Part shown: one piece after another, positions 1-64,000 of the stretch
Layout: the number at the start of each line of letters is the position of its first letter
How positions within the stretch are numbered: position 1 is the first letter of the stretch
Source of the DNA: a virus
IMG/VR virus record: IMGVR_UViG_3300025132_007932
Location: 1 to 64,000 of that record
Reading direction: 5' to 3' (one strand)
Length of the DNA stretch: 64,000 nt
The notes under the pieces: model-generated
What the model was told of the DNA's origin: nothing
What the model saw: only the letters and a program-made list of their open reading frames with translations
Database searches by the model: none
Program-made: the position numbers and the translations under genes

Positions 1-280
1 TATTAAAAAGAGTAGGGGAAACCTGCACAATCGTCATGTGTTATGCACCGATAGTGGTATACGTATACAGTTATGTATTATATGATGGTATATGTAATAA
101 GAGTGTTAATGATTGTGCTAAATGATTTGACAGTTTCTTGACAGGTGTGCGGGGGTGGTCCCCCCTACCCCCCTACTCCCCGGGATGTATGTCCCAGTAA
201 CTGACATATCCCTGACAAGCCGGCTAAGGTCGTTTTCAATACCGCTGAGAATTTTTGAGATATAGGAGACCAAGTAAATT

Positions 281-400
281 ATGAAAAAAAGTAAATACAA
301 ATACACGTGTTGGCATTGCGCGACAGGTATGGTAATAAAGCTGCCGGCAGTCTGTCCGGAGTGTGAGCGTATATTGACCGAAGAGGTAAAAAGAAAATAG
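281..400 (+). CDS. small Zn-ribbon protein (39 aa, not in ORF track)
   Basis: Translated by hand: MKKSKYKYTCWHCATGMVIKLPAVCPECERILTEEVKRK; two CxxC pairs; AGGAG upstream. Confidence 0.55.
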   Translation: MKKSKYKYTCWHCATGMVIKLPAVCPECERILTEEVKRK

Positions 401-418
401 ACGTCAGCTAATTAGTAG

Positions 419-679
419 GTGGGACTACTAGAGGACGTGAAAGACTTTTTCGAGATACCGCCTAAACATAATTTGAAAGTTGGCGACTTAGTAACGTGCA
501 CGTGCCATGGCGGAGTCGCAATTGTCCTAGCGTTATATGACAGTCCCAGGGATTTAACCGATCCTAAAATGAATATGGCAAAATTATGGTGGATTAGAAG
601 GGCGTATCCGAATATGGAACGTGTATGGATGCATACTATAAAGCGCCTAAGACCATATGGTCAATTGACGAAAGATTAA
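419..679 (+). CDS. small SH3/KOW-like beta-barrel protein
   Basis: LKVGDLV motif followed by GGVAIVL strand pattern; CTAATTA element 4 nt upstream. Confidence 0.55.
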   Translation: MGLLEDVKDFFEIPPKHNLKVGDLVTCTCHGGVAIVLALYDSPRDLTDPKMNMAKLWWIRRAYPNMERVWMHTIKRLRPYGQLTKD

Positions 680-735
680 TCCCGTGCGCGGAAACGAGTC
701 CGGGCATATTTCTGGATATTGTGCATATATAATAT

Positions 736-969
736 GTGACCGGTTCTACTGACTATATATACCAAATTGGCGACTTAGTGACGTTCATAGGGTACAAGTA
801 CTCACCAGATTATGTGTATGTTACCAGACGTGAAGAAACGTTGGGTATTGTCCTCGGTACAGTACCAGGATATTTGTCAGATATCATGTACGAAATTTAT
901 TGGTTCAAGCGGAATAAAGTAGAACCAGCTGTGGTAAATAATTTAAAGCTGGTTCATCGTGCATCTTAA
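736..969 (+). CDS. small SH3/KOW-like beta-barrel protein
   Basis: YQIGDLV...LGIVL...YEIYW pattern. Confidence 0.55.
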   Translation: MTGSTDYIYQIGDLVTFIGYKYSPDYVYVTRREETLGIVLGTVPGYLSDIMYEIYWFKRNKVEPAVVNNLKLVHRAS

Positions 970-1005
970 AGATTTTTCGTACTATTTATAGAGGGAGTTG
1001 AAAGT

Positions 1006-1272
1006 ATGCTGTCTAAAAGTGATATTGAAACAATCTTGTTAGAGGAACTTTCTTCTACCGATAAGAGCGAAATAAAAACCTTAATTGCGAAAGAGCTTGA
1101 TAGGACACTTAAGAAGGAACTGAAAAAAGCCTTAGAAGAAGAACTAGAAAAAGCTTTGGGCTCTAAGGAAACAAAAGATAGTATTGCCGATATCACAAAA
1201 AAGGTAATGAAGAAGCTTTATAAGGATCTTTCTCTGCAACACCCTTATATTATCGATCGAATTAAAGTATAA
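1006..1272 (+). CDS. charged coiled-coil protein, possible prohead core/scaffold-type
   Basis: Repeated I/LxxEL (ILLEEL, IAKEL, LKKEL, LEEEL); GGAG SD; CTATTTA at 982-988. Confidence 0.55.
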   Translation: MLSKSDIETILLEELSSTDKSEIKTLIAKELDRTLKKELKKALEEELEKALGSKETKDSIADITKKVMKKLYKDLSLQHPYIIDRIKV

Positions 1273-1305
1273 TTAGAAAGCTTTTAAATGTGCTAATTAC
1301 GGCAT

Positions 1306-1563
1306 ATGTCCGAGTTATTACACAAACTAACTTTGAAAGCTGGAGACATCGTCGTTGATAAAACCACCGGGGACGTGGGATTGTTGCTTTTTCGCTACGA
1401 CGTGTTACATGATATATACGAGGATGATGAGGTGAAAATATGGGCTTGGGACATTTTATGGTCTGGTCCTGCGACTGATGCAACCAACCGTCGGTCGCCT
1501 TACACTGAATCTGGCTTAATAAACCTTATCGTTGCGGGTGTATTTTTGCATTATGCAACTTAA
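1306..1563 (+). CDS. small SH3/KOW-like beta-barrel protein
   Basis: LKAGDIVVD...DVGLLL...WDILW. Confidence 0.55.
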   Translation: MSELLHKLTLKAGDIVVDKTTGDVGLLLFRYDVLHDIYEDDEVKIWAWDILWSGPATDATNRRSPYTESGLINLIVAGVFLHYAT

Positions 1564-1579
1564 CTTTAGATGAAAAATT

Positions 1580-1849
1580 TTGGAAAAAAATTTGAGTAAA
1601 AAATTTCGCGATTTAGACGGGGAAGTTTGCAACAATGGACCGCATATAGAATTTGCCCACAAGGTCGGTGACCTTGTCAAGGTTCGAACCACAAACTATA
1701 GGGGCGATACTGAATTTAAATATGGTTTTATTGTTGGGGAGCAAGAAATAGAGCAACTGTCAATGTTCCCTATGCTGCCGGTTTATGTTTTTGATTATTC
1801 TGAAATACAAATGCACTATCCCTTGAGCTTGGAAATAATTTCTTCTTAG
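1580..1849 (+). CDS. small SH3/KOW-like beta-barrel protein
   Basis: HKVGDLVKV...YGFIVG. Confidence 0.5.
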   Translation: MEKNLSKKFRDLDGEVCNNGPHIEFAHKVGDLVKVRTTNYRGDTEFKYGFIVGEQEIEQLSMFPMLPVYVFDYSEIQMHYPLSLEIISS

Positions 1850-1871
1850 CGCGATCGTCCATAGTTACAAT

Positions 1872-2069
1872 GTGGAAAAAATATTTCATAAGATAGGCCG
1901 GATGCTGTTTATTGTAAGCGTTGTGGCCTTTTTTATCAACATATTTCTTCTTGTTTTTGCTAGCACTATTTTGACCGGTGAGGCCTCTTTCGAGCTTTCT
2001 TGTCTTTCTATTATTAACATGATGCTGTTAAGTTTTGTTTTATTAAGGGAGCCAAATCATAAATCGTAA
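1872..2069 (+). CDS. small two-TM membrane protein
   Basis: Two hydrophobic stretches in 65 aa. Confidence 0.55.
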   Translation: MEKIFHKIGRMLFIVSVVAFFINIFLLVFASTILTGEASFELSCLSIINMMLLSFVLLREPNHKS

Positions 2070-2082
2070 TAGTTATTAGTGG

Positions 2083-3135
2083 ATGGCGCACAAATTTTTA
2101 TATATCTTGCTATGTTTTTTGACCGTATTGGGCTGCAGTCCCGATTATAGTATTGTTACCGGTAAAACAGAGACCATCATAAAAACTGAAACCGTGGTAG
2201 AAACAGAAACGGTAACCGAAGAGGTTGAGATACCTGTTTATATAGAAGTCGAAGTTCCGGTATATATTGACACCGGGTTTGATGATCCTGGTTTAGTGTG
2301 GGTTGACTCTTTTACTCAACCAAATACTGTAGATGGTATTGACATTTTATGGGTTATTGATACTTCCGGCTCAATGCATAGATTTGATGCTCAGTTAATG
2401 GCCGGTATAGGTGTAATGTTGGGAGCATTGCCTCCCACTAGTTGGCGATTGGCTATGATATCAAATGATCCAATGCGTGCAGTTGCTGAAAATCAGTTTC
2501 CTTTAGTTCCGGGTGATGATGTTGTCGACGCCGAAGCAATGTATAGTGCGATGGGTCGGGGAGGTATGGAAAAGGGTTTTGATGCCGTATATGAGTATAT
2601 TATTAATAATTCATATTCTGGCACTTGGATGAGACCAGATGCGGGGCTTTTAGTGGTCTTTGTCTCCGATGAACAGGAGCAAAGTGACGATCACTTTTCT
2701 GATGAATATGATTTTATTAGTTGGTATGGTGGGCTTCGTGGTGGATCTGTATTTCTTGCTAGTATTGTAAATCAAGAACCAACCGAGTCATTATGTGACA
2801 GTTGGGTTAGTCCAATAGACGTGGGAACAAGATATATGGATGCCACAAATGCGTTTGCTGGCAATATTATCGATATTTGTGCAGACGATTGGACAGCCGG
2901 AGTTGCTGATGCTGCGGCTTCTATTGAGCCTCACGAAAAATGGGAACTTAAGCATCAGGCCATAACAGATTCTGTCAGAGTTTTTATGAACAGCGCACTA
3001 GTAGAACCTGGAATATCAACCTGGTCTTATTCGGAAACGGATAACACGGTTTATTTCCACACTATCCCGCCAGGAAGTACATTAGTAGAGATTGGATATA
3101 GGTATTACGAAGAGGAGGATGACACCGGTGCTTAA
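2083..3135 (+). CDS. lipoprotein with von Willebrand factor A (vWA) domain
   Basis: Lipobox LTVLG-C; MIDAS motif DILWVIDTSGSM; LVVFVSDE; T/E/V-rich stalk. Confidence 0.8.
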   Translation: MAHKFLYILLCFLTVLGCSPDYSIVTGKTETIIKTETVVETETVTEEVEIPVYIEVEVPVYIDTGFDDPGLVWVDSFTQPNTVDGIDILWVIDTSGSMHRFDAQLMAGIGVMLGALPPTSWRLAMISNDPMRAVAENQFPLVPGDDVVDAEAMYSAMGRGGMEKGFDAVYEYIINNSYSGTWMRPDAGLLVVFVSDEQEQSDDHFSDEYDFISWYGGLRGGSVFLASIVNQEPTESLCDSWVSPIDVGTRYMDATNAFAGNIIDICADDWTAGVADAAASIEPHEKWELKHQAITDSVRVFMNSALVEPGISTWSYSETDNTVYFHTIPPGSTLVEIGYRYYEEEDDTGA

Positions 3136-3862
3136 ATTATTTACAATCATTTTATTTTTATTAACAGGGGTATCGCATGCAAACGTGTCTGATTACGCAC
3201 CTTCTTTGCCTGTAGATCACATCGAAACGATAAATAGTTCAGTTGAAAAGAGAGTACGGTCAGCTGCTGTAAGAGTTACAGAACCTTTTTCTGGGGGCCA
3301 CGGATCTGGTTCCTACATAAAATACAAAGATGTTAATTTGGTATTTACAGCACAACATGTTGCAGATGGTATTTTAGGAGTAAAATATTTAGTTATACAC
3401 AAACAAGAGTCACATATAGGTACGCTCATATATTCAGACAAAGCAAATGATATAGCTATACTATATTTAGGAACACCGTTCAGAACAATTGAACCAATGA
3501 AATATGAACCTCTAGACAAAGTTGCCAGCGTTGGAACAAATATAATATATTCAGGATACCCTTCATCTCACAAACTTATGTCATTTAGTGGTAGAGTTGC
3601 TGGCTACGCTGATGGGCCGGGTATTGGTAATCATATAATACTTCAAACATACGGCTGGTTTGGGTGTTCGGGTTCTGTAATTTATGATACAAAAGGGCGC
3701 CAAGTGGGTATATTATATGGCGTAGACGTTGAGTACTATCCAGATATGCAAGTTCAAGAAAACATGATTTGGGTGGCGCCAATAACAAAAGTCAATATAG
3801 ACAGGGCCCTTAGAAATTTTTGTAGGGGGTATCAAGGAAAAGATCCCAAAGCTTGTAAATGA
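3128..3862 (+). CDS. secreted trypsin-like (S1) serine protease
   Basis: Signal peptide; catalytic triad motifs TAQHV, DIAIL, GCSGS; start reassigned to GTG 3128 after AGGAGG. Confidence 0.85.
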   Translation: MLKLFTIILFLLTGVSHANVSDYAPSLPVDHIETINSSVEKRVRSAAVRVTEPFSGGHGSGSYIKYKDVNLVFTAQHVADGILGVKYLVIHKQESHIGTLIYSDKANDIAILYLGTPFRTIEPMKYEPLDKVASVGTNIIYSGYPSSHKLMSFSGRVAGYADGPGIGNHIILQTYGWFGCSGSVIYDTKGRQVGILYGVDVEYYPDMQVQENMIWVAPITKVNIDRALRNFCRGYQGKDPKACK

Positions 3863-4308
3863 AATATAAGTGGAATAAGTTTCTCACGGAAGGTGAGAAG
3901 AAAACAGTAGGAATTGTTGTTTGTCTTAATGATAAGCAACAATTTTTGATTTTAAGGCGTTCTAATATTGATGACAGAGCTGGTTCTTGGACAATACCAG
4001 GTGGACATATCGACGATAAAGATAATTCAATAGAAGCCGGCGCCGTTAGAGAGCTTGAAGAAGAGGCCGGCCTGTCTTGTAAATTAAGTGATTTAAAATA
4101 TCTCGGAGAGCCAAAGAAGGGAAAACACTATTTTTTGACTCAAAAGTGGGCTGGAGAAGTAAATGTCGATATCCCAAATCCAGAGACAGGTGAAATAGAG
4201 CATGATGCATACAAGTGGCTAACGATTAATGATATAAAAGACATAGAAGATACTGAAATTCCGATCTATTTATTGGAGAAAGCTTTGGAAATGTCTAAAA
4301 ATGAATGA
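3859..4308 (+). CDS. NUDIX hydrolase with N-terminal W-x-x-F-L-x-E tag
   Basis: Nudix box GGHIDDKDNSIEAGAVRELEEEAGL; N-terminus MKYKWNKFLTE. Confidence 0.9.
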   Translation: MKYKWNKFLTEGEKKTVGIVVCLNDKQQFLILRRSNIDDRAGSWTIPGGHIDDKDNSIEAGAVRELEEEAGLSCKLSDLKYLGEPKKGKHYFLTQKWAGEVNVDIPNPETGEIEHDAYKWLTINDIKDIEDTEIPIYLLEKALEMSKNE

Positions 4309-5347
4309 TTTATATGATAATCTTGACGAAAAAAAGAAAAAAGCCGGCTCTGAGTCAAGCAAAGAGTCTTCCCTAAGAGATTGGTTTGGAAGAAAGGGAG
4401 CTAAAGGCTCCAAAAAAGGCTGGGTTGACTGCAACGCACCCGACGGCAGCGGTGGCTATAAGTCTTGTGGTCGAGGATCCGGCGAAAGTCGTAAAAAATA
4501 TCCCGCTTGTCGGCCGACACCTGGTGCCTGTAAAGAAAGAGGCAGAGGAAAGTCGTGGGGAAAAAAAGGAAAATCTAAAAAAAATGAGGAATTACAAATG
4601 AATTTAGAAAAAATTGTTCGTGAAGAACTTGAAGCAGTTTTTCTAGAGTCTCACTCGAAAGAAGATGAGAAAGAACTTAAAAAAATATCTAAAGAACTCC
4701 ACGGAGCTTCGAAAATGCATAAAGGGCAGGCAGACAGAATTGATAAAATTCTTGATAGCACTGAAGATGACGACTTAAAAGAAGAAAATGAAGTCGACGA
4801 AGGTATGAACTGTGGCTGTGGAAACGACCCTTGTAAAACTTATGGCAAGAATAATGAAAAAATTATTGTTACAATTAAAGAAGAATTAGAGGCTGTTCTT
4901 GACGAGAAGAAAAAGAAGAAAGCCAAGAAAGATGCTTGCTATAATAAAGTAAAATCACGCTATAAAGTGTGGCCTAGCGCATATGCCTCTGGTGCTTTAG
5001 TAAAATGTCGCAAGGTTGGCGCCGCGAATTGGGGTAATTCTAAGAAAGAGTCTCTACAAATCATGATTGAAGATGAATTAACTCAAGTTTTAGATGAAGA
5101 AAAGAAAAAACCTTGCAAACCCTCCAAAGGAAAGCGTTTTGCTAAGCGCGTAGACGGTAAATGTCGCTCATATGGGCAGAAAGGACAAGCAAAAGGCGGT
5201 GGAGACCGTATTAGACCTGGTACTGCAAAGGGCGATGCTTACTGCGCACGATCTGCAAAGATTAAAAAGTGTAAAAATCCCCCTTGTGCTAACGCATTAT
5301 CCCGCAAAAAGTGGAAATGCCGCGGCTCCAAGTCAATGAAAGAGTAA
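4301..5347 (+). CDS. modular basic/Cys-rich putative head polyprotein
   Basis: K/C-rich modules separated by three IxE(E/D)ELxxVxxE linkers. Confidence 0.65.
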   Translation: MNDLYDNLDEKKKKAGSESSKESSLRDWFGRKGAKGSKKGWVDCNAPDGSGGYKSCGRGSGESRKKYPACRPTPGACKERGRGKSWGKKGKSKKNEELQMNLEKIVREELEAVFLESHSKEDEKELKKISKELHGASKMHKGQADRIDKILDSTEDDDLKEENEVDEGMNCGCGNDPCKTYGKNNEKIIVTIKEELEAVLDEKKKKKAKKDACYNKVKSRYKVWPSAYASGALVKCRKVGAANWGNSKKESLQIMIEDELTQVLDEEKKKPCKPSKGKRFAKRVDGKCRSYGQKGQAKGGGDRIRPGTAKGDAYCARSAKIKKCKNPPCANALSRKKWKCRGSKSMKE

Positions 5348-5351
5348 ATAA

Positions 5352-7784
5352 ATGCTAAATGATGAGCAAATTCTATTAAAAACAGCCAATCTTCTGGATA
5401 CTTTGCAAGAAAAGTGCTGGGATGGATATAAACAAGTCGGAATGAAGAAGAAAAGTGGCAAAAATGTGCCAAATTGTGTCCCTGTTAATGAAAAAGTGCT
5501 CCGAGAAGTAACCGAAGACGAGATGCGAGTGCTTGAAGACGTGTTGGACGACCTAAATCCAGCAAATTTACCCTTAAATGACCTTTTTAGCAACAAAATG
5601 CGCGTTGTTATACCGTTTCCGACCACTGATCCAAGTTCAGATCTTGGAAAGTTCTCAGAATTCTTCAGATCTCAAGAGTATGATGTAGATTGGGAGAAAG
5701 GGATGGTGTATGCCGAGCGTGATCTGCGCACATCAGACGATTTTCTTGATACTTTAATGGGTGGATCTGAACCAAAGAAGAAAACTAAGAAGATTCAGAT
5801 GAAAATCGGCAAGCTTTTCTCCAAATTGGCTGATTTAAGCAAAAGAAAAGACGAAATATACCAAAAAGTCTATAAACACATGGATAATGCCAACTATAAG
5901 CTAGCAGATGGTGGACCAGTTAACACACCACGAAGAGTTACCGGAAAAATGCTGAAAGCAGCGCTCGATGAAAAAGAATACGAGAATTTTCAGAGAATTA
6001 ACACTCAAATTAACTTATATGTCGTAAATCCGGGTGTCGCAGGCCCAGCAGGCTATGATTTAACCGATTTAGCCACTAAATACGGCGAATATTGGAAAAA
6101 GAACGCTGGATTCATCAAAAAAGAGATAAATAGCCTTGATAATGACAAATATTCCATTATTATCACTCGACATCCAATAGATGTACTCAGAATGAGTGAT
6201 TTTGACACAATTACTTCTTGTCATTCTCCAGCTAGTCGTCAAAATGCCTATCAATCCTACTATAAATGCGCTGTAGCCGAGGCTCAGGGCCATGGAGCCG
6301 TAGCATACGTGGTTGAGACAGAAGACCTTCTGAGCGCCACTGATACGGGTAATATTGATAGTGCAGAGCAAGAAATTCAAGAAGGCGAGATATTTGCTGA
6401 CGATAAACGTCCATTTAGCGGTGATATTGAGCCAATTTCTCGCACACGCATCCGTCATGTTAGATATTATGAAGGTGACGAGCCTCCAAAGCGTTGGGAT
6501 GATGGACAAGACGTTGGAATGCCCGAAAAGCGCGTCTATGGTGTCGATATTCCCGGTTTAACTAATAGAGTTACTGATTGGGCGAGATCAAACCAAGAAG
6601 AAGTCATAGCAAATATGCCTAAAAATGATAATGGCATTATTGATCTTAATAAATTTATGATTTTTGGTGGCTCTTACGAAGATACTGCAAATGCTGCTGG
6701 TCGTGAAAGATTAATGAGACAGTTATTGGGTGCACAAGCTCTCGTTAGCGGCAATATGAAACAAAACACAGACACTGAAGATGATCTGGATGCTAATTTA
6801 GTTGGCGACATTATCGCACAATACGAAGGGCAGTGCGAAGAGATAATGAATGAGTACAATAATAGGATGGCTCAAACATATTCTGACTATGAAGTTGGAG
6901 ATGATGGTGGTGAGGGTGCTTATATCAGACCCTTCGCAGCATTTATTGCGAAGTGGCCGGTTGATGAGTGGAAAAGACTACCCGGTAATCAAGAAGAAGT
7001 TGTGTGGAACTCTGTCGATGAGGTGATTGCGATATATGGTGATATATTTGAAGACTCCAACAACTATACACCTGTTATTCGTCGTGTTCGCGAAGAAATA
7101 CACTTGACTATGAAGATTAACTTTGAGCATCCTGACATTTATGGTAACGGTTATATGGCAATGCCAGAAGAATACAGAGACGCGCTTGAAAACATTGATG
7201 TAATAATCGACGACAGAAGAGATGCTTTTGAGGCTGTTCTCACTGATTACTTCAAGCGTGAAGGACAAATGGAAGGTGGTACATATATGAATCTTGCTAT
7301 GTCCATCGAAGACGGAGCACTTACCTCATATGAATGGGATCTAGAAACTGATGGAGAATACTCTGAATCATATGAATCGTCTGCACGATATACACACTAC
7401 TATGATCCAGAAGACTTAGGATTGGGGATTGAGGTGCTAAAACAGATTGTTGATTCTCGCGACTTTAGAATTGAATTGAGAAAACAACTTTTAGAAGCGC
7501 CAAGAAAAGAAATAAATACTCAATATTATTTATCTATGAATGCAATAACAGTAGACCAGAGCGGAGAGGTCGCATTTACCGCTGTATTCACGATTAACGC
7601 TGATGAGCCTGACCTTATGGCTGAGTTGTTTCAAGAGCTTGTAGAGGGTGAAATGGACGATGAAGATAACCTTAATGTGATATTTAATAGAGTATTAGCT
7701 CAGTTTGTTAATTCTCGCCGGCCATCGCATATGCAAACAAACGAAAACCTCGTAAAAACGTGGAAAGGATTTCTAAACTCATGA
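5352..7784 (+). CDS. large hypothetical protein (810 aa), putative virion-internal
   Basis: N-terminal CWDGYKQVGMKKK...VPNCVP module flanked by LQE/LRE; central RHPIDVLRMS...SCH; C-terminal LVKTWKGFLNS. Confidence 0.65.
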   Translation: MLNDEQILLKTANLLDTLQEKCWDGYKQVGMKKKSGKNVPNCVPVNEKVLREVTEDEMRVLEDVLDDLNPANLPLNDLFSNKMRVVIPFPTTDPSSDLGKFSEFFRSQEYDVDWEKGMVYAERDLRTSDDFLDTLMGGSEPKKKTKKIQMKIGKLFSKLADLSKRKDEIYQKVYKHMDNANYKLADGGPVNTPRRVTGKMLKAALDEKEYENFQRINTQINLYVVNPGVAGPAGYDLTDLATKYGEYWKKNAGFIKKEINSLDNDKYSIIITRHPIDVLRMSDFDTITSCHSPASRQNAYQSYYKCAVAEAQGHGAVAYVVETEDLLSATDTGNIDSAEQEIQEGEIFADDKRPFSGDIEPISRTRIRHVRYYEGDEPPKRWDDGQDVGMPEKRVYGVDIPGLTNRVTDWARSNQEEVIANMPKNDNGIIDLNKFMIFGGSYEDTANAAGRERLMRQLLGAQALVSGNMKQNTDTEDDLDANLVGDIIAQYEGQCEEIMNEYNNRMAQTYSDYEVGDDGGEGAYIRPFAAFIAKWPVDEWKRLPGNQEEVVWNSVDEVIAIYGDIFEDSNNYTPVIRRVREEIHLTMKINFEHPDIYGNGYMAMPEEYRDALENIDVIIDDRRDAFEAVLTDYFKREGQMEGGTYMNLAMSIEDGALTSYEWDLETDGEYSESYESSARYTHYYDPEDLGLGIEVLKQIVDSRDFRIELRKQLLEAPRKEINTQYYLSMNAITVDQSGEVAFTAVFTINADEPDLMAELFQELVEGEMDDEDNLNVIFNRVLAQFVNSRRPSHMQTNENLVKTWKGFLNS

Positions 7785-8023
7785 GCAAGTATTTGCAAGA
7801 TCCCGAGTATCTTTTTAGTATTGTTACAATGCTTGTAAAAAAGAACGGCGGCAAAATCACAATCACAGAAGAAGAAATGAAAAACGTATCTAAAGGAGAT
7901 TTAATTGGAATGTATTATGAGCCTGAGACAGGAAATCTAATACTCAAAGAGGTTGAGCCTGAAGATATGTTAAAAGCTACTTCAATGGTAAGAGATGATG
8001 TTGACAGAGACTATGATAATTAA
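7781..8023 (+). CDS. hypothetical protein
   Basis: ATGA overlap with upstream stop; 80 aa. Confidence 0.55.
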   Translation: MSKYLQDPEYLFSIVTMLVKKNGGKITITEEEMKNVSKGDLIGMYYEPETGNLILKEVEPEDMLKATSMVRDDVDRDYDN

Positions 8024-8146
8024 ATGGAGCTAATTATAATCGGATTTGCTTGCTTAAGTCTAGCTGCTTTTATAAGTACCAAAGATTTACCGGATGATAA
8101 ACCGGCAGAGGCAGAATCTGTACAAATAAAGGAGGAGTCAGAATGA
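8024..8146 (+). CDS. small membrane protein (40 aa, not in ORF track)
   Basis: MELIIIGFACLSLAAFISTKDLPDDKPAEAESVQIKEESE; fills the gap and its stop overlaps the next ATG. Confidence 0.5.
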   Translation: MELIIIGFACLSLAAFISTKDLPDDKPAEAESVQIKEESE

Positions 8147-8385
8147 AATACATTTTAATATTTTTACTATCGAGTGTTGCATATGCAAACGACGAGGAGG
8201 AGCCTCGCGTTGTTTATAAACAAAAAACTGAAATTGATTTTGAAAGTGTAGAGGTACAAGGAGAATTGGTCAAACCACAAGGATCTTTGTTGTTGGAAAG
8301 AAAAAGAGCACAATTTAATTCAATGGTCTGGATAAGATCTGACTTTGACGATGAGATGGACAAAACTGTTCAAGAGGTTAAATAA
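8143..8385 (+). CDS. cglF: CglF/GltF-like (adventurous gliding motility) secreted protein
   Basis: Signal peptide, then VVYKQKTEIDFESVEVQGELVKPQG...FNSMVWIRSDFDDEM, matching my recollection of the myxobacterial CglF pattern (KTxIDF..V.GEL.KP.G...F..LI..R.NF..E). Confidence 0.7.
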   Translation: MKYILIFLLSSVAYANDEEEPRVVYKQKTEIDFESVEVQGELVKPQGSLLLERKRAQFNSMVWIRSDFDDEMDKTVQEVK

Positions 8386-8738
8386 TGTTTCCTTTATTTT
8401 TTGAAAACAGTAAAATTCCAGTATGGTTATCTAAGCTGGCTCCAATTGAAATAAATGCGCTAAGTTTTTTTATTTTTGTTTTCTCGCGAGGAGAATTAGA
8501 TGAAAGAGTAAGAAGACATGAAACGATTCACTACAAACAGCAAGTTGAAATGTTGTTTATTTTTCAATGGATTATGTATGCTTATTTTCATTTAAACGGG
8601 CTGCTTTCGGGACTTAGCGGTTCTGACGCTTACTATGTTAATCCTTTTGAGCTTGAGGCATATGATAATGACGAAAAAGAAAACTATTTAAATGAAAGAA
8701 AAGCATATGCTTGGATAAAATACTGGAAAGAAATGTGA
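8385..8738 (+). CDS. HExxH zincin-like membrane-associated protein
   Basis: RRHETIH...NPFELEAY. Confidence 0.65.
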   Translation: MFPLFFENSKIPVWLSKLAPIEINALSFFIFVFSRGELDERVRRHETIHYKQQVEMLFIFQWIMYAYFHLNGLLSGLSGSDAYYVNPFELEAYDNDEKENYLNERKAYAWIKYWKEM

Positions 8739-9760
8739 AACTAATACTTGAAAATTGGCGCCAATATGTAGCTGAGAGCGAACAAGCATCTCACTATGGT
8801 GATTTGTATTTGTTTGAAAATGATACAGTCACTAAAACATCTTTTTATGATGCTCTCAATACTTTATCTGAATCAAATGGCGCCGTCGATACATTTTTAG
8901 AAAACTGGGAAAAATCTGTTGACCACCAATTACAAAATTTAAATGAACAAGAATTTAGTCCACTTTTTAAATTAGCAACCCAAGCTTGGATGATACAAAA
9001 CAAATTTAAAGAGAAAGCGGCCGAAAAGGTTATTGCTGTCAGCAAAAAGATTAATGATTTTTCTGAAAAGAATCCAAAGACTGTAAAGGTAGCCAAAGTA
9101 GTTGTGGGTGGATTACTTGCTGCGGCCGCTGTTTATTATATTTATAAAGTTGTTGATAAGGGCGGTGATGCATCCGATGTTATGGAGTTGGCCCAGTCAT
9201 TACAACCAGAAGATCCCGATTTAGCTCGGGAAGTAGCTGAATGTGCACAAGAGTTTAGTCCAGAAAAGATAGCAGAGTTCGCGCAAGAGCAACAAGGTGT
9301 TGTTGATAAAGTAGCAGACACACTTTCGGCCGCTGGTGAACCTGCGCTAGATCAAATGGGGCAAGCAGCAGAAGCAGTTTCTGATGATATGACACAAGAA
9401 GTGTCTGGTTTAGATCGTTGGGCGGAGATGTTTGATTCTGGTGAGTTTGGGAAAGCAACAGATGCGCCCGAACTGACAGATAAAGAAGCTAGAGATACTT
9501 GGGATCAGCTCACGGGCCAAAAAGATTTTGCTAATGATCCATCATATAAGCCGGGTGGTGGAGATAAAGGATTAGACGATTGGGCCAAAATTTGGGATAA
9601 AGAATATGGCCCAGGGGAAGATCCAGTAGCTAGACCCTCAAGAGTTCCACAAACCCCAGACGAGGCGGCTGCATGGGAAGATCTTATTGCACAAGACCGG
9701 GCTGATAGCATGCCTAAAACAAAGCCTAGAAAATGGCCATTTAAGAAGTTTAGTAAATGA
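8735..9760 (+). CDS. tagged putative head-cargo/ejection protein
   Basis: Start reassigned to GTG 8735 (MKLILENWRQYVAE); one hydrophobic helix; acidic W-containing repeats in the C-terminus. Confidence 0.65.
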   Translation: MKLILENWRQYVAESEQASHYGDLYLFENDTVTKTSFYDALNTLSESNGAVDTFLENWEKSVDHQLQNLNEQEFSPLFKLATQAWMIQNKFKEKAAEKVIAVSKKINDFSEKNPKTVKVAKVVVGGLLAAAAVYYIYKVVDKGGDASDVMELAQSLQPEDPDLAREVAECAQEFSPEKIAEFAQEQQGVVDKVADTLSAAGEPALDQMGQAAEAVSDDMTQEVSGLDRWAEMFDSGEFGKATDAPELTDKEARDTWDQLTGQKDFANDPSYKPGGGDKGLDDWAKIWDKEYGPGEDPVARPSRVPQTPDEAAAWEDLIAQDRADSMPKTKPRKWPFKKFSK

Positions 9761-10449
9761 AACTCCTACTTGAAAATTGGCGAGGGTATTTAAGCGAGCA
9801 GAGGTCTGCCGAAAATCTTGTAGAAGAAATTTGGGCAGGTAATTATGTTACTGAAATACTCATAATAGAAGAGCAACAGAGATTGCTTGACGAGAGTATT
9901 GGATCGTTTTTTAGTAATTCTTTTAACTCAGTAAAAAAACAGATACAAAGTTTCAACGATTGGAAGGATAACCAGTTGATGTCCTTTGTTGACGCGTCAC
10001 TAAAAAAATTACAAAGCTTTTTTTCCAGCATGCGAACAATTGCAGTAAAAACAAAAAACAATATTCTTTTAAAACTATTTCCAAAATATAGATCCAGGCA
10101 AATAGTTCAAGCTTTTGGAGTGTTGAGAAGTCCAAAATACTTAAAAGCTGGTGCGGCGATATTAGCGATAGTTTTGCAAAAACTAGTTGAACTTGGAGCT
10201 AAAGCTATATTAGATACCATGTCTGGGGGAGTTGCTAGTGCAGCAAAAATTGCTGCCTTTGTACAACAAAATTTAGAAAAAATAAAGCTATTAATTCAAA
10301 CAGTTGTTACTGCGTTGGATCCGAGCGGTATTTTATCAATGTTAAAGGATGTGGCAGAATCTCAAGGCTGGTTACAAACTTTGATTGATTTAAGAAGTGA
10401 TTTAAAAAACCCTTTCAAGGGTTTTGAAAAAGGCATTGCTAGCGCGTGA
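9757..10449 (+). CDS. tagged putative head-cargo protein, amphipathic helical
   Basis: N-terminus MKLLLENWRGYLSE; A/L/G-rich hydrophobic helices. Confidence 0.65.
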   Translation: MKLLLENWRGYLSEQRSAENLVEEIWAGNYVTEILIIEEQQRLLDESIGSFFSNSFNSVKKQIQSFNDWKDNQLMSFVDASLKKLQSFFSSMRTIAVKTKNNILLKLFPKYRSRQIVQAFGVLRSPKYLKAGAAILAIVLQKLVELGAKAILDTMSGGVASAAKIAAFVQQNLEKIKLLIQTVVTALDPSGILSMLKDVAESQGWLQTLIDLRSDLKNPFKGFEKGIASA

Positions 10450-11132
10450 AACTCCTACTTGAAAATTGGCGAAAGTTTATCGCGGAAAATTATGAGCCCG
10501 TAACTACTCTGCGTATTTTTGATTTTGATGAGACAATAGCACACACCGAATCAGAAACACGTGTCACGGCGCCGGATGGTTCAACTGCCACATTGCGAGA
10601 TCAAAAAGAATTTGAGGAATACATGAACGCAGCTGCAGAAAAAGAAGGTATAGATTCTTTCGATGCAGTTGATGGATTAATTAATGCTGGATACAAGATA
10701 GACCTCAGTGACTTTTCTATTGTAAAAAATCCTCTTGAGATTAAATTAGTCACGGACGTACTAAGAAACTTTTCAGAAAATTCTAGAACCTATATTTTAA
10801 CAGCTCGAAGAGGCAAGTCTCTTGGACCAATTTTAGACTACCTTGATGAAATAGGAATTGATTCATCTAAAATTAGACCGATTGCAACCGCAGGAGAATC
10901 GAAGGGCGATGTTATGGTAAAAATGTTAAGTAATAAAATTATGCCTGATGGAAAATCAAACATCAATCGTATTGAATATTACGAAGATTCTCAAAAAAAT
11001 ATTGATGATGTGCTGACAAAAGTTTGCGATAATCCCGAAATAAATGACGTTAAACCATTAGATTTTGAGTTGGTCATAAACAAAGTCATTAATAATGGTG
11101 GTCAGTATACTGTTGAGAAGATTAAATGCTAG
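10446..11132 (+). CDS. HAD-superfamily phosphatase with N-terminal tag
   Basis: Motif I IFDFDET, motif II ILTAR, motif IV YYEDS; N-terminus MKLLLENWRKFIAE. Confidence 0.8.
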   Translation: MKLLLENWRKFIAENYEPVTTLRIFDFDETIAHTESETRVTAPDGSTATLRDQKEFEEYMNAAAEKEGIDSFDAVDGLINAGYKIDLSDFSIVKNPLEIKLVTDVLRNFSENSRTYILTARRGKSLGPILDYLDEIGIDSSKIRPIATAGESKGDVMVKMLSNKIMPDGKSNINRIEYYEDSQKNIDDVLTKVCDNPEINDVKPLDFELVINKVINNGGQYTVEKIKC

Positions 11133-11167
11133 TCTGATAACTAATTAAGAGAGTTGGAGGGCGAATT

Positions 11168-11491
11168 ATGGCACCTAGTGAAAATGGATGGAATGAATAC
11201 TCTAGACTTGTTTTAGAGCAACTTGAATCATTATCAATCGGCATTGATGCATTGAGAGATGAGCTACAAGATATAAAGCAAGAAATGACTTTAATGAAAG
11301 CAAAAGAAGATCGTGTTATTGATTTAAAAAATTGGAAAGAACGTATTGATGAGGTCGCATCGCCGCCGCAACTTAAAAACGCTTTAAAAGAAATAGAAGA
11401 TTTGAAAATATTCAAAACAAAAGCGATAACTATTTTTATGATAGCACAAGCTTTAACTGGCTTTATTTTAGCTTATGCTCATATAATTTAA
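11168..11491 (+). CDS. coiled-coil protein with C-terminal TM helix
   Basis: Heptad pattern then a hydrophobic C-terminus; GGAGG SD. Confidence 0.6.
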   Translation: MAPSENGWNEYSRLVLEQLESLSIGIDALRDELQDIKQEMTLMKAKEDRVIDLKNWKERIDEVASPPQLKNALKEIEDLKIFKTKAITIFMIAQALTGFILAYAHII

Positions 11492-11492
11492 T

Positions 11493-11521
11493 TTGCATTT
11501 TTTTGTAAAATATGTTATAAG
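11493..11521 (+). promoter_or_regulatory. sigma70-like promoter
   Basis: TTGCAT-N17-TATAAG with TG extension, 5 nt before ATG 11527. Confidence 0.45.
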
Positions 11522-11526
11522 TTATT

Positions 11527-11802
11527 ATGAAAAATTATAAAATAGGAGATTTAGTAGGATTTAAATGGCCCGGTCACAATAAACATTTGCGGGTGGGAAT
11601 AATTTTGCAAAATTCTAAGAAAAAGTTTATTGTTAAGTGGTTCTGGTATGATAAAAACTTCTATTTGGAGAACCAGTTTAGTGAAGCCAAAAAATTGAAT
11701 AAAAAATATATCACCAGTATTGTTGAATATACTAAAAAAAGTGACGATATTTGCATAGAAATATTGAGTGATGCAAATTCTAGTTACTTATATGGCACCT
11801 AA
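11527..11802 (+). CDS. small SH3/KOW-like beta-barrel protein
   Basis: YKIGDLVGF...VGIIL...FIVKW. Confidence 0.55.
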   Translation: MKNYKIGDLVGFKWPGHNKHLRVGIILQNSKKKFIVKWFWYDKNFYLENQFSEAKKLNKKYITSIVEYTKKSDDICIEILSDANSSYLYGT

Positions 11803-12082
11803 ACCGTTAGACATAGATGAAATTAAAAGAATAATTAGGCAAATTTCTGGTAAGCTAGAACCAGATGATGGCCCATTGATTGTTCCCTGTATAATTGTAG
11901 GAAAAGGACATATTTGGTGCTATAATCCGAGAAACAGAGATATGGTAAGAATTCTCAGAGGAACGAAAGTGTTTATTGTTGACAGCAGGGTTGATTCAGA
12001 AAATAGAGTCATGATCTATGCAGAGACTGGAGAGATTGCCTTAATTGAACAAGATGAACTTTTAGTGTTAGGATTTAATTAA
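11792..12082 (+). CDS. hypothetical protein
   Basis: ATG 11792 lies 5 nt after CTAGTTA. Confidence 0.55.
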   Translation: MAPKPLDIDEIKRIIRQISGKLEPDDGPLIVPCIIVGKGHIWCYNPRNRDMVRILRGTKVFIVDSRVDSENRVMIYAETGEIALIEQDELLVLGFN

Positions 12083-12222
12083 TGTTATTTGCTTTTGATA
12101 ATATTTGGAAAACTATTTTAATTTTGGGTGGCGCCTGGGCTATTTATGGGTTGTGTGGATATGAATTCACGGTAATTACTTTATTGGCTGCCTTGTTATC
12201 CCGTGCACTTGTTTGTCGCTAG
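12082..12222 (+). CDS. small membrane protein (46 aa, not in ORF track)
   Basis: MLFAFDNIWKTILILGGAWAIYGLCGYEFTVITLLAALLSRALVCR; TAATG overlap with upstream stop. Confidence 0.5.
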   Translation: MLFAFDNIWKTILILGGAWAIYGLCGYEFTVITLLAALLSRALVCR

Positions 12223-12235
12223 CTTTAATTATAAT

Positions 12236-12499
12236 ATGGAAAAAGAATTAAGTTTTGGAGAATTAGCCGCTCAAGATCTAAATCCCGGAGATATTGTCGA
12301 ATGGCAAACTTGGGACAGTAGAGACAGCGCTTGGGAATCAAATTACGGAATAATTATTGAGATAAAAAACCAGATCAAATCTAATCGCATGATTTCGGTT
12401 TCAAAAGTTATGCCACTAAGCGGACCAAAAATTGAATTAGAGTTTTTTACAATGAGTTTAAAGCTTGTTTCTAAGTCAGATAAAAGTCATCTGACGTAA
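12236..12499 (+). CDS. small SH3/KOW-like beta-barrel protein
   Basis: LNPGDIVEW...YGIIIE. Confidence 0.55.
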   Translation: MEKELSFGELAAQDLNPGDIVEWQTWDSRDSAWESNYGIIIEIKNQIKSNRMISVSKVMPLSGPKIELEFFTMSLKLVSKSDKSHLT

Positions 12500-12541
12500 A
12501 TGAACATTCAATACTATTTATTGCATTGACTTGGAATTCAT

Positions 12542-13657
12542 ATGATTGATACATTGATGCCATTAATAAAACAGTTTATGCCTTTTGCAAAAAAACGTAT
12601 GGGATTTGCGGATCCTCCCAGATTGTTTTTAAAAGGAGATTCCAATAATGCTAAAAATCCTTTGGGAAAAACAGCTTTTTACGATCCGGAGCAAAAGTCA
12701 ATTACGGTATATACTACTGGCCGGCATCCAAAAGACGTTATGAGGTCCTTATCTCACGAATTAGTTCATCACAAACAGAATTGTGATGGCAAATTCGAAA
12801 ACGTTGGAGAAATGGGCGAGGGATACGCTCAGAGTGATGAACATTTGAGAGAAATGGAGCGCGAAGCTTACGAAATAGGCAATATGTGCTTTCGTGATTG
12901 GGAAGACAGCATAAAGAGTACTATTTACTTTGAACATCTACAAAAGGGAGAAAAAAAGATGTCTATAAAAGATTGGAAAAATAACGAATTAAACAAACTT
13001 CTTAACGAAGCTTGGGGTTTTAAATTTAACACCCTACAAGAATTTGAAGAATTTGACGGCGCTGGAGAAGTGCAGGAGGAAGCCGAAGTTCAAGAAGAAG
13101 CTGAAAAGCCGGACTACATTGATATTGATGGTGACGGCGACAAGGAAGAGTCAATGAAAAAGGCTGCGGCAGACAAGAAAGAGAAGAAAGGTGTGGATGA
13201 AGGTGCTTTTTCACCAAACCACTACTGTGTACACCATGGTGGTGTGGAAAGAAACGGCCAGATTGAAATGGCAGAAGCAGTCGGACACAACTATGATCAA
13301 GAGCTTGGAAAAGTCACGCACTATGATATGAAGTTTGAAGACGGAACAATTTCGGAAGGGGTACCCTACGATAGCATTCAAGTCACTAACGCTTCATTAG
13401 CAGAAGCCCACAGCCACTCTATGGCAAAAAGAGATGATGACGAGGATGATAAGGAAGATCTTGATGAATCACCTTCGCACCCTGCGGAAGATAGGGAAGG
13501 TGCACGTGCAACCGGTCGTAGAATAAAGAAAGGAACTGGTGAGCGCGTAGAGGAAATTATCAGCAATTCTAACTTGAGTGACAAGCAAATCAAGGAAGCT
13601 TTGATGAAGGCTATTAAAATAGTTAAGGAAAGAAAAGCAAATGGGCAGGAAAAGTAA
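12542..13657 (+). CDS. zincin (HExxH) domain fused to an acidic modular region
   Basis: SLSHELVHHKQ...EREAYE; acidic C-half with LNE/LQE/LAE/LDE sites; in-frame internal ATG 12959. Confidence 0.7.
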   Translation: MIDTLMPLIKQFMPFAKKRMGFADPPRLFLKGDSNNAKNPLGKTAFYDPEQKSITVYTTGRHPKDVMRSLSHELVHHKQNCDGKFENVGEMGEGYAQSDEHLREMEREAYEIGNMCFRDWEDSIKSTIYFEHLQKGEKKMSIKDWKNNELNKLLNEAWGFKFNTLQEFEEFDGAGEVQEEAEVQEEAEKPDYIDIDGDGDKEESMKKAAADKKEKKGVDEGAFSPNHYCVHHGGVERNGQIEMAEAVGHNYDQELGKVTHYDMKFEDGTISEGVPYDSIQVTNASLAEAHSHSMAKRDDDEDDKEDLDESPSHPAEDREGARATGRRIKKGTGERVEEIISNSNLSDKQIKEALMKAIKIVKERKANGQEK

Positions 13658-13743
13658 AAGTTGAGACTCGAATCGAACTCAAAAAACTTAAACAAAAATT
13701 TATTTTGGACTTATTATGGCTTCAACAAATGGAGGGCGCACAA

Positions 13744-13995
13744 GTGTCTTTAGAAAAAAACTGGCAAGATTTTCTCTATGAGAGTTTAGATGAAAAGACT
13801 ATTTTTACTTATATTCAAGGTCTCGAAGAAATTATTTCCAATCTCAAACCACGAACCGTGACTGAGAAAAGAAGAATGTCTTTAGCTAAACAACACTTAA
13901 GAGAAGTGAAGAGATATGCTAGGCGTATGCAAGGCGATATGCGAGTCTTACAAGAAAAACTTAGTATTCTAGAAGAGTCTAAGGGAGACGAGTAA
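13744..13995 (+). CDS. small helical protein with W-x-x-F-L-x-E tag
   Basis: GGAGG SD then GTG 13744: MSLEKNWQDFLYE. Confidence 0.55.
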   Translation: MSLEKNWQDFLYESLDEKTIFTYIQGLEEIISNLKPRTVTEKRRMSLAKQHLREVKRYARRMQGDMRVLQEKLSILEESKGDE

Positions 13996-16007
13996 TGGGC
14001 GGTGCAGCAGGCCACATGAATCACCCTTTTGATTTAGGGTGGGTTAACAGCGGTAATGATTTGATAGATTTTTTTGGAAGAGCAAAAACGTTTGTTGAAA
14101 AAAAAGGTGCTGGCGCCGTAAAAATTGACGGCGTCAATGTGTCTTTCAAAGTTGTTGGAGACGAAGAAACAAAACAATTTGCAGTAGATAGAGGGTCTTT
14201 GAAGCCAATCGACATTGAAGGTATAACAATGGCCCGAGTTGATGACAGATTTCCGGAAGGACACGGAATGCGGCCGGCAATTAGAACGCTACTAACAATT
14301 TTAAATACAGCTCTTCCATCAATAAAAAATGAATTACAAGAATTGGGGATGCTTGATAATCCTTCAATGTTTCTAAATACCGAGTATGTTGCCGGTACAA
14401 CGAATGTAACTCAATATGATGAAAACTTCTTAGCTATCCATGGACTAAATCAATTTTATCACAAGGTTCACAGTCGAACAGGTCAAGAGAGACCTGGAGC
14501 AGAACGCCCAGAAGGAGTAAAAGCTCCAAGCGTTGAAGTTCCTTTTGATCCGCTAGTGATGGAAAAACTAATTTCGAAATTAAATGTAGTCGCAAATGAA
14601 TACGGATTTGAAGTATATGGTTCTGTACCAACAGAGAGGCTACAAGATTCAGACATAGATTTTGAACGTACCCTTAGTGAACCATTGACAATAAGAGTGT
14701 CAGATGACCGTGAGATTACCAAATCATTAAGAGAATGGCTATCAGAGGCCTCTAATCCGCGTTATAAGAGCGTTAAGCTCAAAAATGGTAAGAAGACCCA
14801 CCCACTACATAAAGAGCTTTACAAAGCGATTCTAGACGGTTCTGTGCCAATTGTGGAATTAATCGAAGATTCTGATGCAGAAGCTGCAATATATGGTGCT
14901 ATCATGATGCACGCAACTCGTATGTTAGGAAATGATGTTCTCAAAGGATTAACCAGTCCAATGGGTAATGTGATGGACCACGAAGGCGTTGTTTTGCGTG
15001 ATGAAAAATTATTTGGCCCAAATCCAGTAAAAATTACCGGTGAGTTTATTCTCGGTGGAATGGGATCCGCTTTCCAAGCGGACACGTCACTAAACGAAGA
15101 GGACGATGAAATAGAGATAGAGGACGAGGATGCTGATCCTGTTGGCCCTTCAAAAGTTATTGCTGTTGTTCCTGGTGCATTCAAGCCACCTCACAAGGGA
15201 CACCTTGCGATGGTTGAAGAATATGCCTCGCAAGCAGATGAAGTTACTGTATTGATATCTGCCCCACTAAAATCTTCTCGCAAATTACCAAATGGTCGCG
15301 AGATAACGAGTGGTGATTCCAAAAGAGTGTGGGAGTTGCTAACTAGACAGCTTCCAAACGTAGATGTGCAAGTATCTGGGCATGCATCACCTATTACAGC
15401 CACATACGAATTCATAGGAAAGGATGGTCCGGTTGAGCCCGGTACAGAAGTAATACTTGGAGTTAGCACCAAGGGAGGGGACGCAGCAAGGTTTAAAGAA
15501 GCTGCTAAATATGTCAAGGATGGAGTTCTGTTGCGTGATTTATCTAGCGCTGCTGTACAACCAGTTGCACATTCTTCCCAATATATGGGATTATTAAATG
15601 TGTCTCCTCTGAAAGATGATATGCCAAGTGTTAAATCAGGCAAGAACCCTTTAGCATTCCACGCCTCTGATATGAGATATCTTCTCGGTAAAGCCGATGA
15701 AGATGAGGAAGCGATTGAGTTGCTTGAAGACTTTGTTGGCGAAGCCAACATATTTGATTTGCTCTCAATATTTGATATTGATAGTGGAATGAATGAAATC
15801 TCTTCAATGGCATCCGGCGCCGTCCAGGGCGCTATGGTCGGTTCTGATGGAACTTCTTGGAATTCAGACGCGACAAAGAAATTTAATAAAAAACAAAAAG
15901 AAATAAGCAAGCTTACTGGCAAGAATCTTGCTATAAAAGAAAATGTTGACATAAGCACGATAGATGATGTTATGAGACTAATTATGGAAAAAGGAATTAT
16001 GAGATGA
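13995..16007 (+). CDS. ligase-like covalent nucleotidyltransferase domain fused to HxGH (cytidylyltransferase-like) domain
   Basis: KIDG (motif I), EGVVLR (motif IV), PVKITG (motif V); acidic LNE linker; PGAFKPPHKGH and HASDMR. Confidence 0.7.
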   Translation: MGGAAGHMNHPFDLGWVNSGNDLIDFFGRAKTFVEKKGAGAVKIDGVNVSFKVVGDEETKQFAVDRGSLKPIDIEGITMARVDDRFPEGHGMRPAIRTLLTILNTALPSIKNELQELGMLDNPSMFLNTEYVAGTTNVTQYDENFLAIHGLNQFYHKVHSRTGQERPGAERPEGVKAPSVEVPFDPLVMEKLISKLNVVANEYGFEVYGSVPTERLQDSDIDFERTLSEPLTIRVSDDREITKSLREWLSEASNPRYKSVKLKNGKKTHPLHKELYKAILDGSVPIVELIEDSDAEAAIYGAIMMHATRMLGNDVLKGLTSPMGNVMDHEGVVLRDEKLFGPNPVKITGEFILGGMGSAFQADTSLNEEDDEIEIEDEDADPVGPSKVIAVVPGAFKPPHKGHLAMVEEYASQADEVTVLISAPLKSSRKLPNGREITSGDSKRVWELLTRQLPNVDVQVSGHASPITATYEFIGKDGPVEPGTEVILGVSTKGGDAARFKEAAKYVKDGVLLRDLSSAAVQPVAHSSQYMGLLNVSPLKDDMPSVKSGKNPLAFHASDMRYLLGKADEDEEAIELLEDFVGEANIFDLLSIFDIDSGMNEISSMASGAVQGAMVGSDGTSWNSDATKKFNKKQKEISKLTGKNLAIKENVDISTIDDVMRLIMEKGIMR

Positions 16008-16801
16008 ATCAAAAAGAAGAAGAAATCCTCAGAGAAAATATAAGACATATGATCAGACATGTCAAGCAAAAAAGAACAGACGAAGAAAAAGATCTTCGTG
16101 AGGTTATTCGCTCGTTTATTGATATTGAACTTAAGACATTAAAAGAGGCGCAAACCCCAGACAACAGCCCAACCCCAAACAAATCAACTGGAATTAACGT
16201 TTTAGAAGATCTCCTTAAGAAGATTATACCAGTTTTGGAAACAGATTACAAGCTTTTAACAACAAGTTCTTCTCAAAGACAATCTTTTAGATCACACGTG
16301 ATTCAGGCTGTGGTCAATACATTGACGCCGGCAATCACCAATAATGAAGCCGATGACGAGGCTGACCAATTGCAGGAAATTGATGAATTCATAGATATGG
16401 ATGAAGAAATCGAAATTGACGTTGGTGGTGAAGGTGGTGATGATGGTAAGTTTATCGATATTAGAACAGACGCAGAAAAATCAGCTGATGATGAACAGGA
16501 AGAAGAGGACCCTGTAGATTCTTTTGGAATCGAAGGTGAAGATGAGACCGGTCGCAATATGGCTTACCAAAGCTTTAAGAAAATTGAAACTAGCGTTATT
16601 GATTCTTATGAGCTTCTTTCAAATGAAGAAGATCAGGAGCTTTTTTATGATTATCTGATTGCAAATCTAAAACTTTACTTTGATAAGTTTGAAACAGAAT
16701 TAGCCGATCAAGTAGATGAGCCTACAAATCAGGCTTACGATATGGCAAAATCAGATCCTGGGCCAGATCAAGAAGAAGCTGCTCCGGAATTAGAATTCTA
16801 A
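16004..16801 (+). CDS. acidic hypothetical protein, putative head/scaffold-associated
   Basis: LRENIR / LREVIRSFIDIELKTLKE; internal repeat of the DYxLL pattern. Confidence 0.6.
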   Translation: MNQKEEEILRENIRHMIRHVKQKRTDEEKDLREVIRSFIDIELKTLKEAQTPDNSPTPNKSTGINVLEDLLKKIIPVLETDYKLLTTSSSQRQSFRSHVIQAVVNTLTPAITNNEADDEADQLQEIDEFIDMDEEIEIDVGGEGGDDGKFIDIRTDAEKSADDEQEEEDPVDSFGIEGEDETGRNMAYQSFKKIETSVIDSYELLSNEEDQELFYDYLIANLKLYFDKFETELADQVDEPTNQAYDMAKSDPGPDQEEAAPELEF

Positions 16802-16817
16802 ATAAAAGAGAGGTTTA

Positions 16818-17345
16818 ATGGAATATTCATATACAGAATGGATAAAATATATAATAAATTTTGGTTTGAGCGATACGCCGGCTGATTGTATGGAGGCTGT
16901 TGAAACATGTTTAAGTTTCATTTTCTTAGGATTGCGACCAAGAGTAGACTTGGAAGATGATGATAGCAGGTGGATGAGTCTTGCAGAAACAAAGATTGCA
17001 ATTACAAGTTTTGATCCGACACCAATAGTAAGCGATAATCCAGCTTTTGTACCCAAGGTACCGGAGGAAGATAGGGCTCTAAAGGCAAAAGATATTGCTG
17101 CAGCACAAGCATTGCTTTTTGGCAAAATGTGCAAGCAATTTATTCTCTACTCTCACAAAAATTGGCTTCATACTATTGAAGAAGTTGCATTCCCGGCAGT
17201 ATTCTCCTCTGCTTCGGAACACACACACAAAGATCCCGATGGAGATACACACCCCGGATCCGGAGTCTTTTCAAAAGATGTTTCTGGGCCACCGCGGACA
17301 TCTTGGCCTACCAATGATTTGGAAGACATAGTTTCAGACTTCTAA
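16818..17345 (+). CDS. hypothetical protein
   Basis: 175 aa ORF with GAGG SD. Confidence 0.55.
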   Translation: MEYSYTEWIKYIINFGLSDTPADCMEAVETCLSFIFLGLRPRVDLEDDDSRWMSLAETKIAITSFDPTPIVSDNPAFVPKVPEEDRALKAKDIAAAQALLFGKMCKQFILYSHKNWLHTIEEVAFPAVFSSASEHTHKDPDGDTHPGSGVFSKDVSGPPRTSWPTNDLEDIVSDF

Positions 17346-17369
17346 TCCAAATAAATTTTTACATAAAAC

Positions 17370-17398
17370 TTGACAAATTTAAAATTTACTATTATACT
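17370..17398 (+). promoter_or_regulatory. sigma70-type promoter
   Basis: TTGACA-N17-TATACT. Confidence 0.75.
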
Positions 17399-17414
17399 AA
17401 AGTTGTGACTGCGA

Positions 17415-17750
17415 ATGAAAGCTACTACAGTTAATAAAAGTGTAATAAAGTTACTAAAGAATAAAAACTTAATAAATGATGAATTATTAACATGTATGAA
17501 CTCTCTTACAATTGAAGATTTAATCGCAATAAAGTTTGAACTTTCAGCAAACAATATTAATAACAGACTTTATGGATTTGACATTTGGAGAAATTCAGGA
17601 TACATTATTAAAGAAGCTCTTTTAAAATTTGCAATATCAACAACTAATTCAAAAAAAGATGCAGCTAGATTTTTAGGATTAACGTATTCTGAATTCAAAA
17701 GAGTTTTATCTACTTACAAAGTAAAAGATTACTTTTTAGACGATATTTGA
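17415..17750 (+). CDS. Fis-like HTH DNA-binding protein
   Basis: C-terminal EALLKFAISTTNSKKDAARFLGLTYSEF resembles the Fis/HTH_8 helix-turn-helix. Confidence 0.65.
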   Translation: MKATTVNKSVIKLLKNKNLINDELLTCMNSLTIEDLIAIKFELSANNINNRLYGFDIWRNSGYIIKEALLKFAISTTNSKKDAARFLGLTYSEFKRVLSTYKVKDYFLDDI

Positions 17751-17923
17751 AAACTAAAACCATTCGGTATAAATATACTAAGGTAACGGTGGCTCCATAC
17801 CTATTATGAGCCTCCACACCAGTGAGGTAAAAACAAAACAACTATAGGTCAGCTGTGGTGAGCAAAAGATCCACAACCGGATGTAATTTTTTCAAAAAAA
17901 GCCTATTTATTTGTGAGGTGAAT

Positions 17924-18559
17924 ATGAAAAAACTGTTTTTTATGATCGGCGCAGTGCTAGCTATAACTATAATAGGTTGTGCACCGGCAAAATTAGAAAC
18001 AAATATAAAAGATAAAGATACAGGAAATGTTATAGAGCCACCGCCGGATCCGATCGGCGTTGTACCAGCAGATGACTGCCAGCAGATTGATATAGGTGAC
18101 AAAGCCTGCAATTTTATATTGAAAGATCAAAATGGAAATACCTGGCAGTTATACGATCATATTGGTGATGTTATTGTGCTCGACTTTTCCTCAGTCTGGT
18201 GTTATCCCTGCAAACTAGCTGCAGCAGAGACTCAAGCGCTCCAAAACGCATATGCAGACGAAGGAGTACAGGTTGTCACAGTTTTGATTGATGGCCCAGA
18301 TCCGGGAATAGAACCAACAGAATATGACGTACAGCAGTGGGCAGCTCTAGGTGGTATCACTACAGCTCCAGTACTACAGGGTAGTCGAGAAAAAATGCTG
18401 GATCCACAAGATGGTTCTGTTGCAGAGCCAGGAGTGACTGGCTATCTTTTGAATGCATATCCGACATATATCTATATCGGTAGAGATATGAAGTTTTATA
18501 CTGGACATGTTGGTTTTAGTGAAGAATATATAAAACAAAAAATTGAGGAAGGTTTATAA
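17924..18559 (+). CDS. TlpA/redoxin-like thioredoxin-fold lipoprotein
   Basis: Lipobox TIIG-C; NFILKDQNG; DFSSVWCYPC; cis-Pro YPT. Confidence 0.85.
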   Translation: MKKLFFMIGAVLAITIIGCAPAKLETNIKDKDTGNVIEPPPDPIGVVPADDCQQIDIGDKACNFILKDQNGNTWQLYDHIGDVIVLDFSSVWCYPCKLAAAETQALQNAYADEGVQVVTVLIDGPDPGIEPTEYDVQQWAALGGITTAPVLQGSREKMLDPQDGSVAEPGVTGYLLNAYPTYIYIGRDMKFYTGHVGFSEEYIKQKIEEGL

Positions 18560-18768
18560 TGTGGAAAATTTATAAATGGAATGGCCACTATATTCAAGGC
18601 GATTTTGTTAGTAAGCACACTAGTGAAGATGCTGCATTGAAAAAAGCAGCTAAAGAAATAGATTTCACTTTTGCAGAAAAGGTGAAAAGAGGAAAAGAAA
18701 CTTTAATTTGGCTAGATGGTACAGACCATACGCCAGTTGGGGTTATTGTTAAAAAATCTCGGGGGTGA
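18559..18768 (+). CDS. hypothetical protein
   Basis: TAATG coupling; stop overlaps the tmRNA 5' end. Confidence 0.55.
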   Translation: MWKIYKWNGHYIQGDFVSKHTSEDAALKKAAKEIDFTFAEKVKRGKETLIWLDGTDHTPVGVIVKKSRG

Positions 18769-19096
18769 TTTAGGCTTCGACGTGGTATTGAATGAGTCGA
18801 GTGCAAGCAGGTTAGACACGGCCTTAACAGTTCAAATAATTTAGTTGCAAATAACAACTTACACTTCGAACAGCGCTTAGCCGCTTAATAGGGAGGCCGA
18901 TTAGAGCCTTCTATCCAATCTAGTCAAAACAACAGACAAGTTGTAAAAATCAAAAAACTTATCGCAACAGGATGGTAAGCGATATTTTAAAACCATCTAT
19001 CTTTGTCAGTTTATGATATAGAAACTGAATAAGCTTGTGAATGACTTAACTTTGGATTTATTACGGACGCGGGTTCGACTCCCGCCGCCTCCACCA
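18761..19096 (+). ncRNA. ssrA: tmRNA, tag peptide ANNNLHFEQRLAA (18847-18888)
   Basis: 5' GGGGGTG pairs with 3' CGCCTCC-ACCA including G3:U70; GGTTCGACTCC T-arm; tag ORF ends LAA followed by TAA TAG. Confidence 0.95.
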
Positions 19097-19110
19097 TTTA
19101 AAGGAATAAT

Positions 19111-19311
19111 ATGTTTAGTTGGTTTAAAAGAAAAGAAGAAATAAAGCCCATAGATACAATACGAGATACCCAAGACGAAATAGAGGAGTCTTTATGGGAA
19201 ATCAAAGATGAATATGATTTAGCTACAGAAGAAATTGATATCATGGTAGAATCTAAAAGAAGAAATTTTCAGCATATGCATGAAATGATATTTAAGAAAA
19301 ATAAGGAATAA
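19111..19311 (+). CDS. hypothetical protein
   Basis: AAGGA SD; 66 aa. Confidence 0.55.
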   Translation: MFSWFKRKEEIKPIDTIRDTQDEIEESLWEIKDEYDLATEEIDIMVESKRRNFQHMHEMIFKKNKE

Positions 19312-19314
19312 AAT

Positions 19315-19569
19315 ATGAGTTGGTTATTAGATAAAATAAAAAGTATTTTTCACGCTGCTAGTTGTGGAACAGGTTGTAGTGTCCACGAACAAGACACAGA
19401 AGAGTCTGAACCTAATCGAGTATCGGAACCGTGTCCGACTGACGAAGAGCTGGCATCGATGAGAATGCCAGAGTTACGTGAATTAGCAGCATCCAGAGAT
19501 CTTGCTAATGGAGATTACAAGGGTATGGATAGAAGAAAAATAACAAAATTAATTAAAAAATCTTACTAA
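19315..19569 (+). CDS. protein with C-terminal Rho_N/HeH-like motif
   Basis: LASMRMPELRELAASRDL...MDRRKITKLI. Confidence 0.55.
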   Translation: MSWLLDKIKSIFHAASCGTGCSVHEQDTEESEPNRVSEPCPTDEELASMRMPELRELAASRDLANGDYKGMDRRKITKLIKKSY

Positions 19570-19592
19570 AATAAACTAGACAAGGAGAAAAT

Positions 19593-19823
19593 ATGAGTTG
19601 GATATCAGGAATGTTAAAGGAATTAAATGGCCTTAAACATAAGATTTTAGAAATAGATGAAGATAGCACAGAGTCAAACGAATCTTCGACAAAAGAGGAT
19701 ATTGATTTTCAATCTCTTAGGGTAGTAGATTTAAGGGCTCTTTGTTCAGAAAGAAACATAACTGGGACCTCAAAATTTAATAAAGCTCAGCTTATCGAAG
19801 TACTCCAGAAAAATAATTTATAA
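19593..19823 (+). CDS. protein with C-terminal Rho_N/SAP(HeH)-like motif
   Basis: FQSLRVVDLRALCSERNITGTSKFNKAQLIEVL. Confidence 0.7.
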   Translation: MSWISGMLKELNGLKHKILEIDEDSTESNESSTKEDIDFQSLRVVDLRALCSERNITGTSKFNKAQLIEVLQKNNL

Positions 19824-19896
19824 ATTTAATGTCTTTAATCATATAATATGGGTATGTAATAATAGGGACAAAAAAACAATTTTCTGGAGATTATGT

Positions 19897-20253
19897 ATGC
19901 TAAAAGCTATATTTTTTACACTGCTTTTCACTGGTTGTGCTAAATCAATTGGACCGGGCATACCAAACATGCATGATTTCTCAGGGTATCCTGGAGCTGC
20001 ATTTAATTCAACTAACAGTCCTTGTATAGATGGACTGATGGTTAATCTAGGCAAGAGTTGCGCCACGCTCGTTGAATTTCAGGGAGAGGGCGTCATTACA
20101 GCAGTACAATGCCACCAAGCAAAAAATAAAAAAAGCCCTTGGGATAAATTTACATTTTACATAGTAACTGACCACCACATAGGCAAGCCTCCCCAAACAA
20201 TAGAATTTTGTGCAGACCCCGTATCAGTCATTTATATGAGGGAGCGTTTATAG
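19897..20253 (+). CDS. Cys-containing lipoprotein
   Basis: Lipobox LFTG-C. Confidence 0.6.
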   Translation: MLKAIFFTLLFTGCAKSIGPGIPNMHDFSGYPGAAFNSTNSPCIDGLMVNLGKSCATLVEFQGEGVITAVQCHQAKNKKSPWDKFTFYIVTDHHIGKPPQTIEFCADPVSVIYMRERL

Positions 20254-20261
20254 TATAAGAA

Positions 20262-20726
20262 ATGGAAATAAAGGTGGCTTTTTTCAAGGGTGATGGCAAT
20301 TGGCACAACCATATTGTCAGGTGGTGGACTAAAAGTCCTTATAGTCATGCTGAATTAGTATTGCCGGACGGAAAAACCTGGATTAGTATAAGCCCATTTT
20401 TAACTTCGAAAGTTTCCAAAAGAAACAAACCCACATACGATAAAGCAAAGTGGGATCTTATAAACGTAAAGATAACATCCGAGCAGCTTGACACCATAAT
20501 GGAGTTCTATAAACAAACAGAAGGATGTGGATATGACTGGGCTGGTATGCTTCTTTCACAATTCCTGCCATTTAGCGTAAAAAGAAAGAGCTGTTGGTAT
20601 TGTAGCGAATGGATAGCATACGCTCTTAGGATAGCATGTGTTATTGATTGGAAAACCATTAAAATATATGATAGATGTGATTTATCGCCACAAGTACTTT
20701 ACAATATTGTGACTAAATCTAGCTAA
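20262..20726 (+). CDS. permuted papain-like amidase (YiiX/NlpC-P60 family)
   Basis: YSHAELV (His) precedes GYDW and WYCSE (Cys). Confidence 0.8.
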   Translation: MEIKVAFFKGDGNWHNHIVRWWTKSPYSHAELVLPDGKTWISISPFLTSKVSKRNKPTYDKAKWDLINVKITSEQLDTIMEFYKQTEGCGYDWAGMLLSQFLPFSVKRKSCWYCSEWIAYALRIACVIDWKTIKIYDRCDLSPQVLYNIVTKSS

Positions 20727-20768
20727 CAATACAATTTCTTCCTAAAACTATTTATATAATAGGAGGCT

Positions 20769-21023
20769 TTGTTTGGCGTGGATATAAGCGATATACTTCT
20801 TATAGCAATCGTATACTTTTTTGGTATGGCTAGCAGCTATGCCTATTGGGTGCGTAAAAAAAATAAAAAAATTAATTTGCAAATATCAAATAAAGATGTT
20901 ATGATAAAAAAAGTAATATCCGACAATGATATTAGAAAAAATGTCATCGACGAGCTATCAAGACAAAAGCTTGTTTTTTCTGAAAAAGAAAACCGTTGGA
21001 TAAGACTTAGACAAATTAATTAG
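20769..21023 (+). CDS. single-TM membrane protein
   Basis: AGGAGG SD; N-terminal hydrophobic helix. Confidence 0.55.
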   Translation: MFGVDISDILLIAIVYFFGMASSYAYWVRKKNKKINLQISNKDVMIKKVISDNDIRKNVIDELSRQKLVFSEKENRWIRLRQIN

Positions 21024-21031
21024 AGGAAAAG

Positions 21032-21124
21032 ATGAGCCGAAAAGAGCCACATCGTAAATTTAGAAGACGTAGGAAAATGGGTTCAAAAAGAAGAAAGAAC
21101 CGTAGGAATAACAGGAAGCGATAA
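21032..21124 (+). CDS. 30-aa highly basic peptide (not in ORF track)
   Basis: MSRKEPHRKFRRRRKMGSKRRKNRRNNRKR; GAGG SD; fills the intergenic gap. Confidence 0.6.
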   Translation: MSRKEPHRKFRRRRKMGSKRRKNRRNNRKR

Positions 21125-21129
21125 TATAA

Positions 21130-21642
21130 ATGGTAATACACAAAGATATGTATGATAAATCAGTTGAAGCTGGAAAAAGCCCGACAGTGATGGTTAGTGG
21201 AGGCTTTGACCCGGTACATGTTGGTCATATTAGAATGATCAGAGAAGCTGCAAAATATGGCGATGTAATTATAATTGCAAATTCTGATGAATGGTTATTT
21301 CGCAAAAAAGGATTTAATTTTATGGATTTTGAATCCCGTCGTGAAATATTAGATTCTATTAAAGGAGTAATTCTTGTAGATTCAGTTGATGATTCAGATG
21401 GAACTGTATGTGAGGCAATAAAAAGACATAAACCAACATATTTTGCCAATGGTGGAGACAGAGGTAAAAGCAATACCCCAGAACAAAATGTTTGCGAAAA
21501 TCTTGGTGTCGAATTGCTGTGGGGAGTAGGCGGCGAAGAAAAGGTAGCCGCATCTTCTGAATTAGTTGAAAGAGCAAAACAAAATTCATCAAAAGATGAA
21601 AAGCCGCCGGTCAGATATAGCGACAAAGAATCACAAAGATAG
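21130..21642 (+). CDS. HxGH cytidylyl/adenylyltransferase (TagD/RfaE-II/RibL-like)
   Basis: SGGFDPVHVGH; NSDEWL..KKG; ANGGDR; SS motif. Confidence 0.85.
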   Translation: MVIHKDMYDKSVEAGKSPTVMVSGGFDPVHVGHIRMIREAAKYGDVIIIANSDEWLFRKKGFNFMDFESRREILDSIKGVILVDSVDDSDGTVCEAIKRHKPTYFANGGDRGKSNTPEQNVCENLGVELLWGVGGEEKVAASSELVERAKQNSSKDEKPPVRYSDKESQR

Positions 21643-21673
21643 TATTACCGAGACAATTAGCATAGTTATGTTT

Positions 21674-22186
21674 ATGAAGGGAATAAAAGCATTGAAGCTA
21701 GATTCTTCTTTTCGTCCTATCGATGTTATTGATGCGGTCGAGGCGCTTGTTCTTTGTTTGGTAGGAAAGGCAAACGCAATCGAAAACCATCAAAAGGAAA
21801 TAAATTCCATTTCGGATAGTTTTAAACTGCCGGCAGTAATTGTATTGAAAAGATACATAAAATTTAGATTTACCACCGTTCCCTGCAATAGGGAAAATAT
21901 TCTTTGGCGAGATAAAAACCAGTGCCAATACTGTGCAAATTTTTTTAAAAGTGAAAAGCTAACTTTAGATCATGTGTTACCAAAATCTAGAGGGGGCAAA
22001 AACACTTGGACAAATCTGGTTGCATCTTGCAAAAAGTGCAATCAAAAAAAAGGAAATCGAACAAATGAAGAGTCTGGAATGCACCCGATTAGAAAGCCTA
22101 TTTGCCCTAAAGATAGTATTTTGAGAAGGTTAAAGAAAGAACAGATAAGTCCGATTTGGAAAAACTATTTATGGGATTTTAATTGA
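21674..22186 (+). CDS. HNH endonuclease (McrA-like)
   Basis: RDKNQCQYC...LTLDHVLPKSRGG...NLVASCKKCNQKKG. Confidence 0.9.
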   Translation: MKGIKALKLDSSFRPIDVIDAVEALVLCLVGKANAIENHQKEINSISDSFKLPAVIVLKRYIKFRFTTVPCNRENILWRDKNQCQYCANFFKSEKLTLDHVLPKSRGGKNTWTNLVASCKKCNQKKGNRTNEESGMHPIRKPICPKDSILRRLKKEQISPIWKNYLWDFN

Positions 22187-22187
22187 A

Positions 22188-22439
22188 ATGATAAGAAACA
22201 TATGGTATTATTTATTTAAGAAAAAGGAGCAACCAATGCCAAAACAAAAAGAAGATAACAACAACACAGAACTGGAAAAAACAATAAAGAATCATTCAGA
22301 AAAAATTTCCAGACTTAACCAGAGAATATCAGATATTAGTGATCAAATTGCATTGCTGAAAAGCGATTTGAATGGTTTTAAGAAAGGTGTTGCTAGAGAT
22401 ATGAGAAGTATTATTGACACTATAAATAACAAGGAGTAA
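22188..22439 (+). CDS. coiled-coil hypothetical protein
   Basis: Heptad pattern; true start may be the internal MPKQ after AAGGAG. Confidence 0.55.
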   Translation: MIRNIWYYLFKKKEQPMPKQKEDNNNTELEKTIKNHSEKISRLNQRISDISDQIALLKSDLNGFKKGVARDMRSIIDTINNKE

Positions 22440-22442
22440 TAG

Positions 22443-22784
22443 ATGCAATTTTATCCACAACATTATTACGGCTTTGCCGTTAACAACGATGTAGCTGAAA
22501 GACTACAATTAAATGAAGCTTTTAATGAATACGAAATGACTTATGACGAGATGCCGTTTTTTGAAAGCTTTGAGAGTAAATTTGGTGTAGAACCGTACAA
22601 GTTCGCAGATACGACATATGAAAAAGGCGGATATGTACAGGGCCTTAGTGGCTTTGATTGGGATAGAACATATGTTTGTTTCGATCCTTCACAGGCCTCC
22701 GGAACAAAGTGGGAAAAAATGATCAATGCGCTATCCAATGTGGATATTGATGTTGAAGAGGGCCACTGGTCTCAATTAGGTTAA
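22443..22784 (+). CDS. hypothetical protein
   Basis: AAGGAG SD; 113 aa. Confidence 0.6.
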   Translation: MQFYPQHYYGFAVNNDVAERLQLNEAFNEYEMTYDEMPFFESFESKFGVEPYKFADTTYEKGGYVQGLSGFDWDRTYVCFDPSQASGTKWEKMINALSNVDIDVEEGHWSQLG

Positions 22785-22825
22785 TATTAATAATGACCCT
22801 TCTATTTAATCTGGGAGGGTTCATT

Positions 22826-22888
22826 ATGGAAAATTGTGATAAATGCGGATGTTCGTGTCCTTGCGAATGCGAATGTTGCTGCAAATAA
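22826..22888 (+). CDS. 20-aa Cys-rich metallothionein-like peptide (not in ORF track)
   Basis: MENCDKCGCSCPCECECCCK, 9 Cys; GGAGG SD and CTATTTA upstream. Confidence 0.65.
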   Translation: MENCDKCGCSCPCECECCCK

Positions 22889-22897
22889 AAAGCGCTG

Positions 22898-22985
22898 TTC
22901 TGCTCGCATTATAAGCAGGACGTGGCTGCCGATCGTCACGTAGGCAGAGGTTGGTGACTTACCTAGTCCATGGCAGAAAAGTCGC
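22898..22985 (+). ncRNA. candidate structured RNA (hairpin plus possible pseudoknots) 5' of the tRNA
   Basis: Complementary pairs TTCTGCT/AGCAGGA, CGTGG/TCACG, CTGCC/GGCAG, AGGT/ACCT, GTGACTT/AAGTCGC in a GC-rich non-coding gap. Confidence 0.35.
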
Positions 22986-22989
22986 ATAT

Positions 22990-23066
22990 TGGGGTGAAGC
23001 GCCATAGGCAGGTGCACCGGGTTGTTACCCCGGCCGTTGTTGGTTCGAATCCAACTGCCCCAGCCA
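22990..23066 (+). tRNA. tRNA-Asn(GTT)
   Basis: Acceptor TGGGGTG/TGCCCCA, G73, encoded CCA; anticodon arm CCGGG-TTGTTAC-CCCGG; T-arm GTTGG-TTCGAAT-CCAAC. Confidence 0.9.
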
Positions 23067-23094
23067 TTTTTTATTTTAAGCCATAGTTACCTAT

Positions 23095-23244
23095 GTGGAA
23101 ACAGCGGCAGAATTAATAATATTAGCTATGAGTATGTTCTTGGCGGCCTTCTTTTGTTTGAAAGCGTTGGTTATACCTGATTCAGCCATAAAAGCTATAG
23201 ACAAAATTTATGAAGTCGAAGAAAAGATATACCAAGAACGATAG
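23095..23244 (+). CDS. small membrane protein (49 aa, not in ORF track)
   Basis: GTG 5 nt after ATAGTTA: METAAELIILAMSMFLAAFFCLKALVIPD... Confidence 0.45.
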   Translation: METAAELIILAMSMFLAAFFCLKALVIPDSAIKAIDKIYEVEEKIYQER

Positions 23245-23488
23245 AGTTTTGGTTAAATCATTTGCTGGTCCAAACGTTTCTGTTATTTTGAAAAAAAGAT
23301 ATATTGTAAGCGAATCGGTCCACAAACTTGGGGTCGATGGCTGGGAAGCTCAAATTATTTCTCAAAAAGAAATTGAAAAACTTCGCAAATGTGGTGTACC
23401 ATACAAAAAAGGAGAAAGACCAATGGTGTGGGTTTTTGATTGGGAAATAATCAAAAAAGTAAAGAGTTCAAAACGACCCAAGAACTAA
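23210..23488 (+). CDS. small SH3-like hypothetical protein
   Basis: YTKNDRVLVKS...WVFDWEII. Confidence 0.5.
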   Translation: MKSKKRYTKNDRVLVKSFAGPNVSVILKKRYIVSESVHKLGVDGWEAQIISQKEIEKLRKCGVPYKKGERPMVWVFDWEIIKKVKSSKRPKN

Positions 23489-23509
23489 TTAAAGGTACCA
23501 GAGTCAAAT

Positions 23510-24844
23510 ATGGCGACAAAGAAAAATTACGTTTTAGATACTAGTGTTTGCTTAACGGACGCAGAAGCAATTTACAAGTTTGAAAATCATGATATATTTA
23601 TACCTCTAAAAGTTTTAGAAGAGATAGACAATCATAAGAAGAGACAAGACTCAGTTGGAGTAAATGCTAGAAAAATAATCCGAAGTCTTGATGAGTTGAG
23701 AGAAAAAGGAACACTTCAGGGCGGCGTTAGATTAGGTAAAGGCAAGGGGATATTAACTGTAATGTCCTATGAGTGCCTTAAAAATTCAGTGTTCCCATCC
23801 GACTTGGATATGCGCATACCAGATCACGCAATCATAGCTACTGCTATGGCTGTTCGTGAATCAGAACCGAAAAGAAAAACAACCGTAGTTTCACGCGATA
23901 TTAATATGCGTGTAATATGTGATTCTTTGGGTTTAAAGTCAGAAGACTATGACAACGAAAAAGCCGTTGTATCATCTGATCAACTATATGCTGGATTTGT
24001 TGAACATCTGGTAGATGACCAAAAAATTGACTTATTCTATAATGGTCATGATGTGTATATCGATAACGATGAGGTCACCGATATTTGGCACCCAAATCAA
24101 TATGTAATGTTAGTTTCAAACGCAAACCAAAAGAAAACAGCAATTGCGAGGTTTGAGAGCCATTTCCAGCCGCTTAGAAAAATTTATCATGATAAGCTGC
24201 CTGATTGGAAAATAAATTCAAGGAACAAAGAGCAAGCCTTCGCAATTGATATGCTGATGGATCCAAACATTAAAATTATTACATTGGTTGGGCGTGCCGG
24301 CTCAGGAAAAACATTATGTGCAATTGCAGCAGGCCTTCAACAAACAATCGGCTTAAGAGAGAATCATTATTCTAGGATGATTGTATCTCGACCAGTAGAG
24401 CCAATGGGTAAAGATATTGGCTTTCTCCCCGGTACGATGGAAGAAAAAATGATGCCTTGGCTTATGCCTATCCAAGATAACCTAAAATTTCTTATGGGTA
24501 ACGATAAAAATGCGTTACAGATGTATATGGAAAAAGGAAAAATTGAGCTTGAAGCATTAACTTATATTCGTGGTCGCTCAATAGCAAATGCATTTATTAT
24601 CATTGACGAAGCTCAAAATTTGACAATGCACGAAGTTAAAACAATAATTACGAGAATAGGCGAAGGAACTAAAATTGTTCTAACTGGAGATATTGAGCAA
24701 ATAGATAATGCATATGTGAATGAAACATCAAACGGCCTCGCACACGCTGTGGAAAAATTTAAAGAATTTCCAATTGCTGGACATGTTACATTTACCAAGG
24801 GCGAAAGAAGCGACGTAGCTACATTAGCGTCAAAAGTATTATAG
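23510..24844 (+). CDS. phoH: PIN-domain PhoH-family ATPase (PhoH2/YlaK type)
   Basis: PIN VLDTSV...EEID...VSRDINMR; Walker A GRAGSGKT; IGFLPG; YIRGRS; IIDEAQN; GDIEQID. Confidence 0.95.
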   Translation: MATKKNYVLDTSVCLTDAEAIYKFENHDIFIPLKVLEEIDNHKKRQDSVGVNARKIIRSLDELREKGTLQGGVRLGKGKGILTVMSYECLKNSVFPSDLDMRIPDHAIIATAMAVRESEPKRKTTVVSRDINMRVICDSLGLKSEDYDNEKAVVSSDQLYAGFVEHLVDDQKIDLFYNGHDVYIDNDEVTDIWHPNQYVMLVSNANQKKTAIARFESHFQPLRKIYHDKLPDWKINSRNKEQAFAIDMLMDPNIKIITLVGRAGSGKTLCAIAAGLQQTIGLRENHYSRMIVSRPVEPMGKDIGFLPGTMEEKMMPWLMPIQDNLKFLMGNDKNALQMYMEKGKIELEALTYIRGRSIANAFIIIDEAQNLTMHEVKTIITRIGEGTKIVLTGDIEQIDNAYVNETSNGLAHAVEKFKEFPIAGHVTFTKGERSDVATLASKVL

Positions 24845-24849
24845 TTTAT

Positions 24850-24878
24850 TTGACACAGTAAATAATAAATGTTATAGT
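24850..24878 (+). promoter_or_regulatory. sigma70-type promoter
   Basis: TTGACA-N17-TATAGT with TG extension. Confidence 0.7.
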
Positions 24879-24898
24879 GTTATAACAAAGGAGACATT

Positions 24899-25201
24899 AT
24901 GAGTGATATCAATAAAGAAGAAACCAAGACTGAAGAAGATCTTCATACAAACCCAATGTTAGCAATGAGAGTAGAAAAGGATTCTGAGCTAAAGGACTAC
25001 CTGGTACAGTATGTTGGCACTAAGCTCGATAACGAGGAAGTCACGGTTAACATGATTGCAGAAGTATTGGCAAGTGATTTTCCAGAATTTACATTCGCAT
25101 TTGCAGAAGAAAACTTTTTACGTGGATATCAACTAGGATTGGACGATGCTGAAAGCTTATATAGAACAGACGCAGAAGAAACTGCAACAGAAACAAACTG
25201 A
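24899..25201 (+). CDS. hypothetical protein
   Basis: AAGGAG SD; 100 aa. Confidence 0.6.
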   Translation: MSDINKEETKTEEDLHTNPMLAMRVEKDSELKDYLVQYVGTKLDNEEVTVNMIAEVLASDFPEFTFAFAEENFLRGYQLGLDDAESLYRTDAEETATETN

Positions 25202-25841
25202 TTTTTATACCCCATACGGGCTACACGTATACTTCAAAGAACCTATGAATAGCCCAATAAATGTTGAGGCGGTAATAAATAGGGTAGAAGATATAGTACC
25301 CCAACATTTGAGAAGTGAAGTGGAGATGGTCATAATTGGATGGTTTGAAGAATTTGAAAAAAGGTCAATTAATGCTTTTTACAAAGACGGCGCCCTTTAC
25401 ATATCAAATGTTCAAGATGATGAAGAAGACATGTTTGATGATGTCGTTCACGAAATAGCACACTCTATAGAGTCTACTTATGGATATGAAATTTATGGAG
25501 ATCAGAAAATAAAAGATGAGTTCTTAAGAAAAAGAAAGCATCTGCACGATATACTTTGGTCCACCGGATTTAAGGCTCCTCTGTCAACGTTTATGGACTC
25601 AGAATATAACCAAGATTTTGATGATTTTTTGTATAAAACAGTTGGATACGATCAATTATCAGAACTTGTAAGAGGGTTGTTTATAAGTCCATACGCAGCC
25701 ACATCAGTTGAAGAATATTTTGCAACAGGATTTACAGAGTTTTACCTAGACTCTAATCACAACTTCTTAAATAAAGTAAGCCCACAATTGTATAATAAGC
25801 TTGCGATGCTACAAAAACCAGAAGAACTTGACAACGCATAA
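25146..25841 (+). CDS. zincin-like metallopeptidase domain protein
   Basis: VVHEIAHSIE...YAATSVEEYFATGF. Confidence 0.7.
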   Translation: MLKAYIEQTQKKLQQKQTDFYTPYGLHVYFKEPMNSPINVEAVINRVEDIVPQHLRSEVEMVIIGWFEEFEKRSINAFYKDGALYISNVQDDEEDMFDDVVHEIAHSIESTYGYEIYGDQKIKDEFLRKRKHLHDILWSTGFKAPLSTFMDSEYNQDFDDFLYKTVGYDQLSELVRGLFISPYAATSVEEYFATGFTEFYLDSNHNFLNKVSPQLYNKLAMLQKPEELDNA

Positions 25842-25856
25842 AATAGAGGTTATAAT
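25828..25856 (+). promoter_or_regulatory. consensus sigma70 promoter heading the nuclease-glycan operon
   Basis: TTGACA-N17-TATAAT. Confidence 0.8.
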
Positions 25857-25878
25857 ATAACTTAACTATGGAGAAGTT

Positions 25879-26649
25879 GTGTCACATATATCATATTCAG
25901 AACTAAAAGACTGGCATTTTTGCGCATTCTATCATAAGCTTACACGCGTTGATGGCATCGATGGTTTTAAGGGAAACGCATACACAGCATTTGGAACCGC
26001 AATGCACTCGGTATGTGAAAAAAAGCTTTTAAAAGAAGATATTGAAAGCGACTTCTTTGTTAAAGAGCTGAAGAAGAATATAACTGAATTACCTAAAGAT
26101 GTGGATATCGATCAACGTCTTGTGCTTGACATGATAGGCCAAGGCAAAAGAATTATTCCTGAAATTGAAGACGCGTTAAATGACTATTTCGAGGAATTTG
26201 AAGTTCTTGCGGTAGAAATGCCGCTTATGGAAGACATCGATGGCCATCCAAACTATAAATTCAAAGGTTTTATTGATGCAGTTGTTGCAACCCCCGACGG
26301 AAAAGTTCATATTTTTGATTGGAAAACTTGCTCCTGGGGATGGAATGTGCAAAAGAAAAATGACAAAATGGTTACATATCAGCTTACATTGTACAAGAAG
26401 TACTTTTGTCAAAAAATGAATATTGATCCAAAAAACGTAGAAACCCACTTCGCACTACTTAAGAGAACAGCCAAAAAAAATCAGGTTGAATTTTTTAGAG
26501 TTACGAGTGGTCCAAGAAAAACAGAAAATGCTCTTAAACTTTTGAACACTGCACTGTACAATATAAAAAATCAACGCTATATTAAAAACCGCCTGTCGTG
26601 CACGGGCGGTTACGGCTGTAAGTTTTACAAGACAGAGCACTGTCCATGA
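25879..26649 (+). CDS. PD-(D/E)XK (RecB/Cas4-like) exonuclease
   Basis: SYSEL..C; FGTAMH; E; GFIDAV; IFDWKT; QLTLY; C-terminal Cys cluster. Confidence 0.9.
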   Translation: MSHISYSELKDWHFCAFYHKLTRVDGIDGFKGNAYTAFGTAMHSVCEKKLLKEDIESDFFVKELKKNITELPKDVDIDQRLVLDMIGQGKRIIPEIEDALNDYFEEFEVLAVEMPLMEDIDGHPNYKFKGFIDAVVATPDGKVHIFDWKTCSWGWNVQKKNDKMVTYQLTLYKKYFCQKMNIDPKNVETHFALLKRTAKKNQVEFFRVTSGPRKTENALKLLNTALYNIKNQRYIKNRLSCTGGYGCKFYKTEHCP

Positions 26650-26656
26650 GGAATAA

Positions 26657-27937
26657 ATGAAAAAAAAGATATTAGTATTATCTGACCACCCCCTTTCGCC
26701 ATCCGGGGTAGGTACACAAACAAAGTATATGATAGAGTCCTTGCTGAGAACAGGAAGATATCAATTTATATGCTTGGGTGGCGCAATAAAACACGAAGAC
26801 TATACCCCGCAAAGAATTCAACCATATGAAGAGGATTGGGTAATTTATCCAGTAGATGGATACGGAAGCCACGAAATAATAAGATCTGTTTTGGCCAAAG
26901 AGAAGCCAGACATGCTTTGGTTTATGACCGATCCACGTTTTTATACTTGGCTGTGGGAAATCGAAAACGAGGTTAGAAATAATGTCCCTATGGTATATTA
27001 TCATGTATGGGATAACTTCCCAGCCCCACACTTTAATGCGGAATATTACAATTCAAACGATGAAGTAGTTTGTATATCAAAGGTAACTCACGAAATTGTA
27101 AAGACTGTGGCGCCAGATGTTAACAGCACTTATTTACCACATGCTGTAAATGATAATATTTTTTACAAAATGAAAACTGCCGAACAATTAGAAAAAGTAA
27201 AGGAAGTGAGGCAAAGAATTATAGGTTCCACTGTTAATTTAAAAAATCCAAATAAAAAGATTTTCTTTTGGAATAACAGAAATGCTAGAAGAAAACAAAG
27301 TGGAACATTGGTGTGGTGGTTCAAAGAATTTTTAGATGAGGTTGGTCACGATCAAGCAACCCTGCTGATGCACACAGACGCTCAAGATCCGCACGGACAA
27401 GATTTGCCACATATAATAAATCATTTAGGTATTGGTGATGGACAAGTTTTGCTTTCAACTACTAAAGTAAATCCGGAGGATTTGGCAGTAATGTATAATG
27501 CTGCAGATTTCACAATAAACATTGCAGACGCAGAAGGGTTCGGTCTTGGAACGCTAGAATCTCTTTCTTGTGGAAGTCCTATTATTGTTACTATGACAGG
27601 CGGCCTTCAAGAACAAGTAACTGATGGAAAGAACTGGTTTGGGTGGGGTATTCAACCGGCCTCAAAAGCCGTCATTGGTTCACTTCAGGTTCCCTACATC
27701 TATGAAGATAGAATCTCTAAAGAAGATTTCATTAATAGTTTGAAAAAAGCAATGAAGTTAAGTCCCGCGAAGTACAAGAAAATGTCTGAAATGGGAATAG
27801 CTCACGTCACCAAAAATTATAACTTTGAAAAGTATGAAAAAAGATGGGTTGAATTGATGGATAATATAATTGAGAAACACGGCTCTTGGGAAAATAGAAA
27901 AGGCCATAAGCGCTGGCACTTGATGGAGGTAGCATGA
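26657..27937 (+). CDS. GT-B (GT4-like) glycosyltransferase
   Basis: SGVGTQ; NRNARRK; EGFGLGTLESLSCGSPII. Confidence 0.9.
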   Translation: MKKKILVLSDHPLSPSGVGTQTKYMIESLLRTGRYQFICLGGAIKHEDYTPQRIQPYEEDWVIYPVDGYGSHEIIRSVLAKEKPDMLWFMTDPRFYTWLWEIENEVRNNVPMVYYHVWDNFPAPHFNAEYYNSNDEVVCISKVTHEIVKTVAPDVNSTYLPHAVNDNIFYKMKTAEQLEKVKEVRQRIIGSTVNLKNPNKKIFFWNNRNARRKQSGTLVWWFKEFLDEVGHDQATLLMHTDAQDPHGQDLPHIINHLGIGDGQVLLSTTKVNPEDLAVMYNAADFTINIADAEGFGLGTLESLSCGSPIIVTMTGGLQEQVTDGKNWFGWGIQPASKAVIGSLQVPYIYEDRISKEDFINSLKKAMKLSPAKYKKMSEMGIAHVTKNYNFEKYEKRWVELMDNIIEKHGSWENRKGHKRWHLMEVA

Positions 27938-29196
27938 AGAAAAAGCTAATTTTTAAAGCACCAGTATTGACTAGATCTGGATATGGAGAACAGTCAAGGT
28001 TTGCTTTACGGGCCCTACGCTCCAGAGAAGATCTATTTGATATATACATTCAACCATTATCCTGGGGAGCAACTTCCTGGATAAATACAGAAAGCCCAGA
28101 GAGAGAGTGGATTGATAATTGTATAGAAAAAACTGTTGCCTACATTCAACAAGGTGGACAATTCGATATATCCTTTCAAGTTACAATTCCAAACGAATGG
28201 GAAAAAATCGCACCTATTAATATAGGATACACAGCGGGCATTGAAACAACAAAAGTCGCCCACCATTGGCTTGAAAAATCACACGAAGTTGATAAAATTA
28301 TTGTTGTCTCGAACCACGCTAAAAATGTATATCAAGACACCGTTTATCAGGCTGTCCACAATGAAACAGGCCAAACGCTAGAATTGCGATTAGAGAAACC
28401 AATTGTTACAGTAAACTACCCGGCTAAAAAATTTGAAAATCTACCAAACTTAGATATTGAAATGGAATACGATATTAATTTCCTTTGTGTATCTCAGTGG
28501 GGGCCTAGAAAAAATGTACCAAATACGGTTAAATGGTTTGTTGAGGAATTTATCAACGATGAGGTTGGTCTTGTTGTAAAAACAAATTTAGCAAAAAACT
28601 GCCTTATTGATAGAAACAAGGTAAAGCAACAACTTGATGGACTGCTTTCTGAGTATCCAGAAAGAAAGTGTAAAGTTTATCTTCTTCACGGAGATATGGA
28701 AGATGAAGAAATGCATTCTTTATATACTCACCCTCAAATGTCTGCATTAGTTCATTTAGCCCACGGAGAAGGATTTGGCTTACCGCTGTTTGAATCAGCA
28801 TATAGTGGACTACCGGTTGTTGCAACGGGTTGGTCAGGGCAATTAGATTTTTTGGTGGATGAATCCGGCGAAGATAGATTCTATAACGTTGCATTTGATT
28901 TAAACCATGTTCCAGACCAAGTTGTTTGGGAAGGAGTTTTGATTAAAGAATCAATGTGGGCTTACGCAAGAGAACAATCAGCAAAACAAAAAATGAGACA
29001 GTGCTACGACGATTTACACAACAAAGTAGAGGGTAGTATTGCTTGTGGTGCTTGTGATTTTGCAGCAGAAGTACAAGAAAGATTTAATGAAGACAAACAG
29101 TTTGCAGCGATGGTTGCACCGGTTCTAGAGTTTGTAGAAACAGAAGAAGAAAAAGAATGGCGTGGTATACTGGATCAAGTCGTAGAATATGAATAA
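27934..29196 (+). CDS. GT-B (GT4-like) glycosyltransferase
   Basis: SGYG; PRKN; HGEGFGLPLFESAYSGLPVVATGWSG. Confidence 0.9.
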   Translation: MKKKLIFKAPVLTRSGYGEQSRFALRALRSREDLFDIYIQPLSWGATSWINTESPEREWIDNCIEKTVAYIQQGGQFDISFQVTIPNEWEKIAPINIGYTAGIETTKVAHHWLEKSHEVDKIIVVSNHAKNVYQDTVYQAVHNETGQTLELRLEKPIVTVNYPAKKFENLPNLDIEMEYDINFLCVSQWGPRKNVPNTVKWFVEEFINDEVGLVVKTNLAKNCLIDRNKVKQQLDGLLSEYPERKCKVYLLHGDMEDEEMHSLYTHPQMSALVHLAHGEGFGLPLFESAYSGLPVVATGWSGQLDFLVDESGEDRFYNVAFDLNHVPDQVVWEGVLIKESMWAYAREQSAKQKMRQCYDDLHNKVEGSIACGACDFAAEVQERFNEDKQFAAMVAPVLEFVETEEEKEWRGILDQVVEYE

Positions 29197-30835
29197 TAGA
29201 GTTATATTTGTCTCCGATTATTTCATTGAAGAAATAACCGGAGGCGCCGAATTTTGCAACGATGCCTTAATGAATTCATTATCGCATCGTTACTCGTTTG
29301 AGAAAAAGAAATCACAAACGATTACGCCACAATATATAAAAGAAAATTCTGATTGTTTTTTTATTATTGCAAACTTCTTTCTTTTGTCTGAGGAGACGAA
29401 GAGAGAGCTGGCAAATGTAACTTATGTCATATTTGAGCATGATCACAAATACATAAAATCAAACAACCCGTCCCTATACAAGAATTTTCTAGCACCAGAA
29501 AGTCAGCTACAGAACCAGAATTTCTTTGAAAAGGCCTTTGCAGTAATATGCCAAAGCAAGAAACATTCAGAAGTGGTACAGAAAAACTTGCTTTTAGACA
29601 ATGTAGTTAATTCAGCCGGTAACATATGGACCAGCGAGCAGATGAAAGTTCTAGAAAGCAACTTAAATGCGACAAAGACGGTTGAATTTGCGGTTTTGAA
29701 CTCTCAAAACAGAAATAAAGGCATGCCAGCTGCTATAGAGTTTTGTAACAACAATAGGTTACCATTTAAGTATTTAAACTCGGCACCATTTCCGCAGTAT
29801 ATAGAAAATATGTCCAAGATAGAACATTTAGTGTTCTTCCCACAATGGCTTGAGTCATATAGTAGGTTGGCTATTGAAGCTAGAATACTTGGTTGTAAGC
29901 TGGTAACAAACAACCTCCTCGGCGCCGCAAGTGAAGAATATTTCAAACTTAAGGGCCCTCAACTGCTGAATAAGATAAAAGAAAACAACAAAACTATTGT
30001 TAATCGATGGATAAATCTAATTGACAATAAAGAGATAGATTTTATAGAGCCGATTAAATTACCAAAAGTTACCATTTTTTGTCCGATTTACAATGCAGAA
30101 AAATACATCGAAAACTATCTAAATGATATATCGAGCCAAACCGTGTTTGACTGTTGTGAGTTGATAATAATAAATGCCAATTCACCACAAAACGAAGATA
30201 AATACATTGAAGAATTTATGAAAAAACATAACAATGTAGTTTACAAAAAACTAGATTATAGAGCCAGTGTTATGGAAACAGAAAATATGGCACTTGAAAT
30301 AGCAACTGGTGAGTATTTTGCACAAACATGCGTTGATGATGCACACGCTAAAGATTATATAGAAACACTAGCGAAACATTTATATTTTACAGATGATGTC
30401 GACTTGGTGTATTCTGATTGCTACCAGACCCCAAATGCGCTAGAAACTTATGAAAACAATTCTTCAAGAGGTAAAACATATGAACATTCTAAAAACGAAT
30501 TTTCGAAGGAAAATATGATCAAGTGTTTACCAGGGCCAATGCCGATGTGGAGAAAATCTGTACATAAAAAAGTGGGATATTTTAATGAAGATATGAAATA
30601 TGCCGGAGATTGGGAGATGTTTTTGAGGATGGTAGAGGCAGGATCTAAATTTAAAAAGATTGACAGACCACTGGGATTGTATTATTATAATTCAGAAGGT
30701 CTATCAACTTCCTCGGAGCACGCAGTTGAAAGAGGAAAAGAAGAGGCTGAAGTATTTTTCAAATATAAAGAAGTATTTGGAGAAAGAAACTTCAAAACAT
30801 ACGAAAATTATTTTAAACAATTTATTGAGGCATAA
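29189..30835 (+). CDS. bifunctional glycosyltransferase (GT-B-like N-half plus GT2 C-half)
   Basis: GGAE...ESYSRLAIEARILGC; VTIFCPIYNAEKYI...CVDD...GDWEMFLR. Confidence 0.85.
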   Translation: MNNRVIFVSDYFIEEITGGAEFCNDALMNSLSHRYSFEKKKSQTITPQYIKENSDCFFIIANFFLLSEETKRELANVTYVIFEHDHKYIKSNNPSLYKNFLAPESQLQNQNFFEKAFAVICQSKKHSEVVQKNLLLDNVVNSAGNIWTSEQMKVLESNLNATKTVEFAVLNSQNRNKGMPAAIEFCNNNRLPFKYLNSAPFPQYIENMSKIEHLVFFPQWLESYSRLAIEARILGCKLVTNNLLGAASEEYFKLKGPQLLNKIKENNKTIVNRWINLIDNKEIDFIEPIKLPKVTIFCPIYNAEKYIENYLNDISSQTVFDCCELIIINANSPQNEDKYIEEFMKKHNNVVYKKLDYRASVMETENMALEIATGEYFAQTCVDDAHAKDYIETLAKHLYFTDDVDLVYSDCYQTPNALETYENNSSRGKTYEHSKNEFSKENMIKCLPGPMPMWRKSVHKKVGYFNEDMKYAGDWEMFLRMVEAGSKFKKIDRPLGLYYYNSEGLSTSSEHAVERGKEEAEVFFKYKEVFGERNFKTYENYFKQFIEA

Positions 30836-31246
30836 ATGAGCGAAAGAAAGTATTTACCGACATTGTCGGAATTAGTAGATAGGTTATCTATCGTACAACT
30901 AAAAGAAGTGTTTATCACAGAACACAAATCTGAGTATGCGCAGGAGATATCTGATATTTTACACGATATTGATTTGACGTTAGAAGAGAATAATGTTATA
31001 ATGGATGCGAGAGCAATACGCGCCATTGTTGTTTTATCTCAAATGAATTTGCATATTTGGCATAACGAAACCAATTATCGCAAAGGAATTAAAGATGGAA
31101 ACAACCTTGAATTAACCCACGGGCTTAATGGTATACGAAACACATCTAAAAATAGAATTCAAGAATTGGCCGGCGGACGAAAAGACTATAAAATCGATTG
31201 TCTCGCGGCAGATTTCAAAGATTGGGAGATTAGCTGGGATGAGTGA
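30836..31246 (+). CDS. small helical protein typical of sugar loci (DUF4254-like)
   Basis: TLSELVDRLSIVQLK...NLHIWHNE...LNGIRN. Confidence 0.55.
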   Translation: MSERKYLPTLSELVDRLSIVQLKEVFITEHKSEYAQEISDILHDIDLTLEENNVIMDARAIRAIVVLSQMNLHIWHNETNYRKGIKDGNNLELTHGLNGIRNTSKNRIQELAGGRKDYKIDCLAADFKDWEISWDE

Positions 31247-31547
31247 CGAAGAATTAATGACGTTCGAGCAATACTATCAGTATTATCTCACACTTCATCA
31301 GAACAAGTGGACTCGACGGATGCACGTTTTAGGTCAAATGGCAACCGTAGCGTTCTTGTGGTTTGTTATTAGTACTAAAATGTGGCTACTTTTATTGGTA
31401 GCACCATTTGTGGTTTATCCTTTTGCTTGGACTGGACATTACGTATTTGAAAAAAATGAGCCAGCCGCTTTTTCTAGGCCGATATGGGCCAAAGCTTGCG
31501 ACTGGGTAATGCTAAAAGATATATTAACAGGAAAGATAAAGCTATGA
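31239..31547 (+). CDS. DUF962/Mpo1-like membrane protein
   Basis: YYLTLHQNKWTRRMHVLG...FAWTGHYVFEKNEPA. Confidence 0.8.
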   Translation: MSDEELMTFEQYYQYYLTLHQNKWTRRMHVLGQMATVAFLWFVISTKMWLLLLVAPFVVYPFAWTGHYVFEKNEPAAFSRPIWAKACDWVMLKDILTGKIKL

Positions 31548-32473
31548 ATATTTTAATTACAGGCGGCGCCGGCTACATCGGTAGCGAATTGACACAGTAT
31601 CTTTTAGATGATGGGCACAAGGTTGTTGCATATGATAATTTAATGTACGATCCTACATCCTTACTGAGATATACAAACAATTCTGATTTCTCTTTTGTAA
31701 AGGGCGATGTTAGGGATTTAAATCTATTAAAGAAACATACAGATAAAGCTGATATTATTATTCCCCTAGCCGCCTTGGTCGGATTTCCTTTGTGCGACAA
31801 AGATGTCCGCGGCGCCCACGAAATCAACCATGAGGTAAATGCTTGGATTGCAAAAAACAAATCAGTGGATCAGTTAGTTATCTATCCATGCACCAACTCT
31901 GGATACGGAACAAGTGCTGATGGCTCTGTGGTCACTGAAGAGTCACCCTTGAACCCCGTATCACTATACGGCAGAACAAAAGTAGCAGGTGAGCGTGAAT
32001 ATAGAAACGTTGAAAATCATGTTACTTTCAGGCTAGCTACAGTATTCGGCCCGGGCTCTAGAATGAGGACCGACCTGCTGGTTAATAACTTTGTTCTCAA
32101 GGCATTAAGGGAGCGAGTTTTGGTTCTTTATGAATGTGAGTTTATGAGAAACTACGGACACCTTCAAGATGTTTGCCGCGCCTTTAGATGGGTTATTAAC
32201 AATTGGGAGGTTGTAAAGAATGACACCTACAATATGGGTAACGACGCGCTCAATATGAATAAGCTTCAATTAGCCCAAAAGATCCAAGAGCATCTTCCGC
32301 TGGAGATCATTAAAGCAGAGTTTACCACAGATCCAGATACCCGTGATTATACAGTTAGTAGTCAAAAGTTCTATGATACTGGCTTTGAGTGTAAGTACGA
32401 CTTAGACGATGGAATTAAACAGCTTATCACGGCATACAGTATTATTGAATCGCCGTGGTATGCGAATTATTAA
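31544..32473 (+). CDS. NAD-dependent epimerase/dehydratase (extended SDR)
   Basis: ITGGAGYIGS; YGRTK (YxxxK); RLATVFG. Confidence 0.9.
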   Translation: MNILITGGAGYIGSELTQYLLDDGHKVVAYDNLMYDPTSLLRYTNNSDFSFVKGDVRDLNLLKKHTDKADIIIPLAALVGFPLCDKDVRGAHEINHEVNAWIAKNKSVDQLVIYPCTNSGYGTSADGSVVTEESPLNPVSLYGRTKVAGEREYRNVENHVTFRLATVFGPGSRMRTDLLVNNFVLKALRERVLVLYECEFMRNYGHLQDVCRAFRWVINNWEVVKNDTYNMGNDALNMNKLQLAQKIQEHLPLEIIKAEFTTDPDTRDYTVSSQKFYDTGFECKYDLDDGIKQLITAYSIIESPWYANY

Positions 32474-33989
32474 AGTTATGAGCAAGCAATTAGACGTATT
32501 ATTTGTGCACCCTAACGGCGCCCCAATTATTTATCAAGAGCTGAGTAAAACATATTCGGCTATCGAGCCGCCAATCTGGGCTGCTTTGCTAGCTAACAAT
32601 GCACGCAAGAATGGTTGGTCAGCTAGAATTTTAGACTGTGAGGCTGAGCGTCTTAATGCCATGGCATCGGCTGATACAATCAACGATTACAACCCAAGAT
32701 TGGTAGCAATTGTTATTTACGGCCAGCAGCCCTCTGCTTCCACCCAAAATATGATTGGCACCAACGCCCTTCTTGCTGAGTTAAAAGGGCGCTACGGCCA
32801 TCTTAAGACAGTTTTAATTGGTCTTCACCCATCTGCTGTTTCTCGCGGAACAATGCAAGATGAACAATCAGACTTTGTCTGTCAAGGTGAGGGCCCTCAT
32901 ACGATTAGTGGGCTTCTAACTGTTAATATGGATGATACAAGCCAGTTAGCAAACGTGCCTGGTTTGTGGTACCGCGACGATGGAAACATTGTTTGTACCA
33001 AGCCCGCCCCGCTAATAAGTCAAGAAGAATTGCCTTCTGAACTTCCTGGTATGGCTTGGGATCTTCTGCCTATGAGTAAATACCGTACGGCAAATTGGCA
33101 TGCAATGACAAATGGCGACGATAGGATGCCCTTTGCATCTCTTTATACAAGTCTTGGTTGTCCATTTAAATGTAGTTTTTGTTGTATCAATGCCCCATTT
33201 GGAAATAACAATTTAGAAAATTGGGACTACGGCCGAAACAAGTTTAGATATTGGGATCCTGAATATATTATTAAAGAGTTTGAACAGCTTCATAATATGG
33301 GAATAAGAAATGTAAAATTAGCTGATGAGATGTTTGTTTTATATAAAAATCATTTTATGAAACTTTGTGAATTAATTACTGAAAGAGGTTATGACTTCAA
33401 TATCTGGGCGTACGCTAGGATTGATACGGTAAGAGAAGAGTATTTAGAAACTCTCAAAAAAGCAGGTGTTAATTGGCTTGCGTTGGGTATTGAATCTGGA
33501 AACTCTGTTGTTCGTAAGGACGTAGTAAAAGGTAGATTTACTGAAGTAAATATTATAGATTTAGTTAAGAAAATTCAAGATCATGATATTAACGTAATTG
33601 GCAACTATATTTTTGGCCTTCCGGAAGACGATCATAGTAGTATGCAAGATACATTAGATATGTCTATTGATTTAAATTGCGAATTCGCAAACTTCTATTC
33701 CGCCATGGCCTACCCTGGTTCAAAATTGTATTTGGATGCATTGAAAGAAGATTGGCAGTTGCCAGAAACATACGTAGGATACTCACAACATTCTTATGAA
33801 ACAAAACCGCTGCCAACTAAGCATATATCGGCAGCAGAAGTTCTGAAATTTCGTGATGAAGCATTTTTAAAATACTATAAAAACCCAACATATCTTGATA
33901 TGATAGAAGATAAGTTTGGCAAAAGAACTCGTCTTGGTATCGAAGACATGACTAAGATTAAATTAAAAAGAAAAATCTTAGGAGATTAA
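32460..33989 (+). CDS. cobalamin-binding radical SAM enzyme
   Basis: N-terminal B12-binding-like region (GLHPSA...GEG); CPFKCSFC (CxxxCxxC); GIESG; start could be 32478. Confidence 0.9.
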   Translation: MRIIKVMSKQLDVLFVHPNGAPIIYQELSKTYSAIEPPIWAALLANNARKNGWSARILDCEAERLNAMASADTINDYNPRLVAIVIYGQQPSASTQNMIGTNALLAELKGRYGHLKTVLIGLHPSAVSRGTMQDEQSDFVCQGEGPHTISGLLTVNMDDTSQLANVPGLWYRDDGNIVCTKPAPLISQEELPSELPGMAWDLLPMSKYRTANWHAMTNGDDRMPFASLYTSLGCPFKCSFCCINAPFGNNNLENWDYGRNKFRYWDPEYIIKEFEQLHNMGIRNVKLADEMFVLYKNHFMKLCELITERGYDFNIWAYARIDTVREEYLETLKKAGVNWLALGIESGNSVVRKDVVKGRFTEVNIIDLVKKIQDHDINVIGNYIFGLPEDDHSSMQDTLDMSIDLNCEFANFYSAMAYPGSKLYLDALKEDWQLPETYVGYSQHSYETKPLPTKHISAAEVLKFRDEAFLKYYKNPTYLDMIEDKFGKRTRLGIEDMTKIKLKRKILGD

Positions 33990-34211
33990 ATGCAAAATAA
34001 AAAATTTAATTCTGGAGATTTGGTTCGCTGGTATGAATCATATGCTGACGATCTTTCCATGACTAAAGATAGTGGCTTGGGTATTGTCTTGGATGAGAAA
34101 AGTTATATACTCCACGGCGGAGATTTAAAGCATACAAATTATAGAGTGTATCGAAATAAGCACCAAGATATATTGGCTTTTGTATCAGAAGATTTGGTTA
34201 AAATAAAATAG
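33990..34211 (+). CDS. small SH3/KOW-like beta-barrel protein
   Basis: FNSGDLVRW...LGIVL...YRVY. Confidence 0.55.
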   Translation: MQNKKFNSGDLVRWYESYADDLSMTKDSGLGIVLDEKSYILHGGDLKHTNYRVYRNKHQDILAFVSEDLVKIK

Positions 34212-34219
34212 GAGAGAAA

Positions 34220-34831
34220 ATGCTTTCAAAAGAAGAACTAATAAAATTTGAGACAGAAATGGCTGCCTGCTTTGATGCAGCTATGATCCGTGCGCCCGTG
34301 CACCTTTATAACGGAAATGAAGAGCAGATTATCAAAGTATTTAAGGACAACAACATAGGACCCGAAGACTGGGTTCTTTGTTCTTGGAGAAGCCACTATC
34401 AGTGCCTCTTGAAAGGAGTGCCACCAGAGGAATTGAAAGCAGCAATTTTACAAGGTCGCTCAATTTCTCTTTGTTTTTCAAAGTATAGAGTGCTCTCATC
34501 TGGTATTGTCACCGGTGTTTTGCCTATTGCTACTGGCATTGCGATGGATATCAAGCGTCAGGGTGGTAAAAACAAGGTCTATTGCTTTATGGGAGAGATG
34601 ACATCTGAAACAGGTGTGGCTCATGAATGCATCAAGTATGCCAGAAACCATAAACTTCCAATTCACTTTATTGTTGAGGACAACGGAAAGTCAGTGTGTA
34701 CTGATACTCGTGCTACTTGGGCAATGGAAAAGCTTACTTATGAAGATGTAAATGATGAATACATCACATACTACAAATATAACTTAGACAAATACCCGCA
34801 CGCTGGTGCTGGAAAGAGAGTGCAATTCTAA
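34220..34831 (+). CDS. TPP-dependent enzyme, E1-alpha-like (PP-binding) subunit, compact
   Basis: HLYNGNE; SWRSHY; SGIVTG; GEMTSETG...IVEDN (degenerate GDG-x26-N). Confidence 0.8.
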   Translation: MLSKEELIKFETEMAACFDAAMIRAPVHLYNGNEEQIIKVFKDNNIGPEDWVLCSWRSHYQCLLKGVPPEELKAAILQGRSISLCFSKYRVLSSGIVTGVLPIATGIAMDIKRQGGKNKVYCFMGEMTSETGVAHECIKYARNHKLPIHFIVEDNGKSVCTDTRATWAMEKLTYEDVNDEYITYYKYNLDKYPHAGAGKRVQF

Positions 34832-35370
34832 TGGGAGCTTATTTCGACGAATTAAAAAGAGCAATGACTTACTTAGGCGAACAACAAGACACCTTGTTCA
34901 TAGGCCAAGCCGTTGCTTATAAAGGCACAGCAATGACCAACACTTTATCAGATGTAGACCGACAAAAGTTGATTGAAATGCCGGTCGATGAAGAGATGCA
35001 AATGGGAATGACCACGGGACTAGCAGTCAATGGAACAGTACCAGTTAGCATCTACCCGAGATGGAACTTTCTTTTGTGTGCAGTAAATCAATTAGTAAAC
35101 CATCTCGATAGAATGAAGGAGTTTTCTCACGGAGAATATGTGCCGAAAGCAATCATTCGTGTTGGGATTGGCTCTGTTCGACCTTTAAATCCTCAAGTGC
35201 AGCACACTGGCGATTTTACACAAGTTTTTAGAGGAATGTTGCGAAACACCGAGGTTATTAGATGTGATGAGCCAGAAGATATTTTCCCTGCATACTACAA
35301 GGCATACAACAGAACCGATGGTAAAAGCACAATTATTGTAGAATACGGAGACTATTATGGAGAAAAATAA
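34831..35370 (+). CDS. TPP-dependent enzyme, E1-beta/transketolase pyrimidine-binding subunit (no C-terminal domain)
   Basis: FIGQAV; IEMPVDEEMQMGMTTGLA; NQLVN; QH. Confidence 0.8.
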   Translation: MGAYFDELKRAMTYLGEQQDTLFIGQAVAYKGTAMTNTLSDVDRQKLIEMPVDEEMQMGMTTGLAVNGTVPVSIYPRWNFLLCAVNQLVNHLDRMKEFSHGEYVPKAIIRVGIGSVRPLNPQVQHTGDFTQVFRGMLRNTEVIRCDEPEDIFPAYYKAYNRTDGKSTIIVEYGDYYGEK

Positions 35371-36316
35371 CCCAAAAGTCCTATTTGTAACCGAGAAGTG
35401 GTGTGACGCAGACCCAGCGAAAGGGTTGACAAACAACTATCACAACTTATTCAAGACATTTTCTACAGTTCTCCCAGATGCAAAGTTTAGTATCATACAC
35501 TTGGATGAATATTCAGCGGTTAAAAAGAAGCATATAGATGGATTCTTGCCGATTCTTGTCGATAGGCTTGAGCCAGATGTTGTTGTCTTCTCTCTTTTGG
35601 GAAAATCTCACTTAAACCCCACAGAGAGCAGCTATGAGCATATTAAATCCAAAGGCTGTAAGACAGTTTTTATGTGGCCTGATATGTTTGAGGGCTGGGG
35701 AATTCCACAGATAGAAGAATTTAATGATGCAGGCTTTGCTGATTTACATGTTTGTTGGGGCTCAGAAAGAAATCTTTCTCAGGAATATGATAATCTGATT
35801 TGGCTATGGGCCCCGCAAGATGAAACAATGTATTATCCAGTCGAAGATTCTGAGAAGACAATTAATGTTAGTTTTCTGGGATCTCCACGCTATGCCGAGA
35901 GACAAAGATACTTGACACACTTATTGACTAGTGGAACTGAAGTTAACATTGGCGGCGGTCAGAGAGAAGAAGGATTACCAGCGATTAAATATGCAGAATT
36001 GATGAGAAGTTCAAGGATTAATTTAAATTTTCCCGAAGGGCCTGAAGGTAACGACCAGTGTAAGGGAAGAGTTTGGGAAATTTTAGCCACAAAGTCTCTT
36101 CTGCTTGAAAGAGCGAATGAGGCAACTAAGAGCTTTCTGGTACCGGGCGAGCACTACGTTGAGTTTAAAGACGAAAATGATTTAATAGATAAAATAAACT
36201 ATTATCTCGACAACCCAGAAGAAAGAAGTTATATTGCACAAAACGGATATAACATTTACAAAGAAAAATACAATGCAAGAGTATTCTGGAATACGATTAT
36301 GGAGAAATTAGGATGA
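35357..36316 (+). CDS. CgeB-like GT-B glycosyltransferase
   Basis: VSFLGS; SRINLNF; GRVWEILAT...LVPGEHYV...KINYYL. Confidence 0.8.
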   Translation: MEKNNPKVLFVTEKWCDADPAKGLTNNYHNLFKTFSTVLPDAKFSIIHLDEYSAVKKKHIDGFLPILVDRLEPDVVVFSLLGKSHLNPTESSYEHIKSKGCKTVFMWPDMFEGWGIPQIEEFNDAGFADLHVCWGSERNLSQEYDNLIWLWAPQDETMYYPVEDSEKTINVSFLGSPRYAERQRYLTHLLTSGTEVNIGGGQREEGLPAIKYAELMRSSRINLNFPEGPEGNDQCKGRVWEILATKSLLLERANEATKSFLVPGEHYVEFKDENDLIDKINYYLDNPEERSYIAQNGYNIYKEKYNARVFWNTIMEKLG

Positions 36317-37143
36317 GTTATAAATATGATGTTTCAATATTGATGCCGGCAATTAGAACACACCAATGGTTGATGATGTATGGTAGCCTTTTTAACGCCT
36401 GCAAAGAACACACTTGGGAATTAGTCTTGGTTAGTCCGTTCGATTTGCCACCGGAAATGCAGCACTTTGACAATGTAAAGCTAATCAAGGATTATGGAGC
36501 CCCAACCAGAGCCGCACAAATAGGTGCCTTGCAATGTGAGGGTGAATATATGTATCACTGCGTTGATGATGCAATCTTTTTACCAGACGCAATAGATACC
36601 GCTGTCAATATTTTAAGAACTCACGGCACTAGAAAAGATGTGGTCAATATGAGATATCGTGAGGGAGCCATGTATTCGGGCCAAACATTGCCAATGGGCT
36701 TTTGGACTGCTCACTTTCACGGAGAACTACAGCTTCCAGGTATACCCAGAGACTATAAAATTTCTCTACATCATTTTATGAGAATGGATTATTTTAAGGA
36801 GCTTGGCGGTTGGGACTGTTCTTATGAATATATTAACCACCCTCTGCATGATCTTATGTTTAGAGTTCAAGCCGACGGTGGCCGCCTCTTTGATTCTCCC
36901 ACAGATGCAACGACGTGCAATCACTACGTTAATAAGTCAGTAGACCACGCACCAATCTATGATGCACAAACATTTTCAGATAAGCCCAGGTTTGATGCGA
37001 TCTACACACAACCTGGAAACCCAGCATCGACAAGAATTAAAATTGATTTAGATAACTGGCAACAAACGCCACCAATCTGGAAGAGGCGTTTTGAGTTTAA
37101 AGATGGTAAGCTTCCACAAAGCTATAAGGAGCTTGGATATTAA
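36313..37143 (+). CDS. GT-A fold (GT2-like) glycosyltransferase, paralog 1
   Basis: VSILMPAIR; CVDD; ELGGWDCSYE; DLMFRVQ. Confidence 0.75.
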   Translation: MSYKYDVSILMPAIRTHQWLMMYGSLFNACKEHTWELVLVSPFDLPPEMQHFDNVKLIKDYGAPTRAAQIGALQCEGEYMYHCVDDAIFLPDAIDTAVNILRTHGTRKDVVNMRYREGAMYSGQTLPMGFWTAHFHGELQLPGIPRDYKISLHHFMRMDYFKELGGWDCSYEYINHPLHDLMFRVQADGGRLFDSPTDATTCNHYVNKSVDHAPIYDAQTFSDKPRFDAIYTQPGNPASTRIKIDLDNWQQTPPIWKRRFEFKDGKLPQSYKELGY

Positions 37144-37928
37144 TGGATATAGGTGTTGTAGGGGTTGGAGTAGTTGGAGGAGCCTGTAAATTTGGTTTTG
37201 AATTATTAGGGCACGATGTGTCGGTTCATGATATTAGGTTAGATACAACGCTAACTGATGTAATGGATTCGGAGGTTGTATACATCTGCGTTCCAACCCC
37301 CCGAGCAGATGACGGCTCCTGTGACATTAGCATCGTGCGGGAAGTAATATTAGAGCTAAAAGAACGCGGATATACCGGAATAGTGGCGATAAAATCAACA
37401 GTTGTTCCTGGAACAACAGAATCCCTCAGAGAAGAGACTGGGTTGAATGTTTGTTTTGTCCCAGAGTTTTTGAGAGAGCGCTGCGCAATAACTGATTTTA
37501 CTGAAAATCACGATGTCTGCATTATAGGATGCAGTGACGATGAAACATATGAGTTATTGAAGGCTTGTCACGGCTCGTTGCCAGAAAAGTTCGTCAGATT
37601 GACACACGCCGAAGCGGAGTTTTGTAAGTATTTCAACAATGTATACAATGCAATGTTGATTATTTTTGCTAACAGCTTCTACGAAGCGTGTAAAATTAGT
37701 GGAGTAAATTATACCAATGTTAAGAATGCAGTTGTTAATCGCAAACATATTCACGGAAACTACCTTGAATGTAATGATAATTTCAGAGGTTTTGGTGGCA
37801 TGTGTTTACCTAAAGATGTGTCCGCTATGGCCAAGTTAATGGAAAATAGCGATGTAGATTTTTTTGAAGATCTTTTAGATGAAAATAGCAAATATAAAGT
37901 AACTGTTTTCAAGGGTATGCGAAAATGA
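37143..37928 (+). CDS. UDP-glucose/GDP-mannose 6-dehydrogenase family (short form)
   Basis: GVGVVG; ICVPTP; IKSTVVPG; PEFLRE; GFGGMCLPKD. Confidence 0.9.
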   Translation: MDIGVVGVGVVGGACKFGFELLGHDVSVHDIRLDTTLTDVMDSEVVYICVPTPRADDGSCDISIVREVILELKERGYTGIVAIKSTVVPGTTESLREETGLNVCFVPEFLRERCAITDFTENHDVCIIGCSDDETYELLKACHGSLPEKFVRLTHAEAEFCKYFNNVYNAMLIIFANSFYEACKISGVNYTNVKNAVVNRKHIHGNYLECNDNFRGFGGMCLPKDVSAMAKLMENSDVDFFEDLLDENSKYKVTVFKGMRK

Positions 37929-38908
37929 TATCGAACAAGTACGGAATTATCTTTATACACCCTCCAAAGACCGGAGGTACGTCTGTACATACAGCGCTAC
38001 ATCGCGATCTTGACCAAGAATGTATGATGGCCACTGGAAAAGATTATAAGAATTTTTTTAAAAGCGATAAAAGGTACGGCACCCCCGATCTTCCCGCAGT
38101 AGAATACGAAGATGAAGTAACCCACGTGGCGCCCTCTGATGTAGATTTTCCTTGGTGGAAACATTGGGTCCAGCTTCAAAGAGACGAAGATGCCTATTTT
38201 ATGAAAACTGTTCATGCAATTGAAAAACGTTTTGAATTAGAAGGTCTAAATTTGAATACATACCCAGGGGCAATCAACAACGCATTTGGTACATCTGGAT
38301 GGCAAGGTAATATAAAACATTTTCCCTTTTACGTTTGGCATCAGCTTATGACCGATCCAAGGTTTGCAGCATATAAAAGCTTTAATAAATCTTACACACC
38401 CGTTGCAACAGTTAGAAATCCTTACAAAAGAGAATTTTCAGTGTTCTTATATTCAAAAAATAAATTTTTGCAAAATGAATCTAAAGGGCTTAGAAAAAAA
38501 GACATATCAGCATTAATTCAAAGAGAGTGGTACCATTGGACACGCAGGTGGCAGAGTCTTGGTGAAGAAACATCCCTCTTTATTAATCCTCCATCCAATC
38601 CAGACACCTACATATCCAGCCAAACTTCATATCTACTTGCAGAGGAGCAGGAACCCGGCGCCGGCGTTCCATTGGTATCATCATTTATTCGAGCAGAAAC
38701 GCTTGAACAAGATTATAATGATTTTTGTGATTTAGTGGGAATTAAAGTAAAGGGTCCTGTACCACACCTCTTGAGTAATAGCAGTAACTGGAAACAATAT
38801 CTGCCAGAAAATATTGTAGACTGGTACACGGATAAAAATATTGAAGATATCCACAGAATCAGAAAGGAAGATTTTGAACTCTTAGGATATAAAAAGGAGA
38901 ACAGATGA
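37925..38908 (+). CDS. sulfotransferase (Sulfotransfer_2-like)
   Basis: 5'PSB FIHPPKTGGTS; 3'PB VRNPYKREFS; FIRAETL; DFELLGY. Confidence 0.8.
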   Translation: MISNKYGIIFIHPPKTGGTSVHTALHRDLDQECMMATGKDYKNFFKSDKRYGTPDLPAVEYEDEVTHVAPSDVDFPWWKHWVQLQRDEDAYFMKTVHAIEKRFELEGLNLNTYPGAINNAFGTSGWQGNIKHFPFYVWHQLMTDPRFAAYKSFNKSYTPVATVRNPYKREFSVFLYSKNKFLQNESKGLRKKDISALIQREWYHWTRRWQSLGEETSLFINPPSNPDTYISSQTSYLLAEEQEPGAGVPLVSSFIRAETLEQDYNDFCDLVGIKVKGPVPHLLSNSSNWKQYLPENIVDWYTDKNIEDIHRIRKEDFELLGYKKENR

Positions 38909-39921
38909 GTAAAGTATTAATCACAGGCAGCCAAGGGTTCATAGGCTCATACCTTTGTGCTGAATTTTTAGATAAGGGATACAAAGTTATTGGTATTGAT
39001 AACTTTTCTAAATACGGCCCTATCACACGACCACACGATAGTCATCCAAATTTCGAATTGATTGAGATGGATGTAATTGATTTGGATCCAGAGAATTTAC
39101 CAGACCAGCTTTTGGACGTTGAATACATTATTGCTGGTGCTGCAATGATTGGAGGCATCACATATTTTCATAAATATGCTTATGATTTATTGGCAACAAA
39201 TGAAAGGATTATGGCGTCGACTTACGACGTCGCAATCAAGCTACATCAGCTTGGAGTCTTGAAAAGAATCCTTGTGGCATCAAGCAGTATGGTGTTTGAG
39301 AACACGGAAGTATATCCTACACCCGAAGAAAATGTCATAGTATGCGCACCACCACTTAGCACCTATGGTTTCCAAAAGCTGGCTGTTGAATATTTTGCAA
39401 AAGGCGCCTTCGAGCAGTACGGAGTGCCTTACACTATCATCCGTCCATTTAATTGTGTTGGTGTAGGTGAAGAAGACGCTATCGGAGAACATGAAGTAAA
39501 GTCTGGTAATATTAAATTAATGATGAGCCATGTTCTCCCGGACATCATCAACAAGATTTTAAAAGGTCAGGACCCGCTCCACGTTCTCGGTACTGGCGAA
39601 CAAATTCGTTGCTACACAAACGGAAAAGACATTGCAAGAGGCGTTAGAATGTGCCTCGAAAGCGAAGCGGCTGTCAATGAAGACTTCAATATATCTACGC
39701 CGGTTGCCACGTCTGTCATTGAATTGGCACAATTGGTCTGGAACATTTTGAATCCGGACAAAGAGTTTTCAATTGTATCGGACGAAGCCTACGAATATGA
39801 CGTCCAGAGGCGAATTCCTAATGTCACCAAGGCAAAAAAGTTGATTGGTTTTGAAGCGGAAATAGGTTTGGAAGAATCTGTCCGAGAAGTAATCGAATAT
39901 ATGAGGCAACAAAGTGAGTAA
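38905..39921 (+). CDS. NAD-dependent epimerase/decarboxylase (UDP-GlcA decarboxylase-like SDR)
   Basis: ITGSQGFIGS; SSSMV; YGFQK; RPFNCVG. Confidence 0.85.
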   Translation: MSKVLITGSQGFIGSYLCAEFLDKGYKVIGIDNFSKYGPITRPHDSHPNFELIEMDVIDLDPENLPDQLLDVEYIIAGAAMIGGITYFHKYAYDLLATNERIMASTYDVAIKLHQLGVLKRILVASSSMVFENTEVYPTPEENVIVCAPPLSTYGFQKLAVEYFAKGAFEQYGVPYTIIRPFNCVGVGEEDAIGEHEVKSGNIKLMMSHVLPDIINKILKGQDPLHVLGTGEQIRCYTNGKDIARGVRMCLESEAAVNEDFNISTPVATSVIELAQLVWNILNPDKEFSIVSDEAYEYDVQRRIPNVTKAKKLIGFEAEIGLEESVREVIEYMRQQSE

Positions 39922-40702
39922 ACCAGAAGTATCTTTAATTCTGCCTAGCATCAGGACCGAGAGATTACCAAAATTATATGAAACAATTCTAAAATCTACA
40001 AAGAGAGATTTTGAATTAGTAATCTGCGGGCCAAACCCCCTACCAGAAGAACTAAAAGAGAAGAGAAATGTCAAATACGTAAAAGATTATGGCTCACCAG
40101 TACGTGCGTCTAATATAGCTGCGTCATTATGTGAGGGTAAAGTTTACACCTGGTTAGCAGATGATTGTTTGTTTTTTGATGATTCACTTGACAAATGCTT
40201 AGATATGTTTTATGATATGGGTACGGCTAAGAACAATGTTCTTGTTGCAAAATATTTCGAAGGACAAGAGGGAAGCACGGAAAGACAAACATTACAGCCA
40301 GACAGTTACTTTAGAGTAAACAGCACACCCGCGGGTTCTCCACACATACCAAATGAGTGGTGGTTATTCAATATTGGATTTATGTATGCTGATTTCTTTA
40401 ATTCTCTTGGAGGTTGGGATTGTAGCTATGAAGGCACTTGGGCCTCTCACGCTGATATGGCAATCCGCGCTCAATACTTGGGAGCAAATGTGAAGATGGC
40501 CGACGTTCCGCTTTTTGTCTGTGATCATATGCCCGGAGGCACCGGTGATCATATGCCTATATTTATTTGTCAACATCAGCATGATGAACCTCTGCTACAA
40601 GAAAAATACAGAGATCCAAATTGGACATTGAATGTTAGACCAAAACTTAAATTAGAAAATTGGAAAGAAGCCCCCGCGGTTTGGAAAAGGAGATTTGAAT
40701 AA
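39914..40702 (+). CDS. GT-A fold glycosyltransferase, paralog 2
   Basis: VSLILPSIR; LADD; SLGGWDCSYE; WKRRF. Confidence 0.75.
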   Translation: MSKPEVSLILPSIRTERLPKLYETILKSTKRDFELVICGPNPLPEELKEKRNVKYVKDYGSPVRASNIAASLCEGKVYTWLADDCLFFDDSLDKCLDMFYDMGTAKNNVLVAKYFEGQEGSTERQTLQPDSYFRVNSTPAGSPHIPNEWWLFNIGFMYADFFNSLGGWDCSYEGTWASHADMAIRAQYLGANVKMADVPLFVCDHMPGGTGDHMPIFICQHQHDEPLLQEKYRDPNWTLNVRPKLKLENWKEAPAVWKRRFE

Positions 40703-41481
40703 TGAACTACGATTTGTCAATATGTTTACCCGCACACAGAACACACTTGTGGGAAAGATTATATGAATCTGCAATTGAGGCTATCGGAGATGAGTACACT
40801 TGGGAATTAATTATGGTAGGCCCAAATGACCCCCCAGAGTCTCTAGCCAAAAAAGATAATTTCAAGTTCTTCAAAGATTTTGGACACCCATCACGTTGTG
40901 CACAAATTGCCACTTCGTTAGCAGAGGGCGAACTTATGATGTGGGGTTCTGATGATGGTTATTTTCTTAAAGACTCAATCAAAGAATGCCTAGATATGAG
41001 AAAGCAAAAGGGCCTGGGTCAGAGAGACATTATAATAATAAAGTATGCAGAAGGTAGAGGAATCAGTGGTCAATGTCCAGAGGATAGTTACTGGACTGCT
41101 TGGACCCACCCAGATCTTCGTCTTCCTGGTGTGCCGCAAGATTATAAAATTACGCTATTGGCAATGTATGACTTAAGATACTTTAGGTATTTAGGCGGCT
41201 TCGATTGTTCTTTTGAACATTTAAACATGAACACTCACGATCTTTCATTTAGAGCACAGAGAGACGGCGCAAGAATACATTTCTCTCCAAATTTGGTGCT
41301 AACCTGTGACTGGAATCCGAATGAAGGAGATCACGTACCGGTGCAAGCTGCATATGAAGAAAATGACGGCCCACTATTTCACGCACTCTACAGTATACCC
41401 AGACCTCAAAGAATAAGAATTGATTATTTTAATTGGTATAGATCTAGCAGGATCTGGAAGAGGAGATTCGGCGATGGCTAA
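40702..41481 (+). CDS. GT-A fold glycosyltransferase, paralog 3
   Basis: LSICLPAHR; GSDD; YLGGFDCSFE; WKRRF. Confidence 0.75.
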   Translation: MNYDLSICLPAHRTHLWERLYESAIEAIGDEYTWELIMVGPNDPPESLAKKDNFKFFKDFGHPSRCAQIATSLAEGELMMWGSDDGYFLKDSIKECLDMRKQKGLGQRDIIIIKYAEGRGISGQCPEDSYWTAWTHPDLRLPGVPQDYKITLLAMYDLRYFRYLGGFDCSFEHLNMNTHDLSFRAQRDGARIHFSPNLVLTCDWNPNEGDHVPVQAAYEENDGPLFHALYSIPRPQRIRIDYFNWYRSSRIWKRRFGDG

Positions 41482-42406
41482 AACTGTATTGGTTACTGGA
41501 GGCCGCGGCCTTGTGGGTTCTGCAATTAAAGCACTGAAGAACGACTATAAAGATCTAAGCTTTATATTCACAGGTCGTCAAGCTCATGATCTAACTTGTG
41601 AAAGCGATGTAAAAGCTTTGTTTGAAGAAGTAAAGCCAGACTATGTTATCCACACAGCAGCAAGAGTGGGGGGTATCGGAAGAAATCTCGCAACTCCCGC
41701 ACAACAGTATTACGCCAATATACTTATGAATGCTTTTGTTATTCATTACGCCCAGTTAAGCGGTGTAGAAAAGCTTCTAGCCTTCTCATCAGTGTGTGCC
41801 TTCCCTGCAGGTGCAGAAAGCCTTCACGAAGACATTCTGCACGATGGTGAGCCATATCCTGCGCATTACTCATATGCGTATTCAAAGAGGATGGTAGATG
41901 TCCAAATAAAAGCATATAATCAACAATATGGAGTAAATTATTGTTCTGTTATTCCTGGGAATATTTTTGGCGAAAACGATAATTTCAATTTAGAAGATGG
42001 TCATGTTGTTCCTTCGCTCGTACATAAGTGTTATAAAGCCAAAAAAGAGGGCACCGCTCTGCAAGTATGGGGAGATGGAACACCCTACAGAGAGTTTTTG
42101 TACGCAAAAGATGTCGCACGTGCTTGTGTTGATTTACTGCAATTAGATGGGGAACTTCCACAAAGAGTAATTGTGTCTGGAGAGCGAGAAACACAAATTA
42201 AGGATTTAGTAAAATTGGTCTGCGATGCTTTCGACTATCATAATGTGGAATGGTTAACAGAAAAGCCAAATGGACAATTAAGAAGGCCAACAAATAAAGA
42301 AATATTTGCAAACACACTACCAGATTTTCAATACACTAGCTTGGAAAAAGCTATGAAAAACACAGTAAAGTGGTTTGAGAAAAATTACCCCAACGTGAGA
42401 TTATGA
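41474..42406 (+). CDS. fcl: GDP-L-fucose synthase / ColC-like epimerase-reductase
   Basis: TGGRGLVGSA; AARVGGI; YAYSKR; PGNIFGENDNF...HVVPSL; WGDGTPYREF. Confidence 0.9.
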   Translation: MAKTVLVTGGRGLVGSAIKALKNDYKDLSFIFTGRQAHDLTCESDVKALFEEVKPDYVIHTAARVGGIGRNLATPAQQYYANILMNAFVIHYAQLSGVEKLLAFSSVCAFPAGAESLHEDILHDGEPYPAHYSYAYSKRMVDVQIKAYNQQYGVNYCSVIPGNIFGENDNFNLEDGHVVPSLVHKCYKAKKEGTALQVWGDGTPYREFLYAKDVARACVDLLQLDGELPQRVIVSGERETQIKDLVKLVCDAFDYHNVEWLTEKPNGQLRRPTNKEIFANTLPDFQYTSLEKAMKNTVKWFEKNYPNVRL

Positions 42407-43374
42407 AAACAGCATTAATTACAGGAATCAATGGTCAAGATGGTTCATACTTGGCTGAGTTTTTATTAGAAAAAGGCTACAATGTACACGGCATTGTAAG
42501 AAGAAACTCGATACCAGAAAACCAAACAGCCAGAATTCAACATATTTATGATGAAATTAAAAACAATATATATCACGCAGATGTCTGTGATATGTCCTCT
42601 TTGTTATCTGTAATAAACGACGTCGAACCCGATGAGATTTACAATTTAGCAGCACAAAGTCATGTTAGAATTAGCTTTGATCAGCCGATATATACGTTAA
42701 ACTCTATTGGCACGGGCACCTTGAATTTACTTGAGGTTGTTCAACTAACTGGTTGTGAAGCAAAGATTTATCAAGCAAGCTCTTCTGAGATGTTTGGGAA
42801 CTCAATTGACCCAGATGGTTTTCAAAGAGAATCGACACCGATGAATCCAGTAAGTCCTTATGCTTGCGCAAAATTATTGGCTTACAATCTTATCAAATGT
42901 TATCGAGAGTCTTATGATATGTTTGCTTCGAATGGAATTTTGTTTAATCATGAGTCTCCCCGCCGCGGAGGTAATTTTGTAACAAACAAGGTTGTAATGG
43001 GGGCCGTAAGAATAAAGAAGGGGTTGCAAAAAGAACTGGTTTTAGGAAACTTAGATAGCACCCGTGATTGGGGTCACGCCAAAGATTATGTAAAAATTAT
43101 GTGGCAGATTCTACAACTAGAAGAACCCGACGATTATGTTTGTGCGACAGGTGTATCTCATTCTGTTAGAGAGCTGTGTGAATATACATTTAGTCAACTG
43201 GGGATGGATTATCGAGACTACGTGGTCCAAGACGAGAAGTTCTTTAGACCCACAGAATTGGTTGACCTAAAAGGTGATCCCGCAAAATTAGGAAATGTTA
43301 TTGATTTAAACTTTGAGTATACTTTTGATAAAATGATAGACGAAATGATCGAACACTGGATGGAGAGGTTGTAA
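42403..43374 (+). CDS. gmd: GDP-mannose 4,6-dehydratase
   Basis: TGINGQDGSYLAE; NLAAQSHV; QASSSE; SPYACAK; GILFNHESPRRG; RDWGHAKDYV. Confidence 0.95.
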   Translation: MKTALITGINGQDGSYLAEFLLEKGYNVHGIVRRNSIPENQTARIQHIYDEIKNNIYHADVCDMSSLLSVINDVEPDEIYNLAAQSHVRISFDQPIYTLNSIGTGTLNLLEVVQLTGCEAKIYQASSSEMFGNSIDPDGFQRESTPMNPVSPYACAKLLAYNLIKCYRESYDMFASNGILFNHESPRRGGNFVTNKVVMGAVRIKKGLQKELVLGNLDSTRDWGHAKDYVKIMWQILQLEEPDDYVCATGVSHSVRELCEYTFSQLGMDYRDYVVQDEKFFRPTELVDLKGDPAKLGNVIDLNFEYTFDKMIDEMIEHWMERL

Positions 43375-43925
43375 TGGTAAAGTTAAATTTAGGATGCGGT
43401 GATAGAAAAATGCACGGGTTTGTGAATGTCGACGCTAGAACAGACACCAATCCTGATGTTGTTTGTGATGTGACTCTTATAAATCAAAAATTCAAAGACG
43501 TGGATTTAATTTATGCGTGTCACGTTTTGGAGCACTTCCCTACCAAATCATTTGAATATCAAAAAAGAACTTGGCAAGACGTTTTAGATAATTGGTACGC
43601 TACGTTAAAAAAAGGTGGCGTACTAAGATTGGCGGTACCAGATATAAAGGCAGCGTGTGAGTACTATCTTATGACAAATGATTTTAAATCCGTACAGGCG
43701 CTTTTTTATGGTGGCCAAAAATATGACTTTGATTTTCATTATCATGCCTGGAGTGAAGACACGCTTACTGAAGCTCTTTTAAATACAGGATTTGAAAAAG
43801 TAGAGAGATACGATTGGTCAAAGACCGAACATTTTTATGTTGATGATTATAGTCAATCATACCTTCCACATATGGATAAAAAAAATGGCAAACTAATGAG
43901 TTTGAACATACAAGCAATTAAATAA
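43374..43925 (+). CDS. class I SAM-dependent methyltransferase-like protein
   Basis: LNLGCG; NVD; HVLEH; LKKGGVLRLAVPD. Confidence 0.85.
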   Translation: MVKLNLGCGDRKMHGFVNVDARTDTNPDVVCDVTLINQKFKDVDLIYACHVLEHFPTKSFEYQKRTWQDVLDNWYATLKKGGVLRLAVPDIKAACEYYLMTNDFKSVQALFYGGQKYDFDFHYHAWSEDTLTEALLNTGFEKVERYDWSKTEHFYVDDYSQSYLPHMDKKNGKLMSLNIQAIK

Positions 43926-43935
43926 AGGAAAAAAT

Positions 43936-45105
43936 ATGAATATTAAATACCCTCTTGCAAAAGAAACTATTAATGATGAAGATGTTAACGCACTGTGCGA
44001 TTGGCTCAAAAGTTATCCTCGACTAACAAAGGGCCAATTGACCTGGGATGTGGAAGCAGATTGGGCTTCATACATCGGTACTGATTATGCAGTGTTTAAT
44101 AACTCTGGCTCTTCTGCAAACCTGTTGATGGTAGCAGCCGCAAAGCAGTGCGGAAGAATACCAAATAACAAGATTGTAGTCCCGTCAGTGGGATGGGTTA
44201 CCACAATCTCTCCAGCAATGCAGCTTGGGCTCGAACCAATTATGTGTGGGGCAGATCCTGAAACATTTGGAATAGATTTAGATCAATTAGAAGAGATATG
44301 TGAAAGAGATAATCCAGACGCTGTTATATTTGTGCAGGTCCTAGGTGTACCTCACCATGCAGAAAGACTCTTAGCTCTTAAAGAAAAATACGGCTTTATT
44401 TTACTTGAAGATGCCTGTGCTGCATTGGGTGCCTCGTATGAAGATGGTAGTAAAGTTGGCACTGTTGGCGATATGTCCACATTTTCTTTTTACTTTGGTC
44501 ACCAATTGTCCACTATCGAAGGTGGAATGGTAAATACTGATGACAAAGAGCTTTACGATATGCTTTTGATGCTTCGAAGTCATGGTTGGGCAAAAGATTT
44601 AGACAAAGAGACTTACGACAAGATGATGGCTGATCACGGAATTGATGATTTCCACTCCCCATTTACGTTTTTTATTCCAGGGTACAATCTAAGATCAACG
44701 GATCTGCAGGCGTTTCTCGGTATCAGGCAAGTAAAGAAGGCAGATTGGGCTGCCGAGCAAAGAAATAAAAATCATTGCTTGTACGCCAAGAAATTAGAGG
44801 GAGTCGTAGAATTCCAACAGTGGGGTGAAAATGTCCCAGTATCTATTTCATTTGGGGCCTTAGCAGACAGTACGGAGCACCGCAAAGAAATTGTTACACG
44901 CCTTGTAGAAAACGGAATTGAGACTAGAATCTTTAGTGCGGGTAATCTCGGTCGTCATCCATTCTGGACAGATCTGTATCCGGAATTTGTCGATGAAGTA
45001 AGTGATAAAATTCACTCTCGCGGCTTCTTTTTGCCGAATTATCCTGAATTAACTGAACAAGAAATAAACTTTATTTGTAATGTTGTAAAGGGTGTAACTA
45101 TCTAA
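43936..45105 (+). CDS. DegT/DnrJ-family PLP enzyme, ColD/E1-type 3-dehydratase
   Basis: NSGSSANLL; EDAC; STFSFYFGHQLSTIEGG with His at the usual Schiff-base Lys position; GYNLR. Confidence 0.85.
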   Translation: MNIKYPLAKETINDEDVNALCDWLKSYPRLTKGQLTWDVEADWASYIGTDYAVFNNSGSSANLLMVAAAKQCGRIPNNKIVVPSVGWVTTISPAMQLGLEPIMCGADPETFGIDLDQLEEICERDNPDAVIFVQVLGVPHHAERLLALKEKYGFILLEDACAALGASYEDGSKVGTVGDMSTFSFYFGHQLSTIEGGMVNTDDKELYDMLLMLRSHGWAKDLDKETYDKMMADHGIDDFHSPFTFFIPGYNLRSTDLQAFLGIRQVKKADWAAEQRNKNHCLYAKKLEGVVEFQQWGENVPVSISFGALADSTEHRKEIVTRLVENGIETRIFSAGNLGRHPFWTDLYPEFVDEVSDKIHSRGFFLPNYPELTEQEINFICNVVKGVTI

Positions 45106-45845
45106 TGCGTATTCTGGTTGTCGGAGAGAGTTGCAGGGATGTGTATCAGTACGGAGATTGCGTACGTCTGTGTCCAGAAGCCCCTGTTCCTGTATTCAAG
45201 GCAACCGATAAGAAAACAGAAAATCCAGGCATGGCTTTAAATGTATGGAGAAATATATTAAAAATGCATAGCGATGCCAAGGTAGATATAAAAACTAATG
45301 ATAACTGGTCTGACATAAGAAAGACTAGATTCGTAGATAATAGAACAAACTATATCATCGTGAGGATTGATGAAAACGAAGAGATGTACGGTAGATTTGA
45401 AATAGATTCAGTGGACTATGGTGAGTACGATGCGGTTGTTATCTCGGACTATAATAAAGGCTTTCTATCTGAAGACGATATAAGGGCGATATCAGAAAAA
45501 CATCCTGTGACATTTCTAGATACTAAAAAGATTCTTGGAAACTGGTGTAAAAAAATAAAATTTATAAAAATAAATGAGTTTGAATACGAAAGAACAAAAC
45601 ACAAACTAACTCCCGAATTGATTGACAAAATGATAATCACCCTTGGGCCAAAAGGTGCCAGACACAGGGATGTTGAGTTTCCAGTTCCAAAGGTGGAAAT
45701 TAAGGACACCTCCGGCGCCGGCGATACCTTTATCGCTTCTTTAGCGGCCAATTATGTTAAATTTAAAGATATATTTAAGGCCATTGAAAGTGCTAATGAT
45801 AGTGCAACAAAGGTTGTACAAAAGAAGGGTGTAAGCACTGTATGA
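45105..45845 (+). CDS. HldA/RfaE-I-like sugar-phosphate kinase (PfkB family)
   Basis: RLCPEAPVPV; KTRF; SDYNKG; DTSGAGDT. Confidence 0.85.
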   Translation: MRILVVGESCRDVYQYGDCVRLCPEAPVPVFKATDKKTENPGMALNVWRNILKMHSDAKVDIKTNDNWSDIRKTRFVDNRTNYIIVRIDENEEMYGRFEIDSVDYGEYDAVVISDYNKGFLSEDDIRAISEKHPVTFLDTKKILGNWCKKIKFIKINEFEYERTKHKLTPELIDKMIITLGPKGARHRDVEFPVPKVEIKDTSGAGDTFIASLAANYVKFKDIFKAIESANDSATKVVQKKGVSTV

Positions 45846-46234
45846 ACAAAGTAGTATGGACTAATGGTTGTTTTGATGTATTGCACCGCGGCCATGTAGA
45901 AATGCTTAATTATGCAAAATCATTGGGCGATTATCTTATTGTTGGTATTGATTCTGATGAGAAAGTTTCTAAAGACAAGGGCCCAACTCGACCACATAAT
46001 AATTCAACGGATAGAAAATTTTTGTTAAAATCTCTAAAATCAGTTGATGAGGTGGTAATATTTAAATCTGCTGATCATCTTGAGACAATTATAAAAAGTA
46101 TATCGCCACATTTTATGGTTATTGGTTCTGATTGGAAAGGGAAATCAGTTGTTGGTGGGGAATTTTGTGGCGAATTGAAGTTTTTCGATCGAATTGGCGA
46201 CTACTCAACAACTAAAATTTTGGAGACAAATTAA
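45842..46234 (+). CDS. HldC/RfaE-II-like heptose-1-phosphate adenylyltransferase
   Basis: TNGCFDVLHRGH; KGPTRP; GSDW; YSTTKI. Confidence 0.85.
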   Translation: MNKVVWTNGCFDVLHRGHVEMLNYAKSLGDYLIVGIDSDEKVSKDKGPTRPHNNSTDRKFLLKSLKSVDEVVIFKSADHLETIIKSISPHFMVIGSDWKGKSVVGGEFCGELKFFDRIGDYSTTKILETN

Positions 46235-46569
46235 TGACATATGTTTTTGATATAGATGGGACACTTTGTACAAAGGTCAAAGACGGCGACTACTCCACAG
46301 CAGAGCCAATAATAGACAGAATAGATACTGTAAACCACCTATACGAACAGGGAAACACTATTATTATGCAGACCGCCAGAGGAATGGGCCGTCATGATAA
46401 TAACCCACAAAGAGCAATTGAAGATTTTTATGCATTAACTGCAAAACAACTTAAAAGCTGGGGCGTGAAATACCACATGTTATTTCTCGGTAAACCTGCC
46501 GGCGATATATATGTCGATGACAAAGGAATGAGAGATGAAAACTTCTTTAGAAATGAATTTCGTCCCTAA
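46234..46569 (+). CDS. minimal HAD phosphatase (capsule-locus type)
   Basis: FDIDGTLC; TARG; GKP; YVDDK. Confidence 0.85.
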   Translation: MTYVFDIDGTLCTKVKDGDYSTAEPIIDRIDTVNHLYEQGNTIIMQTARGMGRHDNNPQRAIEDFYALTAKQLKSWGVKYHMLFLGKPAGDIYVDDKGMRDENFFRNEFRP

Positions 46570-46894
46570 AGGATGGGGATTTGAAAAATGGATTGTCAAC
46601 AATGAGGAATATTGTGGCAAATTATTGTATTTTGTTAAGGGCAAGAAATGCTCTTGGCATTATCATAAACTGAAGGATGAAGTGTTTTATATACAATCCG
46701 GAAAAATTCTGGTAAAATATTCAGATAATGACGATTTAGAAACAGCAAAAGAATTAGTACTTGGTAGGGGGGATAATTTTCACGTATACCGAGGCTTACG
46801 ACACAGAATGATTGCGCTTGAAGATACGGAGCTTTTTGAATTTTCAACGCAACACTTTGATAGCGACAGCTATAGATTAGAAAAAGGAGATTAA
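46535..46894 (+). CDS. cupin, sugar isomerase-like
   Basis: KGWGFE; CSWHYHKLKDEVFY; HRM; EFST. Confidence 0.8.
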   Translation: MKTSLEMNFVPKGWGFEKWIVNNEEYCGKLLYFVKGKKCSWHYHKLKDEVFYIQSGKILVKYSDNDDLETAKELVLGRGDNFHVYRGLRHRMIALEDTELFEFSTQHFDSDSYRLEKGD

Positions 46895-46896
46895 AA

Positions 46897-47124
46897 ATGA
46901 ATAAAAACGAAGCAGAAGGACATAAACTATCGAACCAGGCTCTTGGTGCTATAATGATGGCGCTTCAAGAGTCTCTTTTAAATGAGCTTGACATCGTGCC
47001 CATTTTAAAAGGATTTGAACTTTTGGAAACAGAAGATGGGTTGGTGGTGACAAATCCGCCAACTGTTCGTGTTACTAATGAACAGAAGATCACTAATGAA
47101 GATTTAAAAAATATGGTAAAATAA
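46897..47124 (+). CDS. hypothetical protein
   Basis: AAGGAG SD; 75 aa. Confidence 0.55.
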   Translation: MNKNEAEGHKLSNQALGAIMMALQESLLNELDIVPILKGFELLETEDGLVVTNPPTVRVTNEQKITNEDLKNMVK

Positions 47125-47396
47125 TGCCACGTTACAAGTACAGCTGTAAGGCTTGTGAAAATACTGTAAACGTGTTTCATACACTAGAGGAAATCTACAC
47201 TGATTGTGAAGAGTGTGAAACTACGGGCTCTATGGAGAGAATATTGTCTAACGTACATATTTTCAAGGTAGGAACAAAAAACAGTAACCAAGGGTCAAAA
47301 GTTGGAGAGATAACGAAAAAATATATTGAGGAAAACAGAGAGTTGTTAAAAAAAGAAAAAGAAGATTTAAGGAACAAAACACATGAGCCGACTTGA
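47124..47396 (+). CDS. FmdB-family zinc-ribbon protein
   Basis: MPRYKYSCKAC...CEEC...MERILS. Confidence 0.8.
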   Translation: MPRYKYSCKACENTVNVFHTLEEIYTDCEECETTGSMERILSNVHIFKVGTKNSNQGSKVGEITKKYIEENRELLKKEKEDLRNKTHEPT

Positions 47397-47727
47397 AATA
47401 GTTTTGTCGGCGATAACCACAATTTCTATACTTTTGAATATTGGATTAGTTTTATATTCTAGAGGTGTTGTTGTTAGGTTGTTATCTGTTTCTGAAGAAC
47501 TCGGAGATCTACAGGACATGATTAATGCATTTGCTGCGCACCTGCAGTCAGTGTATGAATTAGATTCTTTTTATGGAGATGAGACACTTAGGTCACTATT
47601 AAATCATGCTATATCTTTTAATGAACAATTAGAAACTTTTGAATACATCTATTCTTTAACGGCTCCAGAAACTGAAGAAGGAGCAGAAACGGATGACACA
47701 GAAGAATCCGCAGAAGAAGAGACGTAA
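47383..47727 (+). CDS. N-terminal TM plus coiled-coil protein
   Basis: Hydrophobic N-terminus; acidic tail. Confidence 0.55.
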   Translation: MSRLEIVLSAITTISILLNIGLVLYSRGVVVRLLSVSEELGDLQDMINAFAAHLQSVYELDSFYGDETLRSLLNHAISFNEQLETFEYIYSLTAPETEEGAETDDTEESAEEET

Positions 47728-48394
47728 GAAGAATCATTACTTCACAAAAGATCACGAAAACGCAATAATTCAATACACCAAAAGCAACTGTATTCGGGAA
47801 AGAACAGAGCTTTACGTTAACTGGATAGAACCAGCATTTAACGAGATGGTTGATAAGATAGTTTTTACTTATAAATTTACTAATTTGCCAAACATCGATT
47901 ATCTAAGAGATGAGTGCAAAATTTGGCTGATGACGGTTGTTGACAAGTTTGATGCCTCCAAGGGCTCAAAAGCCTTTTCGTATTTTAGTGTTATAACAAA
48001 AAACTGGTTTATACATAAAGTCAAGAGACAACAGAAAAGAAACAAGAGAGAAATTGATTATGACAACCTATCAAAAAGTTACGAGGAAAAATATCTATCC
48101 ACGGACGAATCTTACATAACAGAAAGAGAGGAATTGGAATTTTGGAATTCCTTCTATAAAGAATTAAAATCTTGGGATTCTTCCCAGATGAAAGACAACG
48201 ATTTAAAGGTCTATAAAGCTATAAATATTCTATTCGAATCAAAAGAAGATATCGAAATTTTTAATAAAAAAGCTATTTACCTATATCTTCGAGAGATAAC
48301 TGGTCTCAATACAAAGCAAATTGTAAATTCTCTAAAAAAATTTAGAAAAAAATATTACAATTTTAAAAGCGACTGGGAGAAAGGTGGATTATGA
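47693..48394 (+). CDS. phage late sigma factor (T4 gp55-like, region 2 only)
   Basis: HYFT...; DECKIWLM..VDKFDASKGSKAFSYFSVITKNWF (sigma region 2.2-2.4 pattern). Confidence 0.7.
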   Translation: MTQKNPQKKRRKKNHYFTKDHENAIIQYTKSNCIRERTELYVNWIEPAFNEMVDKIVFTYKFTNLPNIDYLRDECKIWLMTVVDKFDASKGSKAFSYFSVITKNWFIHKVKRQQKRNKREIDYDNLSKSYEEKYLSTDESYITEREELEFWNSFYKELKSWDSSQMKDNDLKVYKAINILFESKEDIEIFNKKAIYLYLREITGLNTKQIVNSLKKFRKKYYNFKSDWEKGGL

Positions 48395-48687
48395 GCAATA
48401 ACAAAGATTTAGATTTATTGATGGATGAGGCGTTGATCAATATAAGAAGCGATCGAAAGGCCGCCCGAGAATTTTTAAATGAAATTGCTAATCAAATTGC
48501 AAACGACGCTGATCAGAATAAATATCTTAGCCCAGTAGCGGCAAAGCATATTGAGACAATGCAACGTTCTAACGAACAACTTGTAAAACTTATAAGTCTT
48601 AGGCACAAGAATACAAATAATTCAGTGGAATTATCAGAAGATGATAAGAACAGTTTATTTGATTTGATACAGGGGGAAGCTAACTAA
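48391..48687 (+). CDS. helical hypothetical protein
   Basis: ATGA coupled to the sigma gene. Confidence 0.55.
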   Translation: MSNNKDLDLLMDEALINIRSDRKAAREFLNEIANQIANDADQNKYLSPVAAKHIETMQRSNEQLVKLISLRHKNTNNSVELSEDDKNSLFDLIQGEAN

Positions 48688-48688
48688 A

Positions 48689-49978
48689 ATGTCTTACGGT
48701 ATTGATTTTGATGATTTGACTGGAATGGACATCATGGCTAAGGCCTTTGGTGATTCGATGAAAAGCAACCATCTTCAAGATCGAGTTGCAACCTACAAGC
48801 TAGTTCAAGTTTTAACAGATCCGGTGCCCTTAGACGCCCGCGCCGCAGCCGCAATAGAGGGAAGAATACCAAACCCAGCGGAGGGCGCGGGAGCAATAGG
48901 AAAATTTCAATTTTATGGAAGAATAAGGGACCGCCGAGCGCCTGTGCAGCCGGCCGATCCTTGTAACCCAACTTACGCAACTAATACAAAATTAAATAAT
49001 CAATTAGTTGGTGGTCATATACTTTTTGTAACCGAAGAAGGTCTCAGGCCTAAAAAGTTTGGGTATGTGACTGCTCAAGTGCCAATTAGACTAATCGGTG
49101 GCGAAGAAGTTCCCAATGGTTTTGGAACAGTAATAGCTATTACGCCGAACGCGTCCATAACTCCGTCAGATTATACGCCAGGAGGAGCTTGTCCAGATAT
49201 ACAGCAGATAACCGCAAATGGTGGTGTTGGTAATGCCGGCGGCCCAGCGTGCCCGGGAAGTGGCCCAACACCGGCACTAGATCCAGGTCCAATGACCGCA
49301 ATCTATCAAGGCGCTTACGGCCCAGGAGCCGGCGCCGTTGTTGAAAACGGAAATTACCCACAAAATATATTAAAAAAAGTATCAACAGAACATAGCACAG
49401 CACCAATTAAATTACTGGCAGATGTTGTTGATGACTTCAATCGTTTAGCTAAAGCATTTCACGATGAGTTTGGCGAACCATTACGCCCAACTGGCGGGTT
49501 TAGATGTTATAGTGGCGGAACATATTGCCAAGTAGAGTTAAAATGTAGGAAAGGTGTTGAAGCGTCAGTTCCTGGCCAGTCTCAACATGGTTGGGGTTTG
49601 GCATTTGATTACGACACCAAAGGCGGTTTTAATAGCAAGTTTTATAAATGGATGACATCCAATTCACATAAATATAACTGGGTACATCCAGCTTGGGCAA
49701 AACCCAATGGTTCAAAGCCAGAAGCATGGCATATGGAACACAGAAATACGAACACTTTAATTACCGCAAGAAAAAAAGCGGGCCTACGTCCAAGACCCTC
49801 TGCTGCCACTGCAAAAGCTACTACACCAGACAAATATCAAATGGGAACAACTCGTACCGATGAAGGCCTAGGCGAAGATGGTCCAGGACCAGTCGGTGGC
49901 GGTGAGTGGGTAGAAGGCAAGAATTTTGTTTGGGTCAATAAGTCAAAAGGCCAGTGGAAAGAAATACCTGTAACATAA
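48689..49978 (+). CDS. protein with M15 (VanY/D-Ala-D-Ala carboxypeptidase-like) Zn peptidase domain; putative virion-associated lysin
   Basis: GFR...SQHGWGLAFD...EAWH. Confidence 0.8.
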   Translation: MSYGIDFDDLTGMDIMAKAFGDSMKSNHLQDRVATYKLVQVLTDPVPLDARAAAAIEGRIPNPAEGAGAIGKFQFYGRIRDRRAPVQPADPCNPTYATNTKLNNQLVGGHILFVTEEGLRPKKFGYVTAQVPIRLIGGEEVPNGFGTVIAITPNASITPSDYTPGGACPDIQQITANGGVGNAGGPACPGSGPTPALDPGPMTAIYQGAYGPGAGAVVENGNYPQNILKKVSTEHSTAPIKLLADVVDDFNRLAKAFHDEFGEPLRPTGGFRCYSGGTYCQVELKCRKGVEASVPGQSQHGWGLAFDYDTKGGFNSKFYKWMTSNSHKYNWVHPAWAKPNGSKPEAWHMEHRNTNTLITARKKAGLRPRPSAATAKATTPDKYQMGTTRTDEGLGEDGPGPVGGGEWVEGKNFVWVNKSKGQWKEIPVT

Positions 49979-49987
49979 GAAGGATTT

Positions 49988-51028
49988 ATGAGAAAAAAGA
50001 CAAAACTTATAGATGATAAGTTTATTAATAAAAGTCGTAAAGAGTTTATAGATAACGCGGCTAAAAATTTTGAAGGAGTTGCCGACAAAGACTGGCCAAA
50101 TCAAATGCCATTCCAAAGCGGTCTTTATAACTCTGATGTCCCAGAGCCGTTGCTAGAGTTTAAGTTAGCCCCAGGCGCTTCTCTAATAGACTCGCAGGGA
50201 ATCAGAAACGGTAAACACAATGCGTTTATCATACTTGGTTCTGATCGACCAGATTCTTTAAAGTCTGGCTATGGAGGCAAAGGGGCTAACAGAGCAAACA
50301 CAATTGATTTAGTTGTTGGCAGAATGTCTTGTGCGAGAAATGGAAAAGGACCAAAAGACGGTTCACATGTAGACAATATGTTTGGATGTGATGCTGCCCG
50401 AGTGTATATTAGTCAGCTGACAGATATAGATAACAATTTTGGGTTAGCATCCGGCAAAATCGGTAGCGCTATGGCTCGCTCTGGGATAGGAATCAAAGCC
50501 GACGGCGTTAGGATTATTGGTAGAGAAGGCGTAAAAATTGTCACTGGTAAATGCGACGGATGTAAATATGGATTTATGAAAGGAGAGCAAAACTCTCTAG
50601 GAGGCAAAATTGTTAGGCCCGCCCCGGGAATTGAGTTTCTGGCTGGTAATAATACCGGTACGAGAAAGGTCTGGGGAGGATTTAGAAAGCCAGGATTTGA
50701 GTATATCCCCTATATGCAGCCGGTCCCCTTGGGCTTCCAAACCAGAGATGCATTTAGGGAACTTAGTTTTTTAGTAGATAAGCTTTGGGCTGCAGTTTTT
50801 AATTTTATGTTTATTCAGGGTATTTATAACTCTATAATTGGAATTACTTCCTGGCCATTCGACTCAGCATCACATGGTATAGGCGCCTCATTTGCAGCCG
50901 CTATGTTTATACCTTGGGTTGCGGAACCGCTCTATAGTATGAGAACTCAAAAGTTAGAGTGGGAAGTCAACTACTTACAGCCGTTTGGTTACAAATATAT
51001 CTGCAGTAGAAACGTTAGAACAACGTAA
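49988..51028 (+). CDS. putative baseplate hub/spike-associated protein
   Basis: Beta-strand repeats (GIGIKADGVRIIGREGVKIVTG); position between the lysin and wedge genes. Confidence 0.5.
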   Translation: MRKKTKLIDDKFINKSRKEFIDNAAKNFEGVADKDWPNQMPFQSGLYNSDVPEPLLEFKLAPGASLIDSQGIRNGKHNAFIILGSDRPDSLKSGYGGKGANRANTIDLVVGRMSCARNGKGPKDGSHVDNMFGCDAARVYISQLTDIDNNFGLASGKIGSAMARSGIGIKADGVRIIGREGVKIVTGKCDGCKYGFMKGEQNSLGGKIVRPAPGIEFLAGNNTGTRKVWGGFRKPGFEYIPYMQPVPLGFQTRDAFRELSFLVDKLWAAVFNFMFIQGIYNSIIGITSWPFDSASHGIGASFAAAMFIPWVAEPLYSMRTQKLEWEVNYLQPFGYKYICSRNVRTT

Positions 51029-51045
51029 TTATAAGAGAGGTTAAT

Positions 51046-54000
51046 ATGGCAGAATCTACATTCTTACCTTATCAAGATAGCAACAATGATGGTATACATA
51101 ATGATTGTCCAGTAGACATAGTACTGGAGCCGAATGTTTGTCCGGATTGCGCTCCTAATCCAAAAGCTTTGGTACCAAGATGGAAAAAAAGAGGCATTAC
51201 TGAGCCTTTTTTAAACGAAAAAAGTTGTAAGTTTCAGGTAACAAAGGTAACCCCACACACAGAAATTGTAGATCGTTCTACTATAATAGCTTATGAAAAC
51301 AACGGCAATGAAGTTCCAGCCGACATACAAGATACGCAGTTAAATAAAAAATTTGAAGAGTATCTTGATGAAGTAATTGATACGTTTTTAACAGAATACG
51401 ACAAACTGGTTACAACTCCAAACATTGAAACCTTGCGTGAGGCGATAGAGTTTACTGCATTTGATTTAGATCCTCGCCCACACTCAAAATTAAAGTTATT
51501 ATATTCTGTTCCTTTCACTGTTTTGAATAATTTAGAAGAAGACGAGGAAGAAGAAGAAACAGAAGAGCCAAAATTAGACGATATTACTGTAAAGTATAAT
51601 GCAACTGATATGGCAATTAAACTAATAAGAGTAAGAAAAGGCTTAGGTTTATACAATAGGTACCTGAAAGTTTATAGAGCTATCGAAGGTGGTAATATAT
51701 GGTACGAAGAAACTGGCTCTCTTTTCAACTTAGAAGTTTACGGAGATATAGGATTTTTCCCTGATTGTGAAATGGCGGATCTATTAACACAACTAGATTC
51801 GTTTCTAAACCAAAAAGGGTATAATATTCCCGGCGCTGGCGTAGCAGGATATTTTGCAAAAAAAGTTACGAAGCTACAATTTACATTCACAGGAAAGAGA
51901 AAATTAAAGAAGCTTCGCGCTTGGACCGCTGGATGCCCACATACACCCAAAACATGGGGCCCCAAAAAACTTAAATCTCTCAACAATAGATCCGCCTGGA
52001 AAAACCCAACAGCAGTTGGCTATCTAATTAAATTATTTGAAATGGAAAGGGATCTGACCGCTCGTAGGCCAAAGCCATGGCTGGAGTTTTTAGAAGAGCA
52101 CACTTATCCAAAAATTTACTCAACCGATTCAACAATAGACGAAGACGAAGATCCAGAAAGCCCTTCGAAAAAATCCAAGAAAAAGAAAAAAACTGCACTT
52201 AGCTGTGTTGGTGACAGCTTGATGGGTGAAGCAAAACAACTCGGCCAAGATATTATGGATGAAGTCTTTAGTATCGGTGACGCTATCGCATATCAATTCC
52301 ACAAAAATCTTTGTAGAGAAAACTTATCTGAAGTCATCGATGACTGGGCTGATACAATTGGAGAAAATGGAAACTTTGGCGATGTTGCCTCAATGGGAGC
52401 AGAGCAAGCTTACAAAGAACTCATAGCTAGTGACGATGTGTTTGTTAGAATGTGCGCTAATTTTATTGGCTCCTCGATTGGTGTTGGAGGAAGTCCCGTA
52501 GGAAGCTTGGACGATGTTTGGTACCACGGGTTCGATGAGATTAAAATTTGTGGATTGTTCGATTTAATTTTGGACATGCTTAAATGTCTCTTAAACGGTC
52601 TCACTCTTGAAGAAGCACTGGCCGGAATGATCAGATCTGCATTAAATGCTATGGGTGTTGAGAACTTCGGTTCATTGTTTGTCGGATTGCCACCAGAAAA
52701 ACAAGCAGAGCTTGACGCTTTGGTTCAAAGAAAATTAAACAGCGGCGATATTTTTGCTGCAGGCTCTGATCTTCAAAAACTCAGTGATGCAATCGAAGGC
52801 GGTGGTACCGGCTCAAGAAATGATCCTCAAAACCGAGGCCAGGTAACGTATACCAAGCCTTGGGAAAAGGAAGAAGTGGTACAAGCGGAAAGAGACAATA
52901 AGCGTACCGGTGGAGGAGATGCGGAAGTTCCGGGTGTTCCTAAGAACGAAAACGCAATCACTGGCCAAAGAAACGAAAGAACTCTTGCGCAACAATTTGG
53001 ATCAATATCAGAGAATGCCAATAATGAATTAAGCGACGATAATATTATGGAAGCTTATATCAAGGCTTTGATTGAGGTTTATTCTCAAGACCTTATGAGC
53101 TTGTTGGATGAACTTAATAAATTTCCCGGCGCTCAATTTGTAGCTAAAATATTTGCTACATTAGATTGTCCAATGCCTCCAATTTTCAATCCCGGATTAT
53201 TTGATTGGCTTAAAGATCTGACTTTGCCCTTCTGTCGAAACATGTCAGATTTGACATTTCCAAGATTTGAAAACCCGTTTGCTGAAATAGCCAACTTAAA
53301 AGATATTTTGTATCTACTTTGGCTTATTGCACTGTGGGTGATCCAGCAGCTTATTATGAAAATTATTATGATGATTTTGATTAGGCTTTGTGAATTATTC
53401 TCAGATATCATATGTAAAGCTTTGGCAACCGTTGGAAATCTGGCTGCATCCTTACCTGATATTATTAGTGGTAAGGAGACATTTGCCAGTGTTATCCGAG
53501 AGTCTATCTGCGGCCCAGATGCCTCAGACGAACAAGTTAACGATACAATTGTTGATATGATGGAGAGCCTTGGGGCTACGTCAATTTCACCAGACGGCGC
53601 GGCCGCAATGGGCAATAGAGAGAGATTGATCCAGTTTGCAGAGGATATATCTTCTGCAACCACACGCTCTGAATTAATGGAATCTTTCCTTGGGGAACCA
53701 AGCGATCAGGTTCTCAGTGTTGTCGATCAGCTGATTGATTTTGAATATCCAGAGCTTCGCGAAGGATTACCAAACAAAAGAGCAATTGGTTCTTTACTTG
53801 GCAATTGCGGTAATCTTATGCCGGCAGAATTTAAAGAAGATATGAGAAATTTCTTGGAGGGCCTGCCCCCTGATGATGAAATGCCGGCCAACCCGTCACT
53901 CTGTGCCACACCTGGGCAAATAGAGCAATTCAAAGAATTAAGATGTAGTCTTCTTGAAGGGAGAGCTACTAAAGAACAGTGTGACACTATGTTTGATGCC

Positions 54001-57000
54001 CTCAGAGGGAACGATCCAGATAACCCCGGGTTCTTATCTGACTTGGAAGATTTGACACAGATGATGCAAGACGGAATTCCAAAATATATGGAAGATATGA
54101 TGCCTCCGTTGGTTTCCGATCCTGGGTGTGATAATGGATTATTGCCGTTCGAGCCGGCAGAAATAACAGAATTATCTCAAAATGGATTTGGAGGAAGTTG
54201 GGAACAACTAAAGATAGCATATTCAACAGATATGCTTGGAAACGGAAATTTCCGAAATTCAGATTCAAACTGGGGATTGTTAAACATGGTTATGTCTGAT
54301 ACGATGGGTAATCCATTGTCGGTCCACCACAGGAAGGTTTTTGCGCAAGAAAACTACGTTGACTATTATATTGATACCACAGAATTGCCTGCCGCAGCAA
54401 ACCAAGAGCCGCTTTCAATTTTAGGTATACAAATTTTTGGTAGCCCTTTTGAAAAAGCGCCAAGCGTCGAACCAATTCAACAACAAAGAGGGGCTTACCC
54501 GCTTTATGTGGCAGAGCACCTATACATACAATTGAAGGATATTAGAAATCAAGTAAGCGGAGAAGGCGCCACTGATCCAAAGCACAATCTTGCAACGTTT
54601 AGATCAACAAACGCAAGTATGAGAGATAGACAGATCATTAAATCGTTTAAAGACCTGGGATTTGATGGCCCATATGGTCCTGATCCCGACCCTCTTTCTA
54701 TGCCTGATTTGGGTTATAATGTAACGTCCTTAATAAAAATGGATCCATCTAAATCAGGTGGAGGTTATGTTAGGTTTATTAGAAATGCAAGAAAAGCAGA
54801 TCCAGACATGACATTGTCATTCTTTGATAACGGCTATGGATTAAGAAGAGATTTAGCCGGCGCCCGGGCATCCCTGGCGCCAGAACTCAATCCGGAGACG
54901 CAAGCTCGACCATCTACAGGTAAAGGCGATACGATTCAAGGTTATACACTCGGCAGTGAGATAAATATATTCTTATCTGATATTGTCAACCCAAGACCAG
55001 TACCACCACCTCCCCCGGGCCCGGGTGAAGGAGCAGTGACTACCGACGACCCACCAGATCCAGTGCCCTTTAACCTGCCAACAGATAATATTAGATTGCA
55101 AATATTTGATTTAGTAAACTTGAATTCTGACGCCGCCGGCGCAGCAGCAGCAGGCGTTAAAGAAAGAGAGGCGGACCGTGAAGGAGATGATCTTAGTGAA
55201 GTTTCCCAACTTAAGAGCCTTAAGTATGAATTTATGGGAGTTGATGACAACCTAAAAGACGTCGACGCTTCCCAGTTCCCACAGTTCTATGACTCGTTTG
55301 TTTCAGAGCAAAGTCAAATACCACAAGCAAGATTACTTTCAGATTTAACGGGAATTCCAGTTGGAGAATGCGTAACGCTACACAATGATGTAATGAACTC
55401 AGTTTACAGAGCACTTTTAGATACAATTCTAGACACAGACGCTTCACTGGTTGAAAGCTTGGATGAACGGGAAGTCGGCGAAGGCCACCCTGGATACAAT
55501 GTGCCTCCGTCATTTATATATGGAGCAGAACTAGATGCAATAACCCCAGATATGTTCGATTATGTTGTCCCACAATCAATTAGGGATGATTCCGAATACA
55601 GAGATTCTGGGGATGAAAATCTTATGAAAGATCTTGAAATCAAAGACTATGATAAAGATGGAATCGAATTCGATTGGCGCTCCATCAGAAATGGAGATTT
55701 AGTCTTGGGAGTTAGTAGAGACGCCTTCAATAATGAAACAGCAGGTACCCCGGAATTAACTCGCGTTGTATATTTAGATCCCAAGAAGTTTGGAGGCAGA
55801 TATCTACGACCCAAGGTCACGGTCAAGCCACAAGTAAATATGGGGTGGATGGGCTTCGCTGATGCATTATTCCCTCAAATTAGCCCCTGCAAGCCACAGC
55901 GCACTGATATGGTCGATTTTGGAGACATTAGTGATACTATAAATGATGAGCTAATGTTCATCTCTCATGATCAAAGACTTAAAGAAAGTAAAGAGTGCGC
56001 CATAGAAAAGCCATTCAACAGGATTCTAGAGCGCTCAGGAAAGGCGGGAGTTCACGGAGTCATTAGAGCAGCTTGTAGAATCTTTGGTTCTACGTATATG
56101 ATTTTAGGTATGCCGGTGTTTAGTAAAATTGCACCAAGATTCCCAGATAATTTTAGTAACGTTTATGCTGCATATATTGTTGAAATAATGGAACAAGCGT
56201 GTAAAGATGCTCAAAATGGAGCTTGGTCTTGGTTTAATCCATTCAAGGACAACGATTTTTGGTATTCATTCCTTGAGCAAGCTGTGCAAACTTATGGGCG
56301 ACTAGTGGATGATGGAAAAATAGCAGATCCTCCCAAGTATATTTTAGACATCTTATGGGACTTAACACCGCGCGGATCACTTGGAGACATGAGCAGTGGT
56401 TTAGGCAACGGGCTCTCACTCAACTCTGCGCAAGTTTACTACGACTATCCTTGGAGAAGTGATTGGTGGGAATCGGTATTTTCTGGAGAAATAAGTATTT
56501 TCAAAAGTTTAAGCAAATACAGAAAAGAAACGGCTCTTGCAACTGTTGCCAAGTACGAAGAAGCTTGCAAGATTATTTTGCAAGAGTTCATAAGAAATGA
56601 ATTAAACTGGACTGGCGAAAACTTTATGAAGAACTTAAAGACCACTGGGCTTACTCCAAAGCACTATGATCTTGATTACTTCCTTTTAGAGCAGATGACT
56701 GCCGGCGGAATACCACCGAGAGATGTTCCCGGTAGAGAGTACACCGGTCCGTCTGGATCTAACAGGCCCGAAGCTGATGTTCCTGGTTTAGATTTAGAGT
56801 GGCCTGTTAAAGAAGTGTTATTAGGTGGAAGCAAAGTACAAGGCCAGGACTACTATACAAACGGTGGGGAATTGATGTATTTGGACGGCGGAAAAGAATA
56901 TGTCGGACCGTACCACATAGCTTTAGACTCTGAGGGCGAAGAAGTCTTCAAAGCCGGAGATGCATCGGCTCCAGTAGACAGCGCAAATCATGATCCAGAT

Positions 57001-58035
57001 CAGCCAACATTGAAAGTATTGGCCAATTCCACTGTCGTCCCGATTGGCTCTGTAGAGACTTGGACTGGCACCCGGCCGCTTAGCTTTACCGCTGACCAGC
57101 CATTCGCAATACAAATGTACACATCTATTAATGGCACCAAATATGCCCCGAGTGATGCAATTAGTCTTATAAGATCTCACCCGGATCAGTCACAATTAAT
57201 CTCGGAAGTTTATCCAGGTACGATGAAGAACCTTAAAGATGAAGAAGGTAATATAATTGGTATAGAAGGTGAACTGGGAGTTAGGCATGGTATAACATTC
57301 TGGATTGGCTCAGAGTCAACTGCAGCAGAAATCGTCTCAGTTGAAATAGATGCTCTAGACTATACACTAGATAGGGCGACAAAATTTGAAGGAAATAGTC
57401 CTATTTTGTGGTGCCTGCTGAGGAATCTAAAAAATCATAAAAAGTTTAAATTAATATCACACTATGTGTTTCCGTTAAACAAGGTTGCTGCGACATTGGC
57501 AATCTACTGCACTGAAAACTTTATTAATTCAATAGGTCAAATTTCTGTAGGAAATAATTCTACTTATGGATTCTTCTCGTTCAACAAGTATAGCCCTTGG
57601 GGATACGCAGATAAAGAATATACTGGTAAACCTGGCTCCCGCGCCAGCATAGACACAGAGCTTGTTGAATCAGGCAGTAGAAAGTATCTGAAAGTAGATT
57701 TCACACAAGAAGGAAATCCAGGCTGGGCTTCTTTTGCTGATCGAAACCCCGGTTTTTGGGCTGGCCTGTGGGTTAAGCACTGGGATAAGTGGGATAGAAT
57801 ATTGCTTAGAAAGTCGACTTCTAAATTGAAAATTTTATTTAACGCATATTATAACAATAGGAATTTTGGAGGTCCAAAAATGAAAGCACCGAAGGGATCA
57901 CAAATTTGGGCCCAAGGTCTTAGCGAGGCTCTTAAGCCGGCCCCAGGAGCGAGCTACAAGCCTGACTGGGCGAAGTTTGTTGGTAATGCTTGGAACGCAG
58001 AAGGTGGATTGTGCGACAAATTTGATTCAGATTAG
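51046..58035 (+). CDS. giant (2329 aa) putative structural protein
   Basis: Uninterrupted ORF in the baseplate module; Cys-rich; central hydrophobic helices. Confidence 0.65.
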   Translation: MAESTFLPYQDSNNDGIHNDCPVDIVLEPNVCPDCAPNPKALVPRWKKRGITEPFLNEKSCKFQVTKVTPHTEIVDRSTIIAYENNGNEVPADIQDTQLNKKFEEYLDEVIDTFLTEYDKLVTTPNIETLREAIEFTAFDLDPRPHSKLKLLYSVPFTVLNNLEEDEEEEETEEPKLDDITVKYNATDMAIKLIRVRKGLGLYNRYLKVYRAIEGGNIWYEETGSLFNLEVYGDIGFFPDCEMADLLTQLDSFLNQKGYNIPGAGVAGYFAKKVTKLQFTFTGKRKLKKLRAWTAGCPHTPKTWGPKKLKSLNNRSAWKNPTAVGYLIKLFEMERDLTARRPKPWLEFLEEHTYPKIYSTDSTIDEDEDPESPSKKSKKKKKTALSCVGDSLMGEAKQLGQDIMDEVFSIGDAIAYQFHKNLCRENLSEVIDDWADTIGENGNFGDVASMGAEQAYKELIASDDVFVRMCANFIGSSIGVGGSPVGSLDDVWYHGFDEIKICGLFDLILDMLKCLLNGLTLEEALAGMIRSALNAMGVENFGSLFVGLPPEKQAELDALVQRKLNSGDIFAAGSDLQKLSDAIEGGGTGSRNDPQNRGQVTYTKPWEKEEVVQAERDNKRTGGGDAEVPGVPKNENAITGQRNERTLAQQFGSISENANNELSDDNIMEAYIKALIEVYSQDLMSLLDELNKFPGAQFVAKIFATLDCPMPPIFNPGLFDWLKDLTLPFCRNMSDLTFPRFENPFAEIANLKDILYLLWLIALWVIQQLIMKIIMMILIRLCELFSDIICKALATVGNLAASLPDIISGKETFASVIRESICGPDASDEQVNDTIVDMMESLGATSISPDGAAAMGNRERLIQFAEDISSATTRSELMESFLGEPSDQVLSVVDQLIDFEYPELREGLPNKRAIGSLLGNCGNLMPAEFKEDMRNFLEGLPPDDEMPANPSLCATPGQIEQFKELRCSLLEGRATKEQCDTMFDALRGNDPDNPGFLSDLEDLTQMMQDGIPKYMEDMMPPLVSDPGCDNGLLPFEPAEITELSQNGFGGSWEQLKIAYSTDMLGNGNFRNSDSNWGLLNMVMSDTMGNPLSVHHRKVFAQENYVDYYIDTTELPAAANQEPLSILGIQIFGSPFEKAPSVEPIQQQRGAYPLYVAEHLYIQLKDIRNQVSGEGATDPKHNLATFRSTNASMRDRQIIKSFKDLGFDGPYGPDPDPLSMPDLGYNVTSLIKMDPSKSGGGYVRFIRNARKADPDMTLSFFDNGYGLRRDLAGARASLAPELNPETQARPSTGKGDTIQGYTLGSEINIFLSDIVNPRPVPPPPPGPGEGAVTTDDPPDPVPFNLPTDNIRLQIFDLVNLNSDAAGAAAAGVKEREADREGDDLSEVSQLKSLKYEFMGVDDNLKDVDASQFPQFYDSFVSEQSQIPQARLLSDLTGIPVGECVTLHNDVMNSVYRALLDTILDTDASLVESLDEREVGEGHPGYNVPPSFIYGAELDAITPDMFDYVVPQSIRDDSEYRDSGDENLMKDLEIKDYDKDGIEFDWRSIRNGDLVLGVSRDAFNNETAGTPELTRVVYLDPKKFGGRYLRPKVTVKPQVNMGWMGFADALFPQISPCKPQRTDMVDFGDISDTINDELMFISHDQRLKESKECAIEKPFNRILERSGKAGVHGVIRAACRIFGSTYMILGMPVFSKIAPRFPDNFSNVYAAYIVEIMEQACKDAQNGAWSWFNPFKDNDFWYSFLEQAVQTYGRLVDDGKIADPPKYILDILWDLTPRGSLGDMSSGLGNGLSLNSAQVYYDYPWRSDWWESVFSGEISIFKSLSKYRKETALATVAKYEEACKIILQEFIRNELNWTGENFMKNLKTTGLTPKHYDLDYFLLEQMTAGGIPPRDVPGREYTGPSGSNRPEADVPGLDLEWPVKEVLLGGSKVQGQDYYTNGGELMYLDGGKEYVGPYHIALDSEGEEVFKAGDASAPVDSANHDPDQPTLKVLANSTVVPIGSVETWTGTRPLSFTADQPFAIQMYTSINGTKYAPSDAISLIRSHPDQSQLISEVYPGTMKNLKDEEGNIIGIEGELGVRHGITFWIGSESTAAEIVSVEIDALDYTLDRATKFEGNSPILWCLLRNLKNHKKFKLISHYVFPLNKVAATLAIYCTENFINSIGQISVGNNSTYGFFSFNKYSPWGYADKEYTGKPGSRASIDTELVESGSRKYLKVDFTQEGNPGWASFADRNPGFWAGLWVKHWDKWDRILLRKSTSKLKILFNAYYNNRNFGGPKMKAPKGSQIWAQGLSEALKPAPGASYKPDWAKFVGNAWNAEGGLCDKFDSD

Positions 58036-58044
58036 CAATGACGT

Positions 58045-58051
58045 CTAATTA
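58045..58051 (+). promoter_or_regulatory. candidate late promoter element (representative copy)
   Basis: CTAATTA in a short intergenic gap upstream of the gp25-like gene; the same [CA]TA[ATG]TTA element occurs before many genes. Confidence 0.55.
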
Positions 58052-58067
58052 AATAAGGAGGTAGTTT

Positions 58068-58436
58068 ATGGCTTCACTAGGTGTGGCATTACCATTGACT
58101 CTTGATTCGGGCGATGGATTTACAATGCTAAAAGATTTTAAAAAAACAATCAGGCAAAATTTAAAGATGTTAATACTGACAAACCCAGGGGAAAGAATAA
58201 TGGAACCCAATTTTGGAGTTGGTATGAGAACTTATTTATTTGAAAATTATCATGAGGATGTCACGACAAGGATAGAAACAAAAATCAAGCAACAAGTCGA
58301 GATTTATATGCCAAGCATCCGGATTAGAGCGGTCCAGTTTGATACTTCAAATATAGACTCAAACAAATTAGGTGTAACTATAAAGTATGAAGTACCGCAA
58401 ATTGCAGTAAGAGATTTGCTACAATTCACTATTTAA
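58068..58436 (+). CDS. baseplate wedge protein, T4 gp25-like
   Basis: IRQNLKMLILTNPGERIMEPNFGVG...YMPSIRI. Confidence 0.92.
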   Translation: MASLGVALPLTLDSGDGFTMLKDFKKTIRQNLKMLILTNPGERIMEPNFGVGMRTYLFENYHEDVTTRIETKIKQQVEIYMPSIRIRAVQFDTSNIDSNKLGVTIKYEVPQIAVRDLLQFTI

Positions 58437-58451
58437 AAAAGAGGATTTTTT

Positions 58452-60248
58452 ATGGCAGATCAACAAAAAAAGATTTTACCTATCAACTACACCAATAGGG
58501 ACTACGAAAGTATTCGAGACGATCTGCTGGAAATAGCAGAAAGATTTTACCCCGATACTTTTCAAGATTTTAGTGAGGCTTCCTTTGGTTCTCTGATGTT
58601 AGACGCGGTTGCTTATGTCGGTGATCAGTTATCATTTTATTTGGATTATAATATCAATGAGTCGTTTATGGATACCTCGTATCAATATAACAATATCTTA
58701 CGACACGGAAGGATCCTAGGCTATAAAAACACTGGACGACCCTCAACCTATGGCAAAGTGGCCCTTTACGTTCTTGTGCCGGCATCTCCAACCGGTATTG
58801 GCCCTGACACCAGATACACTCCGGTAATAAAAAGAGGAAGCACATTTTCAAGTGATACAGGCTTGGCGTTCATGCTCACAGAGAATGTAGACTTTAGCAG
58901 ACCTGGAACCGTTGTGGTTGTTGGTAAGGTAGACACCGACACCGGTGCCCCAACTCATTATGCCATCAAGGCCTATGGGCACGTTGTATCTGGAGAGATG
59001 GCATCAGAAAAAATTGAAACTGGGCCATTTGAAAGATTTAAAAGACTCAAGCTCGGCGGATCGAATATTTCAGAAATTATATCTGTGGTCGATGAAAACG
59101 GTGATGAGTATTACGAAGTTGACTATCTCTCACAAGACATTGTTTACAAAGAGATCCCTAATTTAAATTATCAAAATGATAACGTTGCATCAATACTTAA
59201 GCCGTTTCTTGTGAGCAGAAAATTTGTTCTCGAAAGAGATAGGTTTAGTGCATATCTACAGTTTGGGAGTGGTAAATCGGGAGAAACAAATGTTGTTGCA
59301 GATCCTCAAAGGGTCGCACTAGATATTTTTGGAAAAGATTATGTAACAGACACAACCTTCGATCCCTCTAGATTGACAAGAAATGAAAATCTTGGAATTG
59401 GCCCATCTAATACATCATTAACAGTGACTTACCGTGCAACAAATCCAACAAACTCTAATATCGGAGTAGCAGGAATAAACTCGTTATCGTCAGTAGATGT
59501 AGATTTTGCGGATAGATCAGTATTGGCTGCTAGCACTATGCAGGAAGTTTTGGATTCTATAGAGGTCTCAAATGAAACACCAATCGTTGGAGACGTATCA
59601 AATGCTTCCAGCGCGGAACTTAAAAGAAGAGTCTTCGATACTTTTGCAACTCAAAACAGGGCTGTAACCCAATCTGATTATGAAAATTTGGTTTACAGAA
59701 TGCCGGCAAAATTCGGCGCCATAAAAAGATGCTCAACTCAGAAGGATCCAAATTCTGCGAAAAGAAACCTAAACATGTATGTGATTTCAGTTGATGATTT
59801 TGGAAATTTAACGATGCCAAATAATACTATAAAAAATAACTTAAAAACTTGGCTAAATCGTCATAGAATGATAAATGACACTGTTGATATACTTGAGCCC
59901 TATCTTATTAACATCGGTATTGATTTTATTGTAAGGGCTGCTAGTAATGTTGATAAATTTGATTTATTAGAAAAGTGTGTACAAACTCTATCAAGAAAAT
60001 ATTCGGATCATTTTTACATTGGCGAACACCTCTATGTAAGTGATATTTATGCTGAATTAAAAAATGTAGAAGGAGTGTTAGACGTCGTAAAGGTAAAGAT
60101 AAATAACAGAACCGGTGCAGCGTATTCTAGTACAAAGATTGACATCAACAAAAATATGTCACCAGATGGAAACTATCTGATTGTACCGAAAAATGCAATT
60201 TTAGAATTAAAATATCCAGATGTTGACATTAAAGGAAAGATTAGATAA
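58452..60248 (+). CDS. baseplate wedge protein, T4 gp6/baseplate J-like
   Basis: YTNRDYESIR...DFSEAS...AYVGDQLSFYLD...ESF; QNRAVTQSDYE. Confidence 0.9.
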   Translation: MADQQKKILPINYTNRDYESIRDDLLEIAERFYPDTFQDFSEASFGSLMLDAVAYVGDQLSFYLDYNINESFMDTSYQYNNILRHGRILGYKNTGRPSTYGKVALYVLVPASPTGIGPDTRYTPVIKRGSTFSSDTGLAFMLTENVDFSRPGTVVVVGKVDTDTGAPTHYAIKAYGHVVSGEMASEKIETGPFERFKRLKLGGSNISEIISVVDENGDEYYEVDYLSQDIVYKEIPNLNYQNDNVASILKPFLVSRKFVLERDRFSAYLQFGSGKSGETNVVADPQRVALDIFGKDYVTDTTFDPSRLTRNENLGIGPSNTSLTVTYRATNPTNSNIGVAGINSLSSVDVDFADRSVLAASTMQEVLDSIEVSNETPIVGDVSNASSAELKRRVFDTFATQNRAVTQSDYENLVYRMPAKFGAIKRCSTQKDPNSAKRNLNMYVISVDDFGNLTMPNNTIKNNLKTWLNRHRMINDTVDILEPYLINIGIDFIVRAASNVDKFDLLEKCVQTLSRKYSDHFYIGEHLYVSDIYAELKNVEGVLDVVKVKINNRTGAAYSSTKIDINKNMSPDGNYLIVPKNAILELKYPDVDIKGKIR

Positions 60249-61882
60249 TGGCCATAAAAAAATATGTAGCCAACGCAGACACAACAATTACAAATGCATT
60301 CCAGCCAAATTTAAATACTAGGGCTACGGGAGCAAACGCCGGCGCATCTGATGTTTTAGAGACGTTTTCTATTTATGGAAGACAAGCATCTAGCTCGGCT
60401 GAGCTTTCAAGAATACTCATAAAATTTCCTATTGACCAGATAACCACGGATCGAAACAATGGCGTAATACCAGGTTCTGGGAGTGTTAGTTTTTACTTAC
60501 GCATGTTTAATGCAAAGCACTCAAAGACAGTTCCTTCTGGAAGCTACCTTATGGTTGCGGAGCCTTTGTCCCGAGATTGGCAAGAAGGCTTCGGCTTGGA
60601 CCTGGAAACTTACAAAGACAAAACCAACGGAAACGTTGGCTCTAATTGGATGAGCGCCAGCGCAACAACACCCTGGACAAAAACAGGCGGAGATTATATC
60701 ACAGCAGCCAATGCTGCATATCCTTGGAGATGGTTTAGTCAAAGAATGACAACCGGACTGGAAGACATTGAAATTGATATCACACAAATGGTGGAATTAT
60801 GGTCTGCCGGTACGGTAAATAACTACGGCTTTGGTGTGCATCTTACGGGCGCAGCAGAAGCCTACTATGACGTTGCGCAAGATGGAACATATGATGGCTG
60901 GAATCAAAACACTACGGGCTCCACAACGTCTTTTTATACTAAAAGATTTTTCGCAAGAGGAACCCAATACTTTTACAAAAAACCAGTTATTGAGGCACGA
61001 TGGAATTCTAGCAGAAAAGATGACAGAGGAGATATGTTTTACAGCAGCTCTCTTGCTGGAGTTAATGACAATTTAAATACAATCTTTCTCTACAACTACG
61101 TCCGCGGCAGGCTTTCAAACATTCCTTCCGTAAACAAAGGAGCAATTTACGTCAGCTTCTATTCCGGCTCTAATGACGACTCTAAGTCAAGTGGCCACAG
61201 CAAGGCAACCGGTACCGAAACAGGACGAGAAGACAGAATGGCGATTACACTACCAACAACATTGCCGTATACGCATGTTTCAGCTTTAAACCCGTACGTC
61301 GTAACTGGAGGTTGGATATCAACAGGGATTTATACGGCTTCGTTTGCAATAACAGGCGCCACTCCGCCATTAACAAAAATATTCGATGTGTGGCATGATG
61401 GCTCTGGTAAAAATCGTCCTTGGTCTGGTATAGAATTTGCAACGTCTTCGTTCCGGCCTTTAAATATGAGCGCTAGTGTTTCTGTAAACAAGCCGTTTTA
61501 TTTCTTAAACATCACAAACCTGAGAAACAGCTACGATGCTGCTGAAACCGCAAGATTCAACTTGTTTGTTAGGCCAAAATATTGGAATCCAACAGTTTAC
61601 ACGATTGCAAATGCAGATGTAGAGAACACATCACAAGCTAGCGCGTCATATATGGTGTACAGGGTATTAGATGGCCACGCCGCAGTTCCATATGGCACAG
61701 GATCAAATGGAGAAACAATGCTGTCGTATGATATGTCAGGAAATTATTTTGACTTTGATATGAGACTCTTGGAGCCTGGCTACACATATGCATTTAAATT
61801 TTCCTTCTATGATAATGATATCGGCAGTTGGACAGAACAAAAAGACTCTTTCAAGTTTAGAGTAGAAGACTATGAGTATTAA
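60248..61882 (+). CDS. putative baseplate/structural beta-sandwich protein
   Basis: ADTTI...SRILIKF...W..G...W...GGD pattern; follows the gp6-like gene. Confidence 0.6.
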   Translation: MAIKKYVANADTTITNAFQPNLNTRATGANAGASDVLETFSIYGRQASSSAELSRILIKFPIDQITTDRNNGVIPGSGSVSFYLRMFNAKHSKTVPSGSYLMVAEPLSRDWQEGFGLDLETYKDKTNGNVGSNWMSASATTPWTKTGGDYITAANAAYPWRWFSQRMTTGLEDIEIDITQMVELWSAGTVNNYGFGVHLTGAAEAYYDVAQDGTYDGWNQNTTGSTTSFYTKRFFARGTQYFYKKPVIEARWNSSRKDDRGDMFYSSSLAGVNDNLNTIFLYNYVRGRLSNIPSVNKGAIYVSFYSGSNDDSKSSGHSKATGTETGREDRMAITLPTTLPYTHVSALNPYVVTGGWISTGIYTASFAITGATPPLTKIFDVWHDGSGKNRPWSGIEFATSSFRPLNMSASVSVNKPFYFLNITNLRNSYDAAETARFNLFVRPKYWNPTVYTIANADVENTSQASASYMVYRVLDGHAAVPYGTGSNGETMLSYDMSGNYFDFDMRLLEPGYTYAFKFSFYDNDIGSWTEQKDSFKFRVEDYEY

Positions 61883-64000
61883 GAAACTTTTCGAATCAAC
61901 AGACAAATCAAAAAATTATTTAACAAGTAAAAATAGAAAAGACGCCTTTAAAAATGTCGAGTCTGGCAGAAATGTGTCTGCTCTGCGCGAAAAACAACAA
62001 ACGTTCGTCCCGCAGGTAGACTATTCAAACCCAGAAAATTTTGCTAGATATGGCTCAGCTTATTTGTATTACGAAAGCTCAATTGATCGAATTATCGATT
62101 ACTACCCTTATGATGGCTCTGATGCGGAAATAAATGAATATTACAACAAATCCTTAGATATAGAAAAATATGTCTTTAATAACTTGTATCCGCGCACCAA
62201 TGGTTATATTATTTTGTGTGCAGACGGATATGGAAGCTCCACTGCGGGTGTTGATGGATATGATGTTCCAGCAACTCAAGAACATATTACATTTTACGGC
62301 GGCCCCGGCACCGCATCGGCAACAACAAACAAGAAAGATCTGTTCAATAATCCAAAAGACAGTAAATTTCAGTATTCAAACGTATATGACACAGACATAT
62401 ACACAACTGAAGGATTGCCATCTGATTATGGATCCGGTTCTCGCGAATCAAACTTAAAGGCAGATTTTGAGCGCGGAGTCACTGTTGAGTTCTGGATGAA
62501 GTCTGGCTCTATGGCCCCAAGCGCGACAACAACTAGAAAGCAAGTCATCTTTGACATGTGGAACAATAACTCTTCTGCTAGTAGTGATTATGCAAGACTT
62601 AGAATAATGATGACAGGTACTGCGGGCGCAGGAGAATGGTTAACAGCCACAGGAGACTCCGACGCAGATACACCATTCTACATCACAGCTTTATCTGGCG
62701 CCGCTACTACCACCGCCCCAGAGACGATAAATATAAGCAGTATTAGCGGAAAAGGAATTAGTAATTACAAAATCGGTAAGAGCTTGGTGGCTGATAATGC
62801 TTGGCATCATTATGCATTTGTTTTGTACAATTCCGGCAGCGATGCAAAATTGAGTCTTTATGTTGATGGAAGACACAACGATACGAGAACCATAACAAGC
62901 GCAGCAATAGACAATTTAAATTCAAAGAACATGGTTGGGAGAATTGGCGCCCTTGTGACTGCTCCAGAAAAAAGCAATGCTGCTACTGGATCTGCAAAAC
63001 TAAACGCATCTTTAGACGAGTTCCGTTTCTGGAAAGTCCGTCGTTCTGCAGAAGAAATTGGAAGAAACTATTTTACACAAATCCGCGGAGGTGTCAACAC
63101 AGATATTTCCAATACAACACTTGGCTTGTATTATAAGTTTAATGAAGGTATAACTGGTGAGTCTGCAACCGACTCCGTTGTTCTTGACTATTCTGGTCGA
63201 GTAGTTAATGGGGTCTGGTCTGGGTATGGTTCAGACTCTAGAAACACAGGCTCTGCTATTATCTCGGCTAGCGCAGCGACTAGCGAGTATGAAGACCCGA
63301 TCATATACTCAAACCACCCACAAGTGGTGTCGTTAAAAGCTGACTTGCTCTACACTGGTTCATATCATGATGATCAAAACAACGCTTCAATGAAAAATAT
63401 GGTCCCTGGCTGGATTTTGGACGATGAAGACGGAGCAAGGGATACAAACTTAAACAAGGTATCCCACGTTATGGGCGCGTACTTTGATAAACTATATCTG
63501 CAGATTCAAGCAGTTCCTTCGTTTAGGAACTTGGAATATACCAGTGCTTCCTTCACGCCGCTTCCGTTTGCTCAACATCTTCCGCAGTCTTTAGGGCTCT
63601 ATAGTCCAGATTTGTTTATTGATTCGAATGTGGTTGAGAGATTTAAAAATAGAGATGAAAATTCAGTATTTGAGTCAGATCTTGCAGAAACAAAAAATCT
63701 AATTTACCTTAATCTTTATAACAACTTAGCAAATATATTTAAATCCAAAGGTACGGAAAAATCTATTAGAAACGTTTTCAGATGTATGAATATCGATGAC
63801 CGTTTGGTAAGATTTAACACATACTTCCGGAACCAAACCTACAAACTAGACAATACGATGCAACAAACGTTGGTTGAGAAATCTTTCTTGAACCTTCACG
63901 AAAGCAACAGTATCGGCGGCGTTGTATACCAGAGGTCAAGTTCGTACCCACACGAAGCCAACAACAGACACGATGGATCAGGGTTTGTAAGGGGTCATGA
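61872..64000 (+). CDS. large structural protein with LamG/concanavalin-like domain (partial, runs off window; not in ORF track)
   Basis: ATG 61872 MSIKKLFES...; in-frame VTVEFWMK, WHHYAFV, LDEFRFW, KSKGTEKSIR; no stop seen in the segments translated. Confidence 0.8.
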   Translation, partial: MSIKKLFESTDKSKNYLTSKNRKDAFKNVESGRNVSALREKQQTFVPQVDYSNPENFARYGSAYLYYESSIDRIIDYYPYDGSDAEINEYYNKSLDIEKYVFNNLYPRTNGYIILCADGYGSSTAGVDGYDVPATQEHITFYGGPGTASATTNKKDLFNNPKDSKFQYSNVYDTDIYTTEGLPSDYGSGSRESNLKADFERGVTVEFWMKSGSMAPSATTTRKQVIFDMWNNNSSASSDYARLRIMMTGTAGAGEWLTATGDSDADTPFYITALSGAATTTAPETINISSISGKGISNYKIGKSLVADNAWHHYAFVLYNSGSDAKLSLYVDGRHNDTRTITSAAIDNLNSKNMVGRIGALVTAPEKSNAATGSAKLNASLDEFRFWKVRRSAEEIGRNYFTQIRGGVNTDISNTTLGLYYKFNEGITGESATDSVVLDYSGRVVNGVWSGYGSDSRNTGSAIISASAATSEYEDPIIYSNHPQVVSLKADLLYTGSYHDDQNNASMKNMVPGWILDDEDGARDTNLNKVSHVMGAYFDKLYLQIQAVPSFRNLEYTSASFTPLPFAQHLPQSLGLYSPDLFIDSNVVERFKNRDENSVFESDLAETKNLIYLNLYNNLANIFKSKGTEKSIRNVFRCMNIDDRLVRFNTYFRNQTYKLDNTMQQTLVEKSFLNLHESNSIGGVVYQRSSSYPHEANNRHDGSGFVRGH

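What the first reader, a model, noticed from the sequence alone, without database searches (positions are those of the whole stretch)
8143..8385. Phage-encoded homolog of the myxobacterial gliding protein CglF/GltF
Seen: signal peptide plus KTEIDFESVEVQGELVKPQG...FNSMVWIRSDFDDEM. From recall, this matches CglF/GltF, a small exported component of the Agl-Glt gliding machinery of Myxococcus and Bdellovibrio. Inference: it points to the host lineage. It may also let the phage alter host motility or occlude an outer-membrane receptor (superinfection exclusion). I do not recall motility-machine genes being described in phages.
Basis: partly seen in the sequence, partly recalled or inferred. Interest (0 to 1): 0.75.

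Follow-up and report, generated by a model that had tools for sequence, protein, structure and literature searches.

The report
Phage copy of GltF machine linker
A large uncultured marine phage carries its own well-preserved, exported copy of GltF, the small periplasmic linker of the myxobacterial gliding-type (Glt/Nfs) envelope machine, which suggests the phage plugs a part of its own into that host machine and hints at marine Myxococcota as hosts.

Summary
ORF 8143-8385 (+) encodes an 80-aa protein with a Sec-type signal peptide and a 60-aa C-terminal domain. It matches NCBIfam CglF/GltF (E 8.8e-14, 51 bits, below the 90-bit equivalog cut-off).

The low score is normal: only 3 of 301 sampled genomes in the relevant phylum pass the cut-off. 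The closest bacterial relatives (68-73% identical) sit between gltE and gltG in glt-type clusters of marine Myxococcota MAGs.

The window is a phage: an IMG/VR record, one coding strand, with baseplate, PhoH, primase and SbcCD genes. The gene is alone. No other Glt part was found in this record or in four complete 185-203 kb relatives.

It occurs in 60 IMG/VR contigs, under strong purifying selection (dN/dS about 0.08), with every bacterial-invariant residue kept.

Best reading: a working linker that docks on host GltG and GltC. Whether it sustains or jams the machine is unknown. A docking prediction on GltG's C-terminal domain gave weak support only.

The host inference is plausible but unproven: the tmRNA tag is similar, but GC is 40% against 52-64%.

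This scan has reported the same thing on at least six other phage genomes. I found no published description.

The parts
8143..8385 (+). gltF/cglF-like gene, 80 aa plus stop
   Evidence: ORF list and sequence. NF033764 E 8.8e-14. 68-73% identity to GltF orthologues that sit in glt clusters of bacterial MAGs.
8130..8135 (+). Shine-Dalgarno AGGAGG, 7 nt upstream of the ATG
   Evidence: Read from the sequence.
8143..8187 (+). Sec-type signal peptide, residues 1-15, predicted cleavage after AYA
   Evidence: Sequence features. The AF2 model has a helix at residues 3-9. Homologues all have a hydrophobic N-terminus and A-x-A. M. xanthus GltF is listed as signal-peptide positive (PMC3169522).
8215..8283 (+). 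Conserved core YK..TEIDFE...G.L.KP.G, residues 25-47. Candidate beta-strand segment that would pair with the GltG C-terminal domain.
   Evidence: Invariant in 80 bacterial and about 60 viral copies. The role is inferred from the published AlphaFold model of M. xanthus GltF.
8347..8379 (+). C-terminal helix, residues 69-79. Candidate GltC-binding helix.
   Evidence: The AF2 model has a helix at 69-79. A C-terminal GltF helix is predicted to insert into a GltC crevice (PMC11761067).
8024..8146 (+). 40-aa ORF with one hydrophobic helix, overlapping the gltF start by 4 nt. Context only.
   Evidence: Found next to gltF in only 6 of 60 viral loci, so it is not an obligate partner.
8385..8738 (+). 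117-aa ORF with a HETIH (HExxH) motif, start overlapping the gltF stop. Context only.
   Evidence: phrog_15610 'protease' E 2.6e-20. Found in only 4 of 60 viral loci.

Best explanation
The gene is a phage-borne, functional copy of GltF, the small exported linker of the myxobacterial Glt/Nfs-type envelope machine.

Shown:
- It is a true GltF homologue.
- It lies in a phage, without any other Glt part.
- It is kept under strong purifying selection, with all bacterial-invariant residues intact.

Inferred:
- After Sec export and signal-peptide cleavage, the ~65-aa, largely unfolded mature peptide docks on host proteins as bacterial GltF is predicted to.
- Its conserved TEIDFE...KP segment would add a strand to the TonB-like C-terminal domain of GltG. 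Its C-terminal helix would sit in the GltC crevice.
- In this way the phage would place its own linker between the inner-membrane motor side and the outer-membrane complex.

Both predicted contact elements are conserved as tightly as in bacteria. I therefore favour a working replacement that keeps the machine coupled while host gene expression fails (about 40%) over deliberate jamming (about 30%). The direction of the effect is not shown.
For: - Family match: NF033764 E 8.8e-14.
- Sequence match: gapless alignment over residues 13-78 to CglFs scoring 88-101 bits on that model.
- Closest cellular relatives: 68-73% identical, flanked by GltC, a TPR protein, GltE, GltG and CglE/GltH. GltG is adjacent in 78 of 80 bacterial loci.
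- The sub-threshold score is typical. 226 of 301 genomes of that phylum match, only 3 exceed 90 bits, and positional orthologues score 55-59 bits.
- Phage setting: IMG/VR virus record; PhoH, glycosyltransferases, baseplate wedge, primase, SbcCD.
- Viral context: 60 of 60 viral loci have no glt neighbour. 30 of them share the window's 810-aa gene and 27 its 87-aa and 228-aa genes.
- Lone gene: no GltG, GltC, CglE, AgmX-tail or TonB_C in four relatives rated 100% complete by CheckV. No homologue of GltC, the TPR protein, GltE, GltG or CglE, and no AgmX-tail or TonB_C, in the window's own 98-kb record.
- Selection: dN 0.027 and dS 0.56 against the nearest relative; median dN/dS 0.078 over 149 pairs.
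- All bacterial-invariant positions are kept.
- Shape: the monomer model is extended with a C-terminal helix at 69-79, as published for GltF.
- Domain fusions: CglF-like modules lie directly before AgmX/PglI tails in two VWA proteins. This fits a GltF to TonB-like-domain contact.
- Docking test on the GltG C-terminal domain of L063: weak support, score 0.42, best of 3 controls 0.01. The mark was reached by 58 of 80 solved complexes and 2 of 110 mismatched pairs. At 0.60 or under it was reached by only 7 of those 80 and by both mismatches. The runs agree in at least 93% of contacts, and partner pLDDT is at least 51. My own alignments were used, so the counts hold only roughly.
Against: - No experiment, and no solved structure of any GltF complex. 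The binding mode comes from an AlphaFold-only paper, and my docking pass is of the weak kind.
- The host is unknown. The GltG used for docking is a stand-in from a MAG with 61% GC, against 39.6% for the phage.
- The window's own subclade has FNSMVWIR where bacteria have FNPLIKLR, including loss of a Pro that is invariant in bacteria.
- The CglF-like module also occurs in non-Glt proteins (VWA/VIT, MuiA type), so the target need not be Glt.
- Nothing distinguishes 'sustains' from 'jams'.
Confidence: 0.6

Rival explanations
1. Interference. The phage floods the periplasm with linker so that GltG and GltC are each occupied by separate molecules (an excess-adaptor effect), or it uses a subtly altered linker. 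Either would uncouple the machine. The result would be an immobilised cell or changed display of the surface complex, for example to exclude superinfecting phages.
For: - It is a lone subunit with a strong ribosome-binding site and no other machine parts.
- The window's subclade changes the FNPLIKLR stretch.
- Phage proteins that shut down host surface motility organelles to block superinfection are known for type IV pili (my own knowledge, not checked here).
Against: - An inhibitor needs only one interface, yet both predicted contact elements and all invariant residues are kept, under dN/dS of about 0.08.
- GltF is periplasmic, so it cannot itself mask a surface receptor.
Confidence: 0.3
2. 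The module is a general peptide that binds TonB-like C-terminal domains. In the phage it targets some other host envelope protein, not the Glt/Nfs machine.
For: CglF-like modules occur inside VWA/VIT, MuiA-type and other long proteins, twice next to an AgmX/PglI tail.
Against: - The phage protein is 68-73% identical over its whole mature length to positional GltFs.
- The embedded modules are much more distant: 24-42 bits on NF033764.
- The phages encode no TonB-like domain of their own.
Confidence: 0.08
3. Not a phage gene: a bacterial contig mis-called as viral, or a decaying passenger gene picked up by chance.
For: - The record is only 52% complete, and no capsid or terminase gene was identified in it.
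- Two loci binned into bacterial MAGs lack glt neighbours.
Against: - One coding strand over 98 kb; baseplate, PhoH, primase and SbcCD genes.
- Relatives are rated 100% complete by CheckV at 185-203 kb.
- No viral locus has a glt neighbour (0 of 60), whereas GltG sits next to the bacterial copy in 78 of 80 loci.
- Strong purifying selection across 149 pairs.
Confidence: 0.02

Closest known systems
GltF = CglF of Myxococcus xanthus (MXAN_4868; NCBIfam NF033764)
   Same: - Small exported protein with a signal peptide, no TM segment and no Pfam domain.
- Same conserved C-terminal domain; gapless alignment to members at or near the cut-off.
- Extended chain with a C-terminal helix.
   Different: - Encoded by a phage, alone, outside any glt cluster.
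- 51 bits, below the 90-bit equivalog cut-off.
- Gene GC of 36%.
- Function untested.
Positional GltF of uncultured marine Myxococcota MAGs (loci L062-L065, L067: UBA2957, XB_MAG53, UBA796 and relatives)
   Same: - 62-73% identity over residues 8-80, including the acidic linker and the C-terminal DFDDEMDKSV.EVK helix.
- Similar NF033764 scores of 55-59 bits.
   Different: - The bacterial copies lie between gltE and gltG, at 52-62% GC.
- The window's subclade has FNSMVWIR instead of FNPLIKLR.
NfsF, the GltF paralogue of the Nfs sporulation machine of M. xanthus
   Same: [quoted passage not shown] The C-D-E-F-G-H clusters of the MAGs are contiguous in the same way.
   Different: I had no NfsF sequence or model, so Glt type and Nfs type cannot be told apart here. 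GltJ, which Nfs lacks, was not clearly found in the closest MAGs.
Phage-borne copies of single host machine subunits, such as cyanophage psbA/D1 (analogy from my own knowledge)
   Same: One host-derived subunit of a multi-protein machine, carried alone by a phage and kept under purifying selection.
   Different: Here the machine is an envelope motor complex, not photosynthesis. Whether the copy sustains or disturbs it is unknown.

Membership tests
GltF/CglF (NCBIfam NF033764, equivalog) | Score at or above the curated cut-off of 90 bits | tested here: not met
   51.3 bits. The cut-off is narrow, though: only 3 of 301 genomes of the phylum pass it, and GltFs sitting between gltE and gltG score 55-59 bits.
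GltF/CglF (broad family) | Small exported protein with an N-terminal Sec signal peptide and no membrane anchor | tested here: met
   80 aa. Hydrophobic N-terminus with an AYA cleavage motif and no Cys. Judged by eye, as no predictor was available. Matches the published description.
GltF/CglF (broad family) | Conserved C-terminal domain alignable end to end with accepted CglF proteins | tested here: met
   Gapless phmmer alignments over residues 13-78 to L142-L146, E 4.6e-15 to 2.2e-11. All bacterial-invariant columns are kept.
GltF/CglF (broad family) | Largely unstructured chain ending in a C-terminal helix | tested here: met
   AF2 model: pTM 0.20, helices only at 3-9 (signal peptide) and 69-79. 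Published model.
GltF/CglF (broad family) | Gene located between gltE and gltG in a glt/nfs-type cluster | tested here: not met
   No glt neighbour in the window or in any of 60 viral loci. GltG is adjacent in 78 of 80 bacterial loci.
GltF/CglF (broad family) | Binds the GltG TonB-like C-terminal domain and GltC | tested here: inconclusive
   GltG C-terminal domain only: weak support, score 0.42 against best control 0.01. The mark was reached by 58 of 80 solved complexes and 2 of 110 mismatched pairs. At 0.60 or under it was reached by only 7 of the 80 and by both mismatches. GltC was not tested.
GltF/CglF (broad family) | Required for gliding and for focal-adhesion cluster assembly | not testable with these tools
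   Needs genetics in a host with the machine (describes the M. xanthus assays).

The most novel reading that the evidence does not exclude
A widespread group of about 185-240 kb uncultured marine phages infects small-genome marine Myxococcota. During infection these phages take control of the host's envelope-spanning Glt/Nfs-type motor by supplying just its smallest linker. This would be the first viral gene for a bacterial focal-adhesion-type machine. It would also give a molecular handle that ties an abundant phage group to an uncultured host group.
Probability: 0.35. Interest if true: 0.7.

Novelty: new member of a known kind. Interest (0 to 1): 0.55.

Why it matters
- Biology of the machine: GltF is the least understood part of the Agl-Glt machine. 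A natural, minimal viral version kept under selection says which residues matter. It also offers a ready-made probe for the predicted, never-measured GltF-GltG-GltC bridge.
- Ecology: the gene is found in 60 IMG/VR contigs and in some 290 protein clusters from ocean metagenomes. It is one of very few clues to the hosts of this large-phage group, and to phages of marine Myxococcota generally.
- Phage-host interaction: if the phage sustains or blocks an envelope motor, that is a new kind of host take-over target.
- Limit on novelty: the same gene has already been reported by this scan on related phages.

Tried and rejected
- Pfam and PHROGs gave no hit for the ORF.
- The phage GenBank collection gave no match to the region by megablast or to the protein by tblastn.
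- The broad alignment A1 was too diverse for the genome scan; A2 was used.
- A call with 'of' set to a locus id failed.
- Multiple independent gains by phages: the free tree needed 5 label changes. The AU test does not reject one viral clade, and the constrained tree was even better (lnL +16.3, p-AU 0.72). I therefore make no claim of repeated capture. What is shown is only that the gene sits at different genome positions in related phages.
- tmRNA nucleotide identity is about 49% to all four MAG tmRNAs, which is uninformative.
- Expression: no RNA holder listed.
- Promoter and terminator scan: nothing above the shuffled expectation.
- Cultured relatives are only about 30% identical in the baseplate wedge protein (Microcystis phage Mel-JY01, Flavobacterium immuto phages). 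This gives no host clue.
- Literature searches for a phage GltF/CglF found nothing relevant.
- No fold search was run, because the monomer model is an extended chain (pTM 0.20).
- The 40-aa and 117-aa neighbours were considered as partners. I rejected them as obligate partners because they accompany gltF in only 4-6 of 60 viral loci.

Full report
**1. The observation**

The ORF is real.

- AGGAGG lies 7 nt before the start.
- The start overlaps the stop of a 40-aa ORF (ATGA).
- The stop overlaps the start of a 117-aa ORF (TAATG).
- The N-terminus MKYILIFLLSSVAYA|ND looks like a Sec signal peptide without a lipobox. I judged this from the sequence, as no predictor was available.

Pfam and PHROGs give nothing. 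NCBIfam NF033764 (adventurous gliding motility protein CglF) matches residues 15-78 to profile positions 24-87, with E 8.8e-14 and 51.3 bits against a cut-off of 90.

**2. Is it really GltF?**

The sub-threshold score needed explaining, and three results explain it.

- *Closest relatives sit in glt clusters.* A scan of one genome per prokaryotic species found 138 cellular relatives. The closest are 68-73% identical over residues 8-80 and lie in MAGs labelled Myxococcota or Deltaproteobacteria (UBA2957, XB_MAG53, UBA796). In L065 and L063 the gene lies in the order GltC, TPR protein, GltE, CglF-like, GltG, CglE/GltH.
- *The pattern holds across loci.* Across all 80 kept bacterial loci, GltG is adjacent in 78, GltE in 63 and CglE in 62.
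- *The cut-off is narrow.* These positional orthologues themselves score only 55-59 bits. In a sample of 301 genomes from that phylum, 226 match the model but only 3 pass 90 bits. The equivalog cut-off is therefore narrow, and the phage score is ordinary for the broad family.

The phage protein also aligns without gaps over residues 13-78 to the few CglFs that reach or approach the cut-off.

Its AlphaFold2 model is an extended chain (pTM 0.20) with helices only at the signal peptide and at residues 69-79. That is how GltF is described in the 2025 structural-model paper: largely disordered with a C-terminal helix (PMC11761067).

**3. Is it in a phage?**

Yes, on the following evidence.

- The window is the first 64 kb of a 98,424-bp IMG/VR virus record that CheckV rates 52% complete.
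- All sizeable ORFs are on one strand.
- It encodes PhoH, glycosyltransferases, an aminotransferase, a baseplate wedge protein, a tape-measure-like protein, a primase and an SbcCD fusion, plus a tmRNA and a tRNA-Asn.
- The baseplate wedge protein is about 30% identical, over its full length, to those of Microcystis phage Mel-JY01 and the Flavobacterium immuto myoviruses.

Sixty IMG/VR contigs carry a relative of the gene. None has a glt neighbour.

- Thirty of them (L002-L031) share the window's local order: 348-aa, 810-aa, 87-aa, variable small genes, gltF, variable genes, 228-aa.
- Other carriers are related phages, sharing PhoH, SbcCD and other genes at 40-60% identity, but they hold gltF elsewhere in the genome.

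Four relatives rated 100% complete (185-203 kb) have no GltG, GltC, CglE, AgmX/PglI tail or TonB_C domain. The window's own 98-kb record has no homologue of the L065 GltC, TPR, GltE, GltG or CglE proteins, and no AgmX/PglI tail or TonB_C domain. The phage therefore carries only the linker, and any partner must be a host protein.

**4. Is it functional?**

- Against its nearest relative (L002), dN is 0.027 and dS is 0.56. Over 149 pairs with unsaturated dS, the median dN/dS is 0.078.
- Every position that is invariant in the 80 bacterial copies is kept in the window's phage clade: Y25, K26, T29-F33, G40, L42, K44, P45, F58, N59, R65.
- The one notable departure is in the window's own subclade, which has FNSMVWIR where bacteria have FNPLIKLR. 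This includes loss of an otherwise invariant Pro.
- The gene's GC is 36%, like the phage (39.6%) and unlike the bacterial copies (58% in L063). So it is not a recent capture.

**5. How it probably works**

*Published facts.* M. xanthus gltF (MXAN_4868, 89 aa, signal peptide, no Pfam domain) is needed for gliding. GltF-mCherry sits at focal-adhesion clusters, and GltD clusters vanish without it. In 2011 it was seen only in Myxococcales and Bdellovibrionales (PMC3169522).

*Published prediction.* The 2025 AlphaFold-based model, which has no biochemistry behind it, has a GltF strand pairing with the sheet of the TonB-like C-terminal domain of GltG. It has the GltF C-terminal helix lying in a GltC crevice. 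In that model GltF bridges the outer-membrane complex to the inner-membrane side (PMC11761067).

*What I found here.*
- The phage protein keeps both elements.
- CglF-like modules occur directly before AgmX/PglI C-terminal domains in two long VWA proteins. This fusion fits such a contact.
- I tested docking of the mature phage protein on the GltG C-terminal domain of the closest bacterial cluster. The result was weak support: score 0.42, best of three controls 0.01. The mark was reached by 58 of 80 solved complexes and 2 of 110 mismatched pairs. At 0.60 or under it was reached by only 7 of the 80 and by both mismatches. The runs agree in at least 93% of contacts, and partner pLDDT is at least 51. 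I used my own alignments, so the counts hold only roughly.

*My reading.* This nudges my odds upward and no more. The phage exports a working linker that docks on host GltG and GltC. Both contact elements are conserved as tightly as in bacteria, whereas an inhibitor would need only one. I therefore lean towards replacement or maintenance of a labile host part (about 40%) over jamming or superinfection exclusion (about 30%). Nothing here decides between them.

**6. Host and the word 'gliding'**

*For a marine Myxococcota host.*
- The closest GltFs are in such MAGs.
- The phage tmRNA tag, ANNNLHFEQRLAA with a double stop, resembles the tags of those same MAGs: ANNNNHFAAAAVA and ANNNDNFAAAAVA, both 13 residues with double stops. 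An Oligoflexia-labelled MAG has ANNNKHFALAA, and a more distant genome has ANSEMALAA.

*Against, or neutral.*
- tmRNA nucleotide identity is about 49% to all of them.
- The bacterial loci have 48-70% GC, against 33-56% for the viral ones.
- There is no direct link between phage and host.
- Large GC gaps between big phages and their hosts do occur (phiKZ, from my own knowledge), so the GC mismatch weakens the inference without refuting it.

*Glt or Nfs.* The MAG clusters are contiguous like the sporulation paralogue nfsA-H, which lacks GltI, GltJ and GltK. GltJ is not clearly present in the closest MAGs. It is therefore safer to speak of a Glt/Nfs-type envelope machine than of gliding.

**7. 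Origin in phages**

The free tree placed viral copies in several groups. A tree with all 61 viral copies held together is at least as good (p-AU 0.72). One old capture followed by spread and relocation is therefore not excluded, and I make no claim of repeated capture.

**8. Novelty**

I found no paper describing a phage GltF/CglF. This scan, however, has already reported the same gene on at least six related phage genomes, with similar conclusions. I re-tested those conclusions independently on this window.

It is a new member of a known kind: a host-derived single subunit carried by a phage. The target machine is unusual.

Noticed in passing
window 18761-19096: Phage-encoded tmRNA (RF00023, 112 bits) with tag ANNNLHFEQRLAA and a double stop. 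The tag start and length resemble those of the MAGs that hold the closest GltF, but nucleotide identity is only about 49%.
   Followed up: partly
window 22990-23066: tRNA-Asn (GTT) in the phage.
   Followed up: no
window 8385-8738: 117-aa ORF with hydrophobic stretches and a HETIH (HExxH) motif, matching phrog_15610 'protease' (E 2.6e-20). It is translationally coupled to gltF but present in only 4 of 60 viral loci.
   Followed up: partly
window 5352-7784: The 810-aa protein starts with a CWDGYKQVGMKKKSGKNVPNCVP-type module that matches the internal or C-terminal parts of eight unrelated PHROGs of unknown function. This gene is the most constant upstream neighbour of gltF in this phage lineage (30 of 60 loci).
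   Followed up: no
window 8735, 9757, 10446: Three consecutive, otherwise unrelated genes begin with nearly the same MKL(I/L)LENWR... N-terminus. This is visible in the translations and was also noted earlier in the scan.
   Followed up: partly
proteins P0185, P0192, P0193, P0148, P0155, P0163: The CglF-like module also occurs inside long proteins: VIT/VWA 'sortase target'-like, MuiA/DUF4139 and unannotated 970-1345-aa proteins. Twice it is directly followed by an AgmX/PglI C-terminal (TonB-like) domain. This is a possible fusion clue to the GltF-GltG contact.
   Followed up: partly
L105 (4.4 kb, 48% GC) and L115: Two loci from bacterial MAGs carry the gene without GltG next to it. L105 clusters with the viral copies and is probably a phage contig binned into a MAG.
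   Followed up: partly
L064, L069-L071, L106, L109, L110, L115 and others: Many MAG contigs with complete glt-type clusters and about 60% GC carry NCBI labels such as Enterobacterales, Klebsiella pneumoniae or Rickettsiales. These labels look wrong.
   Followed up: no
L039, L042 (next to PhoH-region homologues); L037, L044, L045, L050 (next to an SbcCD homologue): In related large phages, gltF sits at different genome positions from the window's, so the gene has moved within this phage group.
   Followed up: partly

Follow-up and report, generated by a model that had tools for sequence, protein, structure and literature searches.

Organization of the locus

The window, i.e. the whole 64,000-nt stretch of DNA that was analysed, contains three abutting genes, each headed by a copy of the same short coding sequence. 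The 26-nt repeat RTGAAACTMMTACTTGAAAATTGGCG is present in it exactly three times, at 8735, 9757 and 10446, always on the plus strand, and does not occur in any of 100 dinucleotide-preserving shuffles of the window. When the copies are aligned over 27 nt, 26/27 positions are identical between 9757 and 10446, and 24/27 between 8735 and 10446, confirming the three near-identical gene starts reported in the preliminary description of this DNA. The corresponding reading frames begin with (V)KLILENWRQYVAE at 8735, MKLLLENWRGYLSE at 9757 and (V)KLLLENWRKFIAE at 10446; the start codon is GTG for two of the three genes (8735 and 10446) and ATG for the one at 9757. Nucleotides 2-4 of the repeat are a TGA which, as had also been proposed, is in all three copies the stop codon of the preceding gene (8736-8738, 9758-9760, 10447-10449).

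The leader encoded from the repeat onwards is indicated below as the "tag", and each tag with its gene as a "cassette"; all features are on the plus strand. The first tag (8735..8776; GTG followed by 13 codons, (M)KLILENWRQYVAE) includes the repeat copy at 8735-8760 and heads cassette 1, a gene for an acidic protein of 341 aa (8735..9760; pI 4.5; family F6). Its TGA ends an untagged 117-aa gene (8385..8738; phrog_15610, 'protease'), preceded by the gene for an 80-aa exported protein (8143..8385), which in most relatives is conserved and borders the variable array on its left. The second tag (9757..9798; ATG start) ends cassette 1 and heads cassette 2, coding for a basic protein of 230 aa (9757..10449; pI 9.6; family F14). 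The third (10446..10487; GTG start, (M)KLLLENWRKFIAE) ends cassette 2 and heads cassette 3 (10446..11132), a 228-aa HAD-fold, phosphatase/5'-nucleotidase-like protein of family F0, where D26, D28 and T30 are invariant. This HAD gene is conserved and anchors the array on the right; in the predicted structure of its product, the tag forms a helix of its own, modelled with low confidence (residues 2-15). BLASTP comparison of the three tag-stripped bodies shows no similarity (best E 0.09 to 1.1), and they belong to three separate cargo families: the cargo genes are unrelated, as described, and homologous bodies, of the kind expected from simple tandem duplication, are not observed.

Degenerate and C-terminal tags

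Three further, degenerate tags had been pointed out in the window, and all are present. A NUDIX hydrolase gene (3859..4308), ATGA-coupled to a protease-like gene at 3092-3862, starts with a short variant, MKYKWNKFLTE; the NUDIX genes of relatives keep a tag-like leader although their DNA differs. An 83-aa ORF with a GTG start (13744..13995), abutting a 670-aa nucleotidyltransferase-like gene, carries the degenerate tag (M)SLEKNWQDFLYE, and is kept in all sampled relatives. The third case is C-terminal: the tag core LVKTWKGFLNS, followed by the stop codon, is found at 7749..7781, in an 810-aa protein (5352-7784). In 40 orthologues, with identities as low as 31%, the core is conserved at the very end of the protein, a behavior that fits a binding motif. 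A genome-wide scan for W-x-x-[FY]-[LIV]-x-E at N-termini had been suggested; run in six frames as W..[FYW][LIVM].[ED] over the whole 98.4-kb contig containing the window, it yields 10 matches, 5 of which are N-terminal, all between 3859 and 13762.

Tagged proteins in related contigs

In 1.34 Mb of related contigs, 302 tag matches were found: 299 of them are positioned exactly three codons after the start codon. The tags head 231 distinct proteins, which BLASTP groups into 97 families. The consensus leader is 14 residues long, M-K-L-L-L-E-N-W-R-x-[FY]-[LIV]-x-E: W8 is present in 231 of the 231 tags, F/Y11 in 224, L/I/V12 in 225 and E14 in 229, while K2, L3-5, E6, N7 and R9 are additional, near-invariant residues. 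The share of motif matches found at N-termini is 9/18 in the complete genome G001 and 11/15 in G006.

Domains recognized on the tagged proteins include HAD fold, NUDIX, protein kinase and PGDYG. Neither Pfam nor PHROGs matched F6, F14 or the majority of the cargo families; a protein atlas search returned only unnamed viral clusters, with scores below 0.85, and a PDB profile search with the HAD family gave weak matches. The cargo proteins have a median length of 181 aa and a median pI of 4.8, 84% of them falling below pI 6. When 50,697 cultured-phage records were searched, no match to the region or to its three proteins was found by blastn/tblastn, and the 45-nt tag region produced chance-level matches only. 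No description of the ENWR tag was found in the literature searched.

Gain and loss of cassettes

Comparison with the closest relative, L003, shows that cassette 1 is missing there: the segment absent corresponds to 8761-9757, and the junction falls within the repeat. The same cassette is skipped in an independent metagenome contig (run X3), where 1,022 bp, from 8735 to 9758, are missing, and 102 and 718 nt are available on either side, at ~97-98% identity to the window; joints from metagenome runs where one side was shorter than 30 nt were disregarded as unreliable. In both cases, exactly one cassette is absent and the junction is inside the repeat, as anticipated for a recombination joint. 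Family F14 (cassette 2) is carried, in our sample, by the window and L003 only. In relatives, the interval delimited by the 80-aa flank gene and the HAD gene contains from one to four cassettes, of differing families; the order of cassettes, whose comparison had been recommended, is not fixed, but different in nearly every related contig. Tag pairs with only one homologous flank number 133, those with both flanks homologous 21. Among phages generally, gene starts are frequent sites of mosaic boundaries.

Tags from the same array resemble each other no more closely than do those of separate genomes (8.68 versus 8.61 differences; permutation p 0.8), indicating that ongoing gene conversion within arrays is not seen. 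The tyrosine recombinase profile PF00589 finds no match in the five genomes searched (G000, G001, G006, G007, G008). General homologous recombination offers the simplest explanation of cassette exchange. The proposed "plug-and-play" payload is therefore retained as a pattern, consisting of single-cassette loss and variable order, and not yet as a mechanism, as neither tag homogenisation nor a dedicated recombinase was found; the role of the repeat as a recombination joint is well supported.

Head genes and resemblance to the T4 capsid targeting sequence

The source contig is, in IMG/VR, a myovirus fragment of 52% completeness; it carries baseplate, PhoH and Mre11/Rad50-like genes, and represents half of a ~200-kb uncultured marine T4-like myovirus. 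No head module (gp21 protease, gp23, gp20-type portal) was found in its 98.4 kb, and its prohead protease is accordingly deduced from relatives. A Peptidase_S77/gp21 prohead protease is encoded by four of the four complete relatives (E 4e-30 to 7e-35), and also by G004; one complete relative, G001, features in addition a gp23 capsid protein (E 2e-60) and a T4-type (gp20-type) portal. In G001, G004, G006 and G007, the ORFs flanking the protease have tag-like N-termini, and occupy the positions where T4 has gp67/68 and gp22. The scaffold-position proteins of G001 are encoded by ORFs of 654 and 459 aa. A cultured relative, Flavobacterium phage vB_FspM_immuto (NC_055915), shares this order of head-module genes, and neighbouring ORFs in it carry leaders that end in FLxE.

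The T4 capsid targeting sequence (CTS) is MKTYQEFIAE, where residues 4 and 7 serve targeting, 8 and 10 processing (PMC9026906, PMC8442874). Replacement of the cleavage-site Glu by Asp is reported to block processing in T4. W8, F/Y11, L/I/V12 and E14 of the tag have the same spacing as Y4, F7, I8 and E10 of the CTS, so that the invariant residues of the tag are the four positions functionally mapped in T4; the correspondence is positional only, as 10-14 residues are too short for homology significance. Relative to the cleavage site, aromatic residues at P7 and P4, an aliphatic one at P3 and Glu at P1 are common to both. In both systems a short N-terminal leader, apparently portable, is found on otherwise unrelated proteins, and a gp21-family protease, a gp23-family capsid protein and a T4-type portal are shared, here known from relatives. 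The capsid-targeting-like nature originally attributed to the tag is partly supported, by residue spacing and by the protease of all four complete relatives.

A number of differences are also evident. The tag is longer (14 residues), with another consensus, built on an ENWR core, and a C-terminal version of it exists; the T4 model leaves residues K2, L3-5, E6, N7 and R9 unexplained. About 100 cargo families are headed by the tag, versus about 30 variants in the T4-type system. The predicted cargo ranges from 100 to 450 aa and includes enzyme folds; it is mostly acidic, unlike the small T4 internal proteins, IPI-III being described as highly basic, although basicity is not required for CTS function.

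Taken together, these features make it probable that the locus is an enlarged T4-style internal-protein (virion cargo) system, in which the coding tag doubles as cassette joint. The 14-residue leader of each gene would function like the T4 CTS: the aromatic pair W8 and F/Y11 would dock the protein onto the scaffolding core during prohead assembly, the gp21-family prohead protease would cut after E14 through the [LIV]-x-E motif, and the mature cargo would remain in the head, to enter the host with the DNA. Since the 26 nt of the tag are the only homology common to neighbouring cassettes, general recombination within them would add, remove or swap whole tag-plus-cargo units in frame. The interpretation as a whole, capsid targeting plus joint, is partly supported; docking, cleavage and injection of the tagged cargo are steps which we infer.

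The leader might also direct its protein elsewhere than to the capsid interior, or mediate an interaction there, for instance with the tail or baseplate, a membrane site, a phage compartment, or a shared chaperone or other partner, its likeness to the CTS being convergent. The acidic cargo, the extra invariant residues outside the T4 CTS, and the C-terminal copy, which has no final E, hence no cleavage site, may be seen as indications in this direction. This alternative is nevertheless unlikely: the [LIV]-x-E motif fits the specificity of gp21-type proteases, one of which is present in every complete relative, tag-like leaders are found on ORFs directly beside protease and portal genes, and the positions mapped in T4 are precisely those invariant in the tag.

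Nucleotide-level features of the junctions

The first 26 nt of the tag contain, along with the start codon, a TGA in both other frames (nt 2-4 and nt 15-17). The upstream gene ends at one of these two TGAs in 158 of 233 contexts (68%); neighbouring genes overlap by 4 or 17 nt, with no intergenic spacers. Synonymous codon identity, evaluated on the same orthologues, is 86% in tag codons 2-9 versus 48% in the gene body, as determined by a protein-seeded orthologue test, which replaced ascertainment-biased codon counts from loci seeded on an exact 23-mer. The tag uses rare codons: CTC, CTA and CGA account for 6%, 12% and 9% of their respective sets.

Structured RNA at the junctions was considered and rejected: four of five junctions fold worse than shuffled sequences (z +0.9 to +1.6), while the fifth folds about as shuffles do (z -0.23), and no stable RNA or DNA hairpin was found at any of the five. 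For the T4 late-promoter motif TATAAATA, 9 occurrences against 6.7 expected amount to no enrichment, and sigma-70 promoter and terminator scans remain at background level.

High synonymous identity and rare codons, together with the upstream genes ending at tag TGAs and with junction RNA less folded than shuffles, as an open initiation region would be, might suggest that the nucleotide sequence is the selected unit, ensuring translational coupling and providing a recombination junction, and that the peptide is a tolerated by-product. We regard this as quite improbable: W..[FY][LIV].E is retained on the NUDIX gene, on the 83-aa ORF and on ORFs of the head module although the underlying DNA is quite dissimilar, codons 10-14 of the tag are variable, yet the residue pattern is maintained, and the peptide core recurs at a C-terminus, where a start/stop role is absent. 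That the three genes are diverged tandem paralogues, recognisable only at the N-terminus, can practically be dismissed: they follow one another on one strand and share an identical 5' end, but their bodies are dissimilar (E 0.09 or worse) and unequal in length and charge, and the tag is found on 97 BLASTP families with distinct domains (HAD, NUDIX, protein kinase, PGDYG).

Within the virion cargo interpretation, it may tentatively be proposed, with considerable doubt, that selection acts on the nucleotides of the 26-nt coding repeat itself, in its capacity as a recombinase-independent site of cassette exchange; conservation of the tag at this level could equally stem from selection for translation or for the stop codons that overlap it. 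If the proposal is true, five roles would coexist in the tag, i.e. start codon, capsid address, protease site, two-frame stop and homology patch, and the phage population would trade ready-to-package effector genes in frame, in a coding analogue of the integron.

Comparison with other systems

Integron arrays have in common with this locus tandem, promoter-less, single-gene cassettes of unrelated functions, a repeated joint and presence/absence polymorphism. They differ in that the five genomes searched here yielded no tyrosine recombinase, and the joint is coding, 26 nt long and unstructured, rather than a folded attC.

T-even internal-protein loci are hypervariable, with more than 30 variants (Repoila et al. 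1994, as reported in PMC2839356); Ip1-3 have anti-restriction roles (PMC12373910), and shuffling of the T-even genes has been ascribed to intergenic promoter/stem-loop elements (PMC2839356). As in those loci, close relatives differ in the genes located between conserved flanks, the leader is the sole shared part, and the region behaves as an accessory-gene hotspot. Here, in contrast, no intergenic promoter/stem-loop is present: the coding tag is the only shared sequence, and supplies the stops. In giant phages of the phiKZ-like and SPN3US-like groups, a distant homologue of gp21 cleaves numerous proteins of the head interior after Glu (PMC9026906); these ejection and inner-body proteins have longer, non-uniform propeptides, and feature neither a common leader encoded by a DNA repeat nor a cassette array.

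Provided that the leader does address proteins to the capsid, the set of packaged, probably injected proteins, about ten per genome, from roughly a hundred families, may be read from the sequence in an abundant uncultured ocean lineage, and the T4 internal-protein idea is widened from small inhibitors to enzymes. The cargo would then represent a catalogue of candidate host-takeover and anti-defence effectors, including HAD phosphatase, NUDIX, protein kinase, ART-like and GNAT-like proteins, and many unknowns. The coding repeat offers a simple model of how cassettes may be shuffled without breaking reading frames, and the natural 14-residue tag is a candidate for loading foreign proteins into phage heads.

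A repeat shared by three unrelated genes

The repeat RTGAAACTMMTACTTGAAAATTGGCG occurs three times on the plus strand of the window, at 8735, 9757 and 10446, and not once in 100 shuffles of it. Each copy opens a gene: the first (8735, GTG start) encodes 341 aa with leader KLILENWRQYVAE, the second (9757, ATG start) 230 aa with leader KLLLENWRGYLSE, the third (10446, GTG start) 228 aa with leader KLLLENWRKFIAE. The preliminary description of this array is confirmed: the first 27 nt are near-identical (26/27 between 9757 and 10446, 24/27 between 8735 and 10446), the TGA at nt 2-4 of all three copies ends the preceding gene, and the bodies, stripped of the tag, show no BLASTP similarity (E 0.09 or worse). 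The degenerate tags it reported are also present, on the NUDIX gene at 3859, on an 83-aa ORF at 13744 and at the C-terminus of 5352-7784. When the whole contig (98.4 kb, six frames) is scanned, as had been suggested, the motif W..[FYW][LIVM].[ED] is found ten times; five matches are N-terminal, every one within 3859-13762.

Protease-like genes lie directly 5' of tagged genes, with stop/start coupling, at 3092-3862 (phrog_9683, E 5e-10) and 8385-8738 (phrog_15610, E 3e-20, with a HETIH motif); among the compared relatives, the latter is shared by the window and its closest relative, L003, only. At 13744-16007, a 670-aa protein with a cytidylyltransferase-like domain begins with a one-base overlap on the tagged 83-aa ORF, whose small product might be an adaptor for this untagged enzyme.

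Distribution of the tag and its cargo

At least 117 stretches of viral contigs contain the exact 23-mer of the repeat, with up to six copies per stretch among the matches listed. The tag was surveyed in a pool of 130 sources (1.34 Mb), composed of the window and of relatives retrieved in protein and pattern searches. The pattern occurs 302 times, in 299 cases exactly three codons past a start codon. The 231 distinct tagged proteins of the pool fall into 97 BLASTP families, 67 of which have a single member; the number of unrelated families is at most 97. Distinct domains are confirmed for HAD fold, NUDIX, protein kinase (L142:4697-5722, E 1e-7) and PGDYG (L006:7951-8403, E 1e-18) cargo; ART-PolyVal (L108:2667-3347, E 0.002) and GNAT (L131:213-551, E 0.001) are weak matches. 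For the HAD protein, encoded by the third gene of the array, ocean metagenomes contain over 600 homologues; its D26, D28 and T30 are invariant, and its AlphaFold model (pLDDT 88.8) best matches 5'-nucleotidase III and the Legionella phosphatase Ceg4. Complete genomes carry about nine to eleven tagged genes each, most of them in a hotspot and two or three in the head module.

A distant T4-like phage

The window spans the first 64 kb of a linear, 98,424-bp IMG/VR contig (39.6% G+C), rated 52% complete. Its large genes are all on the same strand, and its genes include PhoH, glycosyltransferases, a baseplate wedge protein, giant structural ORFs, a primase and a fused Mre11/Rad50-like nuclease. Capsid and prohead-protease genes were both sought on this contig and neither was found; the head module must therefore be in the missing half. 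Twelve related viral contigs were recovered by using the tagged HAD-like protein as a query. One of these, G001, is 194,231 bp long and rated complete; it has genes for a Peptidase_S77/gp21 protease (E 4e-30), a capsid protein of the gp23 family (E 2e-60) and a portal of the T4 type. The protease is also present in G006, G007 and G008, all complete, two of the three with terminal repeats. In partial alignments, the closest cultured capsid proteins are only about 44-50% identical: those of Flavobacterium phage immuto (44%), Microcystis phage Mel-JY01 (48%) and Rhodothermus phage RM378 (51%). The phage is therefore assigned to a distant, uncultured marine branch of T4-like phages.

The tag as a putative capsid targeting signal

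Positions K2, L3-5, E6, N7, W8, R9, F/Y11, L/I/V12 and E14 of the tag are invariant or nearly so. In the HAD model the tag forms a helix of its own (residues 2-15, pLDDT about 60), the domain starting from residue 21. The T4 capsid targeting sequence (CTS), MKTYQEFIAE, is removed by a single gp21 cut (PMC8442874), in agreement with the preliminary description. As summarized in PMC9026906, citing Mullaney and Black 1996, suppressor analysis indicates that its residues 4 and 7 serve mainly targeting, 8 and 10 processing, and that Asp at position 10 blocks cleavage, keeping targeting. Y4, F7, I8 and E10 of the CTS are spaced exactly as W8, F/Y11, L/I/V12 and E14 of the tag, the equivalents in the short NUDIX variant being W5, F8, L9 and E11.

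Tag-like N-termini are also found on ORFs adjoining the protease gene in relatives: upstream in G001 (MSEMKVIIERWDRYINE), G006 (MKLLLEHWNRYLQE) and G004 (...NGWRGYLLQ), downstream in G001 (directly, VSSYKVIYEGWQRHLSE), G006 (...WRTFLNE) and G007 (...SWKNYLVE). In T4, these positions next to the protease gene are held by the core proteins gp67/68 and gp22. The tag core, minus its final Glu, moreover forms the extreme C-terminus of the 810-aa protein 5352-7784 in 40 orthologues, down to 31% identity; this is the behaviour of a short binding motif, not of a by-product of the DNA. The most economical reading of these sequence data is a T4-style signal, which would dock on the core and then be cut after the Glu; a capsid-targeting role for the tag is likely.

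One HAD orthologue (L004:9941-10120) has a leader variant, MEPIFENWRKFVTQ, with the final Glu changed to Gln; its frame is open upstream, and it may thus be a fused form or one that stays uncleaved. The same type of leader occurs in the cultured Flavobacterium phage vB_FspM_immuto (L153, NC_055915.1; 2730-4030, 8677-9759, 10340-10567), a possible bench model: two adjoining ORFs 5' of its terminase gene begin MADNFNLRSFLTENKLT and MENFDLKKFLVENKLT, and the ORFs before and after the protease carry ...HFIAE and ...WQAKFLKE, respectively.

Constraint on the repeat as DNA

Adjacent cassettes overlap, with no spacers between them. The upstream gene ends at the TGA of nt 2-4 in 129 of 233 distinct contexts, and in 29 at a second TGA (nt 15-17, within CTTGAA, in the third frame), so that the repeat terminates an upstream gene in either of the two other frames; in the majority of the remaining contexts the upstream stop is only a few bases away from the start codon. 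Codon conservation was assessed, at conserved residues, in nine HAD orthologues, which were found through their bodies and are therefore unbiased regarding tag DNA. Synonymous codon identity is 86% at tag codons 2-9, 76% at codons 10-14 and 48% in the gene body, where none of 212 eight-codon windows exceeds 68%. The tag includes the rare codons CTC, CTA and CGA (6%, 12% and 9% of their sets).

No structured element is present at the junctions, since four of five junction RNAs fold worse than shuffles and the fifth about equally. Nor is local gene conversion evident, tags within an array being no more alike than between genomes, and closer when on the same cargo family. Either selection or population-wide exchange might account for the nucleotide constraint.

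Cassette turnover at the repeat

L003 is 88-91% identical to the window at the nucleotide level. Its alignment runs up to 8760 and resumes at 9758, with 25 nt of L003 common to both alignments: the junction joins the upstream side of copy 1 directly to the downstream side of copy 2. X3, an independent metagenome run of 2025, contains an 820-nt contig that is about 97-98% identical to the window and links 8735 to 9758, with 102 and 718 nt on either side, omitting exactly 1,022 nt; depth across the skipped gene is zero in this run. In the same runs, metagenome depth rises 5- to 50-fold at two tag bins (9705-9831 and 10340-10593), and many mutually discordant loose ends exit the tags on both sides, indicating that in the community the tag adjoins many different sequences. 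Among tag pairs across loci, homology is one-sided in 133 and two-sided in 21, stopping at the tag edges, and the comparison of cargo order that had been called for reveals a different order of families in almost every contig.

The earlier proposal that the repeat is a recombination joint is thus supported as a pattern, by the breakpoints in L003 and X3. As to mechanism, no integrase is present in the five genomes searched, and we infer general recombination on the 26-nt patch as the simplest one.

Metagenome unitigs break within the tag repeats; short-read assemblies of these phages will be fragmented by the tag and can acquire chimeric joins.

Relation to known internal-protein loci

In T-even phages, internal-protein loci are hypervariable: their genes have only the CTS in common, with more than 30 variants reported, and the products Ip1-3 are injected and inhibit restriction enzymes of the GmrSD type (PMC3012670, PMC2839356, PMC12373910). 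The present system is of the same kind, in a distant lineage. It differs in its longer, dissimilar leader, of which a literature search found no mention, in a much larger, mostly acidic cargo set that includes enzymes, and in the C-terminal variant of the tag. Shuffling of the T-even loci has been attributed to intergenic promoter/stem-loop elements (PMC2839356), whereas here the coding repeat is the sole joint.

Other recurrent motifs

Proteins in the scaffold position share a C-terminal motif, (K/Q)LAGI(N/K), a few residues short of the stop (G001 172939-171560 and 181689-179725, minus strand; L152:5981-7051; L151:9110-10144; L153:10725-11966, the last from the cultured immuto); the motif may mark the end by which the scaffold binds the capsid.

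A second leader or linker, (K)ITKxxLxxIIKEE[LI]xE, opens several small ORFs by the terminase and portal genes of G001 (193183, 192536, 190156 and 189073, minus strand) and the ORF following the protease in G008. A related site is at L151:5969-6580, and three similar linkers, IxEELxxVLxE, lie within the 348-aa Cys/Lys-rich protein of the window (4301-5347). This element may represent a further type of site for gp21-type cleavage or targeting.
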